The notes under the pieces: generated by a model | Databases searched by the model: none | Seen by the model: the letters and a program-made list of their open reading frames with translations, nothing else | Told to the model about the DNA's origin: nothing | Program-made: the position numbers and the translations under genes | DNA from: an uncultured Bacilli bacterium | Lineage (GTDB): Bacteria; Bacillota_I; Bacilli_A; RFN20; CAG-631 | Reading direction: 5' to 3' | Assembly: GCA_947599835.1 (NCBI GenBank) | Contig: CANQFQ010000003.1 | Span: 68,072 to 132,071, forward strand | Length of the DNA stretch: 64,000 nt | Part shown: positions 1-64,000 of the stretch, piece after piece | Position numbering within the stretch: position 1 is the first letter of the stretch | How the letters are laid out: every line of letters begins with the position of its first letter

Positions 1-2
1 AA

Positions 3-833
3 GAACTTATCAAAGATCCAAAAAAAGTAGAAGAAGTCAAACAACTTTTTCAAAAATATCATTGTGAAATAACGGCTTTATCTTGCCATGGGAACCCTGT
101 ACATCCAAACAAGGAAATTGCCAAAGGATTTCAAGAAGATTTCGAAGCAGCATGCATCCTTGCAAACATGTTAAATGTAGATAAAATTATCACTTTTTCA
201 GGATGTCCTGGAGACAGTTTAACGAGCCAATATCCGAATTGGGTTACTTGTCCTTGGCCAGATGATTATGCAAAAATTTTAGATTGGCAATGGAATGAAA
301 TCCTCATTCCTTATTGGAAAAAAGCCGTTTCTTTCGCCAAAAAATACAATGTAAAATATATTGCTTTAGAAATGCATCCTGGATTTTGTGTCTATAATCC
401 AGAAACATTATTAAAATTACGAAATGCTGTAGATCCTATGATTGGTGCAAACTTTGATCCTTCTCATTTGATCTGGCAAGGAATTGATATGGTAAGTGCA
501 ATCAAATATCTCAAAGATGCAATTTATCATTTCCATGCAAAAGATACCGCTTTAGATAAAGAAAATATCGCTAGAAACGGTGTTTTAGATACAAAACATT
601 ATGGTGATGAATTCCATCGCTCATGGATCTTTAGATCTGTTGGTTATGGAAATGATTATCATTATTGGAAAGATATTTTTTCTGCCTTAAATCTAGTCGG
701 ATATCAAGGAGCAGTTTCAATTGAGCATGAAGATTCAATTATGACGCCTATCGAAGGATTAACTAAAGCAATTACCTTTTTAAAAGAAACGATGATTTTT
801 GAAAGTAAACCTAATTCCATGTGGTGGGCATAA
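3..833 (+). CDS. Sugar phosphate isomerase/epimerase (IolE/xylose isomerase-like TIM barrel), 5' partial
   Basis: Frame is open from the window start (ELIKDPKK...LSCHGNPVHP). Metal motifs LEMHPG, NFDPSH, HFHAKD, SIEHED. Confidence 0.9.
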   Translation, partial: ELIKDPKKVEEVKQLFQKYHCEITALSCHGNPVHPNKEIAKGFQEDFEAACILANMLNVDKIITFSGCPGDSLTSQYPNWVTCPWPDDYAKILDWQWNEILIPYWKKAVSFAKKYNVKYIALEMHPGFCVYNPETLLKLRNAVDPMIGANFDPSHLIWQGIDMVSAIKYLKDAIYHFHAKDTALDKENIARNGVLDTKHYGDEFHRSWIFRSVGYGNDYHYWKDIFSALNLVGYQGAVSIEHEDSIMTPIEGLTKAITFLKETMIFESKPNSMWWA

Positions 834-846
834 CGTTTAAATAAAC

Positions 847-876
847 AAAAAAATTTCGATAAATTCGAAATTTTTT
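847..876. terminator. Bidirectional intrinsic terminator between convergent genes
   Basis: AAAAAAATTTCGA-taaat-TCGAAATTTTTT inverted repeat with A/T tails. Confidence 0.65.
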
Positions 877-1508
877 TATTTATTTTTAGATTTTGACATA
901 TAAATCGATTTAGCAATAATTTCAGATAAATCGATGTTATAAACATCAATTTTTTTTCTTTTTCTAGGATACCCTGTTGTAAAATTGATCACAATTTCTA
1001 TTTTTAAACTAATCAATTTATTGATGACCATTTCTAAATGTTCTTTCGGTGTCGTCACAATAGCTATTCTAGTTTCTTTAGGAATTTTTTTGCTTAATTG
1101 TGCAAAATCATAAACAGGGATACTCCCAATTTTAGTATTTACAAATTGTTGTGTAATATCAAATGCAGCAACAATTTTACCATATCGATTAGGATTAAAA
1201 TTATAATTGGTAATAATAATATTTCCAATAGCACCTACACCAATTAAAATCATTTTTTCGTTTTTATTAAATCCAATTTCTTTTTCTAAAACCTCAATTA
1301 AACGATCAACATCATATCCATATGCGGATTTACCAACCGTCATTTGTAAAATAGACAAATCTTTTCGAACCGTAGCATCACTAATATCTAAAATATTTCC
1401 TATTTGATAAGAGCAAATATGATCACTACCGCGTTCTTTAAACTCTTTTAAGATTCTTAAATACTGGGGGAGCCGGTTTCTCGTGGCAGTAGGTATACTA
1501 CGATTCAT
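876..1508 (-). CDS. rex: Redox-sensing transcriptional repressor Rex
   Basis: IPxATxxRLPxYLRxL winged helix, VRKDLS, GYGYDV-like loop, Rossmann motif LIGVGAIG. Confidence 0.9.
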   Translation of the reverse strand: MNRSIPTATRNRLPQYLRILKEFKERGSDHICSYQIGNILDISDATVRKDLSILQMTVGKSAYGYDVDRLIEVLEKEIGFNKNEKMILIGVGAIGNIIITNYNFNPNRYGKIVAAFDITQQFVNTKIGSIPVYDFAQLSKKIPKETRIAIVTTPKEHLEMVINKLISLKIEIVINFTTGYPRKRKKIDVYNIDLSEIIAKSIYMSKSKNK

Positions 1509-1510
1509 GT

Positions 1511-2179
1511 CTATTCACCAGAAACATAATTCTCTATTGAAGATAAATAACGATTATGAACAATAATCGATAAAGAATCACCTTGTTGTAAAACTTCACT
1601 AGGAGTAGGAATAAAGATATTCTCTTCTCTTGTAATAGCTATAATGTTCGCTCCAAATTTTTCTCTGAATTCAGTGGAAGAAATTGGTTTACCGATAATT
1701 TTTGGATTAGTAACATCAATACGAATTACAGATAACTCAGCACCTAGTTCAATAAAATCTTTAAATGATGTATGCGTTAATCTTTTAGCAACTTTATTTC
1801 CTGCTTCATATTCTGGAAATACAATATCTTGTATTCCTAAATGATGATACACTTTAGATTGCGTTTCACCACTGGATTTGACTGTTATATTTTTTACACC
1901 CATTTGTTGCAAAGTGACGGTGGTTAATAATCCATTTTCAAAATCAGAACCAATTGCTACAATTACATGTTCGGCGTTTTTTATGCCTACTTCTTTTAAA
2001 GCACTTTCGTCAGTTGCATCTAATGCTGCCGCAAAAGCAACTTTATCACGAACTTTGTTAATTTTATCTAGATCTTTATCTAAAACCATCACACTTCTTT
2101 TTGCTTTAATTAATGCATTTGTCACACTCATTCCAAAACGTCCCAATCCGATAATCGCAAAATCCGTTTTAAAAGCCAT
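1511..2179 (-). CDS. ktrA: Trk/Ktr potassium uptake regulatory (RCK) subunit
   Basis: FAIIGLGRFG Rossmann motif, IVFPEYEAG, C-terminal TrkA_C domain (GANIIAI). Confidence 0.9.
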   Translation of the reverse strand: MAFKTDFAIIGLGRFGMSVTNALIKAKRSVMVLDKDLDKINKVRDKVAFAAALDATDESALKEVGIKNAEHVIVAIGSDFENGLLTTVTLQQMGVKNITVKSSGETQSKVYHHLGIQDIVFPEYEAGNKVAKRLTHTSFKDFIELGAELSVIRIDVTNPKIIGKPISSTEFREKFGANIIAITREENIFIPTPSEVLQQGDSLSIIVHNRYLSSIENYVSGE

Positions 2180-2326
2180 ATAAAATAACCTCTTTTCTAA
2201 TATTCATATTATAATCAAAATTAAAAATAAAGTAAACATATGTAAAAATCTTTTAACTCCAAAAATGAATAAATCACTGATTCTATCCACAAAAAAAGCG
2301 CATCCTAAGATACGCTTTATTATTTA

Positions 2327-4303
2327 TTATTCACTTTGATTTGCTTTATAAGCTGCAATTACTTTTTCGGCTGTTGCCAAAGGAACTTCAGCATAACGAG
2401 CAAAACTAGAAGTAAATGAAGCTTGAGCTTGGGTTAATGTTTTTAAATCAATAACACATTTAGAAAATTCAATTTGAGGAATAAATGCAGAGATGATTTG
2501 TTCATCATCCACACTTTCCATTTCACCGACAGTTCCACGGAATTTCGAAATACTACTCATAACGTCACCTACATAATCACTTGGAACCGTGATAGTTACA
2601 CTCAAAATAGGTTCAAGTAATACTGGTTTTGCTTTTTTACATCCTTCTTTAAAAGCCAAGTTTGCGGCAATTTTAAAAGAAAGTTCATTAGAATCGACTG
2701 GGTGATAACTTCCATCATATAAAGTAGCTTTTAATCCTACAACAGGATTGCCGGTTAAAACACCAGTTTTACAAGCTTCAATTAAGCCTTTTTCTACAGC
2801 AGGAATAAAGTTTGTAGGTACAGCACCACCAAATACATCATTCACAAATTCAAAATCTTTATCGGTAGGTTCAAACTTAATTCTAACAACTCCAAATTGT
2901 CCTGCGCCACCTGATTGTTTTTTATGACGACCTTCTACATCAGCAAAGCCTTTAATGGTTTCTTTATAAGGAACTTTGGCATCTTCAGTAAAGCAAGTTA
3001 CGTTATAAGTGCTCTTGATTTTATCGATAATGGTATCAATATGAAGTTGACCTTGGCATCCTACGACCAATTGTTTTGTTTCTGCATTTCTTTCTACCGA
3101 AATAGATAAATCTTCAGCGGCTGCCTTCTTTAAACCTTCGCCTACTTTTGCATCATCATTTTTGTTATTTACAGCAATGCCATAAAATACGATAGGTTGT
3201 GGAAAAGCAATCGGATCAAAGACGATTTCACTATTCATATCACAAAAACTATCGTTAGTTTCTAAAGAAGAAACTTTGGTTACGATACCAATATCACCAG
3301 CAACTAATTCACTTGTTTCGATTTGATCTTTACCAAATGGAGTATAAATTAAACCTAATTTATCTTTAACTTGTTTTGAACTATTAAAAATCACTTGATC
3401 TCTTTTTAAAACGCCAGAATGTACAAGTACATAACTGATTTTACCTACAAATGGATCCACGATGGTTTTAAATACTTGTGCACTAAATGGTGCGTTGACA
3501 TCCACTTTAATATTATTTTCTACTTTAGTTTCTGCACTAGGAAGATATTGACAAATAAAATCTAAAATATTCGTAATGCCAATGTCTTGTCGAATAGAAC
3601 AAGCAGCAACCGGAATCATATTTGCTCCAGCAATAGCAACTTTTAATCCTTTTTTAATTTCGTCTGGGGTAATTTCTTCTTCCATTAAAAACTTTTCCAT
3701 TAATGCATCATCGTAATTAGAAACTTGTTCCACAATTTGTGCATAGGAATCATTTGTACTATCATCAAGAACATTTACTACACCATTAAAAGATGCGGCC
3801 ATTCCTTGAGGTAAAATAACAGGAGCAACTTTTGCACCCATAAGTTCTTTCAATTGTCCCATTACCTTATCAAAATTTGCATTTTCTTTTTCACATTTGT
3901 TGACTAAAATCATTGCAGGAAGATTTCTTTTTTTGATTTCTTTCCAAGCCTTTTTAGTACCCACTTCTACACCTTTAGTTGCATCAACTAAAATCAAAGC
4001 ACAACTTGCAACCTTTAAAGCAGATTGCACTTCACCAATATAGTCAAAAAATCCAGGAGTATCTAAAACATTAATTTTATAATCTTGATATTCAACAGGA
4101 ACAACGGATGTGTAAATAGAAATATGGGCTTTCTTTTCTTCTTTGGTATAATCAGATACTGTCGTTCCTTCGGTTATATGGCCTTTTTTTGTTATTTTAT
4201 TTGTTATAAATAATAAAGACTCAATAAGCGATGTTTTTCCAACACCTTGATGACCTAGTAAAACAACATTTCTTATATTACTAGGCAAATATGATTTTCC
4301 CAT
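2327..4303 (-). CDS. fusA2: Elongation factor G-like protein (EF-G2/FusA2 type)
   Basis: GHQGVGKT, DTPGF, NKCE, domain IV HKKQSGGAGQFG and DGSYHPVDS. GGAGG RBS precedes ATG at 4303. Confidence 0.9.
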   Translation of the reverse strand: MGKSYLPSNIRNVVLLGHQGVGKTSLIESLLFITNKITKKGHITEGTTVSDYTKEEKKAHISIYTSVVPVEYQDYKINVLDTPGFFDYIGEVQSALKVASCALILVDATKGVEVGTKKAWKEIKKRNLPAMILVNKCEKENANFDKVMGQLKELMGAKVAPVILPQGMAASFNGVVNVLDDSTNDSYAQIVEQVSNYDDALMEKFLMEEEITPDEIKKGLKVAIAGANMIPVAACSIRQDIGITNILDFICQYLPSAETKVENNIKVDVNAPFSAQVFKTIVDPFVGKISYVLVHSGVLKRDQVIFNSSKQVKDKLGLIYTPFGKDQIETSELVAGDIGIVTKVSSLETNDSFCDMNSEIVFDPIAFPQPIVFYGIAVNNKNDDAKVGEGLKKAAAEDLSISVERNAETKQLVVGCQGQLHIDTIIDKIKSTYNVTCFTEDAKVPYKETIKGFADVEGRHKKQSGGAGQFGVVRIKFEPTDKDFEFVNDVFGGAVPTNFIPAVEKGLIEACKTGVLTGNPVVGLKATLYDGSYHPVDSNELSFKIAANLAFKEGCKKAKPVLLEPILSVTITVPSDYVGDVMSSISKFRGTVGEMESVDDEQIISAFIPQIEFSKCVIDLKTLTQAQASFTSSFARYAEVPLATAEKVIAAYKANQSE

Positions 4304-4406
4304 AGGGACTCCTCCTTTAAAATATAAAATTGCGTTGCAAATACATTGTAACATTCTTTAATTAAAAAATATAGTTTTTTTTATAATGTAGGACAAAATA
4401 ATTTAG

Positions 4407-4435
4407 TTGTATTTTGTAAGCTAAACGTATATAAT
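4407..4435 (+). promoter_or_regulatory. SigA promoter of the SRP RNA gene
   Basis: TTGTAT-17 nt-TATAAT just upstream of the RNA 5' stem. Confidence 0.75.
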
Positions 4436-4442
4436 GTTACTA

Positions 4443-4517
4443 CCATCGTGATAGGTAGTTTCGAACCAGGTCAGAGTCGGAAGGCAGCATCCTTAAGGAA
4501 TCAACTATGTGCGATGG
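4443..4517 (+). ncRNA. ffs: Small signal recognition particle RNA (4.5S type)
   Basis: Helix-8 signature GTCAGAGTC-GGAA-GGCAGCA. Terminal pairing CCATCG/CGATGG, own promoter and a T-run after the stem. Confidence 0.88.
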
Positions 4518-4568
4518 CCTTTTTATTTTTTTGTCTTTTGAAATTATTTTTTAAATGCAAGCTTTAAT

Positions 4569-4620
4569 TGTACTGAACCCCAAATGCTAAACAAAAAAGT
4601 TGAACAAGAAGGGTTCATTT
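4569..4620 (+). mobile_element. Orphan IS3-family-like terminal inverted repeat (remnant)
   Basis: TGTACTGAACCCCAAATG...GGGTTCA: 5'-TG start and internal hairpin resembling IS3/IS150-group left ends. No transposase follows. Confidence 0.4.
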
Positions 4621-4664
4621 TTGTTCATACAAGATACCTGTCATTTGATTTTTTTAAAAAAATA

Positions 4665-4698
4665 AAAACCCCAATTGAACTTGAGTTCAACTAGGGTT
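4665..4698 (-). terminator. Intrinsic terminator of the 4712-5239 gene
   Basis: AACCCcAaTTGAAC-ttga-GTTCAAcTaGGGTT hairpin with a U-tract on the minus strand. Confidence 0.65.
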
Positions 4699-4711
4699 AG
4701 AAAACTTATTT

Positions 4712-5239
4712 TTAGTTTTTTACATTATCCATTTTTGCTTCTAGGATTTTAGTTCCAAATATACATAACACAATAACAATCAGATTAAAAGGAACACTTA
4801 ATCCTAATGAAAAATACATTGTTTTAGAAGCAATGATATAACCAACTAAAACTAGAATTTCGAAAAGTAAAAGAACAATCGATCCCCAATTTAAGCAAGA
4901 TTTTAAAACAGTTTCTTTAATAAAAGTTTCTGGTTTCATGAGTCCAAACTTTTTAAAAATTCCTAGTAAACAAACTATAATTAATAAGCAAGTTGTTAAG
5001 ATAAATAAAATTTGAAATATGCTTTGCAAAATCATGCCGCCATTTTTAAATGAAAAACTCGTAAAACCATTTCCTAAACTATGATAAATTTTTCGAGCAT
5101 CAACCGTGGTTGAAGATGAATTATAATTAATGATTTCATCTGTATTATAACCATAAGTCGAAATAAATAAGCCAAATAACATAGCGATACTCATAATTAA
5201 TCCTAAAATATAATTCACGCTTGCTTTAACTTTTTTCAT
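4712..5239 (-). CDS. Hypothetical multi-pass membrane protein
   Basis: About four hydrophobic segments. AAGGGGAG RBS precedes MKKVK. Confidence 0.75.
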   Translation of the reverse strand: MKKVKASVNYILGLIMSIAMLFGLFISTYGYNTDEIINYNSSSTTVDARKIYHSLGNGFTSFSFKNGGMILQSIFQILFILTTCLLIIVCLLGIFKKFGLMKPETFIKETVLKSCLNWGSIVLLLFEILVLVGYIIASKTMYFSLGLSVPFNLIVIVLCIFGTKILEAKMDNVKN

Positions 5240-5371
5240 AATACTCCCCTTTTCCTTAACAACTACCATCTAAAGAATATCATTTTTCTTTTGTTTTTGC
5301 AATGATTATATACATCTCTTCCCTAATAAAACCATCTAAAAGTGGAATACTAATTTTAAAGGAGAACGATT

Positions 5372-6139
5372 ATGAAAATCATTATTTCACCTTCAAAAAA
5401 CATGCGCATCAACGAAAACGTTTATGATTATAGAAATCAACCTGCACTCATCGAAAAAAGTAAATATTTATATCAAAAAATTAAACAATTTCGTTTCGAT
5501 GAGCTTAAAAAAATTTTAAATGCTAACGATAAAATCGTACGTTATCATTATAACAATTATCAAAACTTTGATTTTGAACATCATTTAACACCTGCAATTT
5601 TATGTTTTACAGGCATCCAGTATACTTATATGCATCCTTTGACGTTTACGAAAGAACAACTTGATTATGTTTATCACCATGTTTTTATTTTGTCCGCTTT
5701 TTATGGTGTGGTTAATGCTTTAGATGGCATCAAACCTTATCGTTTAGAGATGATTCATCCCATTACCATCGACACATTACATAATCTCTATGCTTTTTGG
5801 AAAGATGATTTTTATAGAGAATTATACAAAGATGATGATTTCATCGTTAATTTATGTTCTAATGAATATCGTAAAATGGTTGAGCCTTATGTCGGTCAAA
5901 ACCAAAAATTTGTTACCGTTTCTTTTTACGAACAAGAAAAGCAAAAATTAAGGCAAAAAACTGTTTATCTTAAAATGGCACGCGGAACTATGATTAATTA
6001 CTTATCCAGTATTCATGCCAAAAATCTAAATGATATCCTTTCATTTTCCCAATTGGGTTATCAATTTCATAAAGAACGATCAACTGATACACATTTGGTT
6101 TTTGTTCGAAATACGCACAGTAAAAACATAGGTAAATAG
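5372..6139 (+). CDS. yaaA: Peroxide stress / DNA-binding protein YaaA (UPF0246)
   Basis: MKIIISPSK, ILSAFYG, IKPYRLEM, VNLCSNEY, KMARG motifs. Confidence 0.9.
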   Translation: MKIIISPSKNMRINENVYDYRNQPALIEKSKYLYQKIKQFRFDELKKILNANDKIVRYHYNNYQNFDFEHHLTPAILCFTGIQYTYMHPLTFTKEQLDYVYHHVFILSAFYGVVNALDGIKPYRLEMIHPITIDTLHNLYAFWKDDFYRELYKDDDFIVNLCSNEYRKMVEPYVGQNQKFVTVSFYEQEKQKLRQKTVYLKMARGTMINYLSSIHAKNLNDILSFSQLGYQFHKERSTDTHLVFVRNTHSKNIGK

Positions 6140-6140
6140 C

Positions 6141-6722
6141 TTATTGTTTTTGATACCAATTTGTTTTGTTTAAATGATTTAAAAGTTTTTCCTTATTACT
6201 TTGATATTCTTTTAAGGTAATATAATCACAATTATTCAAAGCTAGTTCTTCAAAATCATGAATTCCCCATAAAGAACAAAGGGCTTTTAATTCGGCAGCA
6301 GCACCATCTAACTCAGAATATGGTTTTACATTCATTCCTCGCGTTGTGATAAAAATCATTTTTCTAGCTTTGCAATTCCCTATACAAGTGTCTTTAACTG
6401 GTTTAAAAGTTATCTCAGGAATGGAAATATTTTCAAAAAAGGTTTTTACCATGGCTGGAACACTCATTTCCCAAATGGGAGCAACAAGAACAATGAGATC
6501 AGCATTTTGAACTTTTTTGGCATATTTTACAACTTTGGAATCACATTTGCCTACGGATCTTAAAATATAACTTTCATAATTTACCGGTTGAAAATTTAAT
6601 TTTTGTAAATCAATCCATTCCATATTTACATTTTTAAAATGCGATAAGATTTCTTTTGCTAAAAGCAATGTTCTTGACATTTCTTTTCTAATACATCCGT
6701 TTAATACTATGATTTTGTCCAT
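6141..6722 (-). CDS. FMN-dependent NAD(P)H oxidoreductase (AzoR/flavodoxin-2 fold)
   Basis: SRTLLLA, VAPIWEMSVPAMVKTFFE, ITTRG. Confidence 0.8.
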   Translation of the reverse strand: MDKIIVLNGCIRKEMSRTLLLAKEILSHFKNVNMEWIDLQKLNFQPVNYESYILRSVGKCDSKVVKYAKKVQNADLIVLVAPIWEMSVPAMVKTFFENISIPEITFKPVKDTCIGNCKARKMIFITTRGMNVKPYSELDGAAAELKALCSLWGIHDFEELALNNCDYITLKEYQSNKEKLLNHLNKTNWYQKQ

Positions 6723-6826
6723 TGTTTCACCTTATTTCGCTCATATTATAGCATATCATCAACAAATAAAAAAGTGTATTTTTTTCGGTAAAAACACACT
6801 TTTTTCTATTTATAAATAAGAATGAA

Positions 6827-7066
6827 TTATTTTCTTTCTGTCGCATATACATTTTCTTTAATTTCACGAGAGTGATTTAAATCAATAAAGAAAATGCCAA
6901 TATTAATTAATGCTGCTAATCCAATTAATACATAAAGAATTCTACTAAATACACTCATATTACCAAATAAAGCAGCTACTAAGTCAAATTTGAAGATTCC
7001 AACTAATCCCCAGTTGATTGCACCAATCACTGTAAGTGATAAAGCTGTCTTTTGAACAATATTCAT
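6827..7066 (-). CDS. DUF378 small membrane protein (YuzA-like)
   Basis: IGAINWGLVGIFKFDLVAALFG...SRILYVLIGLAA. AAGGAGG RBS. Confidence 0.9.
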   Translation of the reverse strand: MNIVQKTALSLTVIGAINWGLVGIFKFDLVAALFGNMSVFSRILYVLIGLAALINIGIFFIDLNHSREIKENVYATERK

Positions 7067-7185
7067 AATTTCTCCTCCTTTATCAATCCTATTTTTCACT
7101 TTTCATATTTTTTTATTCAAAATTGGTATATCTTGGAAAATAAAATCATACTTTGTGTTGAAAGAAAATTTTAGAGGTGAAAGAC

Positions 7186-8208
7186 ATGAAAAAGAAATGG
7201 ATAAAGAGAATTGTATTATTAGTATTAGTAGCTGTATTAATTGGATTTGGTATTTTTAAACTTGTTTCATGCAAAAAAGATGGGATTAAATCTCAATTAA
7301 ATGATGTCCAAAAGAATTTGACTGCTTATCATATGGAAGCCAATATGGAATTTCATAATGGCGATGACATTCGAGATTACTTAGTTAAAGTATCCTATAA
7401 AAAAGATGGCGCTACCCCTTTATTTAGAGTGAGCTTATTAGACAAAGGGGTCAATCAAGAACAAATTATTATTCGTAATGGAACAGGTGTTTTTGTTTTA
7501 ACTCCTGCCTTAAATCAAGTTTATAAATTTAAAGGCGATTGGCCATTGAATGGAGCTAAGCCTTATCTTTATCAATCCATGTTAGATGTTTTGAATGGCA
7601 AACATGAATTATCAAAATTAGAAGATGGATATCTCATTACATCCACACCTAATTATAAAAATTCTCCAAATTGGACACGTCAAGAAATGAAAATGACAAA
7701 GCAACTCAAACCTGTTTGGGTACATATTTATGATAAAAATAATGATGTTGCCGTCAAAGTAACATTTATTAAAGTAGAATTTGATCCATCTTTTGCTGAT
7801 AATTATTTTGAAGTCAGTGATAACATGACACAAGCTCGAATTGAATTATCATCAACCACAACATCAACCATCAATGATTTACCACTTTATCCTACCAACG
7901 CCATTATTTCTGCAACACTTAAAGAACAAAGCGTGATTCAAGTTGGCGGTATCACACAACACATTTTGACTTATGAAGGAGAAGAAGCCTTCACTGTTGT
8001 GCAATATATTCTTGAAAGTTACGATGAAATGGTTATTTCAGAAGTCAACGGCGAATTAATTGAAATTGCAGGTAATATGGGTATTTTAAGCAATCAACAA
8101 TTAATTTATGAATATAATGGTGTTCGTTATCATATTTATAGTGATAAATTATCTGCATCGAAACTAGTTGAATTAGCCCTTGGTATGGAAGTTGTTGCAG
8201 CCAAATAA
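7186..8208 (+). CDS. ydcC: YdcC-like sporulation protein (LolA-like fold plus C-terminal domain)
   Basis: EQIIIRNGTGVFVLTPALNQVYKFKGDWPLNGAKPYLYQS matches the YdcC core. N-terminal membrane/signal anchor. Confidence 0.75.
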   Translation: MKKKWIKRIVLLVLVAVLIGFGIFKLVSCKKDGIKSQLNDVQKNLTAYHMEANMEFHNGDDIRDYLVKVSYKKDGATPLFRVSLLDKGVNQEQIIIRNGTGVFVLTPALNQVYKFKGDWPLNGAKPYLYQSMLDVLNGKHELSKLEDGYLITSTPNYKNSPNWTRQEMKMTKQLKPVWVHIYDKNNDVAVKVTFIKVEFDPSFADNYFEVSDNMTQARIELSSTTTSTINDLPLYPTNAIISATLKEQSVIQVGGITQHILTYEGEEAFTVVQYILESYDEMVISEVNGELIEIAGNMGILSNQQLIYEYNGVRYHIYSDKLSASKLVELALGMEVVAAK

Positions 8209-8236
8209 TTCAAAAAATTTCTTCTAGTAAAGATTT

Positions 8237-8272
8237 AGCCTCATTCCTAAATAACAGGATTGAGGCTTTTTT
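8237..8272 (+). terminator. Intrinsic terminator after ydcC
   Basis: AGCCTCA-tTCCT...AGGAt-TGAGGCT followed by TTTTT. Confidence 0.75.
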
Positions 8273-8462
8273 ATGATTGTACATCTAATAAAAATTTCAA
8301 TTCATTCCACTCTTCGTTAATTTTTTATATACTTTTGACTTCATTTTAAAATTGCTATGATTTCTACATAACTTTTAAAAGAACGTTGACTTAGTTTTCA
8401 TGAATTGCCATACAAAAATGGACAACTCATAGAATTGTCCATCAAATAAAAATGATTTTAAA

Positions 8463-9821
8463 TTAATTTAAATCTGTTGAAATAATTTCTTTAGCATAGG
8501 ACTTAAAAGCTTCAGAAATCGAAAGATTAGTTATTTTTTGGTAATTGATTTCGAATTGATCATCGATAACATCATCATACAAACCATTATCTTGCAGATA
8601 AAGCAAAGACAATTCTGTTTGTTTCACTTTATCCAATAAACTTTCCGAATTTTCAACACAAACGACGAGACATTGATATCCTAAATCAACTAAATTTTGA
8701 CTTTGATTATTAGAAAAAGCTCGAATATATCGAAGAGAATTGATTGGATATCCTGTTAAAGCATCATAAACGGCATGCCGACGTACATTTTGATCTTCAA
8801 TAATAATTTGATATTTCGAATGATCATCTAAGCTACTATAATAATTAGAAAAAGTAAAATAGCGAACAGCTCCATAATATCTTACAGAACCAAGATTGTA
8901 TTTTTGATAAGTATCTTCTTTACTTGTTTTAGCAAAAATATTGATGCCAATGTCTACATAATGTTCATCTAACCAATAATCTTGCAAATGAAGATAGCAT
9001 CCACTTTGGGATGTCAAGTATCCTTTTGTGAAGTCATGATCTAATAAATAATTCGCAATGGCATCGATCGTGTATGCATCCTTTAATTGATTAAAATCTA
9101 ATTGAATTAATAATTGATTTTGATAATAAAGTAAACTTTCTGAAAGATCCACGATAAACGTAACATAATATTGATTCGTTGTTGTATTTGCATCAAATAA
9201 TAAATCAAACTTTCTTTCAGTATTACTTTCATTATCCAAAGAAAGGGCTTTTAGAATCGCATCCAACAAATCTTTTTGCGACGAAACGTTATAAGGATCG
9301 TTTTGAATAGTAGAATTTTTCCAAAATTGAGCCAATCTACCGGAAAAAATGCTATAATGTCCCAAACTATCCTTGGTTTTTTGATAAGCATCTTTTAACA
9401 TTACCCATAATTCTTTTGAAATCTCTATTTCTTGATTTGGGTGATGATTAATATAAGCTAAACTAATGATATCATCGTATTCATATGTCACATCTGTCAT
9501 TTCATAAATTCGACCTGCAATTGCATTATAAGCACGGGTAATTCGAGAATAATTTTCATCCACAGAATATTTTTTATCTTTATCTACATAATAATAAAAC
9601 GATATTTCATTATCATAAGGAACAATAACGTCTTGATTAGGTAATGTTAACTCTCCCATTTCAATTTTCGTTAGTCCTGCTTCTCTTTTTAATTGATTCG
9701 AACAGGAAACAATCCCATAAGTAAAACTAATGACCGCAATTAAAGAAAAAACAACAAAAAGAACAATTTTACCGATGATTTTTTTTCTATTCGTATGCAG
9801 CGTAATCGTTTCTTCTTTCAT
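8463..9821 (-). CDS. ApbE-like (FAD:protein FMN transferase fold) membrane-anchored protein with degenerate motifs
   Basis: SLAYINHHPNQEIEISKELWVMLKDA, LDFNQLKDAYTIDAIANYL and RHAVYDALTGYP align with ApbE blocks. N-terminal TM segment. Confidence 0.65.
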   Translation of the reverse strand: MKEETITLHTNRKKIIGKIVLFVVFSLIAVISFTYGIVSCSNQLKREAGLTKIEMGELTLPNQDVIVPYDNEISFYYYVDKDKKYSVDENYSRITRAYNAIAGRIYEMTDVTYEYDDIISLAYINHHPNQEIEISKELWVMLKDAYQKTKDSLGHYSIFSGRLAQFWKNSTIQNDPYNVSSQKDLLDAILKALSLDNESNTERKFDLLFDANTTTNQYYVTFIVDLSESLLYYQNQLLIQLDFNQLKDAYTIDAIANYLLDHDFTKGYLTSQSGCYLHLQDYWLDEHYVDIGINIFAKTSKEDTYQKYNLGSVRYYGAVRYFTFSNYYSSLDDHSKYQIIIEDQNVRRHAVYDALTGYPINSLRYIRAFSNNQSQNLVDLGYQCLVVCVENSESLLDKVKQTELSLLYLQDNGLYDDVIDDQFEINYQKITNLSISEAFKSYAKEIISTDLN

Positions 9822-9856
9822 TTTTTTACTCCAATGTTACGTTCAATTGCAATTCC

Positions 9857-10810
9857 TTATTCTGCATTTCTAATTTTTATATATTCATTAATTTCTCGAT
9901 TGTTACCCAAAATATAATGATCATATCCAATATTGACCAGTTTTGGCTTTTCTTCAGAATAATCATGAATTGATTCATCATAAACATATAATTCTTTATT
10001 GTTTTCTAAAATAGGATCGGGGATTGGAATCGCAGAAATCAAAGATTTCGTATAAGGATGCAATGGATATGCAAACAATTCTTCTGCCGGTGCGATTTCA
10101 ACAATTCTACCTTGATAAATCACTCCAATTCTATCGCTAATAAATTTAACTACCGATAAATCGTGAGCAATAAACAAATAAGTCAAGCCACGTTCAACTT
10201 GGAATTTTTTAAATAAATTTAAAACTTGAGCACGAATCGAAACATCTAATGCTGAGATAGGCTCGTCAGCAATAATCAATTCAGGTTCCATGACAATCGA
10301 TCGAGCAATTCCAATTCTTTGTCTTTGTCCACCTGAAAATTCGTGTGGATATCGAGTTAAATGTTCAGGAAGCAATCCAACATCAGAAAGCGCTTGTTTA
10401 ATTTTTCTGATGCGATCTTTTTCATTTTTATATAAATGAAAGTTATACAACCCTTCACTAATGATATACTCTACGGTTGCTCTTTCATTTAACGAGGCGG
10501 CTGGATCTTGGAAAATCATTTGAATATTCCGGACAACTTCTCGATCTTCTTTATGTGATATTTTTCCAGAAATTCTTTTCCCCTTAAATAAGATTTCCCC
10601 ATGACTTAATGGATTAATGCGCACAATGGCTCTACCAATCGTCGTTTTACCACTACCAGATTCTCCTACTAATGAAAACGTTTCACCTTTATAAATATCA
10701 AAGCTTACATCTTTAACGGCTTTGAAAACACGTTTACCTTTTTGAAATTCGATGTCTATATTGCGTATTGACAAGATGACTTCTTTGTTTGTTGTAGCGG
10801 ACATAGGCAT
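9857..10810 (-). CDS. oppF: Oligopeptide ABC transporter ATPase OppF
   Basis: [25 protein letters not shown]. Confidence 0.95.
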
Positions 10811-12974
10811 ATTCCTCCTTATTCAATTGTGTTTGCGCCATTTCTAGCTTTTCATGTATGTTTTCAATTAGAGAAGGTTTGGATACTTTAGGAGCACGAG
10901 GATCTAACAACCATGTTTTTGCAAAATGGGTTTCACTCACATAAAAACATGGAGGTTCAAATTCTAAATCGACAGCCAAACAATAAGGATTTCTTTCAGC
11001 AAACGCATCTCCTTTAATTTTGTTATATAAAGAAGGTGGTGTTCCTTGAATTGAGAACAATTCTTGTCCTTTAACAGCGAGTTGAGGTAATGAAGATAAT
11101 AATGCCCAAGTATATGGATGTTTAGGGTCATAAAAGATTTCATTTACCAATCCGGCTTCTACAATTTGTCCGGCATATAAAACAGCTACACGATCAGCGA
11201 CACTAGCCACAACACCTAAATCGTGTGTAATATAAATGGTTGTGAATTTAAATTCCTTTTGCAAGTCTTTAATCAATTCTATAATTTGTGCTTGTATGGT
11301 AACATCCAAGGCTGTCGTTGGTTCATCACAGATTAAAACTTTAGGTTGGCATGCTAGTGCAATCGCAATAACAATTCTTTGCCGCATGCCTCCTGAATAT
11401 TGAAATGGATATTCTTTAAAACGTTTTTCGGCATCAGGAATACCCACTCTATTCATTAATTCAATTGCCCGTTTTTCTGCTTCTGCCATGCTACAATCTT
11501 GATGTTTAATAATCACTTCAGTAATTTGTTTACCAATCGTAACAATTGGGTTTAATGAGGTCATTGGATCTTGAAATACCATGGCAATTCTTGAACCACG
11601 AATTTTTTGCCATTCTGCATCCGTTTTAATTTTCGTTAAATCAAGAATCGTATAGCCTTTTAAAATACTATTTTCACGCATCACTAATTGTTCATAAGTA
11701 TCTTCTAAGACTTGGCCTATTTGTTCAAATTGATTTTTTTCAAGTAAATTTTGAATCACTACTTGAATAAATTTTTCATTAGCTCCTTTTTGCTTTGCAT
11801 AAGCTTGAATGTCATCATAATACTTTTTATGATGGGCCACTTTTAAAAGTTGATAATTTTTTCTAGATAATTGTTTTTGTGTGTTTGAATCCAATTCAGT
11901 AAAATATTCATTTTCAACGCCTTTAAATAATACTCTAAAAGTAATTAATTCATAAAGTTTTTCTAAAGTCTTATCATCGAATGTCAAATTACGTTTGAAA
12001 GCATTTTGAAAACGATCTTTTAAACTATGCAAATAAAAGAATTGTGTTAAAAAAGAATAACGACGAATGGATAATAAAATTTCTTTAGCAAGTTCTTTAT
12101 TTTTTCTTAAAACGCTTTCTTCTACAACATATTCATCCACAGCTTTTTGATAATCTCTTTGTAATTCTTTAATCGTTTTTTGATATTCTTGAACGACTTC
12201 TTTGTTTTTCTTAACACTTTGTAAGCGTTGCTTTTTAGCTATTTTTTCTTCTTTTTTTATTTGTTTGATTTGATTATCTAAATTTTTGATGAGTTGTGTA
12301 TAATGTTTCTTTTCATTTTCGACAGAAGCGGTTTCCATTTTAACTAAAATGGCTTCTTTTTGTTCCACTAAGGAGGCAATTTCTTGCTCTATTTTTTCTT
12401 TGTCTGATTCTTTCAATAAACGCTTATTCAAATTGTTTATTTGTTTATCTAAGTTATTCACATCTTCTGCATATTGTTGCTTCTTACTTTTATTTACAGC
12501 AACAATTTTTTTGTTATAATATTCTACCCTTTGATAAAGTAGATCATCAATTTTTCTTTTATAATGTTCTAATTCTTCTGCAGTAAGTTGTTTGGATTGT
12601 TCAAATTGTTCTTTTAAAGCTTGTATCTTTAAATAAATTTCTTTTCCTCCAATGTATTTTGCATTTTTATCTAAAAAAGCAACTAACTTACGATATCGAA
12701 TTAAATCAATTTTATTTAATTTAATTTTTAAAGAGGATAATTGATCATCTTGGAAAATAATATTTCCTTGGGTAATCACCCCGTTAGATTCTAACATTCC
12801 AGTAAATGTTTTTGTCAATACGGATTTCCCTGATCCAGATTCACCAACAATAGCAATCGATTCATCTTCATAAATATCAAAAGAAACATCACGAATGGCT
12901 GTCAATTGACGACCACGGACGTTAAATTTTACTTCTAGATTATTAATCGATAATAATACTTTTTCTTTGTTCAT
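10734..12974 (-). CDS. oppD: Oligopeptide ABC transporter ATPase OppD with ~370-aa insertion
   Basis: GESGSGKS near aa 44-51, then [29 protein letters not shown] and HPYT after a long charged insert. Confidence 0.92.
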
Positions 12975-12989
12975 ATTCTTTCCCTCCTA

Positions 12990-13985
12990 CTACATATGTG
13001 TTTTAGGGTCAGAAGCATCGGCAAGATTTTGACCTATCAAATATAAACTTACCGTAATTAATGAAGATAAAATTACTGGAATCCAAAACATATGCGGATG
13101 ATTGGTCATATACGTTTGATTATCATTAATTAATTTCCCTAACGAGTTTTTCGAACCCAAACCAATTTGTAAGTAAGACAAGAAAACTTCCGTTGAAATA
13201 TAGGATGGAATTTCACTTGCTGTAATCGTAACAATAACTGAAGTTAAGAAAGGTAAAATATTTTTAGAAACCATTCTAAGAATAGGTGTTCCTAAACATT
13301 TAGAGGCCAAATTATATTCTCTATCACGAATAATAATTACTTGTGTTCGAATAAAATAGGCAATGCCTATCCAACCTGTGACGGTCATGGCGGCTACAAA
13401 GGCCCAGAATCCCGTACCGACAATAGAAACAAAAACTGTAATAAACATTAAAGAAGGAATATTTGAAATAACATTATAAACTTCTTGCATAATCTTATCA
13501 AAAGTTTTGGAATATCCCCAAAGTGCACCGACAATAATTCCTAAAGTCAAATTAATCACTGCACACACAAAAGCTAAAGCAAGGGAGGATTGTGCCCCCG
13601 CCCATAACGCATCAAATAAAGGTTCTCCATAACTACCCGTTCCAAAAACCCAACGTAATTTAAATCCAAACTTTGCAATGGCTTGTTTTGGAGTTAAAAA
13701 ACTGACATCGATTAAACTACCATATTGAATTTCATTATATTGTTGCCAAGATGCACGATCATAATGTGCAAATAGAGGATACACAAAAGATAAAAATAAG
13801 ATAATAACAACTAATCCTAAAATAATATAGTTCACTGGGTTGCTAAAAAAGCTTCTAAATACCGATTTCCAATAAGAATATCTAGGCGCGGTAATTTTTT
13901 CAGAATCCACCGAATTATTATCTACCCGCGTAAATAACTCTAATGGAATATTATCCGATCTTTTTTGAATTTGATTGTTATCCAT
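12990..13985 (-). CDS. oppC: Oligopeptide ABC permease OppC
   Basis: YSYWKSVFR N-terminus, RDREYNLASKCLGT EAA loop, LADASDPK end. Confidence 0.93.
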   Translation of the reverse strand: MDNNQIQKRSDNIPLELFTRVDNNSVDSEKITAPRYSYWKSVFRSFFSNPVNYIILGLVVIILFLSFVYPLFAHYDRASWQQYNEIQYGSLIDVSFLTPKQAIAKFGFKLRWVFGTGSYGEPLFDALWAGAQSSLALAFVCAVINLTLGIIVGALWGYSKTFDKIMQEVYNVISNIPSLMFITVFVSIVGTGFWAFVAAMTVTGWIGIAYFIRTQVIIIRDREYNLASKCLGTPILRMVSKNILPFLTSVIVTITASEIPSYISTEVFLSYLQIGLGSKNSLGKLINDNQTYMTNHPHMFWIPVILSSLITVSLYLIGQNLADASDPKTHM

Positions 13986-15745
13986 TATTTTCGACCTCCT
14001 TTTTCAGCAAATGAAATACGAGGATCGACGATAGCCATCAAAACATCTCCTAAAATTAATGCCGCCATAGACAAAATTGCATAGAAGAAAGTTAAACCAA
14101 TAAGCATACTATTATCGGTCATACTAATGGCATCCGTAAATAATTTACCCACACCAGGAATACCAAATACACGTTCAGTAATTAATGCACCGGTTAAACT
14201 ACCTAAAAATCCTCCAGGAATGTTATGAATAATTGGAATTGCTGCATTTTTAAAGATGTGACGATTAAAAATTTCTAATTCGCTTAAACCTTTAGCACGA
14301 GCAAATTTCACATAGTCACTATTCATTTGGTCAATCATATAACGCCGTATCCATGACATCAATCCACCAATTGATGGCAATGCCAAAGACACAATAGGTA
14401 AAATATAAGCCGTCCAAGCAGGACTATCTCCTATGACTCTTAAATTAATTGGAAGCCCCATATTTTGCCCAAGTCTTCTAAACATATAAATATAAGCAAG
14501 TGAAGGAACAGCCATCATAAAGACGATATAACAAATACCAATTTTATCGGCCAACTTGCCTTTATGTCTTGCCATTAAAATACCAATCGGTACTCCAAAC
14601 AAATAAGCAATCACGGTGGAAATAATACCAATTAAAAAAGAATATCCAATCATTGATTTACCTTGTTTGGCTTCGTTACAACTTGTGTAATATCCATCAT
14701 ACAAAACGACATCACTAGGCTTTTCATCAGCTTTTGGATTTAATTCACAAGAATAAAAATCCATTCTATGTCCTGGCATCGTCGTTCCATTAGGATAAGT
14801 CACATCTTCTTCATATGGTTTTCCTTGAGGATCTGTCATAACTAGCACCGTATCTTTTGAATAGTGATAAGAGCGTCCTAAATTAAATTCTATCCAATTT
14901 TGATGAATAAAAGGAAATTTTCCATCAAAATATAATAAATATTTATTTTTACAGCCTACACATCTTAAAGAAAGAGTTCCTGTAAATGGATCTTTTCCAA
15001 ATGTTAAGGAAGGAGTAAGTTCTATTGGATCTTGTCCATTAGCAATTCTTTCTTTATTGATTTTTTTGTAATAATTTTTTCCATCAAAATAAAATATATT
15101 TTTAAAGAAATCCCACAAACGAACAAATGTAGATTTATTTTTGTAAGCAAATAACTTACCTACACCACCAGCTTTTAACCTGAGTGTTTCAACAACATCG
15201 GGTGTTGGTCCATCCGATACATTGCTTGGAAGTGGGGATTCTATCGTTTCATCATTCGGTTGATATGCATCTTCATATTTATCTTCAGGCATAGGATTAG
15301 CACGTACAATCGTATAACCCGCCTTTTCATATTTTGAAATAAATTCTTGAATTTCAGGAATGTCACTATCTACTAAGTAAGTCCGATCTGCTGCTAAGCA
15401 AGCACTATAACCTAATCTTCCAGAAGTTATTTCACAATATTTTTGCTTACTTTCAAAGACTTGAGCGATGTCAGAACATCGATTAAATTCTTCTGAGTTA
15501 CGTTCATATTTAATTGCACAAAAATTTACATAATCGTAAGTTTCTAAATAACCATATTCTTCCCATATTTGATATTTTAAACGAGTTCTATCGTTATTTT
15601 GAATTGTTGGATGTTCTTCATGACAAATTTTACCTGCTAAAACTTCTCGATCCATCAAGGAATAAATTAGAACAATCGTAAAAATCATAATCGCAATTAA
15701 AGATAATATTGAACGCCCAATACGTTTTAATATATACTTTCCCAT
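13985..15745 (-). CDS. oppB: Oligopeptide ABC permease OppB (AmiC-like) with large Cys-rich extracellular domain
   Basis: KYILKRI start, RRYMIDQMNSDYVKFARAKGLSE, ITERVFGIPGVG, VDPRI. Confidence 0.92.
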   Translation of the reverse strand: MGKYILKRIGRSILSLIAIMIFTIVLIYSLMDREVLAGKICHEEHPTIQNNDRTRLKYQIWEEYGYLETYDYVNFCAIKYERNSEEFNRCSDIAQVFESKQKYCEITSGRLGYSACLAADRTYLVDSDIPEIQEFISKYEKAGYTIVRANPMPEDKYEDAYQPNDETIESPLPSNVSDGPTPDVVETLRLKAGGVGKLFAYKNKSTFVRLWDFFKNIFYFDGKNYYKKINKERIANGQDPIELTPSLTFGKDPFTGTLSLRCVGCKNKYLLYFDGKFPFIHQNWIEFNLGRSYHYSKDTVLVMTDPQGKPYEEDVTYPNGTTMPGHRMDFYSCELNPKADEKPSDVVLYDGYYTSCNEAKQGKSMIGYSFLIGIISTVIAYLFGVPIGILMARHKGKLADKIGICYIVFMMAVPSLAYIYMFRRLGQNMGLPINLRVIGDSPAWTAYILPIVSLALPSIGGLMSWIRRYMIDQMNSDYVKFARAKGLSELEIFNRHIFKNAAIPIIHNIPGGFLGSLTGALITERVFGIPGVGKLFTDAISMTDNSMLIGLTFFYAILSMAALILGDVLMAIVDPRISFAEKGGRK

Positions 15746-15772
15746 TTTCTATATTTCTCCTTCCTTTATAAG

Positions 15773-15813
15773 AGAAAAAAGAGGGCAAGGAAGGTCTATT
15801 CCTTAACCCTCTA
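15773..15813 (-). terminator. Hairpin/terminator between oppA and oppB
   Basis: AGAGGG-cAAGGAA...TTCCTT-aaCCCTCT with a U-tract on the minus strand. Typical of differential expression of the binding protein. Confidence 0.7.
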
Positions 15814-15838
15814 CAACGATATCAATTTAATTTTTAGA

Positions 15839-18055
15839 TTACCATAGACCGAGTGTTTTGGTTAAATAACCATTTCCACCTGGAACTAAAGTTTCTAAGA
15901 ATGTAGCTGGATCTGCATAATCAGGAATCCATCCACTGCCGCAATAGAAATCATAATTTGCAGCTTCGCCTGAGGCAACCATATAGGTTGATGCAAGATA
16001 TTCACTTTCAGTACCTGCTTCAACTGCATTAATTTGAATGCCTTTGGTACCTAATGCTCTTTTAATTGAAGCTTGTAATGATGTTACTTGTTTATCATTA
16101 CCCATGAGATATACGACATCAATTTGAACAGGGAAAGCTTTTTCCATTGCTTCTCTACCGCCAAATTCGTCAGCCCATTCGTCTAATAATTCTTCTTTAG
16201 CTAAATTAAAGTAATATTCAGCAAGTTGTTCTTGATACCAACCATCCACACCATCAGAAAGATCGATTGCTTCAATTAATTGTTTGTCTGTTGGTTGGTT
16301 ATTTTCATCTTTTTCTTTCCAATCCGTATGTTGTTGATTATAAACAGCTAATCTAGCATTTAATTTTTCTTGAACAATTTCACCATAAGAAGTGTGTGCA
16401 GTGTATCCATCATAATCATTAGGAAGTGTTACAAATTCAGGATCGGTAAACATATTTCTTAAACTTGCAGTTCTTAATTCTCTACCTGCCGTAGTTTCAT
16501 TATAATTTGCTTTATTGATTGCATAATAGAATGCTTTTCTAAAATTCTTATTGAGTAAAGCAACTCTTGTTAAATTCTTAGCAATGCCATCTTCAGCTTT
16601 TGGAGATTTAACACTTACTCTTCTTCCTGAATCAAGACTATAGGTTTTACGATTAAAATTGAAGGCTCCAATAAATGTACCTGCTGCAGTATCTTGACGA
16701 TAAATGCAATTTTCATAGCCTTTATTTACTGCTTGTGTATACGTTTCTTCGGTTAAAGAAGCGCCTGCATATTCACCTTCAATAACTTGGTCTAAATAAG
16801 TGGATGCATCTAAATCTGCAGTATAAATTAATTCAACAGAATTAAGTGTAATTGAACTAGCATCCCAATAAGAATTATTTTTGAGATAAGTAATACCACT
16901 CGTTGCGGTAATTTCAGTTAAACGATAAGCGCCATTATATAAAATGCTTGTTGGATCTAAACTACCATAAGTGTAATTTTTTCCACCTTTTGCGTTTCTA
17001 AATTCATCTATTCCAAAAGCCCCACCTTTACTTAAAAAGAAGGAACGATTCAATGGTGCAAAAACTGAAAATGTAAATAAGGAATCTGCATAAGGAAGTT
17101 CTCTATTAAATGAAACTTCAAGGGTATAATTATCAATGGCTTTGATACCTACTTGAGAAAAATCGGTAATTTTCTTGTCTGAATAATCTTGTGCGCCCAC
17201 TAGAATACTATTCATAATATCTTCTGAACCGCCTTTAGCATCTAGTAAGTGTTGCATACCAGCTACAAAGTCATCAGCCACAACTTCTCCTTGATCTTGA
17301 CCAGCACTATTGACCCATCTCACATTTTGTCTTAAATGAATGGTGTAAACTTTTCCTGTTGCATCCACTTCTTTACTCAAAGCAAGTGCAGGAACAATGT
17401 CACCAAAACGATCGTGTTCAAATAAATTATCAACCAAGTTGGTCGTAACATCAGAATCTTGAGCATGCGAAGAAGCAAGATAATCTAATGTTGTAGGCAT
17501 AGAAGAAAATAATGTTGTGTAATCTGTATAGAATGTGGTATAACCCCATTCATCCAATTTTTTCTTTTCGTTTGCTTCAAATTTTTCTTTTGTATTTTCT
17601 GCATTCCAACCTGTTTCAACGGCTGTTTTCCAGTCTTCTTTTAATTCATTCCGTTGTGCCGTTGGTAAGAGTTTGTTATCCTCTGTTTTAATGATTTTAT
17701 AGCCTTTATATTTGCTAGAATCTGAACCATATCTTGCATAAGGTCCTGTGTATGGAAGAACTCTTGATAAGCCCCATCTTCCTCCTTCGGTGTTAAATGG
17801 TAAGATAACCGCTTGATCCAATAAATATGCTTCAGCATCTGCAAATTTGACATATCTTTCAGCATTATCCATTGATTGGTGAGCAGTATTAAACAAAGAA
17901 TTGTAGTCAGGTAAAATTGTTTTGTAAACTTCTGTATCTGTAAATTTCAAATCCTCCATTTTACTTTTATGAGTTCCTTTGTCGCCACCACAACCAGTCA
18001 AACAAACTGCTAAAGCTGCAAAAGCTGACAAAACTAAAAGTTTATTTTTTGCCAT
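15839..18055 (-). CDS. oppA: Oligopeptide-binding lipoprotein OppA (AmiA/AliA-like, circularly permuted)
   Basis: Lipobox LTGC. Family-5 SBP blocks PTTLDYL, NLVDNLFEHD, ADDFVAGMQH, GWIPDYADPATFL. AAGGAGG RBS precedes MAKNK. Confidence 0.9.
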   Translation of the reverse strand: MAKNKLLVLSAFAALAVCLTGCGGDKGTHKSKMEDLKFTDTEVYKTILPDYNSLFNTAHQSMDNAERYVKFADAEAYLLDQAVILPFNTEGGRWGLSRVLPYTGPYARYGSDSSKYKGYKIIKTEDNKLLPTAQRNELKEDWKTAVETGWNAENTKEKFEANEKKKLDEWGYTTFYTDYTTLFSSMPTTLDYLASSHAQDSDVTTNLVDNLFEHDRFGDIVPALALSKEVDATGKVYTIHLRQNVRWVNSAGQDQGEVVADDFVAGMQHLLDAKGGSEDIMNSILVGAQDYSDKKITDFSQVGIKAIDNYTLEVSFNRELPYADSLFTFSVFAPLNRSFFLSKGGAFGIDEFRNAKGGKNYTYGSLDPTSILYNGAYRLTEITATSGITYLKNNSYWDASSITLNSVELIYTADLDASTYLDQVIEGEYAGASLTEETYTQAVNKGYENCIYRQDTAAGTFIGAFNFNRKTYSLDSGRRVSVKSPKAEDGIAKNLTRVALLNKNFRKAFYYAINKANYNETTAGRELRTASLRNMFTDPEFVTLPNDYDGYTAHTSYGEIVQEKLNARLAVYNQQHTDWKEKDENNQPTDKQLIEAIDLSDGVDGWYQEQLAEYYFNLAKEELLDEWADEFGGREAMEKAFPVQIDVVYLMGNDKQVTSLQASIKRALGTKGIQINAVEAGTESEYLASTYMVASGEAANYDFYCGSGWIPDYADPATFLETLVPGGNGYLTKTLGLW

Positions 18056-18129
18056 AAATTTAGCCTCCTTAAAATTAAATTTATTCACGTTAATTTCAAA
18101 GGTTCATCCTCGCGTGAATAGTTTTAAAC

Positions 18130-18158
18130 ATTATATATTTTTTTGACATGATAGTCAA
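18130..18158 (-). promoter_or_regulatory. SigA promoter of the opp operon
   Basis: TTGACT-17 nt-TATAAT on the minus strand. Confidence 0.75.
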
Positions 18159-18222
18159 TATATTTTTTTGTTTCCAAAAACAATGGAAAGAAAAAAAGAG
18201 TCCTTTGATCAACTCTTTTATT

Positions 18223-18627
18223 CTAACGAAAAATTTCATCAATAAAATATTTTTTATTTAAAATATTTTTTTCACTTTCTTTTTCATATAAAATACCTTT
18301 CATGATTAATTGTTTCGTTGATATTTTTCCAAACGTTAATGCCAAATTGTTATCCTTAAATTGAACAAATTCAATACCATTAAAATAAAACCATTCTAAA
18401 TGCATTTTAATTTGTTCTTTGGCTTGACTAAAATTATAAATCGGCAAAGTATTATAAACCTCTAAAATTTGTCTCTTGATTTCATTACATTGGATATAAA
18501 TTTTAGCCTCGCTGATGGTTCCATAAATGCTATATGAAATGTTTTTTTCGTTAGGAATCGTCCCTTTAAGAGGAATAAATCCACCCAAAAATAATGCGGT
18601 CGCTAAAAATGCATTGCTTCTTTTCAC
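18223..18627 (-). CDS. Small secreted protein, possible divergent SpoIIR
   Basis: GGGGTG RBS and GTG start, signal-like N-terminus, segments resembling SpoIIR (IPNEKNI; FSQAKEQIKMHL; KYFIDEIF). Confidence 0.5.
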   Translation of the reverse strand: MKRSNAFLATALFLGGFIPLKGTIPNEKNISYSIYGTISEAKIYIQCNEIKRQILEVYNTLPIYNFSQAKEQIKMHLEWFYFNGIEFVQFKDNNLALTFGKISTKQLIMKGILYEKESEKNILNKKYFIDEIFR

Positions 18628-18677
18628 TGTATCACCCCTATATAAAAAAGTGTGTACGAGTAAAAAGAAATTAAACA

Positions 18678-20759
18678 TTAATTATTTTTTATTTTCATTT
18701 GACTCATGAGTTTTTTCTTAGCAAGTCTTCGTATTCCTCTCGCTCCATAATTTTTACTTTCTTGCTGCAAAGCAATTTCCTTGGCTAAATCATCCAATGT
18801 AGCAATTTCATAATGAACTTTTGAAGCATATTCTTGAAGATAATCTTTTGCTAATTGAATGCAAGTATCTTCACTCAAAACATCAAAATTAACGACACAA
18901 TCGATTCTATTTAAAAACTCTGGTCGAAAATGATTGGAAATTTCATTTTGAACATCTTCGTGATTGTATTGATTGTTAACATAACCCATTTTATTTTTAT
19001 GAAATAGCGTTTCACTAAAACCTAAATTTGAGGTCATAATGATAATCGTATTTCGAAAGTCAATTTTCTTTTTAGTTGAATCATAAAAATACCCTTCATC
19101 AAAAACACTTAAGAAAATATCTAAAACATCTCGATGGGCTTTTTCAACTTCATCTAAAACAACGACAGAATGAGGATTTTTTCGAATATGATCAACAAGC
19201 AAACTTTGCCGTTCAAAGCCAACATAACCAGGAGGTGAACCAATTAACTTGGTTACAGAACTAGGTTCACTATATTCGGACATATCTAGTTTTATATATT
19301 TATCTTTATTTCCAAAATATTTCATCGCAATTTGTTTTGCCGTTTCTGTTTTACCAACGCCCGTTGGACCTACAAACAAAAATACGCCTAAAGGTCTGTT
19401 TTCATCATTAATTCCCATTTCAATATATTCAATTTGTTCTATAATGGTAGCAATGGCTTTTTGCTGTCCGATTAAAATTTGATTCAAACTTTGTTCTAAA
19501 GCTTTTGCTTTATTGCCTTTTTCAATTTTCACTTTGAATAAATCTTCGATAACTTCTATAATTTCTTTTTCTTCTAATGATTTTTGATGATGATTATGTG
19601 CACGCACACTTGCGATATCTAAAACATCGATAGCCTTATCAGGAAAATATCGATCACTAACATACAAATTACAATAATTGACAATTTTTTTAATGATATC
19701 TTCACCAATCAAAATGCCATGAAATTGTTCAAATTGGGGTTTTATTTCTTGGAGAATATGTAAGGTTTGTGCAAGAGAAGGTTCTTCAATTTTTACAACT
19801 TGAAATCTTCTTTCTAACGCCTTTTCTTTTTCAAAAATTTTAACATATTCATCATAAGTCGTGGCTCCGATACAACCGATCTCTCCTCTAGATAAATAAG
19901 GCTTTAAAATATTACTTGCATCAATTGCACCTTCTGCTCCTCCAGCGCCGATAATATTATGTATTTCATCAATGAAAAGAATGGCATTTTCGTCTTCTTT
20001 GACTTTTTTAATAATCTTTTTTAATTTATCTTCAAACTCGCCTCGATATTTTGTTCCCGCAATAATGCCAGAAATATCTAATTCATAAATCGTTTTTTCT
20101 TTTAATTTTTCCGGTACTTTCCCTAAATTAATAAGATGTGCAAAATATTCTACGATTGCGGTTTTTCCAACACCGGGTTCTCCAATTAATATGGCATTGG
20201 GTTTTTGCTTTCTTAATAAGGCTTCAAATAATAAATTTAATTCGTTATCTCTTTCAATCAATATTGGCTTTTGTTTTAATGCTTTATTATTTAAATTAAT
20301 TAAATCTGGAATATTATCTAATTCACTATGTTTTTTTGTTTGTCGTTTCAATTCTTCAATCACGTTTTTAATGGGTACATTGAGTTTTTTTAATATTTCT
20401 AAAGCAATGTTTTCTTCCATTTCCAACAAACATATACTTAAAGTTTCTAAACTAATTCTTTCTTCTTGCTTCTTTTTAGCCACTAAAATTGCTTCTTCAA
20501 TCAGATTTTTCATAGCGATGGTATATTCCATATAAAAGGGTTGCGTTGGTTTTTGTCCAAATAACTCTATTAATTCTTCTTGATAAATATTTGCTGTGAC
20601 ATTGTACGTTTCTAAAATAACTTTTAATTTTGAATCTTTTATTTTTAATAACGCAAGTAATAAATGTTCAGTTCCCACACTATTATGGCCGAAATCAAAA
20701 GCTAAGCTTTCTGCCAAAGCAATGGCCCGCTGAGCTTTTTCATTAAATCTACTAAGCAT
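18678..20759 (-). CDS. ATP-dependent Clp protease ATP-binding subunit (ClpA/ClpC class, no middle domain)
   Basis: Clp N-domain (GTEHLLLAL), GEPGVGKT, AGTKYRGEFE, GPTGVGKT, GSPPGYVG, FRPEFLNRID. Confidence 0.9.
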   Translation of the reverse strand: MLSRFNEKAQRAIALAESLAFDFGHNSVGTEHLLLALLKIKDSKLKVILETYNVTANIYQEELIELFGQKPTQPFYMEYTIAMKNLIEEAILVAKKKQEERISLETLSICLLEMEENIALEILKKLNVPIKNVIEELKRQTKKHSELDNIPDLINLNNKALKQKPILIERDNELNLLFEALLRKQKPNAILIGEPGVGKTAIVEYFAHLINLGKVPEKLKEKTIYELDISGIIAGTKYRGEFEDKLKKIIKKVKEDENAILFIDEIHNIIGAGGAEGAIDASNILKPYLSRGEIGCIGATTYDEYVKIFEKEKALERRFQVVKIEEPSLAQTLHILQEIKPQFEQFHGILIGEDIIKKIVNYCNLYVSDRYFPDKAIDVLDIASVRAHNHHQKSLEEKEIIEVIEDLFKVKIEKGNKAKALEQSLNQILIGQQKAIATIIEQIEYIEMGINDENRPLGVFLFVGPTGVGKTETAKQIAMKYFGNKDKYIKLDMSEYSEPSSVTKLIGSPPGYVGFERQSLLVDHIRKNPHSVVVLDEVEKAHRDVLDIFLSVFDEGYFYDSTKKKIDFRNTIIIMTSNLGFSETLFHKNKMGYVNNQYNHEDVQNEISNHFRPEFLNRIDCVVNFDVLSEDTCIQLAKDYLQEYASKVHYEIATLDDLAKEIALQQESKNYGARGIRRLAKKKLMSQMKIKNN

Positions 20760-20897
20760 TTTGCTATCACCTTCCAATTCGTTACCACTACTCAATAATA
20801 TTAATTTTTTACTATAAATATTATAGGTATTTCTATTTTTTTTAATGATTTAATAATTGACATTTTTTGGAAAATAAAAAAGTGTGACTCGCACACT

Positions 20898-21764
20898 TTA
20901 ATGGATTAATTCAATCCAATAGGAACAATCAAATTGTTCTTTAGGATCTAATTCTAAAACGCCTTTTTCTTCGATAGGATCAACATATTTTTGCGAAATT
21001 CCATTCCATGGTTCAAAACAAACAAAAGGTGCATCAACCACTAATGGTGACCAAATGGCAAATTTTTTAAATTCCGAAAAATAGAAGCGAATTGCTTTGT
21101 TGTGATGCTTCGATTTTAAGTCAATATAATGTGACTTTAACCCTTCCATCACATAAGCATCCGGATCAAACATTTTATATTTTAATGGAATGATTTTTTG
21201 GTTTTCTAAAAAAGGTTCTGTTTCACTAGATAAATAACTACCATTTAATTTGGTCTTTTCTACCGTTTCAAACGTTTCAAATTCTAAATAATAATCTTCA
21301 AAATGTTCATTCGGATAAAGAGGTACCTTGAATGCTGGATGGCCACCGACCATAAAATACATTTTATTTGTTCCTGTATTGATGACCTTATAAGAAACTT
21401 TGATTTTTGCTCCAATTAAAGTAAAAGTAACAAAAAATTGAAAATGAAACGGATAACAAACAAACGTTTCTTGATCGTCTATTAACAAATAAGTGACCGA
21501 ATGGGTATCGCTTTCATATTCAATAAATTCTTTTTCTCTAGCAAAACCATGCGTATTGATAAAATATTCTTTGCCCTGATATGTATATTTTTTATTAACA
21601 AAACGACTAATGATAGGAAATAATACGGGAGACCGTCTTGCCCAGTATAGCGGATTTCCATCATGCATTCTAGAAACTCCATCGGAATCTATAATTTCTT
21701 GTAATTCTGCACCAAAAGAACTCGTTTTGATGATCATATATTCATTTTTTAAAGTTTTAATCAT
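20898..21764 (-). CDS. Aldose 1-epimerase family protein (LacX-like)
   Basis: GAELQ, WARRSPVLFP, HGFAR, GGHPAF, FVCFEPW. Confidence 0.9.
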   Translation of the reverse strand: MIKTLKNEYMIIKTSSFGAELQEIIDSDGVSRMHDGNPLYWARRSPVLFPIISRFVNKKYTYQGKEYFINTHGFAREKEFIEYESDTHSVTYLLIDDQETFVCYPFHFQFFVTFTLIGAKIKVSYKVINTGTNKMYFMVGGHPAFKVPLYPNEHFEDYYLEFETFETVEKTKLNGSYLSSETEPFLENQKIIPLKYKMFDPDAYVMEGLKSHYIDLKSKHHNKAIRFYFSEFKKFAIWSPLVVDAPFVCFEPWNGISQKYVDPIEEKGVLELDPKEQFDCSYWIELIH

Positions 21765-21776
21765 TTGTCTTCACCC

Positions 21777-22067
21777 TTAAACTAAAAAAATTAACATGAT
21801 GATGCCTAAACCTAGCACCACAGCACTTAAAATAGGAATCGTAATGTAACGTTTTTTTTCTTTTCTTCTCATCAATGCATCGACATTAATAATTGCAATA
21901 TATAAGATAATGACGGCAAAATATACAAAAGATAAAATGAGATTTAAACCTTCTTTTACAATAGTTAGACTTGGAACAAAAGAGACTAAAATTAAAAACA
22001 AATTTAAAGCGCAAAGAATCGACAAAACGATAATATTTTTTATAAAATCTTTTTTAGTTTTTTCCAT
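21777..22067 (-). CDS. Small hypothetical membrane protein (about 3 TM)
   Basis: Hydrophobic ORF fitting tightly inside a co-oriented run. Confidence 0.65.
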   Translation of the reverse strand: MEKTKKDFIKNIIVLSILCALNLFLILVSFVPSLTIVKEGLNLILSFVYFAVIILYIAIINVDALMRRKEKKRYITIPILSAVVLGLGIIMLIFLV

Positions 22068-22071
22068 AATT

Positions 22072-22935
22072 TTATAAATCTAAGTTTTCAAAGATGACAT
22101 TATCACAATGATCTTTGACTTTATCATAAATTTCTTGATTCGTTACTGTCCATACCAAAAGTTTCGCGCCTAATTTTCTTAATACTCTATTTGTATATTG
22201 TTCAGCACCTGGCCAACAATAAGATGTAAAATGAGGTCGTCCAATAAAATTACTAAATAAATTCGTGTATAAAAATCGACGATGCCATTTCATTTTTTTA
22301 TTTGACATATAGTTAAAACATAATTGTCCTCGAGGAATTTCAGGGGCATTTTTCTTGAACCATTTTAATGAAAATGGTGAAAAGGCTTGAATCACATATC
22401 TTCCTTTATATGCTCTTAGAATCGGTAATGCAGCAGCTTCAAGTTTACCATTATAAGAATCTTTGATTTCAATTAATAAACCCACACGATCATCAACAAA
22501 ATCGAGAAATTCTTGTAATTCCATAATTTGTTGTTCGCCATCCATCAATCGATATTGTTTTACTTCTTTAAGTGTTAAATCATTGATCACTACATTTTTT
22601 ACACCACACATCCGATCTAATGTCCCATCGTGTATTACAACAACTTTATTATCTTTAGTAACATTTAAATCGATTTCAATATGATATCCTTTATCAATAG
22701 CTCTTTGAAAAGCAATTTTTGAATTTTCAGGGACTTCTTTATTTCCTAAATGATAACCTCGATGTGCGATAGGTTTTTCAAATAGCCAATCAAATTTTTT
22801 TAATTTTTTAGATTTTCTTCCGGGTAATAGCATTAAAAATAAGCTTAAAAACAAGAGCAAAACGAATCCGATACATACACCAAAAACAATTAATAAAATT
22901 TCAATGGTTTGATTTTCAATATATATTGCTAACAT
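22072..22935 (-). CDS. Membrane-anchored glycerophosphodiester phosphodiesterase
   Basis: IAHRG, PENS, IEID, HDGTLDR, LLIEIK, WTV. Confidence 0.9.
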   Translation of the reverse strand: MLAIYIENQTIEILLIVFGVCIGFVLLLFLSLFLMLLPGRKSKKLKKFDWLFEKPIAHRGYHLGNKEVPENSKIAFQRAIDKGYHIEIDLNVTKDNKVVVIHDGTLDRMCGVKNVVINDLTLKEVKQYRLMDGEQQIMELQEFLDFVDDRVGLLIEIKDSYNGKLEAAALPILRAYKGRYVIQAFSPFSLKWFKKNAPEIPRGQLCFNYMSNKKMKWHRRFLYTNLFSNFIGRPHFTSYCWPGAEQYTNRVLRKLGAKLLVWTVTNQEIYDKVKDHCDNVIFENLDL

Positions 22936-22954
22936 AAATACTCACTTTCCTTTT

Positions 22955-24274
22955 TTATTTTGATATATTTATTTTTTCTAAAATTGCAAATTTAGGCATT
23001 TTTATATTATTCATTTGACAACTTTCTTTACTGAACGAAATGGTCTTAATGCTATTTAAAGCATTTCCCACGATGGATCCACCTGTAATTGGAATTACCT
23101 CACCTTTTTTGGTATGATAATATCCAAACCGAATTTCACTTCCAAAATCACCTGTTAATAAATCTACATTCATATCGGATAAAGATATGATTTCAAGGTA
23201 AGCTTCTTTATTTAATTGTTCCATTGTCGCAGTTCCACATTCGACAACGATATTTTGGAATTGTCCATTATTCGGTAAATGCATATATTGCGCTTTTTGC
23301 ATCGAGCCCCAAACATTAACTACCTTTCCTTGATCAATAATGCGTAGAGAACGGAGTGCAATTCCATCTTCATCATATAAAGTGTTTTTGGATGAACCCG
23401 GCAATAACGGTTCTAACGTTATCGTTAATTTATCGCACGAATCGGAACTTTTTTGGATTTCATCGCCTACCTTATAATCAGAATAACGATCAAAAAGAGC
23501 GTCAATTTTTACTTTATCTACAAAGAAAGTTAAAAATGTTTTTAAAGCTTCGTTTTTCAAAATGACCTTCGCGTTCTTTTCGATTTCAATTTGTCGCGTT
23601 GCTTTAAATCTATTTTTCGCCTCTTCAAATAAATTATTAACAACACCTTTAATATAATTATGATTTAACGTATCAAATTCAAAAAATTGATGTAATTCAA
23701 CTTCTTCGGTATTTTCATCTTTAATATGTTCATACCAAGTCACAACAAGATCTAATTGAGCATAACTTTTTGCATAGATAAATTCGTGTTCTAAAGAATT
23801 GAGAAAATGTCTTTTTTCAAAATTAACAAAAATCTCACAAGAATTAATATATCCATTGGCATAAGTGTTTGCTTCAAAAACAATATCCGCTATTAAAAAG
23901 GCTGCTTCTTTAAGTGAATGCCCATAAAAAGAAACTTCTTTGTCATTTCCCCGTTCTTGTTGTTTATCGACTAAATTATAGGGTTGATTCAACGATAAAT
24001 TCGTTAATTCTTCGGCTTCGTTTAGTTTATCTTCCATTTCTTCTTGTGTCATATTCGGAGTTAAAGTGCAACAATATTCTCCTTGTTTCTTGTTACCTTT
24101 ACTTGTGTATTCTTTATATAATGTCACTAAATACTCTTTCGTTTCTAAACTCCGATTCATGTCTAAATTTTGTTTAATAAAAAATAATTGATAACTATGA
24201 ACGATTTTTTCTTCTATTTTCCATCCTTTGAGAGATTTTCGTTCGTTCAGTAAGGATTTTATTTTTTCAATCAT
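22955..24274 (-). CDS. TldE/PmbA-like protein
   Basis: YDEDG, TGDFGSEIRFGY, PITGGSI. ATGA overlap with tldD and no HExxxH. Confidence 0.8.
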   Translation of the reverse strand: MIEKIKSLLNERKSLKGWKIEEKIVHSYQLFFIKQNLDMNRSLETKEYLVTLYKEYTSKGNKKQGEYCCTLTPNMTQEEMEDKLNEAEELTNLSLNQPYNLVDKQQERGNDKEVSFYGHSLKEAAFLIADIVFEANTYANGYINSCEIFVNFEKRHFLNSLEHEFIYAKSYAQLDLVVTWYEHIKDENTEEVELHQFFEFDTLNHNYIKGVVNNLFEEAKNRFKATRQIEIEKNAKVILKNEALKTFLTFFVDKVKIDALFDRYSDYKVGDEIQKSSDSCDKLTITLEPLLPGSSKNTLYDEDGIALRSLRIIDQGKVVNVWGSMQKAQYMHLPNNGQFQNIVVECGTATMEQLNKEAYLEIISLSDMNVDLLTGDFGSEIRFGYYHTKKGEVIPITGGSIVGNALNSIKTISFSKESCQMNNIKMPKFAILEKINISK

Positions 24275-25692
24275 CCAATGTTCACCTTTGCTTTCAAATA
24301 AGGTCCACCATCTGCTGTTTTAGATTTTTCTTTATCCCCTTTACAACAATATCCTGAACCAAATAATAGAAAATCTTGACTCGTCATAGAAATCGATTGT
24401 AGAATTTCCAAGACATTGCCGTTCATATAGATTGGTGAATAAATCTTACCCGTATATTTTCCATCAATAATTTCTCTTCCAATTAACGCTATAGCTTGTA
24501 ATCCCCAGTTTTTAGGATCTTCCATTCCACTATAGGCGTTGCATACCAACATTCCTTTTTTAGTTTGTGAAACCATATCATCTAAGATACTTGCTCCTCT
24601 TTCAAAATAAGTCGTTGTCATTCGAGTATAGGCTTTCCGCTTATAAGATTCTCTTTTGCCATTTCCCGTAGGTAAAATATTTAATTTTAAAGCTGATAAA
24701 GTATCCGCAATTCCGGTTTGTAAAACTCCATTTTTAATAATTATCGTATCTTGGGCTAAAACACCTTCATCATCAAAAAAATAAGAAGAACAATTTTCAA
24801 AAGGTTTAGCTCCATCATGCATTTGAATCATTTCTGATGCCACCGGTTTTTGAATAAATTCTTTGGCCTTAGCACGATTTTTTACAAACATATCCATCTC
24901 TACACCATGACCAAAAGCTTCATGTGCAATTAGACCCGTTACATCTGGTGATGTAATAATTTCATATTCTCCTGGAGCAGGTTTTGTACTATCAAGTAAA
25001 GCAATGGCATCTTGAATGACACGATGTTCTCTTTTTTCTAATTCCTTTAAGACGCCTGTAACCGTAATATTAGAAACTGCTTCAAAATTAGATTTTGTGG
25101 TATCATTTCTATTTACAATTACAGATAAACGACCATTAACCCAAGGATAAACTTGTTCTAAATCTTTTTGTGAAGATAAAAACATTTTAGAAATGGTAAG
25201 GTATTCAATGCTGCTTTGTGCACTAATAATATATTCACTTTCAATAAAAGCAGTTTCGACTAATTTTTTACAATAATTGATTAATTCTTTGATTGTATAA
25301 TCTCGATCTTGAATGTCCTTTTGAAAGCTTTGTTGCATACTTTCTTCTTGAATTAACGGATATTCCGATTCTTTTAAATAAATCGATTTGGCAATTAATT
25401 CTTGTACATCTAATTCAGAAGAAATTTTGTCATAAATTTCTTTAATATTTTGCGAATCAATGCTATTGAAAGAATATTCACTATAAAATTTTCCGTTAAA
25501 AACGCGAACAACAAAACCTTTTTCTTGCATAGGATGTTCTTTAATTTGAACGCCATTGGCATTCGCCTTAATCACTTTTCCATCACAATCATTTGCTAAA
25601 ATGGAAACGTAAACATATTTTGCACTTAGCATTTGAATTAATCTTTTTAATAAAGGCTTAATTGTCGTAAGATACTTAGAAAATTCTTCCAT
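24271..25692 (-). CDS. tldD: TldD metalloprotease
   Basis: HEAFGHGVE, FFDDEG, TGNGKRE...RMT, GYCCK...DGGP. Confidence 0.9.
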   Translation of the reverse strand: MEEFSKYLTTIKPLLKRLIQMLSAKYVYVSILANDCDGKVIKANANGVQIKEHPMQEKGFVVRVFNGKFYSEYSFNSIDSQNIKEIYDKISSELDVQELIAKSIYLKESEYPLIQEESMQQSFQKDIQDRDYTIKELINYCKKLVETAFIESEYIISAQSSIEYLTISKMFLSSQKDLEQVYPWVNGRLSVIVNRNDTTKSNFEAVSNITVTGVLKELEKREHRVIQDAIALLDSTKPAPGEYEIITSPDVTGLIAHEAFGHGVEMDMFVKNRAKAKEFIQKPVASEMIQMHDGAKPFENCSSYFFDDEGVLAQDTIIIKNGVLQTGIADTLSALKLNILPTGNGKRESYKRKAYTRMTTTYFERGASILDDMVSQTKKGMLVCNAYSGMEDPKNWGLQAIALIGREIIDGKYTGKIYSPIYMNGNVLEILQSISMTSQDFLLFGSGYCCKGDKEKSKTADGGPYLKAKVNIG

Positions 25693-25709
25693 TGTATCTC
25701 TACCTCCTT

Positions 25710-27872
25710 TTATTTTACCATTTTAAATTCATATAAAATACCATGAAAATCATAAGGGTGTCTTGGAAGTAAAATTCCTACATTCATGAGTTCACTGCCA
25801 GTATAAATTTCTTTGGTATTTATGTCTTGATAATGACGATGTGGTTCTAATCCTTTTAATTTTAACCAATCAAATTCATTGGTTGCTCCATTCAAAATTC
25901 TCACATACATCACATAACAATGTTTTTTATCTTTGCTTACAAAACTCCAACAACAATCTTTATTAGATTCAAATGGATTACGTAAACGATAAAAATCACT
26001 TTGATATAAACATTTTCGTAAATTTTTATATGTTTTTGTTTGTGCTTTAACCATTTCACGTTCTTGTTTTGAAAGAACTTGTGGATTCAATTCATACCCA
26101 AAATTAGCTGACATTGCAACAATTCCTCGAGTATTAAAAGGAGTGACTCTACCCGTTTGATGATTTGGAGTGACTGAAACATGTCCCACCATGGTTGTTG
26201 GAGGATAAACCATTGAAGTTCCATATTGAATAAATAATCTTTCAATGGCATCCGAATCATCACTCGTCCAAATTTGAGGAGTATAATATAAAACTCCTGG
26301 ATCTACTCTTCCGCCGCCACCAGAGCAGCCTTCAATTAACAAATGAGGATATCGTGTAGTTAATCTCTCTAAAATGCTATATAAACCTAAAACATAACGA
26401 TGACATAATTCTTGGTTCGGAGTTTCTGTAATATTTCGATTAAAATCCCACTTGATATAACTTAAATCAATTTCATCGACAATTTTTGAAATGCTATCCA
26501 CGATATAATCACAAACTTTTGGATTGGATAAATCTAGAACCAATTGACAACGAGAAACAGCATGTTCACGATCTGCAACTTTTATTGCGTATTCTGGATG
26601 AGCACGATATAAATCACTATCGATTGAGATCATTTCGGGTTCAAACCAAAGTCCAAAATTTAATCCATTTTCTTTCGCTAATCGAGCAACTTCTTTTAAT
26701 CCTCCTGGCAATTTATCAAGATTTACCTTCCAATCTCCTAAGGAAGATTCATCATTGTTTCGTTTGCCAAACCAACCATCGTCTAAAACAAAGGTTTCGA
26801 TTCCTAAACCTTTTGCTGATTTTAATAAAGCTGCAAGTTTTTCTTGATTAAAATCAAAATAAGTGGCTTCCCAATTGTTGACTACAATTGGATGATGATA
26901 ATGCCGTTTGATTAATCTTTCATTGTATAAATTATGAAATGTTTGGGACATACCATTTAATCCTGTACAAGAATAAACCATTACAACTTCTGGCGTTTCA
27001 AAAGTTTCGCCAGGTTTTAATGTCCAAGAAAAATCGAACGATCCAAGTCCCATTTGCACTCTAGCTGTATCTCTTTGATCTACTTCAACAGCGCCTTCAT
27101 AATTACCACTATACACAAAATTAATACCATAAACTTCCCCATAATCTTCTGTGGTATCTTTTTTTAATAACGCAAAGAAAGGATTTAACATATGACTTGA
27201 AGAACCTCTTCGACTTTCAATTTTTGTTATTCCGTGACGAAGCGGTGTAATTTCAATATGTCTTTCTTTGCAATGTGTGCCATGTAATTGTAAAAATTGA
27301 TAATCTTTGTCGTGTAAATCAAAACTACAAGAAACGACTTTTTTCAATTTTACTGTTTGTTTTCCTTGATTGATGACTTGTACATGACGCGTAATCACAT
27401 CCCGATCATGATAGACATTATAAATCAAACATACGATGATTTGTGTCACTGCGTCTTTTAAATAAACTTTTAATGTGTGGGTTTCGCCATCTTCGCTTCT
27501 TAAGGATGGCATTCCCGTAATCGCTGGCTTTTGATCGACAATTTCATGTTTTAAATAACGAAAATCAGTGATTCTTGATCCATTTTCTTGTTCTACGATA
27601 ATGGCAGGAATACGAAAATCAGTATAGCCAAAAGAAGGATATTCTTGAGGCAAAGTATCTAAACTAACTTTACGATCCTTAAAAAATTCAAGAGGCGATG
27701 GTGAAAAACCAAGTTCTCGTGATACAATTCTTCTTGAAGGGTGTAACATTTCTACCTTTTTTCCATAATAAAGATGGGCTAAATAACGATCATAAGCCAC
27801 ACCTAAAATATAGGAACTATTTTTACATTCGAGATGAAATGTTTTTTCCTTTTCGTTATAAAATATAGGCAT
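25710..27872 (-). CDS. Alpha-galactosidase, GH36
   Basis: NNWEATYFDF, FVLDDGWFG, FGLWFEPEM, YIKWDFNR, EGCSGGGGR, WTSDDSDA. Confidence 0.95.
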   Translation of the reverse strand: MPIFYNEKEKTFHLECKNSSYILGVAYDRYLAHLYYGKKVEMLHPSRRIVSRELGFSPSPLEFFKDRKVSLDTLPQEYPSFGYTDFRIPAIIVEQENGSRITDFRYLKHEIVDQKPAITGMPSLRSEDGETHTLKVYLKDAVTQIIVCLIYNVYHDRDVITRHVQVINQGKQTVKLKKVVSCSFDLHDKDYQFLQLHGTHCKERHIEITPLRHGITKIESRRGSSSHMLNPFFALLKKDTTEDYGEVYGINFVYSGNYEGAVEVDQRDTARVQMGLGSFDFSWTLKPGETFETPEVVMVYSCTGLNGMSQTFHNLYNERLIKRHYHHPIVVNNWEATYFDFNQEKLAALLKSAKGLGIETFVLDDGWFGKRNNDESSLGDWKVNLDKLPGGLKEVARLAKENGLNFGLWFEPEMISIDSDLYRAHPEYAIKVADREHAVSRCQLVLDLSNPKVCDYIVDSISKIVDEIDLSYIKWDFNRNITETPNQELCHRYVLGLYSILERLTTRYPHLLIEGCSGGGGRVDPGVLYYTPQIWTSDDSDAIERLFIQYGTSMVYPPTTMVGHVSVTPNHQTGRVTPFNTRGIVAMSANFGYELNPQVLSKQEREMVKAQTKTYKNLRKCLYQSDFYRLRNPFESNKDCCWSFVSKDKKHCYVMYVRILNGATNEFDWLKLKGLEPHRHYQDINTKEIYTGSELMNVGILLPRHPYDFHGILYEFKMVK

Positions 27873-27890
27873 AAAATACCTCCCAATGAA

Positions 27891-28733
27891 CTAAAATTTC
27901 TTCAAAATGTTATTTAAATATTGAACCGTGTCAATGATATCTTTTTCTTGTTCAGCGCCTTCGATTTCTCTTTCAATAGTTAAAGGTCCACGATAATTTA
28001 AGGCATGTAACTTTTGAATAATGCATTCAAAATCAACACGACCTTGTCCCACTTTGGTTTCAACACCTAATTCATTACCATTTGTAGGATACATACCATC
28101 TTTTACATGTACACCTGTAATATATTTACCAAAAATATCGATAGCATCTTGTGGATTTCCTTTGCCATACATTAATAAATTAGCTGGATCTAGATTGATA
28201 CCGATGTTATCATATCCTCTAGCGTTTAAATCATCTATAGCACGAAGAACAGCGATCGGTGTTTCTTCTCCTGTTTCAAAGCAAAACTTAATATTAAGTT
28301 TTTTACAATAATCAGCAACTTCACACAAAGCATCTAAGAAACTTAAATATTCTTCAGAGCCAGGAACTTCAGGCATAAAACCTACATGTGTTGTCATATT
28401 GTCTACGCCTAACATTGCACAAAAATCGGCTTCTTTTTTAAGGCAAGCAATTCTTTCTTTTCGCCATGTTTGAGGAACAATTCCAATCGTTGATGGACCT
28501 TTTGTAAAATTCCATTCCGTAGGGCCCACATTCCAGCCACCCCAAACGCCAGAGATGGTAACATCTCCTTTTTTCAATATTTCTTTTACTTTCGTAGCGT
28601 TTTCTGGAACACAAATATTGCAATCCCAACAACTTAATTGAATTTCTTTTACTCCAATTTTTTCTAGTCTTTTTGTACCATTTGCCAAGATACTAGCAAG
28701 ACTTTCAATGACACCAATTTTCAAATTATACAT
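27891..28733 (-). CDS. Sugar phosphate isomerase/epimerase (TIM barrel)
   Basis: FETGEE, INLDPAN, VHVKDG, LTIERE. Confidence 0.85.
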   Translation of the reverse strand: MYNLKIGVIESLASILANGTKRLEKIGVKEIQLSCWDCNICVPENATKVKEILKKGDVTISGVWGGWNVGPTEWNFTKGPSTIGIVPQTWRKERIACLKKEADFCAMLGVDNMTTHVGFMPEVPGSEEYLSFLDALCEVADYCKKLNIKFCFETGEETPIAVLRAIDDLNARGYDNIGINLDPANLLMYGKGNPQDAIDIFGKYITGVHVKDGMYPTNGNELGVETKVGQGRVDFECIIQKLHALNYRGPLTIEREIEGAEQEKDIIDTVQYLNNILKKF

Positions 28734-28866
28734 TTTTATTTTCTCCTTTTGTAATCAAGACTAGTTTAGCACATTTAATATTGTATAACAATATTATTTA
28801 ATTTTTTCATCCGTGTATTGTTTTTAATTTTAAAAATCGTTACAATACTTTTTAGAGGTGATTAAC

Positions 28867-29688
28867 TTGAAAATTCGTTTTCTAGGAACCGCTGCTGCTG
28901 AAGGTTGGCCTGGTATTTTTTGTAGTTGTGATGCCTGTACTAGAGCAAGAAAATTAAAAGGAAAAAATATTCGCAGTCGTTTTTCAATTATGATAGATGA
29001 AGCTTATAAAATCGATTTTCCACCCGATAGTTATTATCATATGATTCGAGATGGATTAGATTATACTAAAGTAAAACATCTTTTTATCTCCCATCCTCAT
29101 TTTGATCATTTATCCTGTGAAGAATTTGATTTTCGCAGAAAATGGTTTACAAATTTAAAAAATGATCATAGTTTAAATATTTATGGTTGGTCAAAATCGA
29201 TAAAAATGATTAAAAAAAGCATGGCCGAAGTTGATGAAAACGAACCCATCTTCCACTCCATTCGTGCTTTTCAAAAAATTGATACACCTGATTTTTTTGT
29301 TTATCCATTACCTGCTAATCATATGCAACCAACGGATAAACCTTTTATCTATTTGTTTGTTCGTAAATGTGATGGTAAAACTTTTCTAGATGCGCATGAT
29401 ACCGGAATGTTTTTTGACTCAGTATTCGATTTTTTAAAGAATTTTCATATTGACGTCATTTCTTTAGATTGTACGCACGGATCATTAAGTAGTCTGAATA
29501 ATCATTTAGGTCATCAAGAGGTCTTATTGGTGAAAGAAAAATTAGAAAAATTACATATTTTTGATCAAGGTATTTTTATTGTGAATCATTTTTCTCATAA
29601 CGGCAAATGGACACACGAAGAATTTGAAAGTTTCTTTAATCCGCATCATATTTTAGTTGCCTATGACGGCATGGAAATTGATTTTTAG
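28867..29688 (+). CDS. MBL-fold metallo-hydrolase (PhnP-like)
   Basis: FLGTAAAEG, CxCxxC, SHPHFDH, DCT, NHFSHN, AYDGM. Confidence 0.88.
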   Translation: MKIRFLGTAAAEGWPGIFCSCDACTRARKLKGKNIRSRFSIMIDEAYKIDFPPDSYYHMIRDGLDYTKVKHLFISHPHFDHLSCEEFDFRRKWFTNLKNDHSLNIYGWSKSIKMIKKSMAEVDENEPIFHSIRAFQKIDTPDFFVYPLPANHMQPTDKPFIYLFVRKCDGKTFLDAHDTGMFFDSVFDFLKNFHIDVISLDCTHGSLSSLNNHLGHQEVLLVKEKLEKLHIFDQGIFIVNHFSHNGKWTHEEFESFFNPHHILVAYDGMEIDF

Positions 29689-29699
29689 GAGGTTCATTT

Positions 29700-30869
29700 A
29701 TGGCAGTAAGAATCGCAAAACCAGAAGATAAAAAAGCATATTATACGATTGAGGCCTATTGTTTTAATATGGGGCAAAATAGTATCGATGTGAATGTTTC
29801 TAACGACAATTTCAATTATAATGAAATCTTGGTAAATGAAGAAAATAACAAAATTATGCAATGCTTACACGTCGTTCCCTTTGAAATGAATTTTGATCAT
29901 CATAAGTATTTAATGGGTGGTATTGCTGGCGTTGGAAGTCTTCCTGAATCACGGGATCAAGGAGGCATTCGTGATTTGTTAACTTATGCATTAACTTATA
30001 TGAAAGAACATCATATGTTGTTCTCTGCCTTAGGTCCTTTTAGTTGTGAATTTTATCGTAAATATGGTTGGGAATGGGGATTTTCTTTTCAAAAATTAAA
30101 ATTTAATATCCAACTCTTAGCCAAAACACCCAAAGCATATGCCTATCGACAATTAACTGAAAAAGATGATGCACTCATTGAAAATTTTCGAGAAAAATTT
30201 ATTTATTCTATTAATGGACCAATAACTCGTACCGACAAATTACGCCAAGAAAGATGGGAGAAATTTAAAAATCGTTTTGACCATTGTTATGGCGCTTTTG
30301 ATGAAAACAATCAACTAGAAGCACTTGCTTTTTATTATCTTTCTAACCGTTGTTTAATTTGTGATGAATTATTTTATAGTAGTGAATCAGGTCGTCAAAA
30401 AATGCTTCATTTTTTCTATACGCACCGTTCACAAGTGGATCAAATAGAATTACAATTATTAAAAGATGATAATTTAAGACTTTTACTTCCTACTCCAAGA
30501 GTACAATATTGGGAATGGGCCAATATGATGTTTCGTGTAGTTATCGTAAAAGATGCTTTAGAAGCGATGGAAATCGACCCTAAAATCAAAGGTTCTTTAA
30601 CATTAAAAGTTTGTGATAACCAAGCCATATGGAATCATAAAGTATTTAAAATTACCGCTAATAACGGAAAATTAAATGTTTTAGAAACCAATTTAAAAAA
30701 GGCAAATATTGAAATCGATATTCAACGTTTATCTCAACTCATTCTTGGTTTTATTGGAGGAAACGAAGCCTTACAATTAGAATTGGTCAAGATATTTAAC
30801 GAGAAAAAGATCGCCTTATTCAAATCTATTTTTCAAAAAAGACAAACCATGTTATGGCAAATGTTTTAA
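29700..30869 (+). CDS. Eis-like GNAT acetyltransferase with SCP2 domain
   Basis: MGGIAGVGSLPESRDQG, SALGPF...FYRKYGWE, MMFRVV, C-terminal SCP2-like region. Confidence 0.85.
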   Translation: MAVRIAKPEDKKAYYTIEAYCFNMGQNSIDVNVSNDNFNYNEILVNEENNKIMQCLHVVPFEMNFDHHKYLMGGIAGVGSLPESRDQGGIRDLLTYALTYMKEHHMLFSALGPFSCEFYRKYGWEWGFSFQKLKFNIQLLAKTPKAYAYRQLTEKDDALIENFREKFIYSINGPITRTDKLRQERWEKFKNRFDHCYGAFDENNQLEALAFYYLSNRCLICDELFYSSESGRQKMLHFFYTHRSQVDQIELQLLKDDNLRLLLPTPRVQYWEWANMMFRVVIVKDALEAMEIDPKIKGSLTLKVCDNQAIWNHKVFKITANNGKLNVLETNLKKANIEIDIQRLSQLILGFIGGNEALQLELVKIFNEKKIALFKSIFQKRQTMLWQMF

Positions 30870-31017
30870 TTTTTTTTGACAAGCGATAGTTTCGTGGTAA
30901 ATAAAATACAATACATCGATTTCTTTTGGTTAAATCATTAAAAACGAATAATAAAAGGGCTGTATTAAAAACTTTTTAGTTTTTACTTTACAGTCCTTTT
31001 TTATTTTTGTTTACTGC

Positions 31018-32667
31018 TTAATCATTCACTTCTTTAAAACAACTTCCTCCAATAAATTCTCTCAATAAAGAATTACATGGAACATAGGTATCATCAATAT
31101 CCTTAAAATATTTTAGAAACTTAATTAAGCGGTTTGCTTGTATTGCATAAGCACTATCATCTGGAATTTCTCTCAGTGATGGCAAAGCATATTTTTTCAT
31201 CACACATAATTCATAAGTTAATTCTGAATTAAATACAAAATTAGCTCCTTCTTGATGAGGGTAAATCCATTTAAATTCTCCCTTACGAACGGAAGGCCAC
31301 ATTGCAATGGTTTTTTCTGCAGAGGTATTCCGATATTTTTTATCCCTAACAATACGCCTTAATAATCGAATTTCAGTAAGACTGATAGGGTTATGATTAT
31401 CCAAATTAATTTGAATTTGTGGTGCAATATAAATTTTAAACTTTTGGTGTTTAGGAATCGAAGACGTTAAAATGTCGTTTAAAGCATGAATTCCTTCAAT
31501 AATAATGGGTTGCTTAGGCTCTATTTTACATCTTTCTCCTTGTTCTCTTTCTCCTGTTTTAAAATTGAATTTAGGTAATATAATTTCTTTTCCTTGAATC
31601 AATGAAAGCATATGATGATTAAACAATTCAATATCTAAGGCTTCAATATGTTCTAAATCTGGCATTCCATTTTCATCTAAAGGAGCAGCCGACTTTGATA
31701 AATAATAATCATCGATTGAAATTCTAACAGGATGAATTCCTCTAGACATTAACTCAACTCTTAAGCGATTAGAAAAAGTCGTTTTTCCGCTTGAAGATGG
31801 ACCGGCAATCGCAATAAGACGAATATTTTCAATATCTTTTTCAATCGTTTCGCCTAATTCACACAACATATTATTATGTTTGGTTTCGCACATATTAATA
31901 AAATCAATGGTGGTATCCTCTTTCACATGGCGATTCATTTTAGCAACTGTATCCGCTTCACAAATTTTGGCCCAACCATGAGCTAATTTTAATGTTTTTC
32001 CAAACATTGAAGCTTCTTCAAATTCAGGAATCGTTCCCCCCATTTCAGAACGTGGATATTGGATAATAAAACCAGGGTTATAATGTCTTAATTGAAATTG
32101 ATTTAAATAACCTGTTGAAGGTACCATATATCCAAACATATAATTCATATATCCATCACATTCATACATATGCACATTTTTTTCCGGACGGAATTGTAAA
32201 ATATCGATTTTATCTTGTGCATGTTGTTGCTTATAAATTTCTAAAGCTTCTTCTTTGGAAAGTATTTTTCTTGTTAATGGATAATCTTCTGCTACGATTT
32301 TTTTCATTTCGTTCGATAATTCCGTAACAAAATGACTGTCTAATGTTAAATTGGAATTTAACAATTGGCAAAAAATCGAACGAGAAACGTTATAGCTTAA
32401 TCGTACATCATATTCTGGATGTAATCGACTAATCGCCATCACAACCAAATAACGCAAACTTGTTTCATATACTTTTGTTGCATCCGAATTAGTTAAATCT
32501 AATAGTTCTACTTCACAATCATAACTTAATTCATAGGTTAATTCTCTTAAACGATTATTGACCTTTGCTACATAATATTTTTTTTGTTCTTTTTCTGGAA
32601 TTAACGACAAAATTGGCGTTTTATTCGTTAATTGAAATGTTTTGTTCAGCATTTTTACCGTAATCAT
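31018..32667 (-). CDS. Nucleoside (uridine) kinase with N-terminal ThrRS-like domain
   Basis: AKVNNRLREL, YMFGYMVPSTG, AGPSSSGKTT, IIEGIHALN, RLLRRIVRD. Confidence 0.9.
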   Translation of the reverse strand: MITVKMLNKTFQLTNKTPILSLIPEKEQKKYYVAKVNNRLRELTYELSYDCEVELLDLTNSDATKVYETSLRYLVVMAISRLHPEYDVRLSYNVSRSIFCQLLNSNLTLDSHFVTELSNEMKKIVAEDYPLTRKILSKEEALEIYKQQHAQDKIDILQFRPEKNVHMYECDGYMNYMFGYMVPSTGYLNQFQLRHYNPGFIIQYPRSEMGGTIPEFEEASMFGKTLKLAHGWAKICEADTVAKMNRHVKEDTTIDFINMCETKHNNMLCELGETIEKDIENIRLIAIAGPSSSGKTTFSNRLRVELMSRGIHPVRISIDDYYLSKSAAPLDENGMPDLEHIEALDIELFNHHMLSLIQGKEIILPKFNFKTGEREQGERCKIEPKQPIIIEGIHALNDILTSSIPKHQKFKIYIAPQIQINLDNHNPISLTEIRLLRRIVRDKKYRNTSAEKTIAMWPSVRKGEFKWIYPHQEGANFVFNSELTYELCVMKKYALPSLREIPDDSAYAIQANRLIKFLKYFKDIDDTYVPCNSLLREFIGGSCFKEVND

Positions 32668-32900
32668 AATCTATTTTCCTTTCAAAATATATAATATAAT
32701 GTTGTAGATAATTTTATTATAGATAAAATTATTTTTTAAAGCAATAAATTTTTATGATTAAAATGGATTCTATTCCTTCTAAACTTTTTTGCTAAATTAT
32801 CATACATAAAACACGGATTTAGAGTGAATCACATTTTTGTTTTTTTTACTTTGTTTAATAAAAAAATATGATAAAATAAATTTTAAGGGGGAATCAAAAA

Positions 32901-33773
32901 ATGAAATCAAAAGTTTATTTTACTAGAACCATATCACCTGAAGCTGTACTCAAGTTATATCAACATTTAAATGTTTGTTTAAAAGGAAATGTTGCCATTA
33001 AATTACATTCTGGCGAACCTGGAAATCAAAATTTCTTAGGTCCTGATTTCTTTAAACCTACAATTGATTTTGTAAAAGGAACCGTAGTGGAATGTAATAC
33101 GGCTTATGATGGCGAAAGAAATACAACAGAAAAACATTTAAAAACATTTAAAAAACATCATTGGACAGATTATTTCACCGTTGATTTGATGGATGCAGAA
33201 GGTCCTGATATGATACTAGATATACCTAATGGAAAAGTAATTAAGAAAAATTATGTTGGAAAAAATCTTCAAAAATATGATTCAATGCTCGTTTTATCTC
33301 ATTTTAAAGGTCATCCTATGGGAGGTTATGGCGGCGCTTTAAAACAATTATCTATTGGCGTAGCTTCTTCTTATGGCAAAGCTTTTATTCATGGTGCTGG
33401 AGAACCAGGAAAAATTTGGGATGCAGATCATGATTTATTTTTAGAATCTATGGCTGATGCTGCAAGTAGTGTGGTTGACTACTTTAAAGGAAAAATGGCC
33501 TTTGTAAATGTAATGAAAAATATGTCCGTGGATTGCGATTGTTGTGCCACAGCAGAAGATCCTTGCATGGCCGATATTGGCATCTTAGCCTCACTTGATC
33601 CTGTTGCAATTGACAAAGCATGTTTGGATTTAGTTTATCAATCTAAAGATAAAGGAAAAGATCATTTAATTGAAAGAATTGAAAGTAGACATGGCATTTT
33701 AACCATTGAAGCCGCTGCAAAATTGAATATTGGCAGCATGGATTATGAATTGGAGGAAATAGAAGTTGACTAA
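32901..33773 (+). CDS. DUF362 Fe-S protein
   Basis: IKLHSGE, VECNTAY, SHFKGH..GYGGALKQL, VDCDC, ASLDPVAID. Confidence 0.88.
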   Translation: MKSKVYFTRTISPEAVLKLYQHLNVCLKGNVAIKLHSGEPGNQNFLGPDFFKPTIDFVKGTVVECNTAYDGERNTTEKHLKTFKKHHWTDYFTVDLMDAEGPDMILDIPNGKVIKKNYVGKNLQKYDSMLVLSHFKGHPMGGYGGALKQLSIGVASSYGKAFIHGAGEPGKIWDADHDLFLESMADAASSVVDYFKGKMAFVNVMKNMSVDCDCCATAEDPCMADIGILASLDPVAIDKACLDLVYQSKDKGKDHLIERIESRHGILTIEAAAKLNIGSMDYELEEIEVD

Positions 33774-34368
33774 GCAATCTTTAACCATTAATAAAATTTG
33801 TTTGGCTGCTATGTTTTTATGCCTAGGTTGGTTACTTCCCTTCATCACTGCTCAAAATGTTCAGTTGGGAAATGCGATTTCTCCTATGCATATCGCTATT
33901 TATTTATGCGGCTTCATTTTAGGTCCTTTATATGGCGCACTGATTGGTTTGATTACGCCTTTAACGCGTTTTTTAATTTTTGGTATGCCACCGATTTATC
34001 CAACAGCTGTTTGTATGATGTTTGAACTTGCTTGTTATGGTTTTGTCAGTGGTTTAGTCTTTCATCTTTTGTATAAAAAAACAAAATTAAATGAAATTTT
34101 AGTTATTTTTATAGCCATGCTTTCAGCAATTTTGTTAGGACGTTGTGTAAATGGTATTGTGCATTGGCTCGTTGGCATTATTGATACCAAAAACGCTTTT
34201 ACCTTTAAAATGTTTCTTTCCATTTCTTTTGTTGTTGCTTGGCCTGGAATTATTTTGCATTTAATTTTAGTTCCTTCTTTAATTATTTTATTAAAACGTT
34301 CTAATTTATTAGATAAATTCCTTCCTGTAAGAAATTACGAACTAAGAAAAAATGACCAAAACAGATGA
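33766..34368 (+). CDS. ECF transporter S component
   Basis: SPMHIAIYLCGFILGP, FGMPPIYP, MMFELACYG, WPGIILHL. About 6 TM. Confidence 0.85.
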   Translation: MTKQSLTINKICLAAMFLCLGWLLPFITAQNVQLGNAISPMHIAIYLCGFILGPLYGALIGLITPLTRFLIFGMPPIYPTAVCMMFELACYGFVSGLVFHLLYKKTKLNEILVIFIAMLSAILLGRCVNGIVHWLVGIIDTKNAFTFKMFLSISFVVAWPGIILHLILVPSLIILLKRSNLLDKFLPVRNYELRKNDQNR

Positions 34369-34921
34369 AATTATCGATAAAATCAATTGTTTATTACAAA
34401 AAAAGAATTTTGTAGTTGTTGCCATTGATGGTAAATGCGGAAGTGGTAAAACCACTTTTGCAGAGCAATTAAAAAATCATTTTAACGCTTCTATTATCCA
34501 TTGTGATGATTTTTATTTACCACTTGAGAAAAGAACATCTGCTAGATATCAAGAAGCAGGTGGAAATATAGATTATGAGCGTTTTAAAACAGAAATTATC
34601 GATCATTTACATTCGGATTCCGTCATTATTTATCAACGATTAGATTGCCAAACAATGAAACTAAAAAAACCAACCAAATTACATAAGAAAAAAATGCTCA
34701 TTATCGAAGGCTCATATGCGTTACATCCATATTTTCAAAAATATTATGATTTATCTATTTTTATGGATATTGACGCTTCTTTACAATTAAAAAGACTTAA
34801 AAGTAGAGAATCGGAAAAAAATTTTGCAGCCTTTATTCAATTTTGGATACCATTAGAAAACCATTATTTTGAAAGCTATCAAATTAAAAATAAAGCAGAT
34901 TACATTTTAACAATAACCTAA
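34352..34921 (+). CDS. Uridine-kinase-like P-loop kinase
   Basis: AIDGKCGSGKTT, HCDDFY, IIEGSY, WIPLENHYF. Confidence 0.85.
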   Translation: MTKTDEIIDKINCLLQKKNFVVVAIDGKCGSGKTTFAEQLKNHFNASIIHCDDFYLPLEKRTSARYQEAGGNIDYERFKTEIIDHLHSDSVIIYQRLDCQTMKLKKPTKLHKKKMLIIEGSYALHPYFQKYYDLSIFMDIDASLQLKRLKSRESEKNFAAFIQFWIPLENHYFESYQIKNKADYILTIT

Positions 34922-34949
34922 AAAAGGGATTAAATTTATCCCTTTTTTT
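34921..34949. terminator. Bidirectional terminator
   Basis: AAAAAGGGAT-taaattt-ATCCCTTTTT between convergent operons. Confidence 0.75.
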
Positions 34950-35002
34950 CGTCTTTTTGTTTCCTTAGTGGAAATTTCATTTCCCGCTCCTAACTTATTA
35001 TA

Positions 35003-35692
35003 TTATAAAGGTTTTTGCTTAATTTGAGCAAACCTTCTTGGATATTTCAAATTTGTTTCTTTCATCTTTTTAAAATAAAAATTAAGAATTTGATTTTCTT
35101 GATAGGTATGGATTAATGTAATATCCAATTGGGCTATCGCATTTTTACTTTCTTCTAATTCTTTGTTTCCTTGCATTCCTTTCATAGCTATAAATTGCCC
35201 GTTGACTTTGACAATAGGAACACATAATTCTAATAAAATATTTAACCTTGCCACCGCTCTTGCCGTAACAAAATCAAACCGATTTCGATAAATAGAAGTG
35301 ACATCTTCCACTCTTTTAGAAACGATGGTTGTCTTTTTTAAATTTAATTTTTTGATCACTTCATTTAAAAACAACATTCTTTTATTTAATGAATCTATAA
35401 TAACAAGTTCCATCTCTGGAAAAACAATTTTTAAAGGAATAGCAGGAAATCCAGCACCAGAACCCACATCACATAATGTTTGATTGTTAAAATTTAAACC
35501 GGTAAAAGCAACACTTAACGAATCATAAAAATGGCGTTCATACACTTGTTCTTTTTCAATAACATTGGTTAAATCCATGATTTTATTATATTCACTTAAC
35601 ATTTGATAATATACATCAAATTGTGCAAGCATAGCATCCGTAATTTGAATATTTTTGTTTTCTAAAGCTTTCACAAATTCCTCTGGTGTCAT
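35003..35692 (-). CDS. rsmG: 16S rRNA m7G527 methyltransferase
   Basis: HFYDS, DVGSGAGFP, VTARAVA, YPR. Confidence 0.95.
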   Translation of the reverse strand: MTPEEFVKALENKNIQITDAMLAQFDVYYQMLSEYNKIMDLTNVIEKEQVYERHFYDSLSVAFTGLNFNNQTLCDVGSGAGFPAIPLKIVFPEMELVIIDSLNKRMLFLNEVIKKLNLKKTTIVSKRVEDVTSIYRNRFDFVTARAVARLNILLELCVPIVKVNGQFIAMKGMQGNKELEESKNAIAQLDITLIHTYQENQILNFYFKKMKETNLKYPRRFAQIKQKPL

Positions 35693-35707
35693 GTTTTAGT
35701 CTCCTTT

Positions 35708-37576
35708 TTATCGAAGTTTTAAATAAATCATTAACATTGTGATATCACTAGGATTAACCCCTGAAATACGACTTGCTTGTCCAATCGTTGCAGGTCGAAT
35801 TTTATTTAATTTTTGTCTTGCTTCAATGGCTAAATGTTGGATGTCATCATAATTAATATTTTCTGGTATCATAAAATTTTCTAGTTTTTCTAATTCTTGT
35901 GCGTCTTTTTGTTGTTTTTTTAAATAGCCTTCATACTTAATTTGAATTTCAACCTGTTCAATCACTTCTTTGCTATATTGTTTTTCTAAATGAAGCAAAG
36001 GTACAACTTCCATTAATTTAATTTCAGGACGTTTGATAAATTCGTTAATTGTGAGAGCACTCATATGATCAATACTTGTTTGTTGATTCAAAGCATAATC
36101 TTTAATTTCTGGATAATTTTTTACTTTTAATTGTGTGATGATTGTTTTTAATTCTTCAATATCCTTTAATTTATTTAAAAATTGTTGGTATAGTTGTTGA
36201 CTTACTAAACCGACTTCATAACCATATTTTCTTAAACGAATGTCTGCGTTATCATGTCTTAAAAGCAATCGATATTCAGATCTTGATGTTAATAAACGAT
36301 AAGGTTCTTTTGTCCCTTTGGTCACTAAATCATCAATCATCAATCCAATATAGGATTCATTTCTTTTTAAAATTAATGGCGCTTTATTTTGAATTTTTAA
36401 GCAAGCATTAATTCCGGCGATTAGTCCTTGACCCGCAGCTTCTTCATAGCCAGATGTTCCATTAATTTGACCCGCAGTAAATAAATTTTCTATAAGTTTC
36501 GTTTCTAACGACAATTTTAATTGCATTGGATCAATAGCATCATATTCAATTGCATACGCATATTTTAAAAATTTAGCCTCTTTTAATCCGGGTAATGAAT
36601 GTACCATTAATTCTTGAATGTGCGGTGGCATAGAAGTTGAAAAGCCTTGTAAATAGATTGAATTATTCGATAAAGATTCGGGTTCTAAAAATAATTGATG
36701 TCTTTCTTTATCAGCAAATCGAACGATTTTATCTTCGATTGAAGGACAATAACGAGGACCTGTGCCTTTAATGTTACCACTATACATTGCAGATTCTTTG
36801 AGGTGTTCTTGAATGATTTGATGCGTTAAAGGACTTGTGTGTATCAAATAACAAGGAACTTGTTTATCCAACGCTAAAAAATCGGTCGTTTCATAACTAA
36901 ATGCATATTCGCCTAAACTACCCAATTGAATTTCACATTCATCAAAATCAATACTTTCTTTAGCAATCCTTGGGGGTGTACCCGTTTTTAAGCGCATAAT
37001 ATTAAATCCTAAATCACGCAATTGAACAGATAATCCTGTTGCACTTCTTTGATGATCAGGACCTTCTTGTTTCATCTCATGACCGACTAAAATACTTGCT
37101 TCAAGATATGTTCCTGTCGTTAGAATCGTTGCCTTTGAATATATTTCTTCATTATTTTCATCAATAATGCCTAAGCATTGATGTTCTTTAACAATGAGTT
37201 TTTTGACCATCGTTTGCAAAATCGTTATATTTGCATTGGATAGAATAACATCTTGCATATATTTAGGATATCTTAGTTTATCAATTTGTGCCCTTAAACA
37301 TTGAACACCAGGACCTTTTGCAGTATTTAACATTTTCATTTGCAAACAGGTGTGATCCGTTGTTTTTCCCATTTGACCGCCTAAAGCATCAATTTCTCGA
37401 ACAACAACTCCTTTTGCTGGGCCACCAATAGATGGATTGCATGGAGTTTGTGCAATGTTATTGATATCTAATGTAATTAGACAAACTTTATAAGAAAGTC
37501 TTGCTGCTGCTAATGCAGCTTCAACTCCTGCATGTCCGCCGCCAACTACAATTACATCAAATTCTTGCATCTTCAA
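35708..37576 (-). CDS. mnmG: tRNA uridine-5-carboxymethylaminomethyl(34) synthesis enzyme MnmG (GidA)
   Basis: GGGHAG, CNPSIGG, RLKTGTPPR, GPRYCPSIEDK, AGQINGTSGYEEAA. Confidence 0.97.
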   Translation of the reverse strand: MKMQEFDVIVVGGGHAGVEAALAAARLSYKVCLITLDINNIAQTPCNPSIGGPAKGVVVREIDALGGQMGKTTDHTCLQMKMLNTAKGPGVQCLRAQIDKLRYPKYMQDVILSNANITILQTMVKKLIVKEHQCLGIIDENNEEIYSKATILTTGTYLEASILVGHEMKQEGPDHQRSATGLSVQLRDLGFNIMRLKTGTPPRIAKESIDFDECEIQLGSLGEYAFSYETTDFLALDKQVPCYLIHTSPLTHQIIQEHLKESAMYSGNIKGTGPRYCPSIEDKIVRFADKERHQLFLEPESLSNNSIYLQGFSTSMPPHIQELMVHSLPGLKEAKFLKYAYAIEYDAIDPMQLKLSLETKLIENLFTAGQINGTSGYEEAAGQGLIAGINACLKIQNKAPLILKRNESYIGLMIDDLVTKGTKEPYRLLTSRSEYRLLLRHDNADIRLRKYGYEVGLVSQQLYQQFLNKLKDIEELKTIITQLKVKNYPEIKDYALNQQTSIDHMSALTINEFIKRPEIKLMEVVPLLHLEKQYSKEVIEQVEIQIKYEGYLKKQQKDAQELEKLENFMIPENINYDDIQHLAIEARQKLNKIRPATIGQASRISGVNPSDITMLMIYLKLR

Positions 37577-37586
37577 ACACTTCTTT

Positions 37587-39290
37587 CTATCTACTCTCTT
37601 TATTCACTTTATCGACAATCAAATCAATGACTTCATCAACCGTCAATTCTTGTTTTTGATTGTCACTTCTAAATTTAAATTCAACGATTCCTTCTGAAGC
37701 TCTTTTTCCTACAGTAATCGACATTGGAATTCCAATTAAATCCCAATCTTTAAATTTAACTCCCGCTTGCACATTGCGATCATCCAATATCACTTCTACA
37801 TGTTTTTCTTGTAATTGATGATAAATCGAATCCGCCAATTCTTGTTGTTCGTTTTGATAACGAATAGGAATGATAACGACATGATAAGGAGCCACGTTTA
37901 AAGGCCAAATAATTCCTTGTTCATCGTGGTATTGCTCAACGATACTTGCTAAAGTTCTCGTAACACCAATGCCATAACAGCCCATAACCATTGGAATATT
38001 TTTTCCTTCTTCATTCAAATAAGTACAACCCATACTATCGGAATATTTTGTTTTTAATTTAAAAATTTGACCGATTTCAATGCCTCTTTGACTTTTTAAA
38101 GGTTGCTTACAAATTGGACATAAATCATTTTCTTTACAATCTCTTAAAAAGAAGATTTCACCATTATAATCGCGATTGATATTAACATTAACGAAATGAT
38201 AATCTTTTTGGTTTGCACCCACAATAATGTTTTTCATTTTAGCTACTTCTTGATCGACTAAAACTCTTATTTTCATATGACATGGACCTACAAAGCCATC
38301 TACACTACCTAATTTTTCAATTTCTTCTTTTGATGCTAATACAAGTTCATGTTCCGCAATTTGTAAAGCGTTGCAAACTTTAATCAAATTGACTTCACGA
38401 TCTCCCCGCACTAACACGCAAACATATGCTTCATTGGCTTTATATACCATCGTTTTAACAACATCTTGTGTAGAAACATTTAAATAATGACTCACTTCTT
38501 CAATCGTTTTTTGGTTAGGGGTATACACTTTTTCAAGTGGTAATTCTGCTTCATTATTTTTATAATCGCTATCCCATGATTCTGCTTTTTCTTCATCTGC
38601 AGCATAATGACAATGATCACAATAAATAATATTGCTTTCCCCCACTTCACTTAATGCCATAAATTGATGGGATTCACTCCCTCCAATTGCACCTGTATCT
38701 GCCAAAACGATTTTATATTTTAAATGTAAACGAGTAAAAATTCTTTGATAGGTTTCATACATGTTTTGATAGGCTTCATTTAAACCTTTTTCATCCATAT
38801 CAAAACTATATGCATCCTTCATAATAAATTCTCTTCCCCGCATTAATCCAAAACGAGGGCGTAATTCATCTCGGTATTTTGTTTGAATTTGATAAATATT
38901 TAAAGGTAAATTTTTATACGATTTTACCTCATTTTTAATTAAATCAGTAAATATTTCTTCGTGCGTAGGGCCAAGACAAAACTCACGGTCATGACGATCT
39001 TTAAAGCGCATTAGTTCAGGTCCATATTTTTGCCACCGACCAGATAATTCCCATAATTCTTTAGGTTGAATAGCGCTTGACAAAATTTCTTGTGCGCCAC
39101 TTTGATCCATTTCTTCACGAATAATATTTTCCACTTTATGAAGAACTCTAATTCCTAAAGGTAAAAAATTATACACCCCTGCTACTAACTTACGAATCAT
39201 ACCCGCTCTAATTAAATAAATATGGCTTGCTATGATGGCTTCATTAGGAGCTTCTTTTAATGTAGGAATGAGCATTTTGCTTGCTTTCAT
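37587..39290 (-). CDS. proS: Proline--tRNA ligase (with INS editing domain)
   Basis: LGPTHEE, RDELRPRFGLMRGREF, GIEIGQIF, MGCYGIG. Confidence 0.97.
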   Translation of the reverse strand: MKASKMLIPTLKEAPNEAIIASHIYLIRAGMIRKLVAGVYNFLPLGIRVLHKVENIIREEMDQSGAQEILSSAIQPKELWELSGRWQKYGPELMRFKDRHDREFCLGPTHEEIFTDLIKNEVKSYKNLPLNIYQIQTKYRDELRPRFGLMRGREFIMKDAYSFDMDEKGLNEAYQNMYETYQRIFTRLHLKYKIVLADTGAIGGSESHQFMALSEVGESNIIYCDHCHYAADEEKAESWDSDYKNNEAELPLEKVYTPNQKTIEEVSHYLNVSTQDVVKTMVYKANEAYVCVLVRGDREVNLIKVCNALQIAEHELVLASKEEIEKLGSVDGFVGPCHMKIRVLVDQEVAKMKNIIVGANQKDYHFVNVNINRDYNGEIFFLRDCKENDLCPICKQPLKSQRGIEIGQIFKLKTKYSDSMGCTYLNEEGKNIPMVMGCYGIGVTRTLASIVEQYHDEQGIIWPLNVAPYHVVIIPIRYQNEQQELADSIYHQLQEKHVEVILDDRNVQAGVKFKDWDLIGIPMSITVGKRASEGIVEFKFRSDNQKQELTVDEVIDLIVDKVNKESR

Positions 39291-39308
39291 AATATTAACT
39301 TCCTTTCG

Positions 39309-40904
39309 TTATTTAGGCTGATAAATACTTTCTTTTGTTTTTTCGATTTCAACTTGAGCATCTAAACGAACAAAAGCAGGCGTTGGTTTTTCTGAAACTT
39401 TAACTTTTGATAAAACGCCAAATTGGCTTGCGCTTTGATAATTTCTTAATGATGCATCAACATGGAGTAAATCTAAAATAAACGATGTCTTTTCAATCAA
39501 TATCGGTTTTAAAAAAACGCAAACTTGATAAATCACATTAGCTAAATGAACCATTACGGAGGCTAGTTCTTCTCGTTTATTTTCATCTTTAGCCAAGGCC
39601 CATGGTTTGCTTTCTTCAATATATTTGTTTGCTTTGGAAACATATACAAATAATTTTTCGATAGCTACGTTGATTTCAAATTGATCCATATGTTTAATAA
39701 AGGCAGCGATGGCTTTTTTTCCTGTTTCTTCTAAATCTTGATCTAAAGCATTGAAACATCCTTTATATTCAGGAATCATTCCATCAAAATATTTATTCAT
39801 CATGGATAAACTACGATGAGATAAATTTCCTAAATCATTGGCCAAATCGTTATTATATCGTTCAATAAATTGTTCCATCGTAAATAAACCATCATTAAAC
39901 ATTGGAATTTCTCTTAATAAATAATAACGAACTGCATCAATACCATAAGCATGAATTAAAGGTAATGGATAGACCACATTTCCTTTAGATTTACTCATTT
40001 TTCCATCTTTCATAATCAACCACCCATGACTATAAAACCGATCGGGCAAAGGAAGATTTAATGACATTAACATAATTGGCCAATAAATGACATGAAATCG
40101 AGTAATTTCTTTTCCTAAAACATGAACTTTTTCATCCCCATTTAACCAATATTTTTTAAATAAATGATCATCTTCACTTAAATATCCTAAGACACTCAAA
40201 TAATTCATTAAAGCGTCAATCCAAACATAAACGACATGTTTCGGATTTTCTTTGATTTTAACACCCCAATCAAAAGAAGTTCTTGAAACACATAAATCTT
40301 CCAATCCGGGTTTAATAAAATTATTAATCATTTCTGTTTTTCTTGCTTCAGGAATAATTGCGTTCGGATGTTCTTCATAATATTTTAACAATTGATCGGT
40401 ATATTTTGACATTCTAAAGAAATAAGCTTCTTCTTTTTGTAAAACCACTTCTCTACCACAATCAGGACATTTTCCATTCACCAATTGCGTTTCTGTAAAA
40501 AATGATTCGCATTCTCTGCAATACCAACCTTGATATTCACTCAAATAAATATCCCCTTTATTTAAAAAATAGGTAAACACTTTTTCCACCACATCCGTAT
40601 GTCGTTTTTGTGTTGTACGGATAAAATCATCATTAGAAATTTTTAATTCTTTCCATAATTCTTGTACACTAGAAACGATTTCATCGACAAATTCGGTAGG
40701 AGTAATATTTTTTTCTTTGGCCTTGAATTCTATTTTTTGACCATGTTCATCTGTTCCTGTAACAAAATAAACATCATAACCGCATTCTTTTTTATAACGC
40801 GCATAAGCATCACATACAATGGTGGTATAGGAATTTCCTAAGGTCATATTTCCACTTGGATAATAAATTGGAGTGGTAATATAAAATGTTTTTTTCTTAT
40901 TCAT
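39309..40904 (-). CDS. metG: Methionine--tRNA ligase (short form without C-terminal tRNA-binding domain)
   Basis: YITTPIYYPSG, TGTDEHGQK, YVWIDAL, KMSKSKGN, DLANDLGNL. Confidence 0.96.
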   Translation of the reverse strand: MNKKKTFYITTPIYYPSGNMTLGNSYTTIVCDAYARYKKECGYDVYFVTGTDEHGQKIEFKAKEKNITPTEFVDEIVSSVQELWKELKISNDDFIRTTQKRHTDVVEKVFTYFLNKGDIYLSEYQGWYCRECESFFTETQLVNGKCPDCGREVVLQKEEAYFFRMSKYTDQLLKYYEEHPNAIIPEARKTEMINNFIKPGLEDLCVSRTSFDWGVKIKENPKHVVYVWIDALMNYLSVLGYLSEDDHLFKKYWLNGDEKVHVLGKEITRFHVIYWPIMLMSLNLPLPDRFYSHGWLIMKDGKMSKSKGNVVYPLPLIHAYGIDAVRYYLLREIPMFNDGLFTMEQFIERYNNDLANDLGNLSHRSLSMMNKYFDGMIPEYKGCFNALDQDLEETGKKAIAAFIKHMDQFEINVAIEKLFVYVSKANKYIEESKPWALAKDENKREELASVMVHLANVIYQVCVFLKPILIEKTSFILDLLHVDASLRNYQSASQFGVLSKVKVSEKPTPAFVRLDAQVEIEKTKESIYQPK

Positions 40905-41754
40905 GTATTGATCCTCCCTTATGATAGAAATGATATAATTCGTTTTTAGAAACGTTATACTCTTTTGCTACCGTTTTGATAGCTTCATTTTTGCTAAATC
41001 CATTTTGAATTTTATCATTGATTTCATCGATCAATGATACATCAATGACATTTTTGTCTTTCTTTTTTCCCTCAACAACTAGTACCATTTCGCCTTTTAA
41101 AGTATCTGCAATTTCAAAGACTTCTTGAATGGTTCCACGAATAAACTCTTCAAATTTTTTTGTTAATTCACGGCACAAACAAATTTTTCGATTATCAAAA
41201 ATTTCAAGCAAGTCTTGCAATGTTTCTTTCAACTTATGTGGACTTTGATAAAAGACCATTGTGTGTTCAAAATTGCTGAGCGATTGCAATTCTTTTTTTC
41301 TTTTTGCACTTCTAGGATCTAAAAATCCATAAAAATAAAAATGATCAGTATCCATTCCAGAAGCAACCACACTTTGAATAACTGCGCTAGGCCCATTAAT
41401 CACGACGACAGGATAATTTGCTGCAATCACTTTTTGAATGATTTTTTGACCCGGGTCAGATATTCCTGGATAACCTGCATCAGACATCAAAGCAATGGAT
41501 TGTTGTTGATTTAAAAAAGATAAAATTTGCGTTGCTGCTTCATTTTCTTTGTTTTCATAAGCACTATATAGACTTTTTTTTATTCCTAGATAATTTAAAA
41601 TTTTACAACTTACTCTTGTATCCTCACAAAAAACAGCTTCGACTTCTTTTAAAGTTTGTTCTATTCTAGGGCTAATTTCATTTAAATTTCCAATGGGTGT
41701 CGCTATAACATAAAGCGTAGCGCATCGTTCTACAAAACTTTGAATTCTTTGCAT
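40897..41754 (-). CDS. rsmI: 16S rRNA C1402 2'-O-methyltransferase
   Basis: ATPIGNL, CEDTR, SDAGYPGISDPG, RELTKKFEE. Confidence 0.95.
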   Translation of the reverse strand: MQRIQSFVERCATLYVIATPIGNLNEISPRIEQTLKEVEAVFCEDTRVSCKILNYLGIKKSLYSAYENKENEAATQILSFLNQQQSIALMSDAGYPGISDPGQKIIQKVIAANYPVVVINGPSAVIQSVVASGMDTDHFYFYGFLDPRSAKRKKELQSLSNFEHTMVFYQSPHKLKETLQDLLEIFDNRKICLCRELTKKFEEFIRGTIQEVFEIADTLKGEMVLVVEGKKKDKNVIDVSLIDEINDKIQNGFSKNEAIKTVAKEYNVSKNELYHFYHKGGSIHE

Positions 41755-41755
41755 A

Positions 41756-42625
41756 TTAAGCCTTTTTATTTTGATTTAAAAAATCATCTAATGATAAAAA
41801 TAAACTTTCTTCTTTATTATCCAATTTGATCGTTCTAGATAAAACATTTAAAGAAGTAACCTTATATTCTTGATCATTATACATCACTCGTTGTCCTAGT
41901 TTTGGCAAACCTTCTTTTAATTTCGTATAATAGTCATCTTCATACTTTAAACAACAAACTAATTTTCCACATTGACCCGAAAGTTTTTGAATATTTAAAG
42001 CAAGAAGTTGATTTTTCGCCATGTTAATGCTAATTCCTTCAAAATCAGATAAAAATGTATGACAACATAATGGCAAACCACAGGGACCTAATCCACCTAT
42101 CGATTTAGAACGATCTCTGGCACCAATTTGACGAAGTTCGATTCGGCAATGTAATTTTTGAGCAAGAACTTTTAATAATTCACGAAAATCAACACGATCA
42201 TCCGATACATAAGTAAAAATCACTTTCGTGGTATCTAAAATATATTCGCTACTTATTAAATTCATCGGTAAATTCAATTGTTGTATGCTTTCTTGACAAA
42301 TCACTGCCGCTTTTTTTGCAAGTTGTTCATTGTCCGCATATTTCTTTTTATCTTCTTCCGTTGCTTTACGAATGACAGGCTTTAGTTCTAATTCTAAGGA
42401 TATTTCATTAACTTGTTTTAAATCGGTGTTAATAAAGCCCATTTCTTGTCCACGAGTGGTTTCAACAACGACATTTTCCCCTTTTTTTAAAGTGTCATCA
42501 TTCGTACCAAAATAATACATATGTAATGCATTTTGAAACCCTACCCCAACAACATATTTAAACGTGTTTTGTGGCATTGCTTGTTCGTTTGCAGTTTTTA
42601 ATATTTTCTTATTTTCGTTTTCCAC
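41756..42625 (-). CDS. ricT: RicT/YaaT (PSP1 domain)
   Basis: RVDFRELL, RIELRQIGARD, GPCGLPLCC, SGQCGKLVCCLKYE. Confidence 0.93.
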   Translation of the reverse strand: MENENKKILKTANEQAMPQNTFKYVVGVGFQNALHMYYFGTNDDTLKKGENVVVETTRGQEMGFINTDLKQVNEISLELELKPVIRKATEEDKKKYADNEQLAKKAAVICQESIQQLNLPMNLISSEYILDTTKVIFTYVSDDRVDFRELLKVLAQKLHCRIELRQIGARDRSKSIGGLGPCGLPLCCHTFLSDFEGISINMAKNQLLALNIQKLSGQCGKLVCCLKYEDDYYTKLKEGLPKLGQRVMYNDQEYKVTSLNVLSRTIKLDNKEESLFLSLDDFLNQNKKA

Positions 42626-43607
42626 AAATATCGCCTCCTGCGATTAAAATAAATAATTTATCTAAAACTAAATTTTTATTTGCATTAGATATCATTTCTT
42701 GCTTTGCTGTCATAATTGCCATAATTTTATCATATAAATCCATATGCGCATCTGCTAATTGTTGAATTTCTTCTTTGAAGAACAAACTTTCATTGTTCCC
42801 AACATGATAATAAATAGCCGCAAAAAAGCAAGCTTGCAACATATCTAAAAATAACTCAATTTGATTCATTGCATCCAATTGCGGTACTCCTTGATTGAGC
42901 ATATAAAAAATTAAATAATCAGGATTCGTTATCAAATAATTTAAACAATTTTTCGTAATTGCTTTTACCTTTTTAAAATCGTCTGATAAGACAAATTCAA
43001 CATTCTTATTTAAATCATTTGAAATTAAAGCTAACAAGTGTGCATCTTCTAAGTCTGCATTGACATCAAGCATTCCTTGAATTAATTCTTTTTGACTAAA
43101 TTGCTTTAAATTAATTAATTGACATCTTGAGACAATTGTTGGTAATACGGACATTAATGAATAAGTTGTAAAAATAGCTACAATATCCGATGTCGGTTCT
43201 TCAAGAAATTTTAACAATTTATTTAAAGAAGAAATCGGCGCTTTTTCTATAAGATGAATGACATAAATTTTAACATTGGCCTTTTCTACGGCAGATTTAT
43301 TGAATTCTTTTTGTAAATGATCCACAGAATCTCTTTTTAAATCTTCACCTTTATAAAAAATATAGTCAATATACTTCTGATTTTTAATTTTTTGACACGC
43401 ATCACAACTTTCACACGCTAAATGATCTGAACTCTTATTTTCACAAATTAAACTTTGCGCAATAAATTCAGCGATTCCTAATACGGGCGCCCCAACAGTG
43501 CCATTAATTAAATAAGCATGGGTTGTCTTTTTCTTAGAGAAAGCATTGATTAAAGTTTGATATACAATCGGTTGTGTTGCTTTTAAATATTCTTTGAATT
43601 GTTGCAT
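42609..43607 (-). CDS. holB: DNA polymerase III delta' subunit
   Basis: HAYL, Zn finger CxxCxxC, NKLLKFLEEP, TIVSRC. Position between tmk and ricT. Confidence 0.88.
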   Translation of the reverse strand: MQQFKEYLKATQPIVYQTLINAFSKKKTTHAYLINGTVGAPVLGIAEFIAQSLICENKSSDHLACESCDACQKIKNQKYIDYIFYKGEDLKRDSVDHLQKEFNKSAVEKANVKIYVIHLIEKAPISSLNKLLKFLEEPTSDIVAIFTTYSLMSVLPTIVSRCQLINLKQFSQKELIQGMLDVNADLEDAHLLALISNDLNKNVEFVLSDDFKKVKAITKNCLNYLITNPDYLIFYMLNQGVPQLDAMNQIELFLDMLQACFFAAIYYHVGNNESLFFKEEIQQLADAHMDLYDKIMAIMTAKQEMISNANKNLVLDKLFILIAGGDICGKRK

Positions 43608-44242
43608 AGTTGATATTCCTTACATTTTTTAATGATAATGTCATAAACAGCATTGAATACTTTTTCTGGTGTTTGATTTGCATCAACGATAACAAATCGA
43701 TTGGCATATTTCTTTTTTAAAATTTCATATCCTTCATGTACTTTTAAATGAAAAGATAATTGTTCTAAATCTAAACGATTCATTTCAAAACCGCGATGTT
43801 TATTGATTCTTTTTAAACCTTCTTCTGGAGGAATATCTAAAAGAATTGTGGCATCAGGTAAGCGATGATTAATTGCAAACATATTAATTTCATAAACTTC
43901 ATCGATACCAATTCCTCGAGCATATCCTTGATAAGCTAAAGAACTATCGATAAATCTATCACAAATGATAATGTAACCTTCTTTTAAGGCTGGCTCAATT
44001 TTTTCAACCAAATGTTGTCTTCGACTAGCGGCATATAATAAAGCCTCGCTACGAGCATCTAATTCGGTATTTTTTACATCTAAAATGATATCACGAATTT
44101 GTTCTGCAATTTTAACTCCGCCAGGTTCTCGTGTGTATAACACCTTATACCCCTCTTGGTTTAATTTATCGGTCACCTTTTTGCAAACGGTTGTTTTTCC
44201 ACTACCCTCTGCACCTTCAATTGTAATAAATAATCCCATCAT
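43583..44242 (-). CDS. tmk: Thymidylate kinase
   Basis: FITIEGAEGSGKTT, TREPGG, DRFIDSSLAYQG. Confidence 0.96.
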   Translation of the reverse strand: MMGLFITIEGAEGSGKTTVCKKVTDKLNQEGYKVLYTREPGGVKIAEQIRDIILDVKNTELDARSEALLYAASRRQHLVEKIEPALKEGYIIICDRFIDSSLAYQGYARGIGIDEVYEINMFAINHRLPDATILLDIPPEEGLKRINKHRGFEMNRLDLEQLSFHLKVHEGYEILKKKYANRFVIVDANQTPEKVFNAVYDIIIKKCKEYQLCNNSKNI

Positions 44243-44374
44243 CAACACCTCAGTTAATTATTATACACTATCTTTTTTTTAAAAGATAGAGTATAACCAT
44301 TCAAAATCCGTGTTTTATTTTTATTGTGTTGTGCAATAAATAAAAAAAGAATACAATAATATTGGGTGATACGA

Positions 44375-45283
44375 ATGCCTTTATCAATTTTAGATTTATT
44401 TTTTCAAGAAAATAATTTCCAATTAAAAAATGGAATATCCTATGGCTTTTATCGAAATCGATTTTTTGCTTTAAACAACGTTTCTGGCTTAATTAAAATA
44501 TCAACTACCCTTTCTAAGCTCATTGAGGAATCCAAATTACAACAAATAAGTAATGAAATCAATCGAGTAATTCAGTCAAATCAAGCTTATGCTTATTATG
44601 AATTTGGCACTTTTACTTTAAGTTGTTTTTTAAACCCTGTTAAAACCAACGATAATTTAATTATAGATACTATGAGCCAAATGACGGATATTTTAGATAT
44701 GAATGACATTCCAAACCGCGATACCTGTCCCATCTGTAATCGCACTTTAACACCTTCGGATCCTATTTATAATTTTGACAACGAATTGTTTCAAAGCCAT
44801 GAAGCTTGTGCAACGCCTTTAATTCAAATGGTTGATAATGCATTAACTTCACGTTTTGGAGACACAAAAAAGCAACATTATTTTACGGGTATTTTAGGTG
44901 TCCTTTTATCTGGAATTTTATTTATTGGCATTTATTTACTATTAGAATCTGCCAAATATTTTGCTTGTATTGCAAGTATCATTAGTGTTTGTTTAGCACA
45001 CTTCCTATATAAAAAATTTAACGGTAAAATGGTCAAAAATCGATTAATTTTGATTTCTGTAATTATGGAATTATTTGTCATTTTGGGTGAATATTTTTTA
45101 TTAGCTTATACGTCTTTTAAAAGTGGAACAACCTTAGCGTTTGCGTTAACGCATCCTTTCCGTAATTTTGATGTCTTACAATGTGTGGTACATTTATTGT
45201 TAAATACATTTTTTATTTATGGTTCTTTTTTATTCTTATGGAAAGCAGAAAAGAAAATTCCTAATGGAATTAAAAAATTTTAA
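44375..45283 (+). CDS. Hypothetical membrane protein with CxxC...HxxC putative zinc site
   Basis: Soluble N-terminal half, CPICN...HEAC, four C-terminal TM segments. Confidence 0.7.
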   Translation: MPLSILDLFFQENNFQLKNGISYGFYRNRFFALNNVSGLIKISTTLSKLIEESKLQQISNEINRVIQSNQAYAYYEFGTFTLSCFLNPVKTNDNLIIDTMSQMTDILDMNDIPNRDTCPICNRTLTPSDPIYNFDNELFQSHEACATPLIQMVDNALTSRFGDTKKQHYFTGILGVLLSGILFIGIYLLLESAKYFACIASIISVCLAHFLYKKFNGKMVKNRLILISVIMELFVILGEYFLLAYTSFKSGTTLAFALTHPFRNFDVLQCVVHLLLNTFFIYGSFLFLWKAEKKIPNGIKKF

Positions 45284-45418
45284 ATTTCTATTGATTGTAT
45301 TGAATGACACAGCCAATTTTTTCCATAAATAATATTGCATATTATTTCTTTTCTTTTTAACATCGTTGGTTTATAATGATATCAACCACATATAGATAAA
45401 TTTAAAGGAGAATCGTTT

Positions 45419-46744
45419 ATGAAAATTACTTTTATGGGCGCTGGAAGCACCGTTTTTGCTAAAAACGTCATCGGTGATAGCATGCTCACTCCCGCTTTAA
45501 GAGAAAGTGAGTTTGCTTTGTATGATATTTTAGAAGATCGGTTGGAAGAAAGTTATTTAATGGTTACGGCTTTAAATAAAAATATTAATGAAGGAAAGGC
45601 TAAAATTACGAAATATCTGGGGGTTGAAAACCGTAAAGAAGCACTCAGAGGCGCAGATTTTGTAATTAATGCTATTCAAGTAGGATTTTATGAACCTTGT
45701 ACTGTTTTAGATTTCGAAATTCCTAAAAAGTATGGCCTTAGACAAACGATTGGTGATACATTAGGAATTGGTGGTATTATGAGAGGTCTTAGAACCATTC
45801 ATGTATTACAAGATTTCGCTAAAGATATGGAAGAAGTTTGTCCTAATGCTTGGTTTTTAAATTATACGAATCCAATGGCGATTTTAACCGGCTTTATGTT
45901 GCGTTATACGAAAATTAAAACGGTAGGTTTATGTCATAGTGTTCAAGTTTGCTCAAGTACATTATTAAGTGAACTTGGCATGGAAGATAAACTCGAAGGT
46001 CGAAAAGAATTAATTGCTGGAATTAATCATATGGCTTGGTTATTGGATATTAGAGATAAAGATGGAAATGATTTATATCCTGAAATCCGTAAAAAAGCCG
46101 CTCAAAAGTTAGAAAACACTAAAGATTTTTATGATTGTGTGCGCCTGGATTATATCCGTCGTTTAGGCTATTATTGTACTGAATCTAGCGAACATAATGC
46201 AGAATATAATATGTTTTATATCAAGGATAAATATCCTGAACAAATTAAAAATTTCAACATTCCTTTAGATGAATATCCTAGACGTTGTGTCAACCAAATC
46301 GCTGCTTGGCAAAATCAAAAAAAGGATTTATTAGATGGTAATAAACTCACACATGTTAGAACCCATGAATATGCTTCTTATATCATGGAAGCCATTGTTA
46401 CGAACAAACCATTTTATATTGGTGGCAATGTTTTAAACACGAATGGTTTAATTGCAAACTTACCTTTTGATGCATGTGTTGAAGTCCCTTGTATGGTAAA
46501 TAGTAATGGTATAATGCCTGTAAGAGTAGGAAGATTACCTGTTCAACTTGCTGCAATGAATCAAACAAACATCAACGTTCAGTTAATTACGATTGAAGCT
46601 GCCGTTAATAGAAGTAGACAATTAGTTTATAATGCTGCAATGTTAGATCCTCATACTGGAAGCGAATTATCCTTAGATAAAATTACTGAAATGGTTGATG
46701 AATTATTAGAAGCAGAAAAAGAATATTTAGGCGAATACAAATAA
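45419..46744 (+). CDS. melA: NAD-dependent alpha-galactosidase/glucosidase, GH4 (MelA-like)
   Basis: ITFMGAGS, QTIGDTLG, NYTNPM, GLCHS, GINHMAW, TESSEH. Confidence 0.88.
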   Translation: MKITFMGAGSTVFAKNVIGDSMLTPALRESEFALYDILEDRLEESYLMVTALNKNINEGKAKITKYLGVENRKEALRGADFVINAIQVGFYEPCTVLDFEIPKKYGLRQTIGDTLGIGGIMRGLRTIHVLQDFAKDMEEVCPNAWFLNYTNPMAILTGFMLRYTKIKTVGLCHSVQVCSSTLLSELGMEDKLEGRKELIAGINHMAWLLDIRDKDGNDLYPEIRKKAAQKLENTKDFYDCVRLDYIRRLGYYCTESSEHNAEYNMFYIKDKYPEQIKNFNIPLDEYPRRCVNQIAAWQNQKKDLLDGNKLTHVRTHEYASYIMEAIVTNKPFYIGGNVLNTNGLIANLPFDACVEVPCMVNSNGIMPVRVGRLPVQLAAMNQTNINVQLITIEAAVNRSRQLVYNAAMLDPHTGSELSLDKITEMVDELLEAEKEYLGEYK

Positions 46745-46770
46745 TTTAAAAAGTAAAGGAGTCTTGCTTT

Positions 46771-48843
46771 ATGAAAAAATGTTTACGCTTAATCATTTCT
46801 AGTTTCATCATTTTGCTTGCCTTTTGTGGTTTTGTAAAATCAACACCAAAATCACTTTTAGCAGCCGATTCTATCGATAGTTATTATGCAGGCATTAATG
46901 CAAATAGTTCTAGTTTATTAAGCGATTTACAAAGACTAAATCAAAGTAAAAAGAAAAAAAATGTCGGATATTCTAATTTCGGTTCTTATTATAAAAGAAC
47001 TGATGGTGATCCAAACAATCCAAACAATTTGATTGTTTTCTATTCTGGTACTAGCCATAGTTTTAGTGGAAGTTTCAGCAGTGGTATCAACCGTGAACAT
47101 GTTTGGCCAAATTCTCGAGGCGGAAACTACGTTGAAGGTGATATTCATATGCCTCGTCCAACGTTAAATAGTGAAAATGGTTCTAGAGGCAATTCTTTCT
47201 ATGTTGAAGGAAAAAAATCATCGAGTGGTGGTTGGGATCCAGCAATGGAAAGTTTTGGCTTAGAAAAATATCGCGGTATTGCTGCAAGAATTATCTTTTA
47301 TTGTGTCGTTGCGGATAGCAGATTATCTCTTGTAGATAAAGATAACGATGATACCGGGAACCATACCATGGGTAAACTTTCCGATTTACTTAAATGGAAC
47401 TTAGCTTATGATATCGATGAAACCGAAACAAGAAGAAACGATGCTGCTGAAGATATTCAAGGAAATCGAAATCCATTCATTGACCACCCTGAATACGCTT
47501 GTCAAATTTGGGGCAAAACAAATGCAACAACGCAATCCATTTGTGCTAATGGTGGCGGTCAAGATGATTCCAAATCTGATAAAGAAGCGGTTGAAGCCGA
47601 TGCATTAGAACTTCAACAAACCTATAATGAAACCTTTAAAAATCCTATTACAGAACTTGGTTTTCTAAAAGCAAAAGGAACAAAAGGTTCTAACATTAGT
47701 TGGGTATCATCCAATACTGAGGCATTCAAAATTGAATCTTCCAATGGAGTAACCATTCATCAATCTGATAAAAACGTGACACTAAAATTAACTGCAACCC
47801 TTTCAAAGGGAGACGAAAGTAAAACGATTGATTTCAATGTCACAATTAAACATAACATTGCGGAACCACAATTAAAGCCAATCTTGAAAGAAAATCAAGA
47901 AGTAGCTGATACTACAGAAAAAACTTATGAAGCAACTTTAGAGTCAAAAATTGAATCTAGTAAACTCGAATTAAATGGTTTGAATTGGACATTCACAAGC
48001 CAAAAAAGTGATCAATATATGGGAAGTGGTGGCTCTAAAGGTACCCAATTAGGCTCGTCAGGCAACCCTGGTGGTGGAACATTTGTAACTTCTGATTTAG
48101 CTAACAAAAGCATTAAGTCTATAGGTTTTGAAGGATGTACCGCAAGCAGCGGAAATACTACTGCAAAAATTTATATCGGTAATCAAGAAATTTTTTCACA
48201 AAAACTAACCACAACTAGTACCTATTATGAAGCAACTAACCCAAACAATTATACTGGTGATATCAAAATTGAATATGTTGTTACATCCAAAGCTTCATAT
48301 ATAAAATCTATTAAAATTGTTTATTCTGATAGTGGTCTTGTTGATGCTAATGAAACAACATATGCATCTATATCGTTACAAAATCCAAGTATTAGATTTG
48401 GTATAACATTATCAAAACAAGCCATTTTAAAAACATTATCTTTGGATGCTGTTGATATGAAGGAAGTCGAATTGGGCGTTTATGCGGTTACGGATACAAT
48501 CTTAAAAGAATATGGTTATGAAAGTTTAGCTATTTTAAATGTTTCACCTTATTCTTCTAGATTATTTAGTCAACCTTTATTTACTTATCAAGAAACTCCA
48601 GAAAGCACTTCCACATCCTTGCTACTCTATAATGTGGATATTCAACAAAAATATTATGCTGTGTGCTACTTAAAATTTCAAAATCAATATTACTTTGCAA
48701 AAGAAATTTGTGTTTCTTATTTTGAAATTGCACAAGCAAATTATGATAAATTAAATCAATTAAAGGAAGATTTAATTTCTAAAGCTCAATACAATAACGA
48801 ATATGAAAAACAATTGCAATTGTTAAAAACCATATTAGAATAA
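46771..48843 (+). CDS. Secreted endonuclease I (His-Me finger, Bsn/EndA-like) with C-terminal beta-rich domains
   Basis: Signal peptide, NREHVWPNSRG, DIHMPRP, NGSRGN, RGIAARIIFY, RNDAAEDIQGNRNPFIDHPE. Confidence 0.88.
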   Translation: MKKCLRLIISSFIILLAFCGFVKSTPKSLLAADSIDSYYAGINANSSSLLSDLQRLNQSKKKKNVGYSNFGSYYKRTDGDPNNPNNLIVFYSGTSHSFSGSFSSGINREHVWPNSRGGNYVEGDIHMPRPTLNSENGSRGNSFYVEGKKSSSGGWDPAMESFGLEKYRGIAARIIFYCVVADSRLSLVDKDNDDTGNHTMGKLSDLLKWNLAYDIDETETRRNDAAEDIQGNRNPFIDHPEYACQIWGKTNATTQSICANGGGQDDSKSDKEAVEADALELQQTYNETFKNPITELGFLKAKGTKGSNISWVSSNTEAFKIESSNGVTIHQSDKNVTLKLTATLSKGDESKTIDFNVTIKHNIAEPQLKPILKENQEVADTTEKTYEATLESKIESSKLELNGLNWTFTSQKSDQYMGSGGSKGTQLGSSGNPGGGTFVTSDLANKSIKSIGFEGCTASSGNTTAKIYIGNQEIFSQKLTTTSTYYEATNPNNYTGDIKIEYVVTSKASYIKSIKIVYSDSGLVDANETTYASISLQNPSIRFGITLSKQAILKTLSLDAVDMKEVELGVYAVTDTILKEYGYESLAILNVSPYSSRLFSQPLFTYQETPESTSTSLLLYNVDIQQKYYAVCYLKFQNQYYFAKEICVSYFEIAQANYDKLNQLKEDLISKAQYNNEYEKQLQLLKTILE

Positions 48844-48859
48844 AGGAGGCAAATAAGAA

Positions 48860-49558
48860 ATGAAAAAAAGAATGAATTTATTTAAAATATTTGTGAGTTT
48901 GCTCTTCCTTGCAAGTTGCTCTCAAACAAATACAATTTCTTCTAGTTCTAGTAATTCAAACATTTCCTCAACTGCCCTCTCTAGTTCTACGTTAAGTAGT
49001 TCATCTAGTTCTTCCTCGAGTACATCATCTAGTTCATCCAGTTCATCCTCTAGTTCATCGACAACGAAAAACTATCAAATCACTGTGACGAACGGAACGA
49101 TTCAAGGATATACCTCAACTACCGAAACATTTGCTGAAAACACAACAATCACGATTGTGGCAAATGCTCCTCAAGAAAATCAAGAATTTGTTTCATGGAC
49201 TTTAGAAAATGGTAACATTTTATCCATTCTTTCTACCTATACTTTCCAAGTTGTAACAGACATGCATATCATTGCTAATTTTAAAAACAAACAACAAGAA
49301 GAAGGATATGTCATCTATTTTTCTGCAGGATTTGCAAACGATGTTACAAATTCTGTTGATCCTATTATAAATGCTGAAAATAATTTTACTTTTCCGAATG
49401 GTTATACCCGACTTAGTGATTGTGCTTTTCTAGGTTGGTCTCTCACTCCATTAGACAAAGAAAATCTTTATCTTGCTGGTCAACATTATGATAAGGAATT
49501 AAGTAGTAATTTATTATTTTATGCTGTTTGGGATGAAGATTGGACCGAATGGATGTAA
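48860..49558 (+). CDS. Lipoprotein with Ser-rich linker and InlB-B-repeat-like domains
   Basis: Lipobox LASC, poly-Ser, FVSW...YTF...ANF and FLGWS...FYAVW repeats. Confidence 0.8.
   Translation: MKKRMNLFKIFVSLLFLASCSQTNTISSSSSNSNISSTALSSSTLSSSSSSSSSTSSSSSSSSSSSSTTKNYQITVTNGTIQGYTSTTETFAENTTITIVANAPQENQEFVSWTLENGNILSILSTYTFQVVTDMHIIANFKNKQQEEGYVIYFSAGFANDVTNSVDPIINAENNFTFPNGYTRLSDCAFLGWSLTPLDKENLYLAGQHYDKELSSNLLFYAVWDEDWTEWM
48936..49062 (+). repeat. Low-complexity Ser-coding imperfect tandem repeat
   Basis: Recurrent TCTAGTTCA/TCCAGTTCA units encoding a poly-Ser linker. Confidence 0.75.
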
Positions 49559-49690
49559 GTTAGGGTTTCATTTTTATATTTAAGATTGTTTCTATTTTTG
49601 TAGGAACAATCTTTTTTTAACAAAAAAATTAAGTTTTTTTGTCTTGGTATTAGAGCCAAGAAAATGCCTACACTAATGATGGTGATAAAA

Positions 49691-51295
49691 ATGAAAAAAA
49701 GAATCATAATTGCCTTAACTTTTTTTGTTGGTATTATCATTACTTTAGTTTTATTATCTAAACCGAAAGATCCAATTCAAATCAGAAAAACCAGCGAAAA
49801 AGACATTTTAAATTACGTCAAAACGCATCAGCAAAATGATTATCCAATTTTAGTAACATCTCCACTCAATCCAAACAAACAGCAAGATGATGTAGATGAA
49901 GGAGATTTATTTTATTATGATGACCTTTTTCTATATGTGATTGACTATCAAAAATTATCTATTATAGATATCCAAAACAAAACCATTTTTAAAGAACTTG
50001 TTTTTGAAAATTTTACACCTACCGAGTTATTATTAACACAAGAGCAAATTATCCTTTTAGGTATTAAACAAACATCCCTTTCAATTGAAATCACATTCGG
50101 TAAAAATTTTCCTTATACGAATACCGAATGTGTGATTTATATTTTAAATAAAAACGATTATTCTATTGAACGTTATTTATCGTTTGATGAAAGCTATTAT
50201 GTATGTTCTTATAAAAATGAAAAGGGACTTTACTTTATTGTTTCAAGCAACGATTTTATCGATAAAAAGAATAAAAAAATCATCTATCCTTCTTATTTTG
50301 ATTCCAAATATGGTATTCAGCAATTAAATAAAGAAGAACTATATCTATCCAATTCTGGGAACCCTATTTACAGTCTTAAAATGCTATGTTATTTAAATTT
50401 AATGGAAACGAAGCCATTAAAAAGGTATGGCTTTTTAGGCGTTGAAGGGATTACCAAAATGAACCACGATTTTTTTATGATGACAAGCACCCTTTATTAC
50501 CAAGACGATGTGACAGTCGTTCATATTTTTTCATTAAACACATTGAAATATCAAGGCTATGTTTCCGTAAAAGGATATCTCATTAATTCATACGCATTCG
50601 ACACTTATCAAAATTATTTAAGAATTGCCACCAGTTATTTTGAACACAATCAGCCAATCAATCAAATTTACAATATTGATCTAATTCACTTAACCATTAT
50701 TTCGAAAAAAAATATTGCCCCTTCAGAAACCATTTATGCCCTACGTTTTCATGAAAATCATGCGTATTTATCGACATATTTATATATTGATCCGCTCTTT
50801 GTTTTAGATTTTTCAAATCCACACGAAATTCAAATCAAAGCACAAAAAGAAATAGATTATTTATGTGAATATTTATCTTTAAAAAATGATTCTATTTTTT
50901 CTATAGGAAGAGTTTTAGATGATAAAAATCTTTCTACAGGAATTCGCTTATCATTATTTAACCCAACCACATTACAAAGCGTCGACGAGTATACGATAAA
51001 TCAATTATATGCTGATATTGAGGTCCGATTTCAACAAAAAGGGTTAATTCAATCTGATTCGCTCGTAATTTTTTCTATGTCGAGTCAACAAGCATCCAGC
51101 GTTGAAGTCTTTAATGTTCAACAAACCATTCAACCCATTTGCAGTATACTTTATAACGACGATTACATCATCCGAATATCGGTTGTTCATCATGAACTGA
51201 TTTGTTTAAGTTATGATAATCTCTACTTTTATGATTTATCTTCTTATCAATTATTAAAAATTTTACCTTATCATTCAATCGAAACGAAAGTTTAA
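49691..51295 (+). CDS. Secreted beta-propeller domain protein
   Basis: N-terminal TM, QQDDVDEGD, GYLINSYAFD...YLRIAT, ETIYALRF, IDPLFVLD. Confidence 0.78.
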   Translation: MKKRIIIALTFFVGIIITLVLLSKPKDPIQIRKTSEKDILNYVKTHQQNDYPILVTSPLNPNKQQDDVDEGDLFYYDDLFLYVIDYQKLSIIDIQNKTIFKELVFENFTPTELLLTQEQIILLGIKQTSLSIEITFGKNFPYTNTECVIYILNKNDYSIERYLSFDESYYVCSYKNEKGLYFIVSSNDFIDKKNKKIIYPSYFDSKYGIQQLNKEELYLSNSGNPIYSLKMLCYLNLMETKPLKRYGFLGVEGITKMNHDFFMMTSTLYYQDDVTVVHIFSLNTLKYQGYVSVKGYLINSYAFDTYQNYLRIATSYFEHNQPINQIYNIDLIHLTIISKKNIAPSETIYALRFHENHAYLSTYLYIDPLFVLDFSNPHEIQIKAQKEIDYLCEYLSLKNDSIFSIGRVLDDKNLSTGIRLSLFNPTTLQSVDEYTINQLYADIEVRFQQKGLIQSDSLVIFSMSSQQASSVEVFNVQQTIQPICSILYNDDYIIRISVVHHELICLSYDNLYFYDLSSYQLLKILPYHSIETKV

Positions 51296-51320
51296 AAAAA
51301 GCGAGAAATCCCGCTTTTTT
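51295..51320. terminator. Bidirectional terminator
   Basis: AAAAAAGCG-agaaatcc-CGCTTTTTT between convergent genes. Confidence 0.7.
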
Positions 51321-51805
51321 TATTTTAATAATAATCCGTTTTTACACGTTACGGATTGAAGTTGATTTCCTTGATAAACCAAATGATAATGTACATTTTT
51401 TATTTTCTTTTGATAAATCTCTGATAAAAAAATTTGAATATCAGCTATAATTCCCGTATTTTTAGGATGGTTTATCCAAGCAATAGATTTAAAATCTAAC
51501 ACTCCTTCATCTGTTTTTTGAGGATAATTAGAAATATCATAATCTTTGGGTAAATCTGCAACGTATATAAAGCCAAGCCCATCATCATAATTCCAAGTAA
51601 ATGTTGCTATTAACTCAACCTTATCAATTCTAATTTTTGTTTCTTCAAATATTTCTCTTTTTGCACATTCCTCCATGGTTTCACCCATAATTTGATGTCC
51701 ACCCACCGCATTCCATTGTCCCATAAACGGTGGTTTATTACGATTAATTAATAAAAATGAATCTTCTTTTTTTAAAAAGCATAATGATAAATGTTCTCTA
51801 TCCAA
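51320..51805 (-). CDS. Nudix hydrolase (MutT/MutX-like 8-oxo-dGTPase)
   Basis: WNAVGG...GETMEECAKREIFEET Nudix box. Confidence 0.85.
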   Translation of the reverse strand: MDREHLSLCFLKKEDSFLLINRNKPPFMGQWNAVGGHQIMGETMEECAKREIFEETKIRIDKVELIATFTWNYDDGLGFIYVADLPKDYDISNYPQKTDEGVLDFKSIAWINHPKNTGIIADIQIFLSEIYQKKIKNVHYHLVYQGNQLQSVTCKNGLLLK

Positions 51806-53228
51806 CGGTAATATCCTCCTCAGGAAGTGTTCTTAAATTTTTAGCCACTTTCTTATCTGACCAAATCAATAGGGATGTGGCAATACCCACATAACCAATA
51901 AACATAATAAAAATTAAAATAATTTTGGACAAAACGTTTAAATTTGCGGTAATGCCTAAAGATAATCCCGTCGTACCAAAGGCACTACAAACTTCAAACA
52001 ATACTGCATCTAAAGAAAAAGATGTATTATTAATAAATAACAAAGCTACCGTTCCTATAATAATCATACTAATACCTGTGATAAAAACACTAATTGCTTT
52101 TTCTACTGTTTTCTTAGGAATTGTTCGTTGACATACTTCGATACGATCCGTTCCTGTAGCCGTACTTTTTAGCAAATAAATCACTAACAAAAAGGTGGTA
52201 CATCTTAGTCCTCCGCCCGTTGAAGCAGGAGCCGCACCAATAAACATCAATATAATAAATAAAAAGTTTGTAGATGGTGCAAAAACATTTAAATCAACTG
52301 TGGCAAACCCGGCATTTCTCGTAGATACCGTTTGAAAAATTAAAGCAAAAATTTTATCTGCTGTGTTATAGCCATTATTTCCAAATAAAAATCCCGTTTT
52401 TCCCGCTAATAATTCAGATGCAAAGACTAATATGAGCCCAATACTACCGATTAAAAAATAAGACTTTAAACTAAATTTTGTAAACAATGATAAATGATAA
52501 AGTTCCTTTTTTCTTTTCGCTTTAATATAATTTTTAATATCATAAAAAATTGGAAAGCCTAGTCCACCAATAATCAAACTTATCATGGTAACAATTTGAA
52601 TAAAATAATCTGATTTAAACACCATCAACGAGGATTGACCATTAACGACTGGAAAAATATCGAATCCTGCATTATTCACTGAAGAGACACCATGAAATAA
52701 CGAAGCCCATATTAATTGTGGAATGGAAGAAAACATATTTCGATATTCACTAACACAAATTAATCTTAAAAAAACAGCAAAAGCGGCGACAATTTCAGTA
52801 ATGAAAATCACAGATAAAGAAGTTTTGATTAAATCAATACTTCCACCCAATTTACCATTTCCTCTTTCGCTTGATGAGAATAATCTTTCTTTTAAACGTA
52901 TTTTTTTACCTAAAAATAATAAAAATATAATTTTTAACGACAGAATGCCAATACCACCAATTTGAATTAATAGCAAAATAATGAGTTGCCCAAAAAATGT
53001 AAATTGTTGACTTAAAATGACAGTAGATAACCCTGTATCACTACAAGCAGATGCAGAAACAAATAATGCATCAATAAATTTTATTTTAGGTGCACCATGA
53101 ATACTCGCAAAAGGCAATAATAATAACAAAGAGCCGATGACTAAAGTAATCAAATAGCCTTGAAATAATCTTTGAGCAATTGAGTTGCCAAAAAAGATGT
53201 TTTTAATTTTATAAAAGAATGCCTTCAT
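51798..53228 (-). CDS. ktrB: Ktr/TrkH potassium transporter membrane subunit
   Basis: Four pore loops: SACSDTGL, NNAGF, TRNAGF, SAFGTTGLS. Also ASTGGG. Confidence 0.92.
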   Translation of the reverse strand: MKAFFYKIKNIFFGNSIAQRLFQGYLITLVIGSLLLLLPFASIHGAPKIKFIDALFVSASACSDTGLSTVILSQQFTFFGQLIILLLIQIGGIGILSLKIIFLLFLGKKIRLKERLFSSSERGNGKLGGSIDLIKTSLSVIFITEIVAAFAVFLRLICVSEYRNMFSSIPQLIWASLFHGVSSVNNAGFDIFPVVNGQSSLMVFKSDYFIQIVTMISLIIGGLGFPIFYDIKNYIKAKRKKELYHLSLFTKFSLKSYFLIGSIGLILVFASELLAGKTGFLFGNNGYNTADKIFALIFQTVSTRNAGFATVDLNVFAPSTNFLFIILMFIGAAPASTGGGLRCTTFLLVIYLLKSTATGTDRIEVCQRTIPKKTVEKAISVFITGISMIIIGTVALLFINNTSFSLDAVLFEVCSAFGTTGLSLGITANLNVLSKIILIFIMFIGYVGIATSLLIWSDKKVAKNLRTLPEEDITVG

Positions 53229-53337
53229 TCTCTTTTTGCTCTCCTTTTAATTATATATATTATATATAATTCAAAATTTTTTTACAACGTCAATACAATA
53301 TAAAAAGCAACACTAAGTGCTGCTTCATTGGTCTTTT

Positions 53338-54165
53338 TTATGCAGGTTTATTGTTATTTGAATCGTTTTTCATTTCATCTAGCAATTTTTTATAAGCATC
53401 TCGCCACTTATTTTCATAAGTTCTTATGGCTTGTGAAATACGATATAAGGCTCTATCTTTCGCTAGTTTTATTTCTTCATCTGAAGACACTTTAATTGAG
53501 CCATCTAACTTTTGAAAAACGCTAAAAACTTCGTCAAATAAATCCTTAATTTCTTTTTCATCATAGCGATATCTTTCTTTATTAAAATGATATGCCCCCA
53601 TATATCCTCTTAATAGATTAAGAATATATTTATTTTCATAAGATTCTGGATTTCTTGTTTGTTGCAAAGTGGTTTTATAATTTTGATCTTCTTTAACAAT
53701 TTCATTAAAAAGAATTAAAGTAAAAATAACTCTAAAGAAATTTTCGTTACTAACGATACATTCATAAACCGAATCATTTAATACATTATTTTTCTTATTC
53801 ATTTCAACAAAACCATTCATAATATCATTTACAACTTGAAAGTTCTTTACTGTTTCTTCTAAAAATTCAAGCTTTTTATCAGGTTCAACTTTATGATTGT
53901 GATAAAGAACATAAAATTCTTTATCATATATATTTTCAAAATATTTTAATAAATCATCATAGTATTTTTTGCCGTTTTCATTAGGATTATTAACAAGAAA
54001 TTTGGCAATAAAATGTTCTTTTTCTAATAAATTTTTATAAAATTTTGTTCTTTGTTCAAACGCATTTTCTTTAATTTCTAATGGATCGTGACAATATTCG
54101 AGAGAATCACGAATGATAAAGCTTAAATGTAATAAATCAACTAATGCATAATTTTCTTTTTGCAT
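53338..54165 (-). CDS. Hypothetical all-helical protein
   Basis: 275-aa ORF with GGAGG RBS, own TATAAT upstream and a terminator downstream. No motif recognised. Confidence 0.75.
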   Translation of the reverse strand: MQKENYALVDLLHLSFIIRDSLEYCHDPLEIKENAFEQRTKFYKNLLEKEHFIAKFLVNNPNENGKKYYDDLLKYFENIYDKEFYVLYHNHKVEPDKKLEFLEETVKNFQVVNDIMNGFVEMNKKNNVLNDSVYECIVSNENFFRVIFTLILFNEIVKEDQNYKTTLQQTRNPESYENKYILNLLRGYMGAYHFNKERYRYDEKEIKDLFDEVFSVFQKLDGSIKVSSDEEIKLAKDRALYRISQAIRTYENKWRDAYKKLLDEMKNDSNNNKPA

Positions 54166-54309
54166 GAAAAATCGCCTCCACGACTTAAGTAAACATTGCT
54201 ATTATACTATTTTTTTATTAAAAAATGAATAGCATAATGAAAAGAATTCAATTCCAAATTGAACGAGAAATCTACATACGACAGCGCACCTTCGTATGTT
54301 TCAATATGA

Positions 54310-54712
54310 CTACTTCTTTTTACTCTTTGCTAATATGTAATACTCTATCGTAGATATGGTTTCTAAAAGAAAAGCATATTGTCTAATATACATGAAAACT
54401 TCCGAAGAATCTCCTTTAGCAAAATAGCCTAAAGTTACATTTTTATTTTCTTTGATTGTACCATTAAAAAGTTTGATAAAATGAGGATTTTCACGGTTTA
54501 TTCGATCTAAATACGCTTGCGCTTTTTTTATCATTTCCTTGCTTATAGTAAAGTATAAATAGAAGAAATCACATCTCTAAGTTTTCTTCAGAATATTGTC
54601 TATATAGTTTAAGCATATCATTTTCTTCTTCAAAAAAAGCATAGATGGCCATAAGTAAATATCTAGCATCTAGGTTATCCTTGTGGTTTAATCGAATCAA
54701 TTCCATCACAAG
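54310..54712 (-). pseudogene. Degraded helical-repeat (TPR-like) protein gene
   Basis: LIRLNHKDNLDARYLLMAIYAFFEEE...ENLEM, then an in-frame TGA, FLLFILYYKQGNDKK, then a frameshift in an A7 run into AQAYLDRIN... No intact 5' end. Confidence 0.65.
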
Positions 54713-55249
54713 ATAAATCTATTTTTTAAGAAAAATTACATTTTTGCTGTTTCAAATTTTCTTTCAATGGCACAATCATTTTCTATCCAACACAACTTTT
54801 AAATTTTAGATTATTCGTTTTTTTGAGATTTTTTTACATCAATTGCCAATATTGACTTCATGTTTTTGAAACATCACTTAAAATCCTCAATTCTATTATT
54901 TTTAATTTGATTTTTTAGGTATTGATATAATTCAATCGTTTTCAAACGCAATATAAAAAATTGAGTTTTTAACAACCCTACTTTCTTAACGACTACAAAT
55001 CAACTTGTTATCTATATAACTTTTAAAATAATAACAATTTAGCACTATTCATTTTTAATTCTTTTTTTGTTGCCGGCGATCCTATGAATGATAGAGAAAA
55101 CAAACATACTTACAGGATATCCATTGTGAAGTTGAAAATATTCCAACAAAACGATATGTTAACATATATTTGGCAAGCAATGATTAGCATTTTTCATAAA
55201 AAAAGATGATGTTACAATTTTAGCTAATTGAACTCATCTTTATTTTCTA

Positions 55250-55765
55250 TTACATTTCAAATTGGGTAATAATGGTTTGTTTTTCTTTCAATGATTTTTT
55301 CGTATCAATAATTCTTTGATTTCGGCTTCCCATAAAATCGAGATCTAAATCACGTTGTTCTAAGATAAAAGGACCATCAATCAAAAAATCAATTTGTTGA
55401 AGCAATTGAATAATCAGTGGGTTTTTCTTTGCTTTTTCGAGTAAATTTTCATAAGTATAACCCGTATAGCAAATCACATCAAACGTAGGATGTTTTTCTT
55501 TTGTAAGTAAAACTAAGGTCAAACAAGCCTCCACTTGTTCAAAAGGATCGCCACCCGATAAAGTGATTCCATCCAGCAAAGGATTATTCGCCATTTTATC
55601 GACTAAATATTGAATTTCAACTTCTTTTCCGCCATTGAAATCATGTGTTTGTGGATTATGACACCCTTTGCAATGATGCAAACATCCTTGACAAAAGATA
55701 GTAAATCGTATGCCGGGACCATCGACATACGATTCACTAATATAATCATTAATTCGAATCAACAT
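55250..55765 (-). CDS. nrdG: Anaerobic ribonucleotide reductase activating enzyme
   Basis: ESYVDGPGIR, CxxxCxxC radical SAM motif, GITLSGGDP, GSRNQR. Confidence 0.96.
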   Translation of the reverse strand: MLIRINDYISESYVDGPGIRFTIFCQGCLHHCKGCHNPQTHDFNGGKEVEIQYLVDKMANNPLLDGITLSGGDPFEQVEACLTLVLLTKEKHPTFDVICYTGYTYENLLEKAKKNPLIIQLLQQIDFLIDGPFILEQRDLDLDFMGSRNQRIIDTKKSLKEKQTIITQFEM

Positions 55766-58079
55766 TTTCTAAACCAGAATGTTTAACACGGTATTCGACT
55801 TCTTGTCGTTTTGCATTGTTAAAACGATCTAACGTTCCTACTAAATACCCTGTAATTCGACGAATCCTTTCAAATTTAACATCGCCTTCTTGACGATGAC
55901 ATTTTGGACATTCGTTATTAATAATTCCATTAAAACCACAAATAGGATCTCGATCTACTGGATGATTTACACTACCATAACCAATTCCTTTTTCTTTCAT
56001 GTGGCGAATAATTTTTTCAAAAGCTTTTGGATTTTTAGCAATATCTCCATCCACTTCAACATAAGAAATGTGACCTGCATTCGTTAAAGCGTGATATGGC
56101 GCTTCACGATTAATTTTTTCAAAAGCAGAAATATTGTAATATACAGGAATATGGAAAGAGTTCGTATAGAAATCTTTATCTGTAACGCCTTCAATAATAC
56201 CAAATTTTTGTTTGTCTATTTTTACAAACCGACCGGATAACCCTTCTGCTGGTGTAGCTAATAGAGAGAAATTCAAACCATATTTTTCAGCCGCTTGATC
56301 ACATCTTTCACGCATGTGGGTAATAATTTTAATGCCCATTTCTTGTGCTTCATCACTTTCGCCATGGTGATGTCCTGTTAAAACTTTTAAAGCTTCAGCC
56401 AGACCAATAAAACCAATGGATAAAGTACCATGTTTGATGACTTCTGATATTTCATCATCAAATTTTAATTTTTCACTATCAATCCAAACACCTTGACCCA
56501 TCAAAAATGGAAAATTATACACTCTTTTTTTAGATTGAATATAAAATCTTTCTAATAATTGATCAATTACTAAATCGATTAAACGATCAATTTCTTTAAT
56601 AAAAGCATTGTATTTTCTCGTTTTCAAAGCCGCTCTTGGAAGATTAATCGAAGTAAAACTAAGATTGCCTCTTCCCGTTACTATTTGTTTGGATGGATCA
56701 TACACATTTCCAATGACCCGTGTACGACAACCCATATAAGCAATTTCAGTATTATAATCTCCTGGTTTATAATATTGTAAATTAAATGGTGCATCAATAA
56801 AAGAATAATTAGGGAATAATCTCTTTCCAGATACAACTAAAGATTTTTTAAATAAATCATAGTTTTTATCTTGTGGATTATAGTTGATGCCTTCTTTTAT
56901 CTTAAAAATTTGAATTGGAAAAATTGGTGTTTCGCCACCGCCAAGACCATCTGAAGTAGCATCCAACAAACAATCCATTGCCATTCTTCCTTCTTCACTC
57001 GTATCCGTTCCATAATTTAATGAAGAAAAAGGAACTTGAGCTCCAGCTCTAGAATGCATTGTATTTAAGTTACACAATAAAGCTTCCATCGCTTGATAAG
57101 TTGCTTTTCTTGTTTCATTGTAACTATTTTTGGTCGTTTCTTCAATTATTTTATCCACACTTTTTTCTTCTAGATTAAATTTGTTTTTAATAGCCTCTTT
57201 AACTAAAGCATCAACGCTAGGATTTAACATTGCTACTTTAACATTATTTTTTTCTTCCACATCCATCACTAATTCTTTGACTGCATCTTCACATTCATTA
57301 CCGGTCATAAATTCAATGTATTTTGCTAAATTCGCGATGAATAATTTATGATACGTTTTTCGAACACCTAAAGCCATTGCATAATCAAAGTTAGGTACAC
57401 TTTGTCCACCGTGTTGATCGTTTTGATTGGCTTGAATGGCAATACATGCTAAAGCACTATAACTACGAATGTCATTGGGTTCACGAAGATAACCATTTCC
57501 TGTTGAAAAACCATCCTTAAACAACTTAATCAAATCAATTTGACAGCAAGTCATAGTTAAAGAATAGAAATCTAAATCATGAATATGAATTTCGCCTTCT
57601 TGATGCGCTTTAGAAAAACGAGGTTCAATTAAATAGTTCAAATAAAAACTTTTAGCTGATTCGCTGCCATATTTTAACATCGTTCCCATGGCAGTATCAC
57701 CATTAATATTTGCGTTTTCTCTTTTTGCGTCATTGTCTTTCGAAGATTTAAAAGTGATTTCTTTGAGGGTTTGCATTAAACGACTATTGGTTTCTCTAAT
57801 TCTAGTTCTTTCTGCACGATATAAAATATAAGATTTTGCAATTTCGCTACAGCCTTGACGAATTAAAGTTTTTTCAACTATATCTTGAATTTCCTCTACT
57901 GAAGGAATCGATTTTTTATATGTTTTATTAATTTCTTTTATGACTGCATCGGTGACCTTTTGGACCAATTCGGCATCGTGTACATCACACGCTTCAGCAG
58001 CCTTAAAAATTGCAACATAAATTTTTTCTGGATTGAACATTACTTTACGTCCATCTCTTTTTTTAATTTTTTGCACCAT
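55749..58079 (-). CDS. nrdD: Anaerobic (class III) ribonucleoside-triphosphate reductase
   Basis: ATP cone IKKRDGR, IHIHDLDF, TCCQ, YMGCRT, ATPAEGL, RITGYL glycyl-radical motif. Confidence 0.97.
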   Translation of the reverse strand: MVQKIKKRDGRKVMFNPEKIYVAIFKAAEACDVHDAELVQKVTDAVIKEINKTYKKSIPSVEEIQDIVEKTLIRQGCSEIAKSYILYRAERTRIRETNSRLMQTLKEITFKSSKDNDAKRENANINGDTAMGTMLKYGSESAKSFYLNYLIEPRFSKAHQEGEIHIHDLDFYSLTMTCCQIDLIKLFKDGFSTGNGYLREPNDIRSYSALACIAIQANQNDQHGGQSVPNFDYAMALGVRKTYHKLFIANLAKYIEFMTGNECEDAVKELVMDVEEKNNVKVAMLNPSVDALVKEAIKNKFNLEEKSVDKIIEETTKNSYNETRKATYQAMEALLCNLNTMHSRAGAQVPFSSLNYGTDTSEEGRMAMDCLLDATSDGLGGGETPIFPIQIFKIKEGINYNPQDKNYDLFKKSLVVSGKRLFPNYSFIDAPFNLQYYKPGDYNTEIAYMGCRTRVIGNVYDPSKQIVTGRGNLSFTSINLPRAALKTRKYNAFIKEIDRLIDLVIDQLLERFYIQSKKRVYNFPFLMGQGVWIDSEKLKFDDEISEVIKHGTLSIGFIGLAEALKVLTGHHHGESDEAQEMGIKIITHMRERCDQAAEKYGLNFSLLATPAEGLSGRFVKIDKQKFGIIEGVTDKDFYTNSFHIPVYYNISAFEKINREAPYHALTNAGHISYVEVDGDIAKNPKAFEKIIRHMKEKGIGYGSVNHPVDRDPICGFNGIINNECPKCHRQEGDVKFERIRRITGYLVGTLDRFNNAKRQEVEYRVKHSGLENVDSN

Positions 58080-58179
58080 TTAAATTTCCCCCTTTAATAC
58101 AAATAAGCGTATAAGAAAAATAACTTTCTATAAAATCTAGAGAATGTATAAAAGTTATTTTAATGCTTTTGGTGTTTTC

Positions 58180-58208
58180 ATTATAGAAAACGAAAATTTA
58201 ATTTTCAA
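58180..58208 (-). promoter_or_regulatory. SigA promoter of nrdDG
   Basis: TTGAAA-17 nt-TATAAT on the minus strand. Confidence 0.7.
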
Positions 58209-58427
58209 TACTTGTTTTTTATGCTTTTTTATGATTTAAAAAAATTGTAAATTTTTGATGACTTTTATTTTTTCAAAAAGAGTTTAATTTTGCGCATTTT
58301 ATTATTTTTTTTGGCTCTTTTTCATTTTTTATAGGTTTCTCTGTTTTTGTTATATTTTTCACAAATAATTTTTTGCCCATTTTTTCTTCCATAAATTGAA
58401 TACGATATAGGTGAAGGAGTGAAAACA

Positions 58428-58811
58428 ATGAATAACAAAAATTTTGTTGTCAATTCTTCAAGTAAGGAAATGTTTTATGATGCAAACGAAGGCTTTATAA
58501 AAGGAAATATTCAAAAAAATATTTATGATATGTATAAAGATTACATCCCTGTGGAACCTAAAGTAAAAAATGAAAAAGAAGCTTTACTTCTTTTTATACA
58601 AAAAAGCGGTTTTGCAACACATGATTTAGATTTATACTTAGATACGCACCCTGAATCTAAAGACGCATTAGAATTAAGAAATTACTATTTAAAGCAATAT
58701 CACGATGCTCTGCAACGTTACCAAGAAAAATATGGCCCATTAACGCTTGGATTTGAAAATATGAAAACTTTTTCTTGGGTCCAATTCCCTTGGCCATGGG
58801 AGGAAAAATAA
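58428..58811 (+). CDS. cotJB: Spore coat protein CotJB with N-terminal CotJA-like segment
   Basis: FATHDLDLYLDTHP, YQEKYGPLT, WVQFPWPWE. AAGGAG RBS. Confidence 0.9.
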   Translation: MNNKNFVVNSSSKEMFYDANEGFIKGNIQKNIYDMYKDYIPVEPKVKNEKEALLLFIQKSGFATHDLDLYLDTHPESKDALELRNYYLKQYHDALQRYQEKYGPLTLGFENMKTFSWVQFPWPWEEK

Positions 58812-58812
58812 G

Positions 58813-59379
58813 ATGTGGAAATATAATAAATATTTACAATACCCTATTCATATTAAGAAAAAAGATTTAAAAATGGCAAAATATATAATGACTCAATATG
58901 GCGGACCTTATGGTGAACTGGGTGCAGCTTTACGCTATTTAAATCAACGTTATACTATGCCTGATGATTTAGGAAAGGCCACTTTAACGGATATTGCTAG
59001 TGAAGAATTTGGTCATGTCGAAATGATTTCAACAATGATTTATCAATTAATGCAAGGCGCAAGTATCGAAGAATTAGAAAAAGAAGGACTAGGTAAAAAC
59101 TTTGCCCAACATGGAATGGCCTTATTTCCAAGCGATGTCTTTGGCGTTCCATTTTCCACGGCAAACATGGGTGCAACAAGCGATCCTTTAGCAGATATCG
59201 CTGAAGATTTAGCCGCCGAACAAAAGGCTAGAGCAACATATGAACACCTTATTGAATTGACCACAGATGCTGACGTTATACAACCTTTATTATTTTTAAG
59301 ACAAAGAGAAGTTGTACATTATCAAAGATTTAAAGAATTGTATGAACGTTATGCTAAGATGTTAAACAAAAAAATTTAA
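58813..59379 (+). CDS. cotJC: Spore coat manganese catalase family protein CotJC
   Basis: MWKYNKYLQYP, QYGGPYGEL, EEFGHVE, EDLAAEQKARATYE, LRQREVVHYQRF. Confidence 0.93.
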   Translation: MWKYNKYLQYPIHIKKKDLKMAKYIMTQYGGPYGELGAALRYLNQRYTMPDDLGKATLTDIASEEFGHVEMISTMIYQLMQGASIEELEKEGLGKNFAQHGMALFPSDVFGVPFSTANMGATSDPLADIAEDLAAEQKARATYEHLIELTTDADVIQPLLFLRQREVVHYQRFKELYERYAKMLNKKI

Positions 59380-59386
59380 ATGTTTT

Positions 59387-59411
59387 AGAGATGCCACGGC
59401 ATCTCTTTTTT
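59387..59411 (+). terminator. Intrinsic terminator of cotJ
   Basis: AGAGATGCC-ac-GGCATCTCT followed by TTTT. Confidence 0.85.
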
Positions 59412-59596
59412 ATACTCAAATACGTTTGACTCGTTAAATTAAGTTTTTTTGCATTGATGGTTATTGTTTTCTCTTCCTTATCTAATGAATGGATAGTCAG
59501 TCAAACCCATGAATGCTTTTTGGTAAATCTTTTAAAAATTTTTCTTCTATAACTTTGTTTTAAAGTAAGGTATAATGAAATTAAGGGGGAGGGTCA

Positions 59597-60460
59597 ATGC
59601 TAATTAAAAATGATATCGATTTAAAAGCGTATTATCGATTTGTAGAATTTTTGTTAAAATTAGTTAATTATGATTTACCTCATGAACGATTTAAAAATAT
59701 TATATTAGATAATTATAAAGTCGAAAGTAACGAAGAAAAAGAAGTTAAACAAACAGCTAACGCTTATTTATATGCGATGAATAATATAAATCAAAGTTTT
59801 AGCAAAGAAATTATGCAAGATATATATTATTTATTAACGCATAAACAATTAAATGAAAAAATATTAAATGAGTTATTAGAAATATATTATATGAATTTAA
59901 ATGAAGATGTGCTTTATATAGCAAGCAAGCTTCATTTAAAAATAATCGAAAAAGTAAAGAAAAGGAAAATAGAGTTCGCCTTCATAATCACCAATTGGAT
60001 GATGTTAAAAAAACAAAGAAACCCAATAATTCTTTATGAAAATGCATTTAAAAGATATAAAACAATTATCAAAAAGAAAGAACAAAAAGAATTAATGCTA
60101 TTATTTATGTCCTCTGAAATTGATGTAAACCCATATCCAAAAAACGAAGAAATAGATAGAGATATAATCATAAAAATAATAAGAAGAAATAAATTAAAAA
60201 TAACACAAGAATATCATGTTAATCATTTATATTTGTATGGTTCCTATGCTAAAGAAAGAACAACCAAGCAAAGTGATTTAGATTTGTTAGTCGTATTTGA
60301 TGAAAGTTTAATACCATTAGAAAAAGCAATAATGACCAAAAGACTTAAAGACTTTCTAGAAGAAAAAATTAAAATTCAAGTTGATATATTAACATTTCAA
60401 CACGCTTTAAGTTCACTCGATTTGTCAGAAATGGAAAATATTCTTTCAATCATATCGTAA
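59597..60460 (+). CDS. Fusion of a degenerate Fic-like helical domain and a C-terminal minimal nucleotidyltransferase (MntA-like)
   Basis: C-terminal LYLYGSYAKE...SDLDLLV...VDIL (GS, DxD, D). N-terminal helices resemble Fic but lack HPFxDGNGR. Confidence 0.75.
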   Translation: MLIKNDIDLKAYYRFVEFLLKLVNYDLPHERFKNIILDNYKVESNEEKEVKQTANAYLYAMNNINQSFSKEIMQDIYYLLTHKQLNEKILNELLEIYYMNLNEDVLYIASKLHLKIIEKVKKRKIEFAFIITNWMMLKKQRNPIILYENAFKRYKTIIKKKEQKELMLLFMSSEIDVNPYPKNEEIDRDIIIKIIRRNKLKITQEYHVNHLYLYGSYAKERTTKQSDLDLLVVFDESLIPLEKAIMTKRLKDFLEEKIKIQVDILTFQHALSSLDLSEMENILSIIS

Positions 60461-60479
60461 AACAAGAAAGGGGAAAAAT

Positions 60480-63400
60480 ATGATTAAAATTATTAGCAAT
60501 AAGACATCGCCAGCCAAAATAGATATTCAATCAAAGTTTTTAAGAGACAAAACAAATTTTATAACACCTACGGATGGTTTAGTAACCCAAGTAAAGCAAA
60601 ACACCTTATTATTTGTTTATTTAAAAATATCCGGATTATTAACAGGAGAAATATATAATAGAATATCCTTAGCGATAGCATATGAAGTTCCAGCAAGCAA
60701 ATGTGAATTACAAGTCATAAGTTGTAAGAATGCAACATTTACAGAAAGTTACATGAAAGAAGTTGCTAATAGTATAACAGGAAATGAAACCATTGAAGAT
60801 AGAGCAACGATATCTGCTGATGAATATAGTATAACTTCAAGTTCGACCGAGAAAAACATCAAAATAGTAACCTTTGATGTCACGAAAATAGCAAGGCAAA
60901 AACTAGGAAATAATCCACAAATCATGTTTGTTATCAAAACAGATTATACAGGTAAAGATTTAAATATTTATGACCCCGCATTTGTTGCAAAGGAAAATGA
61001 ATGTTGTAGTGCCTCCACATCTAATTTTGGTGGATTAAATAGATTTTATAAATATGAAAATGTAACACTCGAAAATGTGGGTAGTGCCTATGTAAATATG
61101 TTTAATCAAAATTTAATATTTGTGGTGAATGGTTTAACATCATTAAGTAGTAGAGCGCCCATTTCTTATTCAACAATTTATAATAACGCTAAAACAAACG
61201 AAAAAGCTTTTCTAGCCCAACAATTAACACCATCATTTCAATATACAATTAGTTTAGTTGGCAACGATTATTCAATTGAAGATGCATCAGGAAATAGAAA
61301 TTATTATCGCAAGATAGATACAACAACAGATGAAGGAAAAGAATTTATAAAAACATATAAAATTAAAAACAGTAACAAAGATTTAGGAACGTTGTATTTT
61401 TGTAATGTTGATAATTCTTATTTCTACTTAAATAATTCAACATCCAGCTTAGAAAAAATCAATTATTATGACCAAGCACAAAATCATCTATATTTTGAAG
61501 TAACAATAACCTCGGGAGCAAGATTTACAAAACTAATCACTCAGTCTAACAAATTTGGCGATACAATCACCTATAATTGGAATGACCAAAAATTAAATAC
61601 GATAAAAAACAAAGATGAAGAAACCGTTGTTTTTTCATATGATACAAGTGATCGAATTTCAACCGTTTATTTTAAATCCTTAAATCAATATATTGAATAT
61701 AGTTATGTTTTAAGCCAATGGCGAATCAATATTGCAATTTATAGTGGAAATCCAGAAGAAACGACAAAAACATTATTAACAGAAGCACAATTAAACTATA
61801 ACGAATATTATTCTGGTTCCGTTGCAAAAAAATTATTAAGCAATGTAGAAGATAAAATTACCGGTGAAAAGGTAAGTTTTGATCAAAATTATAATGCTAT
61901 AATCAGTGGTATGACACTTACCAATGGTGCAAATAGGAAAATGTATAGTAGCATCTATTCCTATAGTTCCTATTGTATGAAAGTTACACCATATAATAAC
62001 AAAAATTACTATTACTATTTTGATGAATTTGGCAGATGCAAATTAGAAATGGATTATAAGTGTCGTACCATCACATATAATTATCAAGAAATATCCAATG
62101 ATATGCCTGTATTATTAAATGGAGTTTCAAGTATTCAAACAAACTCAAGAAACCTACTAGAAAACCATAGCTTTGAAAATGATGAAGAATTATTTACCGA
62201 TAGTTCTTTTGGTTGGAAAAGAGAGGGTGATTTTAATTCTATAGTTAAAACAATGCCAGGTGGCGTTTATGGAAATAAATATTTATTTATTCATAAAGAA
62301 GAAGACGATCAAGTATTTATTTATCAAGAAGGAAAAGCAACCAGTGTTGAAAACACCCTATTAAAAGGCTTTATAAAATATAAATCAACCACTGAAAATA
62401 AAGAAATCAGTGAAGGTAACATAATCATTAGAGTAAGTGGAACTTTTGAAATAGATGAAACAGGTCCAAAGAGATATTTAACTGAATACCGGAAATTTTC
62501 TGGAAAAAGTGATTGGACACCTTTTGAAATGAAAATTGATTTTCCTAGTAATGCTTTAAATATCACATTTAAAGTTGAATTTATTCTTTCGGGTCTTAAT
62601 TCTTTTGAAGTTGGCATTGATGATTTACAATTATGTTGTGGAAAACAAAAAGTAAGATACAATCTAATTGAAAATGGCTATCTAGAATTTGAAGAAAACA
62701 AATTGCCAAAAGGATTTTTGTTTTCAGAAACAACAGCCAATGATCAATTAGTGACAGAATTAGACGATGCTCACCACAGGATTTTAGGTGAGAAAGTCAT
62801 GAAATTTGAAGGAATAAAAGAAAAATATGCGCTAAAGAAAATGAGAAAAGAAGTGCAATGTAAAGGACTAGCAGGAGATCACTTAATCTTTAGTGTATTT
62901 GGAAAAGCAAACGTGGGTGGTAATAGTATTTTTAGAAGTACATTCACCATTTATGATACAAACAATGTGTCCGAGACATATTATTTTGATTTTGATAAAA
63001 ACTTCAAGAATTGGCAAATGTTAACCAGAGCAATAACAGCCAAAAAAGACTATCAAAAAGTAATTATAGGCATTGACTATGATGGCGGAAGTGATGCTTA
63101 TTTTGATGCATTTCAATTATATAAAGATGCATACGGTAAATATTATAATCACGATATCATCGGAAATATTACCGAAGTTATCGACGATTCTGGCAACAGT
63201 ACAAGGCTAGCATACGATGAAGATAATAATGTTAGAGAAGTATTTTCGACAGATGGAAGTTGTATGAAATACAACTATGATACAAATGGACGACTAGAAA
63301 GTGTTACCGACTTAGAAGGTAATCAAATTGATTTATCCTATGATACAAATGATTACATAAATAAGATTGTTTTAACTCCGTCTGGAGCCACATCAGACGA

Positions 63401-64000
63401 AGTAATAACCATTTCAAAAACAAATAATATTTATGGTGCATGTACTTCACTAACTGATGAATTTAACAATAAAACAACATACACTCTAAATTCTTTAAAT
63501 CAACTACAAAGCTTATTGCTTTCAAATACATTAACGCTTAATTATTTATACAATAATGATTTAACTTTAAATAACATAAACGCTACTGTAAATGGAACAA
63601 CAATAAAAAACAACTATTTATATGATGAAAAGAAAAACATCAAAACAATCAATGGTTCAAATGGAACAAAATATGATTTAACATATGATGAATTCCAAAG
63701 AATAAACAAAATTGAATGTAATGGTGAAGTTATAAATCAATTCAAATATGATAAAGTAACAAATAATGTTTATGAAGACTTAATCACCTATAAACAATAT
63801 GGAACAACCGGAGATTATTTTGAATTTAGTTATAACAACGAAAATCAAATAGAAACCATATCCTTGAATCAAAATCAAATTGTGAAATACATTTATAATG
63901 AAGAAGGTCAAATATGTCAAGTTGATGATACAGCAAACAAAAAATCATTATATTATTCATATGATTTAAAGGGAAACATCATTAAAATTGTCGATAAAAA
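60480..64000 (+). CDS. Large WapA/Rhs (YD-repeat) protein, 3' partial (>1170 aa)
   Basis: AAAGGGGA RBS and ATG at 60480. The frame stays open to the window end, which is why it is absent from the ORF track. WapA-like block GSAYVNMFNQNL...PISYSTIYN, CBM-like NLLENHSFE and NLIENGYLE domains, and YD repeats (YDTNGRLESVTD, YDEFQRI, YNEEGQI, YDLKGNI). Confidence 0.88.
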   Translation, partial: MIKIISNKTSPAKIDIQSKFLRDKTNFITPTDGLVTQVKQNTLLFVYLKISGLLTGEIYNRISLAIAYEVPASKCELQVISCKNATFTESYMKEVANSITGNETIEDRATISADEYSITSSSTEKNIKIVTFDVTKIARQKLGNNPQIMFVIKTDYTGKDLNIYDPAFVAKENECCSASTSNFGGLNRFYKYENVTLENVGSAYVNMFNQNLIFVVNGLTSLSSRAPISYSTIYNNAKTNEKAFLAQQLTPSFQYTISLVGNDYSIEDASGNRNYYRKIDTTTDEGKEFIKTYKIKNSNKDLGTLYFCNVDNSYFYLNNSTSSLEKINYYDQAQNHLYFEVTITSGARFTKLITQSNKFGDTITYNWNDQKLNTIKNKDEETVVFSYDTSDRISTVYFKSLNQYIEYSYVLSQWRINIAIYSGNPEETTKTLLTEAQLNYNEYYSGSVAKKLLSNVEDKITGEKVSFDQNYNAIISGMTLTNGANRKMYSSIYSYSSYCMKVTPYNNKNYYYYFDEFGRCKLEMDYKCRTITYNYQEISNDMPVLLNGVSSIQTNSRNLLENHSFENDEELFTDSSFGWKREGDFNSIVKTMPGGVYGNKYLFIHKEEDDQVFIYQEGKATSVENTLLKGFIKYKSTTENKEISEGNIIIRVSGTFEIDETGPKRYLTEYRKFSGKSDWTPFEMKIDFPSNALNITFKVEFILSGLNSFEVGIDDLQLCCGKQKVRYNLIENGYLEFEENKLPKGFLFSETTANDQLVTELDDAHHRILGEKVMKFEGIKEKYALKKMRKEVQCKGLAGDHLIFSVFGKANVGGNSIFRSTFTIYDTNNVSETYYFDFDKNFKNWQMLTRAITAKKDYQKVIIGIDYDGGSDAYFDAFQLYKDAYGKYYNHDIIGNITEVIDDSGNSTRLAYDEDNNVREVFSTDGSCMKYNYDTNGRLESVTDLEGNQIDLSYDTNDYINKIVLTPSGATSDEVITISKTNNIYGACTSLTDEFNNKTTYTLNSLNQLQSLLLSNTLTLNYLYNNDLTLNNINATVNGTTIKNNYLYDEKKNIKTINGSNGTKYDLTYDEFQRINKIECNGEVINQFKYDKVTNNVYEDLITYKQYGTTGDYFEFSYNNENQIETISLNQNQIVKYIYNEEGQICQVDDTANKKSLYYSYDLKGNIIKIVDK

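Follow-up and report, generated by a model that had tools for sequence, protein, structure and literature searches.

A gene for a 287-aa protein that joins a Fic-like domain lacking its catalytic loop to an intact minimal nucleotidyltransferase (NTase) was found directly upstream of a giant Rhs gene in a 64,000-nucleotide stretch of DNA, referred to here as the window, from an uncultured Bacilli bacterium. Such fusion-Rhs pairs are present in the source genome and in many related small-genome Bacilli, and the fusion accompanies only Rhs proteins without a signal peptide. These observations point to the pseudo-Fic/NTase protein as an undescribed helper enzyme for signal-less Rhs toxins. A full-text literature search found no published description of a pseudo-Fic/NTase-Rhs pairing. 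The features of the locus are collected in Table 1.

Table 1. Features of the fusion-Rhs locus, in window coordinates.
Position	Strand	Feature	Basis
59387..59406	+	Terminator-like hairpin closing the cotJB/Mn-catalase genes; the fusion-Rhs unit begins 3' of it	
59597..60460	+	287-aa pseudo-Fic/NTase fusion gene, B-type	ORF; 60 homologous clusters, nearly all 286 aa; two-domain model, pLDDT 89.4
59597..60136	+	Predicted pseudo-Fic domain, aa 1-180; all-helical Fic fold, catalytic HxFx(D/E)GNGR loop replaced	Structure match; motif absent
60143..60457	+	MntA-like minimal NTase domain, aa 183-287	Pfam, MntA, structure and PDC-S09 MNT-type models
60239..60283	+	GSX10DXD codons, G215...D229; third carboxylate D263 at 60383-60385	
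60461..60479	+	19-nt fusion-Rhs spacer; AGGGG-type ribosome-binding site; no terminator	
60480..64000	+	5' part (1173 aa) of signal-less Rhs polymorphic toxin	
60480..61025	+	Rhs N-terminal beta-sandwich, CBM-like; first strand = residues 2-6	
63138..64000	+	Start of YD-repeat shell, from about aa 887	RHS_repeat and YD_repeat_2x matches, aa 891-927

The fusion gene starts with ATG and its stop codon ends at 60460, while the ATG of the Rhs gene lies at 60480, and its reading frame is still open at the end of the window (60480 to beyond 63998). An earlier note on this DNA had claimed a spacing of 19 bp and a ribosome-binding site belonging to the Rhs gene itself, and both were confirmed. A scan of 59200-61000 detected no terminator-like hairpin between the two genes, the sole one in that range being located 5' of the fusion gene, behind genes identified as CotJB and Mn_catalase. 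The presence of a ribosome-binding site in the spacer and the absence of a terminator suggest that the fusion and Rhs genes are co-transcribed. The short spacing is conserved: 25 of 27 related loci have gaps between -41 and +25 nt, and the two outliers are L045 (+80 nt) and L003 (204 nt, after a premature stop). Judged by its conservation, the fusion gene is more than a chance ORF since 60 protein clusters match it at E<=6e-30 and a profile of its N-terminal domain matched 251 representatives among 1.84 billion proteins.

The AlphaFold2 model of the fusion protein was used to examine its N-terminal domain. Alignment of model residues 3-179 with Fic using VIA-align gave a Z score of 20.3 and an rmsd of 2.5 Å over 177 residues, and the fold matched Fic-1, FICD and CdFic over 174-178 residues (Z 19.5-20.3, rmsd 2.5-2.8). 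The top Foldseek matches were all Fic proteins and the helical core of about 8 helices that characterises the Fic/Doc family (PF02661) was present in the model. Sequence identity to class II Fic proteins is ∼12–15%, and a Pfam scan of the domain returned no family and no Fic match at E<=1. The catalytic HxFx(D/E)GNGRxxR motif was absent from the window's fusion in the alignments and from all 206 collected relatives, whether a strict or a relaxed pattern was used. It was also absent from the stored sequences among the best 150 of the 251 profile matches, almost all of which are of the fusion family's own size (270-310 aa). As modelled, the N-terminal domain has the Fic fold but not the catalytic loop, and the Foldseek result, the Z score and the missing motif bear out the claim, made originally from the sequence, of a Fic-like domain devoid of the HPFxDGNGR loop.

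The C-terminal domain was recognised by Pfam at aa 201-270 (Polbeta, 1.4e-10; NTP_transf_2, 1.3e-09) and matched the structures of MntA (5yep, 1.4e-07) and 1wot (Z 12.0); MNT-type models of PDC-S09 also matched. The NCBIfam model for MntA (NF047752) scored 37.7 bits, below its cut-off of 60 bits, as did the A-type paralogue described below (35.1 bits) and a fusion of a second clade (28.6 bits). The domain adopts the MNT fold and has both GSX10DXD and the third carboxylate, GSX10DXD being named as the key motif of MntA in PMC7641770. G215-S216-x10-D227-L-D229 and D263 were invariant in 35 of 35 aligned homologues, including the A-type paralogue, and the GS...DxD pattern was present in 159 of 165 full-length family members, at least two of the six misses being near-variants. 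Thus the active site is, on the evidence of the alignments, under selection, and the intact minimal NTase site noted earlier is real and of MntA type. The closest orthologue, that of L003 (79% identical), is interrupted by a TAA stop codon immediately ahead of the DxD aspartates and is followed by an intact 2279-aa Rhs, and a truncated 224-aa form of the fusion makes up its own cluster (11 member sequences, 4 contigs). In the L003 lineage at least, NTase catalysis may thus not be required.

The Rhs gene runs beyond the window to the end of the contig, where it is still open after 2161 aa. Its YD repeats gave matches to RHS_repeat (1e-13) and TIGR01643 (6e-10) and its core-end motif is at aa 2046. 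The core end, RYYxP...NNP...DPxG, was found in 11 of the 12 Rhs homologues that reach this region, the window's gene included (L012 gave no pattern match; L009 and L010 are cut by contig ends). Beyond about aa 2090-2100 identity drops from 0.34-0.49 to 0.14-0.16, marking polymorphic tips which are diverse and all start with Gly/Ala-rich hydrophobic stretches. Small ORFs lie 3' of the Rhs gene in complete loci, the window's own locus being cut by the contig end, and orphan core-end cassettes were found at L004, L005, L007, L040, L053 and L064 and on contig C15 of the same genome. No immunity family was recognised among the ORFs at the Rhs loci. The earlier note had proposed reading downstream for an Rhs core with a toxin tip, possibly HEPN; a core end of classical type was found, as were polymorphic tips, small downstream ORFs and orphan cassettes, but the guess of a HEPN tip was not borne out. 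As the fusion is conserved and the tips are not, any target it has would have to lie in a conserved region of Rhs, or elsewhere altogether, rather than in the tip. At the other end of the protein, aa 1-182 were modelled mostly at a pLDDT of about 90 and gave CBM-type structure matches (e.g. 8wab_B, TMt 0.54) and a lead to CBM96/DUF6531 clusters. The maximum N-terminal hydrophobicity is 1.49, and since residues 2-6 already form the first strand of the predicted beta-sandwich there appears to be no leader peptide.

The pairing was examined in 34 informative fusion loci, comprising 12 from species-representative genomes, two from the window's own genome and 20 of 21 further loci. An Rhs gene lies directly downstream in 29 of these, two have Rhs remnants and three have neither. 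All 12 full-length homologue loci of the species-representative genomes are followed directly by a homologous Rhs of 2235-2291 aa or by one cut by a contig end, both own-genome loci have Rhs directly downstream, and an Rhs starts directly downstream in 15 of the 20 further loci, to which the two remnants and the three negative loci also belong. In one negative locus, L046, a GH9 glycosidase follows, and the other two, L047 and L048, are behind PT-HINT toxin ends. A second clade of fusions, 299-306 aa in length, precedes Rhs proteins of 1780-1926 aa whose N-terminus gave no BLAST match to that of the first clade; thus the pairing survives replacement of the Rhs N-terminus. It is kept down to about 22-27% fusion identity. 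Each Rhs has its own fusion locus: genomes G204, G057, G256 and G275 have 3, 2, 3 and 1 RHS-repeat ORFs, respectively, every one adjoining its own fusion locus, and the window's genome has two Rhs ORFs and two fusion loci. The fusion is often a tandem pair of two diverged paralogues, A-type and B-type. Homologues in random contexts would have spoken against the claimed association, and the outcome favoured it. The absence of a HEPN partner, claimed earlier for the window, also holds and extends to the whole genome (93% complete), in which no HEPN or HepT-like gene was found; the neighbours of the fusion are the terminator and Mn-catalase gene upstream and Rhs downstream.

The strongest clue to the role of the fusion is that it accompanies only Rhs proteins without a signal peptide. 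Signal peptides were judged by the maximum Kyte-Doolittle value alone (15-aa window, first 70 aa) rather than by a trained predictor. This maximum was <=1.65, with no N-terminal hydrophobic signal, in all 28 Rhs ORFs with a fusion upstream, whereas in all 18 Rhs ORFs from fusion-negative genomes it was >=1.91 (>=2.45 in 16 of them), indicating a hydrophobic signal. The comparison loci came from genomes pre-selected as fusion-negative, so that only their signal peptides were an open outcome. Both kinds of Rhs occur within the taxonomic families f11, f14, f19 and f20. The loci are kin and not independent samples, and descent from a single operon may account for part of the link. This dichotomy between fusion-linked, signal-less Rhs and fusion-negative, signal-bearing Rhs is new here.

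The interpretation we favour, to which we give slightly less than an even chance, is that the 287-aa protein is a dedicated accessory enzyme for the Rhs clade without a Sec signal, binding and nucleotidylylating its cognate Rhs. The enzyme would be made from the same transcript as the toxin and would probably act as an NTase dimer, the B-type fusion often being accompanied by its diverged A-type paralogue. The inactive HEPN domains found fused to MNT enzymes are read as substrate-binding modules in PMC3710099, and by the same reasoning the dead Fic fold, its nucleotide-binding catalytic loop lost, probably persists to bind proteins or recognise substrates. It would bind a conserved portion of the cognate Rhs in the cytoplasm of the producer, and the NTase would then nucleotidylylate the Rhs, probably by AMPylation of Tyr, Ser or Thr; MntA, according to PMC7641770, AMPylates the protein encoded beside it. 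A modification step would be needed because a signal-less Rhs would fold intracellularly instead of after export through Sec, and its purpose might be to keep the toxin container inert or to license Sec-independent release. A broader and more doubtful proposal is that wall-less and small-genome Bacilli have a Sec-independent route for giant Rhs proteins, so far unrecognised, of which the pseudo-Fic/NTase is the signature component; nucleotidylylation of the container by its cognate enzyme would license release or activation, and the recognition module would be a recycled dead AMPylator fold.

Four other explanations have to be weighed against that of an accessory enzyme. Working as a non-catalytic chaperone or adaptor in the manner of Eag, Tap and Lap, a homodimer of B or an A/B pair might use the pseudo-Fic domain simply to hold or target the signal-less Rhs, the NTase serving mainly for dimerisation. 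The position of the gene, upstream, apparently co-transcribed, one per toxin and often a paralogue pair, agrees with this, as does L003, where the pseudo-Fic domain is kept, translation stops before DxD and Rhs is intact. However, catalytic residues that are invariant in the 35 aligned homologues and present in 159 of 165 members across deep divergence are hard to explain without catalysis, and a purely structural role is considered unlikely. We give similarly little credence to a locus regulator whose NTase has RNA, DNA or a transcription factor (e.g. the neighbouring ECF sigma/anti-sigma pair) as its substrate and in this way controls the timing of the toxin. NTase-fold enzymes are able to act on nucleic acids, and ECF-type sigma factors, small membrane ORFs and RNPP-type regulators adjoin L001, L007 and L012-L014, but sigma and regulator genes are missing from many loci, including that of the window, and the only universal neighbour is the Rhs gene. 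Nor would a regulator have an obvious need for one diverged copy per toxin or for tracking the loss of the signal peptide.

It is quite improbable that the NTase makes a signal, like HalB of the Hailong system, with a nucleotide or oligonucleotide gating activation or release of the toxin and the dead Fic as sensor. The toxin tips do start with membrane-type segments and there is a weak match to HalB (NCBIfam 7.9e-05, far below cut-off; PDB 9dbh, 0.01), but the HalB matches are confined to the NTase core that both have in common, MntA gives the best matches and no receptor for such a signal is evident. That the fusion is a hitch-hiking remnant of a toxin-antitoxin (TA) module, a former Fic toxin with its MNT antitoxin, without any role for Rhs, is very improbable. 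In its favour, Fic/Doc and MNT each belong to the classical TA repertoire, three loci have no downstream Rhs and one orthologue is interrupted. Against this, the pairing, seen in 29 of 34 loci, holds even where fusion identity is only about 22-27%, the spacing is short and each Rhs has its own copy, and the family is narrow, with its 251 representatives among 1.84 billion proteins and almost all of the best 150 being 270-310 aa long.

Rhs toxins are among the most widespread interbacterial weapons, and to our knowledge the Sec (WapA), T6SS and Tc routes are the only ones by which their delivery is understood. The linked NTase gives a handle on how a 2200-aa signal-less Rhs works in single-membrane bacteria without T7SS markers. 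An intact NTase predicts a covalent modification detectable by mass spectrometry, and the fusion gene can serve as a genetic marker for such toxins in metagenomes. The recruitment of a dead Fic fold beside a second, unrelated AMPylase-type enzyme would parallel the known cases in which MNT enzymes have domesticated HEPN.

EagR/DUF1795 and Tap/Tec for T6SS Rhs, and Lap for T7SS LXG toxins, are encoded by small genes directly upstream, one set per toxin and sometimes in pairs, and the toxins have no Sec signal. The fusion shares all of these features, but the folds are unrelated and the fusion has an intact enzyme active site; EagR/DUF1795, DUF4123, PAAR and Lap gave no match in a Pfam scan of the fusion at E<=1. 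Moreover, a T6SS is not expected in these single-membrane bacteria and the T7SS markers WXG100 and YukC were not found in the 93% complete genome. The Sec-dependent Rhs/WapA-type toxins of Bacilli resemble the present Rhs in their YD-repeat shell, polymorphic tips and core-end motif and are distantly homologous to it (identity 21-25% over the N-terminal parts and 27-43% over the C-terminal shell), but they have a hydrophobic signal, about 310-330 extra N-terminal residues and no upstream pseudo-Fic/NTase gene. For the fusion itself, the best match in both sequence and structure is MntA of the type VII HepT/MntA TA system, which has the same minimal NTase fold with GSX10DXD and a third Asp; the fusion differs in having an extra N-terminal pseudo-Fic domain of 180 aa, a 2200-aa Rhs as neighbour in place of HEPN/HepT and a score below the NCBIfam cut-off. 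The class II Fic AMPylators (human FICD/HYPE, C. elegans Fic-1, C. difficile Fic) have the fold in common with the fusion family, which differs from them in lacking the catalytic motif in every one of the 206 relatives and any Pfam Fic match. MNT enzymes fused to an inactive HEPN (kanamycin nucleotidyltransferase, GlnE-type), as described in PMC3710099, likewise combine a catalytic MNT with a dead domain of toxin ancestry, whereas in the fusion the dead domain is a Fic fold placed N-terminal to the NTase.

The gene for the 287-aa protein, which joins a Fic-like N-terminal domain to a nucleotidyltransferase (NTase) domain, stops 19 nt before the ATG of the giant Rhs ORF. An AGGGG-type ribosome-binding site lies inside this spacer and no terminator-like hairpin was found between the two genes, so the adjacency and the separate ribosome-binding site for Rhs claimed in an earlier note on this DNA are both borne out. 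In the window's own genome (G000; 1.40 Mb, ∼30% GC, 27 contigs), where the window occupies C3:68072-132071, the Rhs ORF extends to the end of contig C3 and is then 2161 aa long and still open. Upstream of the fusion are genes for NrdG, NrdD, CotJB and a CotJC-like Mn-catalase. The orthologous locus L003 is flanked by the same genes, with NrdD and NrdG there directly 5' of the fusion. The sequencing runs listed as containing the window's stretch are all of DNA, from gut metagenomes that include rabbit gut.

Coordinates of the fusion-Rhs operon, its second copy and features of related loci (L, fetched loci; unprefixed positions are those of the window)
Feature	Position	Strand	Remark
Fusion ORF, 287 aa	59597..60460	+	from the ORF listing
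Rhs ORF	60480..>63998	+	open at window end
Terminator-like hairpin	59387-59406		upstream of fusion gene, 3' of CotJB and Mn-catalase genes; sole one in 59200-61000
NrdG, NrdD, CotJB, Mn-catalase genes	55250-59379		upstream of fusion
Second copy of system	G000:C3:41919-51686 (L001:3919-13686)	minus	complete; outside window
Hydrophobic stretch (complete tips)	L001:5190-5700		example
Orphan array of tip fragments	C15:29320-30664		own genome
TAA codon	L003:10673-10675		CAA (Gln) in window
Fusion and GH9 gene	L046:8647-12021		genome G331
Fusion behind toxin end	L047:2593-4483
Fusion behind toxin end	L048:1-2239
Decayed locus	L063:1386-3974		862-aa ORF
Decayed locus	L058:6831-7349		172-aa truncated fusion
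Upstream regulators	L012:7186-9442		equivalents in L013, L014
Upstream regulators	L007:8544-9086
Recurrent membrane ORF	L004:9319-9693
Recurrent membrane ORF	L006:5717-6025
Recurrent membrane ORF	L055:13394-13729
Recurrent membrane ORF	L007:8049-8423	minus	
ABC-3C CTD6 protein	L006:3796-4791		2.8e-34

The first 180 aa of the fusion gave no Pfam match. An AlphaFold2 model of the whole protein (pLDDT 89.4, pTM 0.62) consisted of an all-helical domain (aa 9-173), a linker and the NTase (aa 188-287). The top Foldseek matches were all Fic proteins (3cuc, C. difficile Fic and FICD; target-normalised TM at most 0.73) and structural superposition with VIA-align gave Z 20.3 for residues 3-179 against C. 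elegans Fic-1 (rmsd 2.5 Å, 177 aligned residues) and Z 19-20 against FICD and CdFic. The Fic fold proposed from the sequence is therefore recovered in the model, and it is by fold alone that the kinship of the predicted domain with Fic can be seen. The window protein has E-K-V-K-K-R-K-I-E between its two central helices, in place of the Fic motif, and Asn133 is the only residue there kept across both paralogue types, namely the B-type found in the window and the diverged A-type. The HPFxDGNGR loop is missing, as had been claimed, and a strict or relaxed Fic catalytic motif was found in 0 of the 206 relatives collected. The N-domain family is narrow, with 251 representatives at E<=1e-3 among 1.84 billion proteins, almost all of 270-310 aa. 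A search of the ESM Atlas with this domain, which is taken as a lead only, gave best scores of 0.88-0.89 and one cluster with Fic in 34% of its members.

The NTase domain was recognised directly by Pfam at aa 201-270 (Polbeta, 1.4e-10; NTP_transf_2, 1.3e-09). MntA was the top NCBIfam model for the fusion, at 37.7 bits and so below its cut-off of 60, and a search of PDB sequences with a profile of 35 homologues returned NTases only, with MntA first (1.4e-07). Superposition of the NTase part on 1wot gave Z 12.0 (VIA-align). The intact minimal active site described in the earlier note was confirmed: G215, S216, D227, D229 and D263 do not vary across the 35 aligned homologues, and the first four make up GSX10DXD, the motif named as essential for MntA in the part of PMC7641770 consulted. 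The GS...DxD pattern is retained in 159 of 165 full-length relatives, at least 2 of the 6 misses being near-variants.

Judged from its sequence, the large ORF is a genuine Rhs polymorphic toxin with RHS and YD repeats. Reading the contig beyond the window, as the earlier note had advised, placed the core end (RYYxP...NNP...DPxG) at aa 2046, followed by a polymorphic tip. Fourteen Rhs homologues could be aligned to about aa 2090, after which mean column identity falls from 0.34-0.49 to 0.14-0.16. The C-terminal tips vary by locus and each opens with a Gly/Ala-rich hydrophobic stretch, of 40-60 aa, which sits right after the DPxG-type core end and before the variable domain and may be a membrane-entry module common to them all. 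In complete loci, the Rhs gene is followed by small ORFs and orphan core-end cassettes. On contig C15 of the same genome, Rhs tip fragments and an immunity-like ORF form an orphan array. The window's Rhs has a tip similar to one of these fragments, and contig C3 may break off inside the Rhs gene because of such repeated cassettes. At the other end of the protein, the first 182 residues model as a CBM-type β-sandwich with residues 2-6 as its first strand, and an ESM Atlas search with the first 880 aa gave CBM96/DUF6531/RHS as a lead for the N-terminus.

The pairing of fusion and Rhs is widely conserved. The second copy within the genome begins with a gene for a 289-aa A-type protein, which runs into the start of that for a 288-aa B-type copy (53% identical). 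Behind this pair come an Rhs of 2250 aa (51% identical), a membrane ORF of 158 aa, a gene for an ECF sigma factor, a 216-aa ORF and an S8 subtilase. Twelve full-length homologue loci turned up in a scan of species representatives, from uncultured Bacilli, Mollicutes, Acholeplasmataceae and Izimaplasma MAGs, and all 12 have a homologous Rhs downstream on the same strand. With an N-domain profile, the family was detected in 22 of 399 genomes sampled from the class, spread over seven families. Further regions, after removal of 4 duplicates, supplied 21 new loci, 20 of them informative since L049 is cut inside the fusion gene. A complete Rhs follows directly in 13 of these, and in 2 more the start of one that the contig end truncates; another 2 keep Rhs remnants (L058, L063), and at 3 no Rhs lies downstream (L046, L047, L048). 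Overall, the intact pair was present at 29 of 34 informative loci, rather than the random contexts that the earlier note had named as counting against its proposal. Both remnant loci are decayed: in L063 a pseudo-Fic start is joined in frame to the C-terminal part of Rhs, and in L058 a truncated fusion adjoins the remnant. Weak A2 matches in two genomes (G154, G364; L065, L066) were dropped when tblastn gave neither fusion nor Rhs.

A second clade of fusions, 299-306 aa long, precedes shorter Rhs proteins of 1780-1926 aa, whose N-termini have no BLAST match to those of the first clade; therefore the pairing is with Rhs as such and not with one N-terminal domain. The A-type gene is directly upstream of the B-type in 15 of 27 loci, while 10, including the window's, are B-only and contig ends interrupt the remaining 2. 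In the genomes compared, every Rhs is matched by a fusion copy of its own (three in G204, two in G057, three in G256, one in G275 and two in the window's genome).

Of 401 genomes sampled from the class, 62 contain RHS repeats, many more than have the fusion. A genome-level cross-table of fusion against RHS_repeat was rejected as a test because the 38-position Pfam model overlooks Rhs genes found by tblastn, for instance at L043 in G268. Instead, 20 Rhs loci, 19 from genomes without an N-domain match plus the second Rhs of G331, were used for comparison, and Rhs ORFs were scored by hydrophobicity alone (maximum Kyte-Doolittle value, 15-aa window, first 70 aa). All 28 Rhs ORFs of at least 900 aa with a fusion upstream scored at most 1.65 and have no hydrophobic N-terminus, whereas all 18 without a fusion scored at least 1.91 (16 of them at least 2.45) and have plain signal-anchor sequences, a contrast between related rather than independent loci in which the second set was drawn from fusion-negative genomes. 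The 28 include L086, where the fusion is split into ORFs of 115 and 136 aa. At L082 a signal-less Rhs ends 76 nt from the contig end, and its upstream region lies beyond the contig. The Sec-type Rhs proteins are distant homologues with ∼310-330 additional N-terminal residues, and both kinds occur in families f11, f14, f19 and f20.

Neither HEPN nor HepT-like models matched in the window's own genome (93% complete), therefore the usual MNT partner was not found there. The guess in the earlier note of a HEPN toxin tip was rejected on this ground and on the diversity of the tips with their Gly/Ala-rich hydrophobic starts. WXG100 and YukC also had no match in this genome, so a T7SS export route is unsupported. 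In Acholeplasmataceae loci, genes for an ECF-type sigma factor, a membrane protein of 128-131 aa and, on the opposite strand, an RNPP-type regulator lie upstream of the operon. Small membrane ORFs that share a motif recur near the operon; their XhlA matches are weak and below the Pfam threshold, and the holin match of a neighbouring ORF in L007 is likewise below threshold. These neighbours hint at regulated, perhaps lytic, release at some loci and are not universal. The ABC-3C system protein next to the operon in L006 probably belongs to a neighbouring defence island and has no relation to it.

Because the tips are polymorphic, a role of the fusion tied to any one tip is ruled out. The close gene spacing, the presence of a separate copy for each toxin, the pairing of paralogues, the lack of variation in the active site and the exclusive link to signal-less Rhs make a cognate enzyme, acting on or with the conserved Rhs body in the producer's cytoplasm, the most likely role of the fusion. 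Counting against a cognate enzyme is the closest orthologue, at L003 (79% identical), where a nonsense codon falls just before the catalytic DxD and the 2279-aa Rhs behind is still intact; this truncated 224-aa form makes up a cluster of 11 sequences from 4 contigs. The three loci without a downstream Rhs also count against it. In L046, a B-type homologue is followed after 189 nt by a 773-aa GH9 glycoside hydrolase, seemingly without a signal peptide (judged by eye, unscored), which may represent another type of cargo or be there by coincidence. Elsewhere in this genome, G331, lies L086 with its split fusion in front of a signal-less Rhs. In L047 and L048, the fusions lie behind a PT-HINT toxin end, which in one of the two has an LHH nuclease tip, and a small ORF. 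A complex prediction for the fusion and Rhs residues 1-300, run without controls, scored 0.00 and speaks neither for nor against binding.

If the fusion is a cognate enzyme, the dead Fic fold would be the binding module of a putative Rhs-modifying enzyme. This suggestion draws on the parts consulted of two papers, in which MntA poly-AMPylates its neighbour HepT (PMC7641770) and inactive HEPN domains joined to MNT enzymes are interpreted as modules for binding the substrate (PMC3710099). The putative modification would either hold the Rhs container inert or license its Sec-independent release.

The earlier note had not recognised such an upstream partner as described, and full-text literature searches, together with the parts consulted of PMC3482391, PMC9424270 and PMC3710099, likewise turned up no account of a Fic-like/NTase gene preceding Rhs; supplementary neighbourhood tables, which lay outside this search, could mention one. 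The Rhs polymorphic toxin locus is of a known kind, and it is the conserved enzymatic accessory and its combination of domains that are new.
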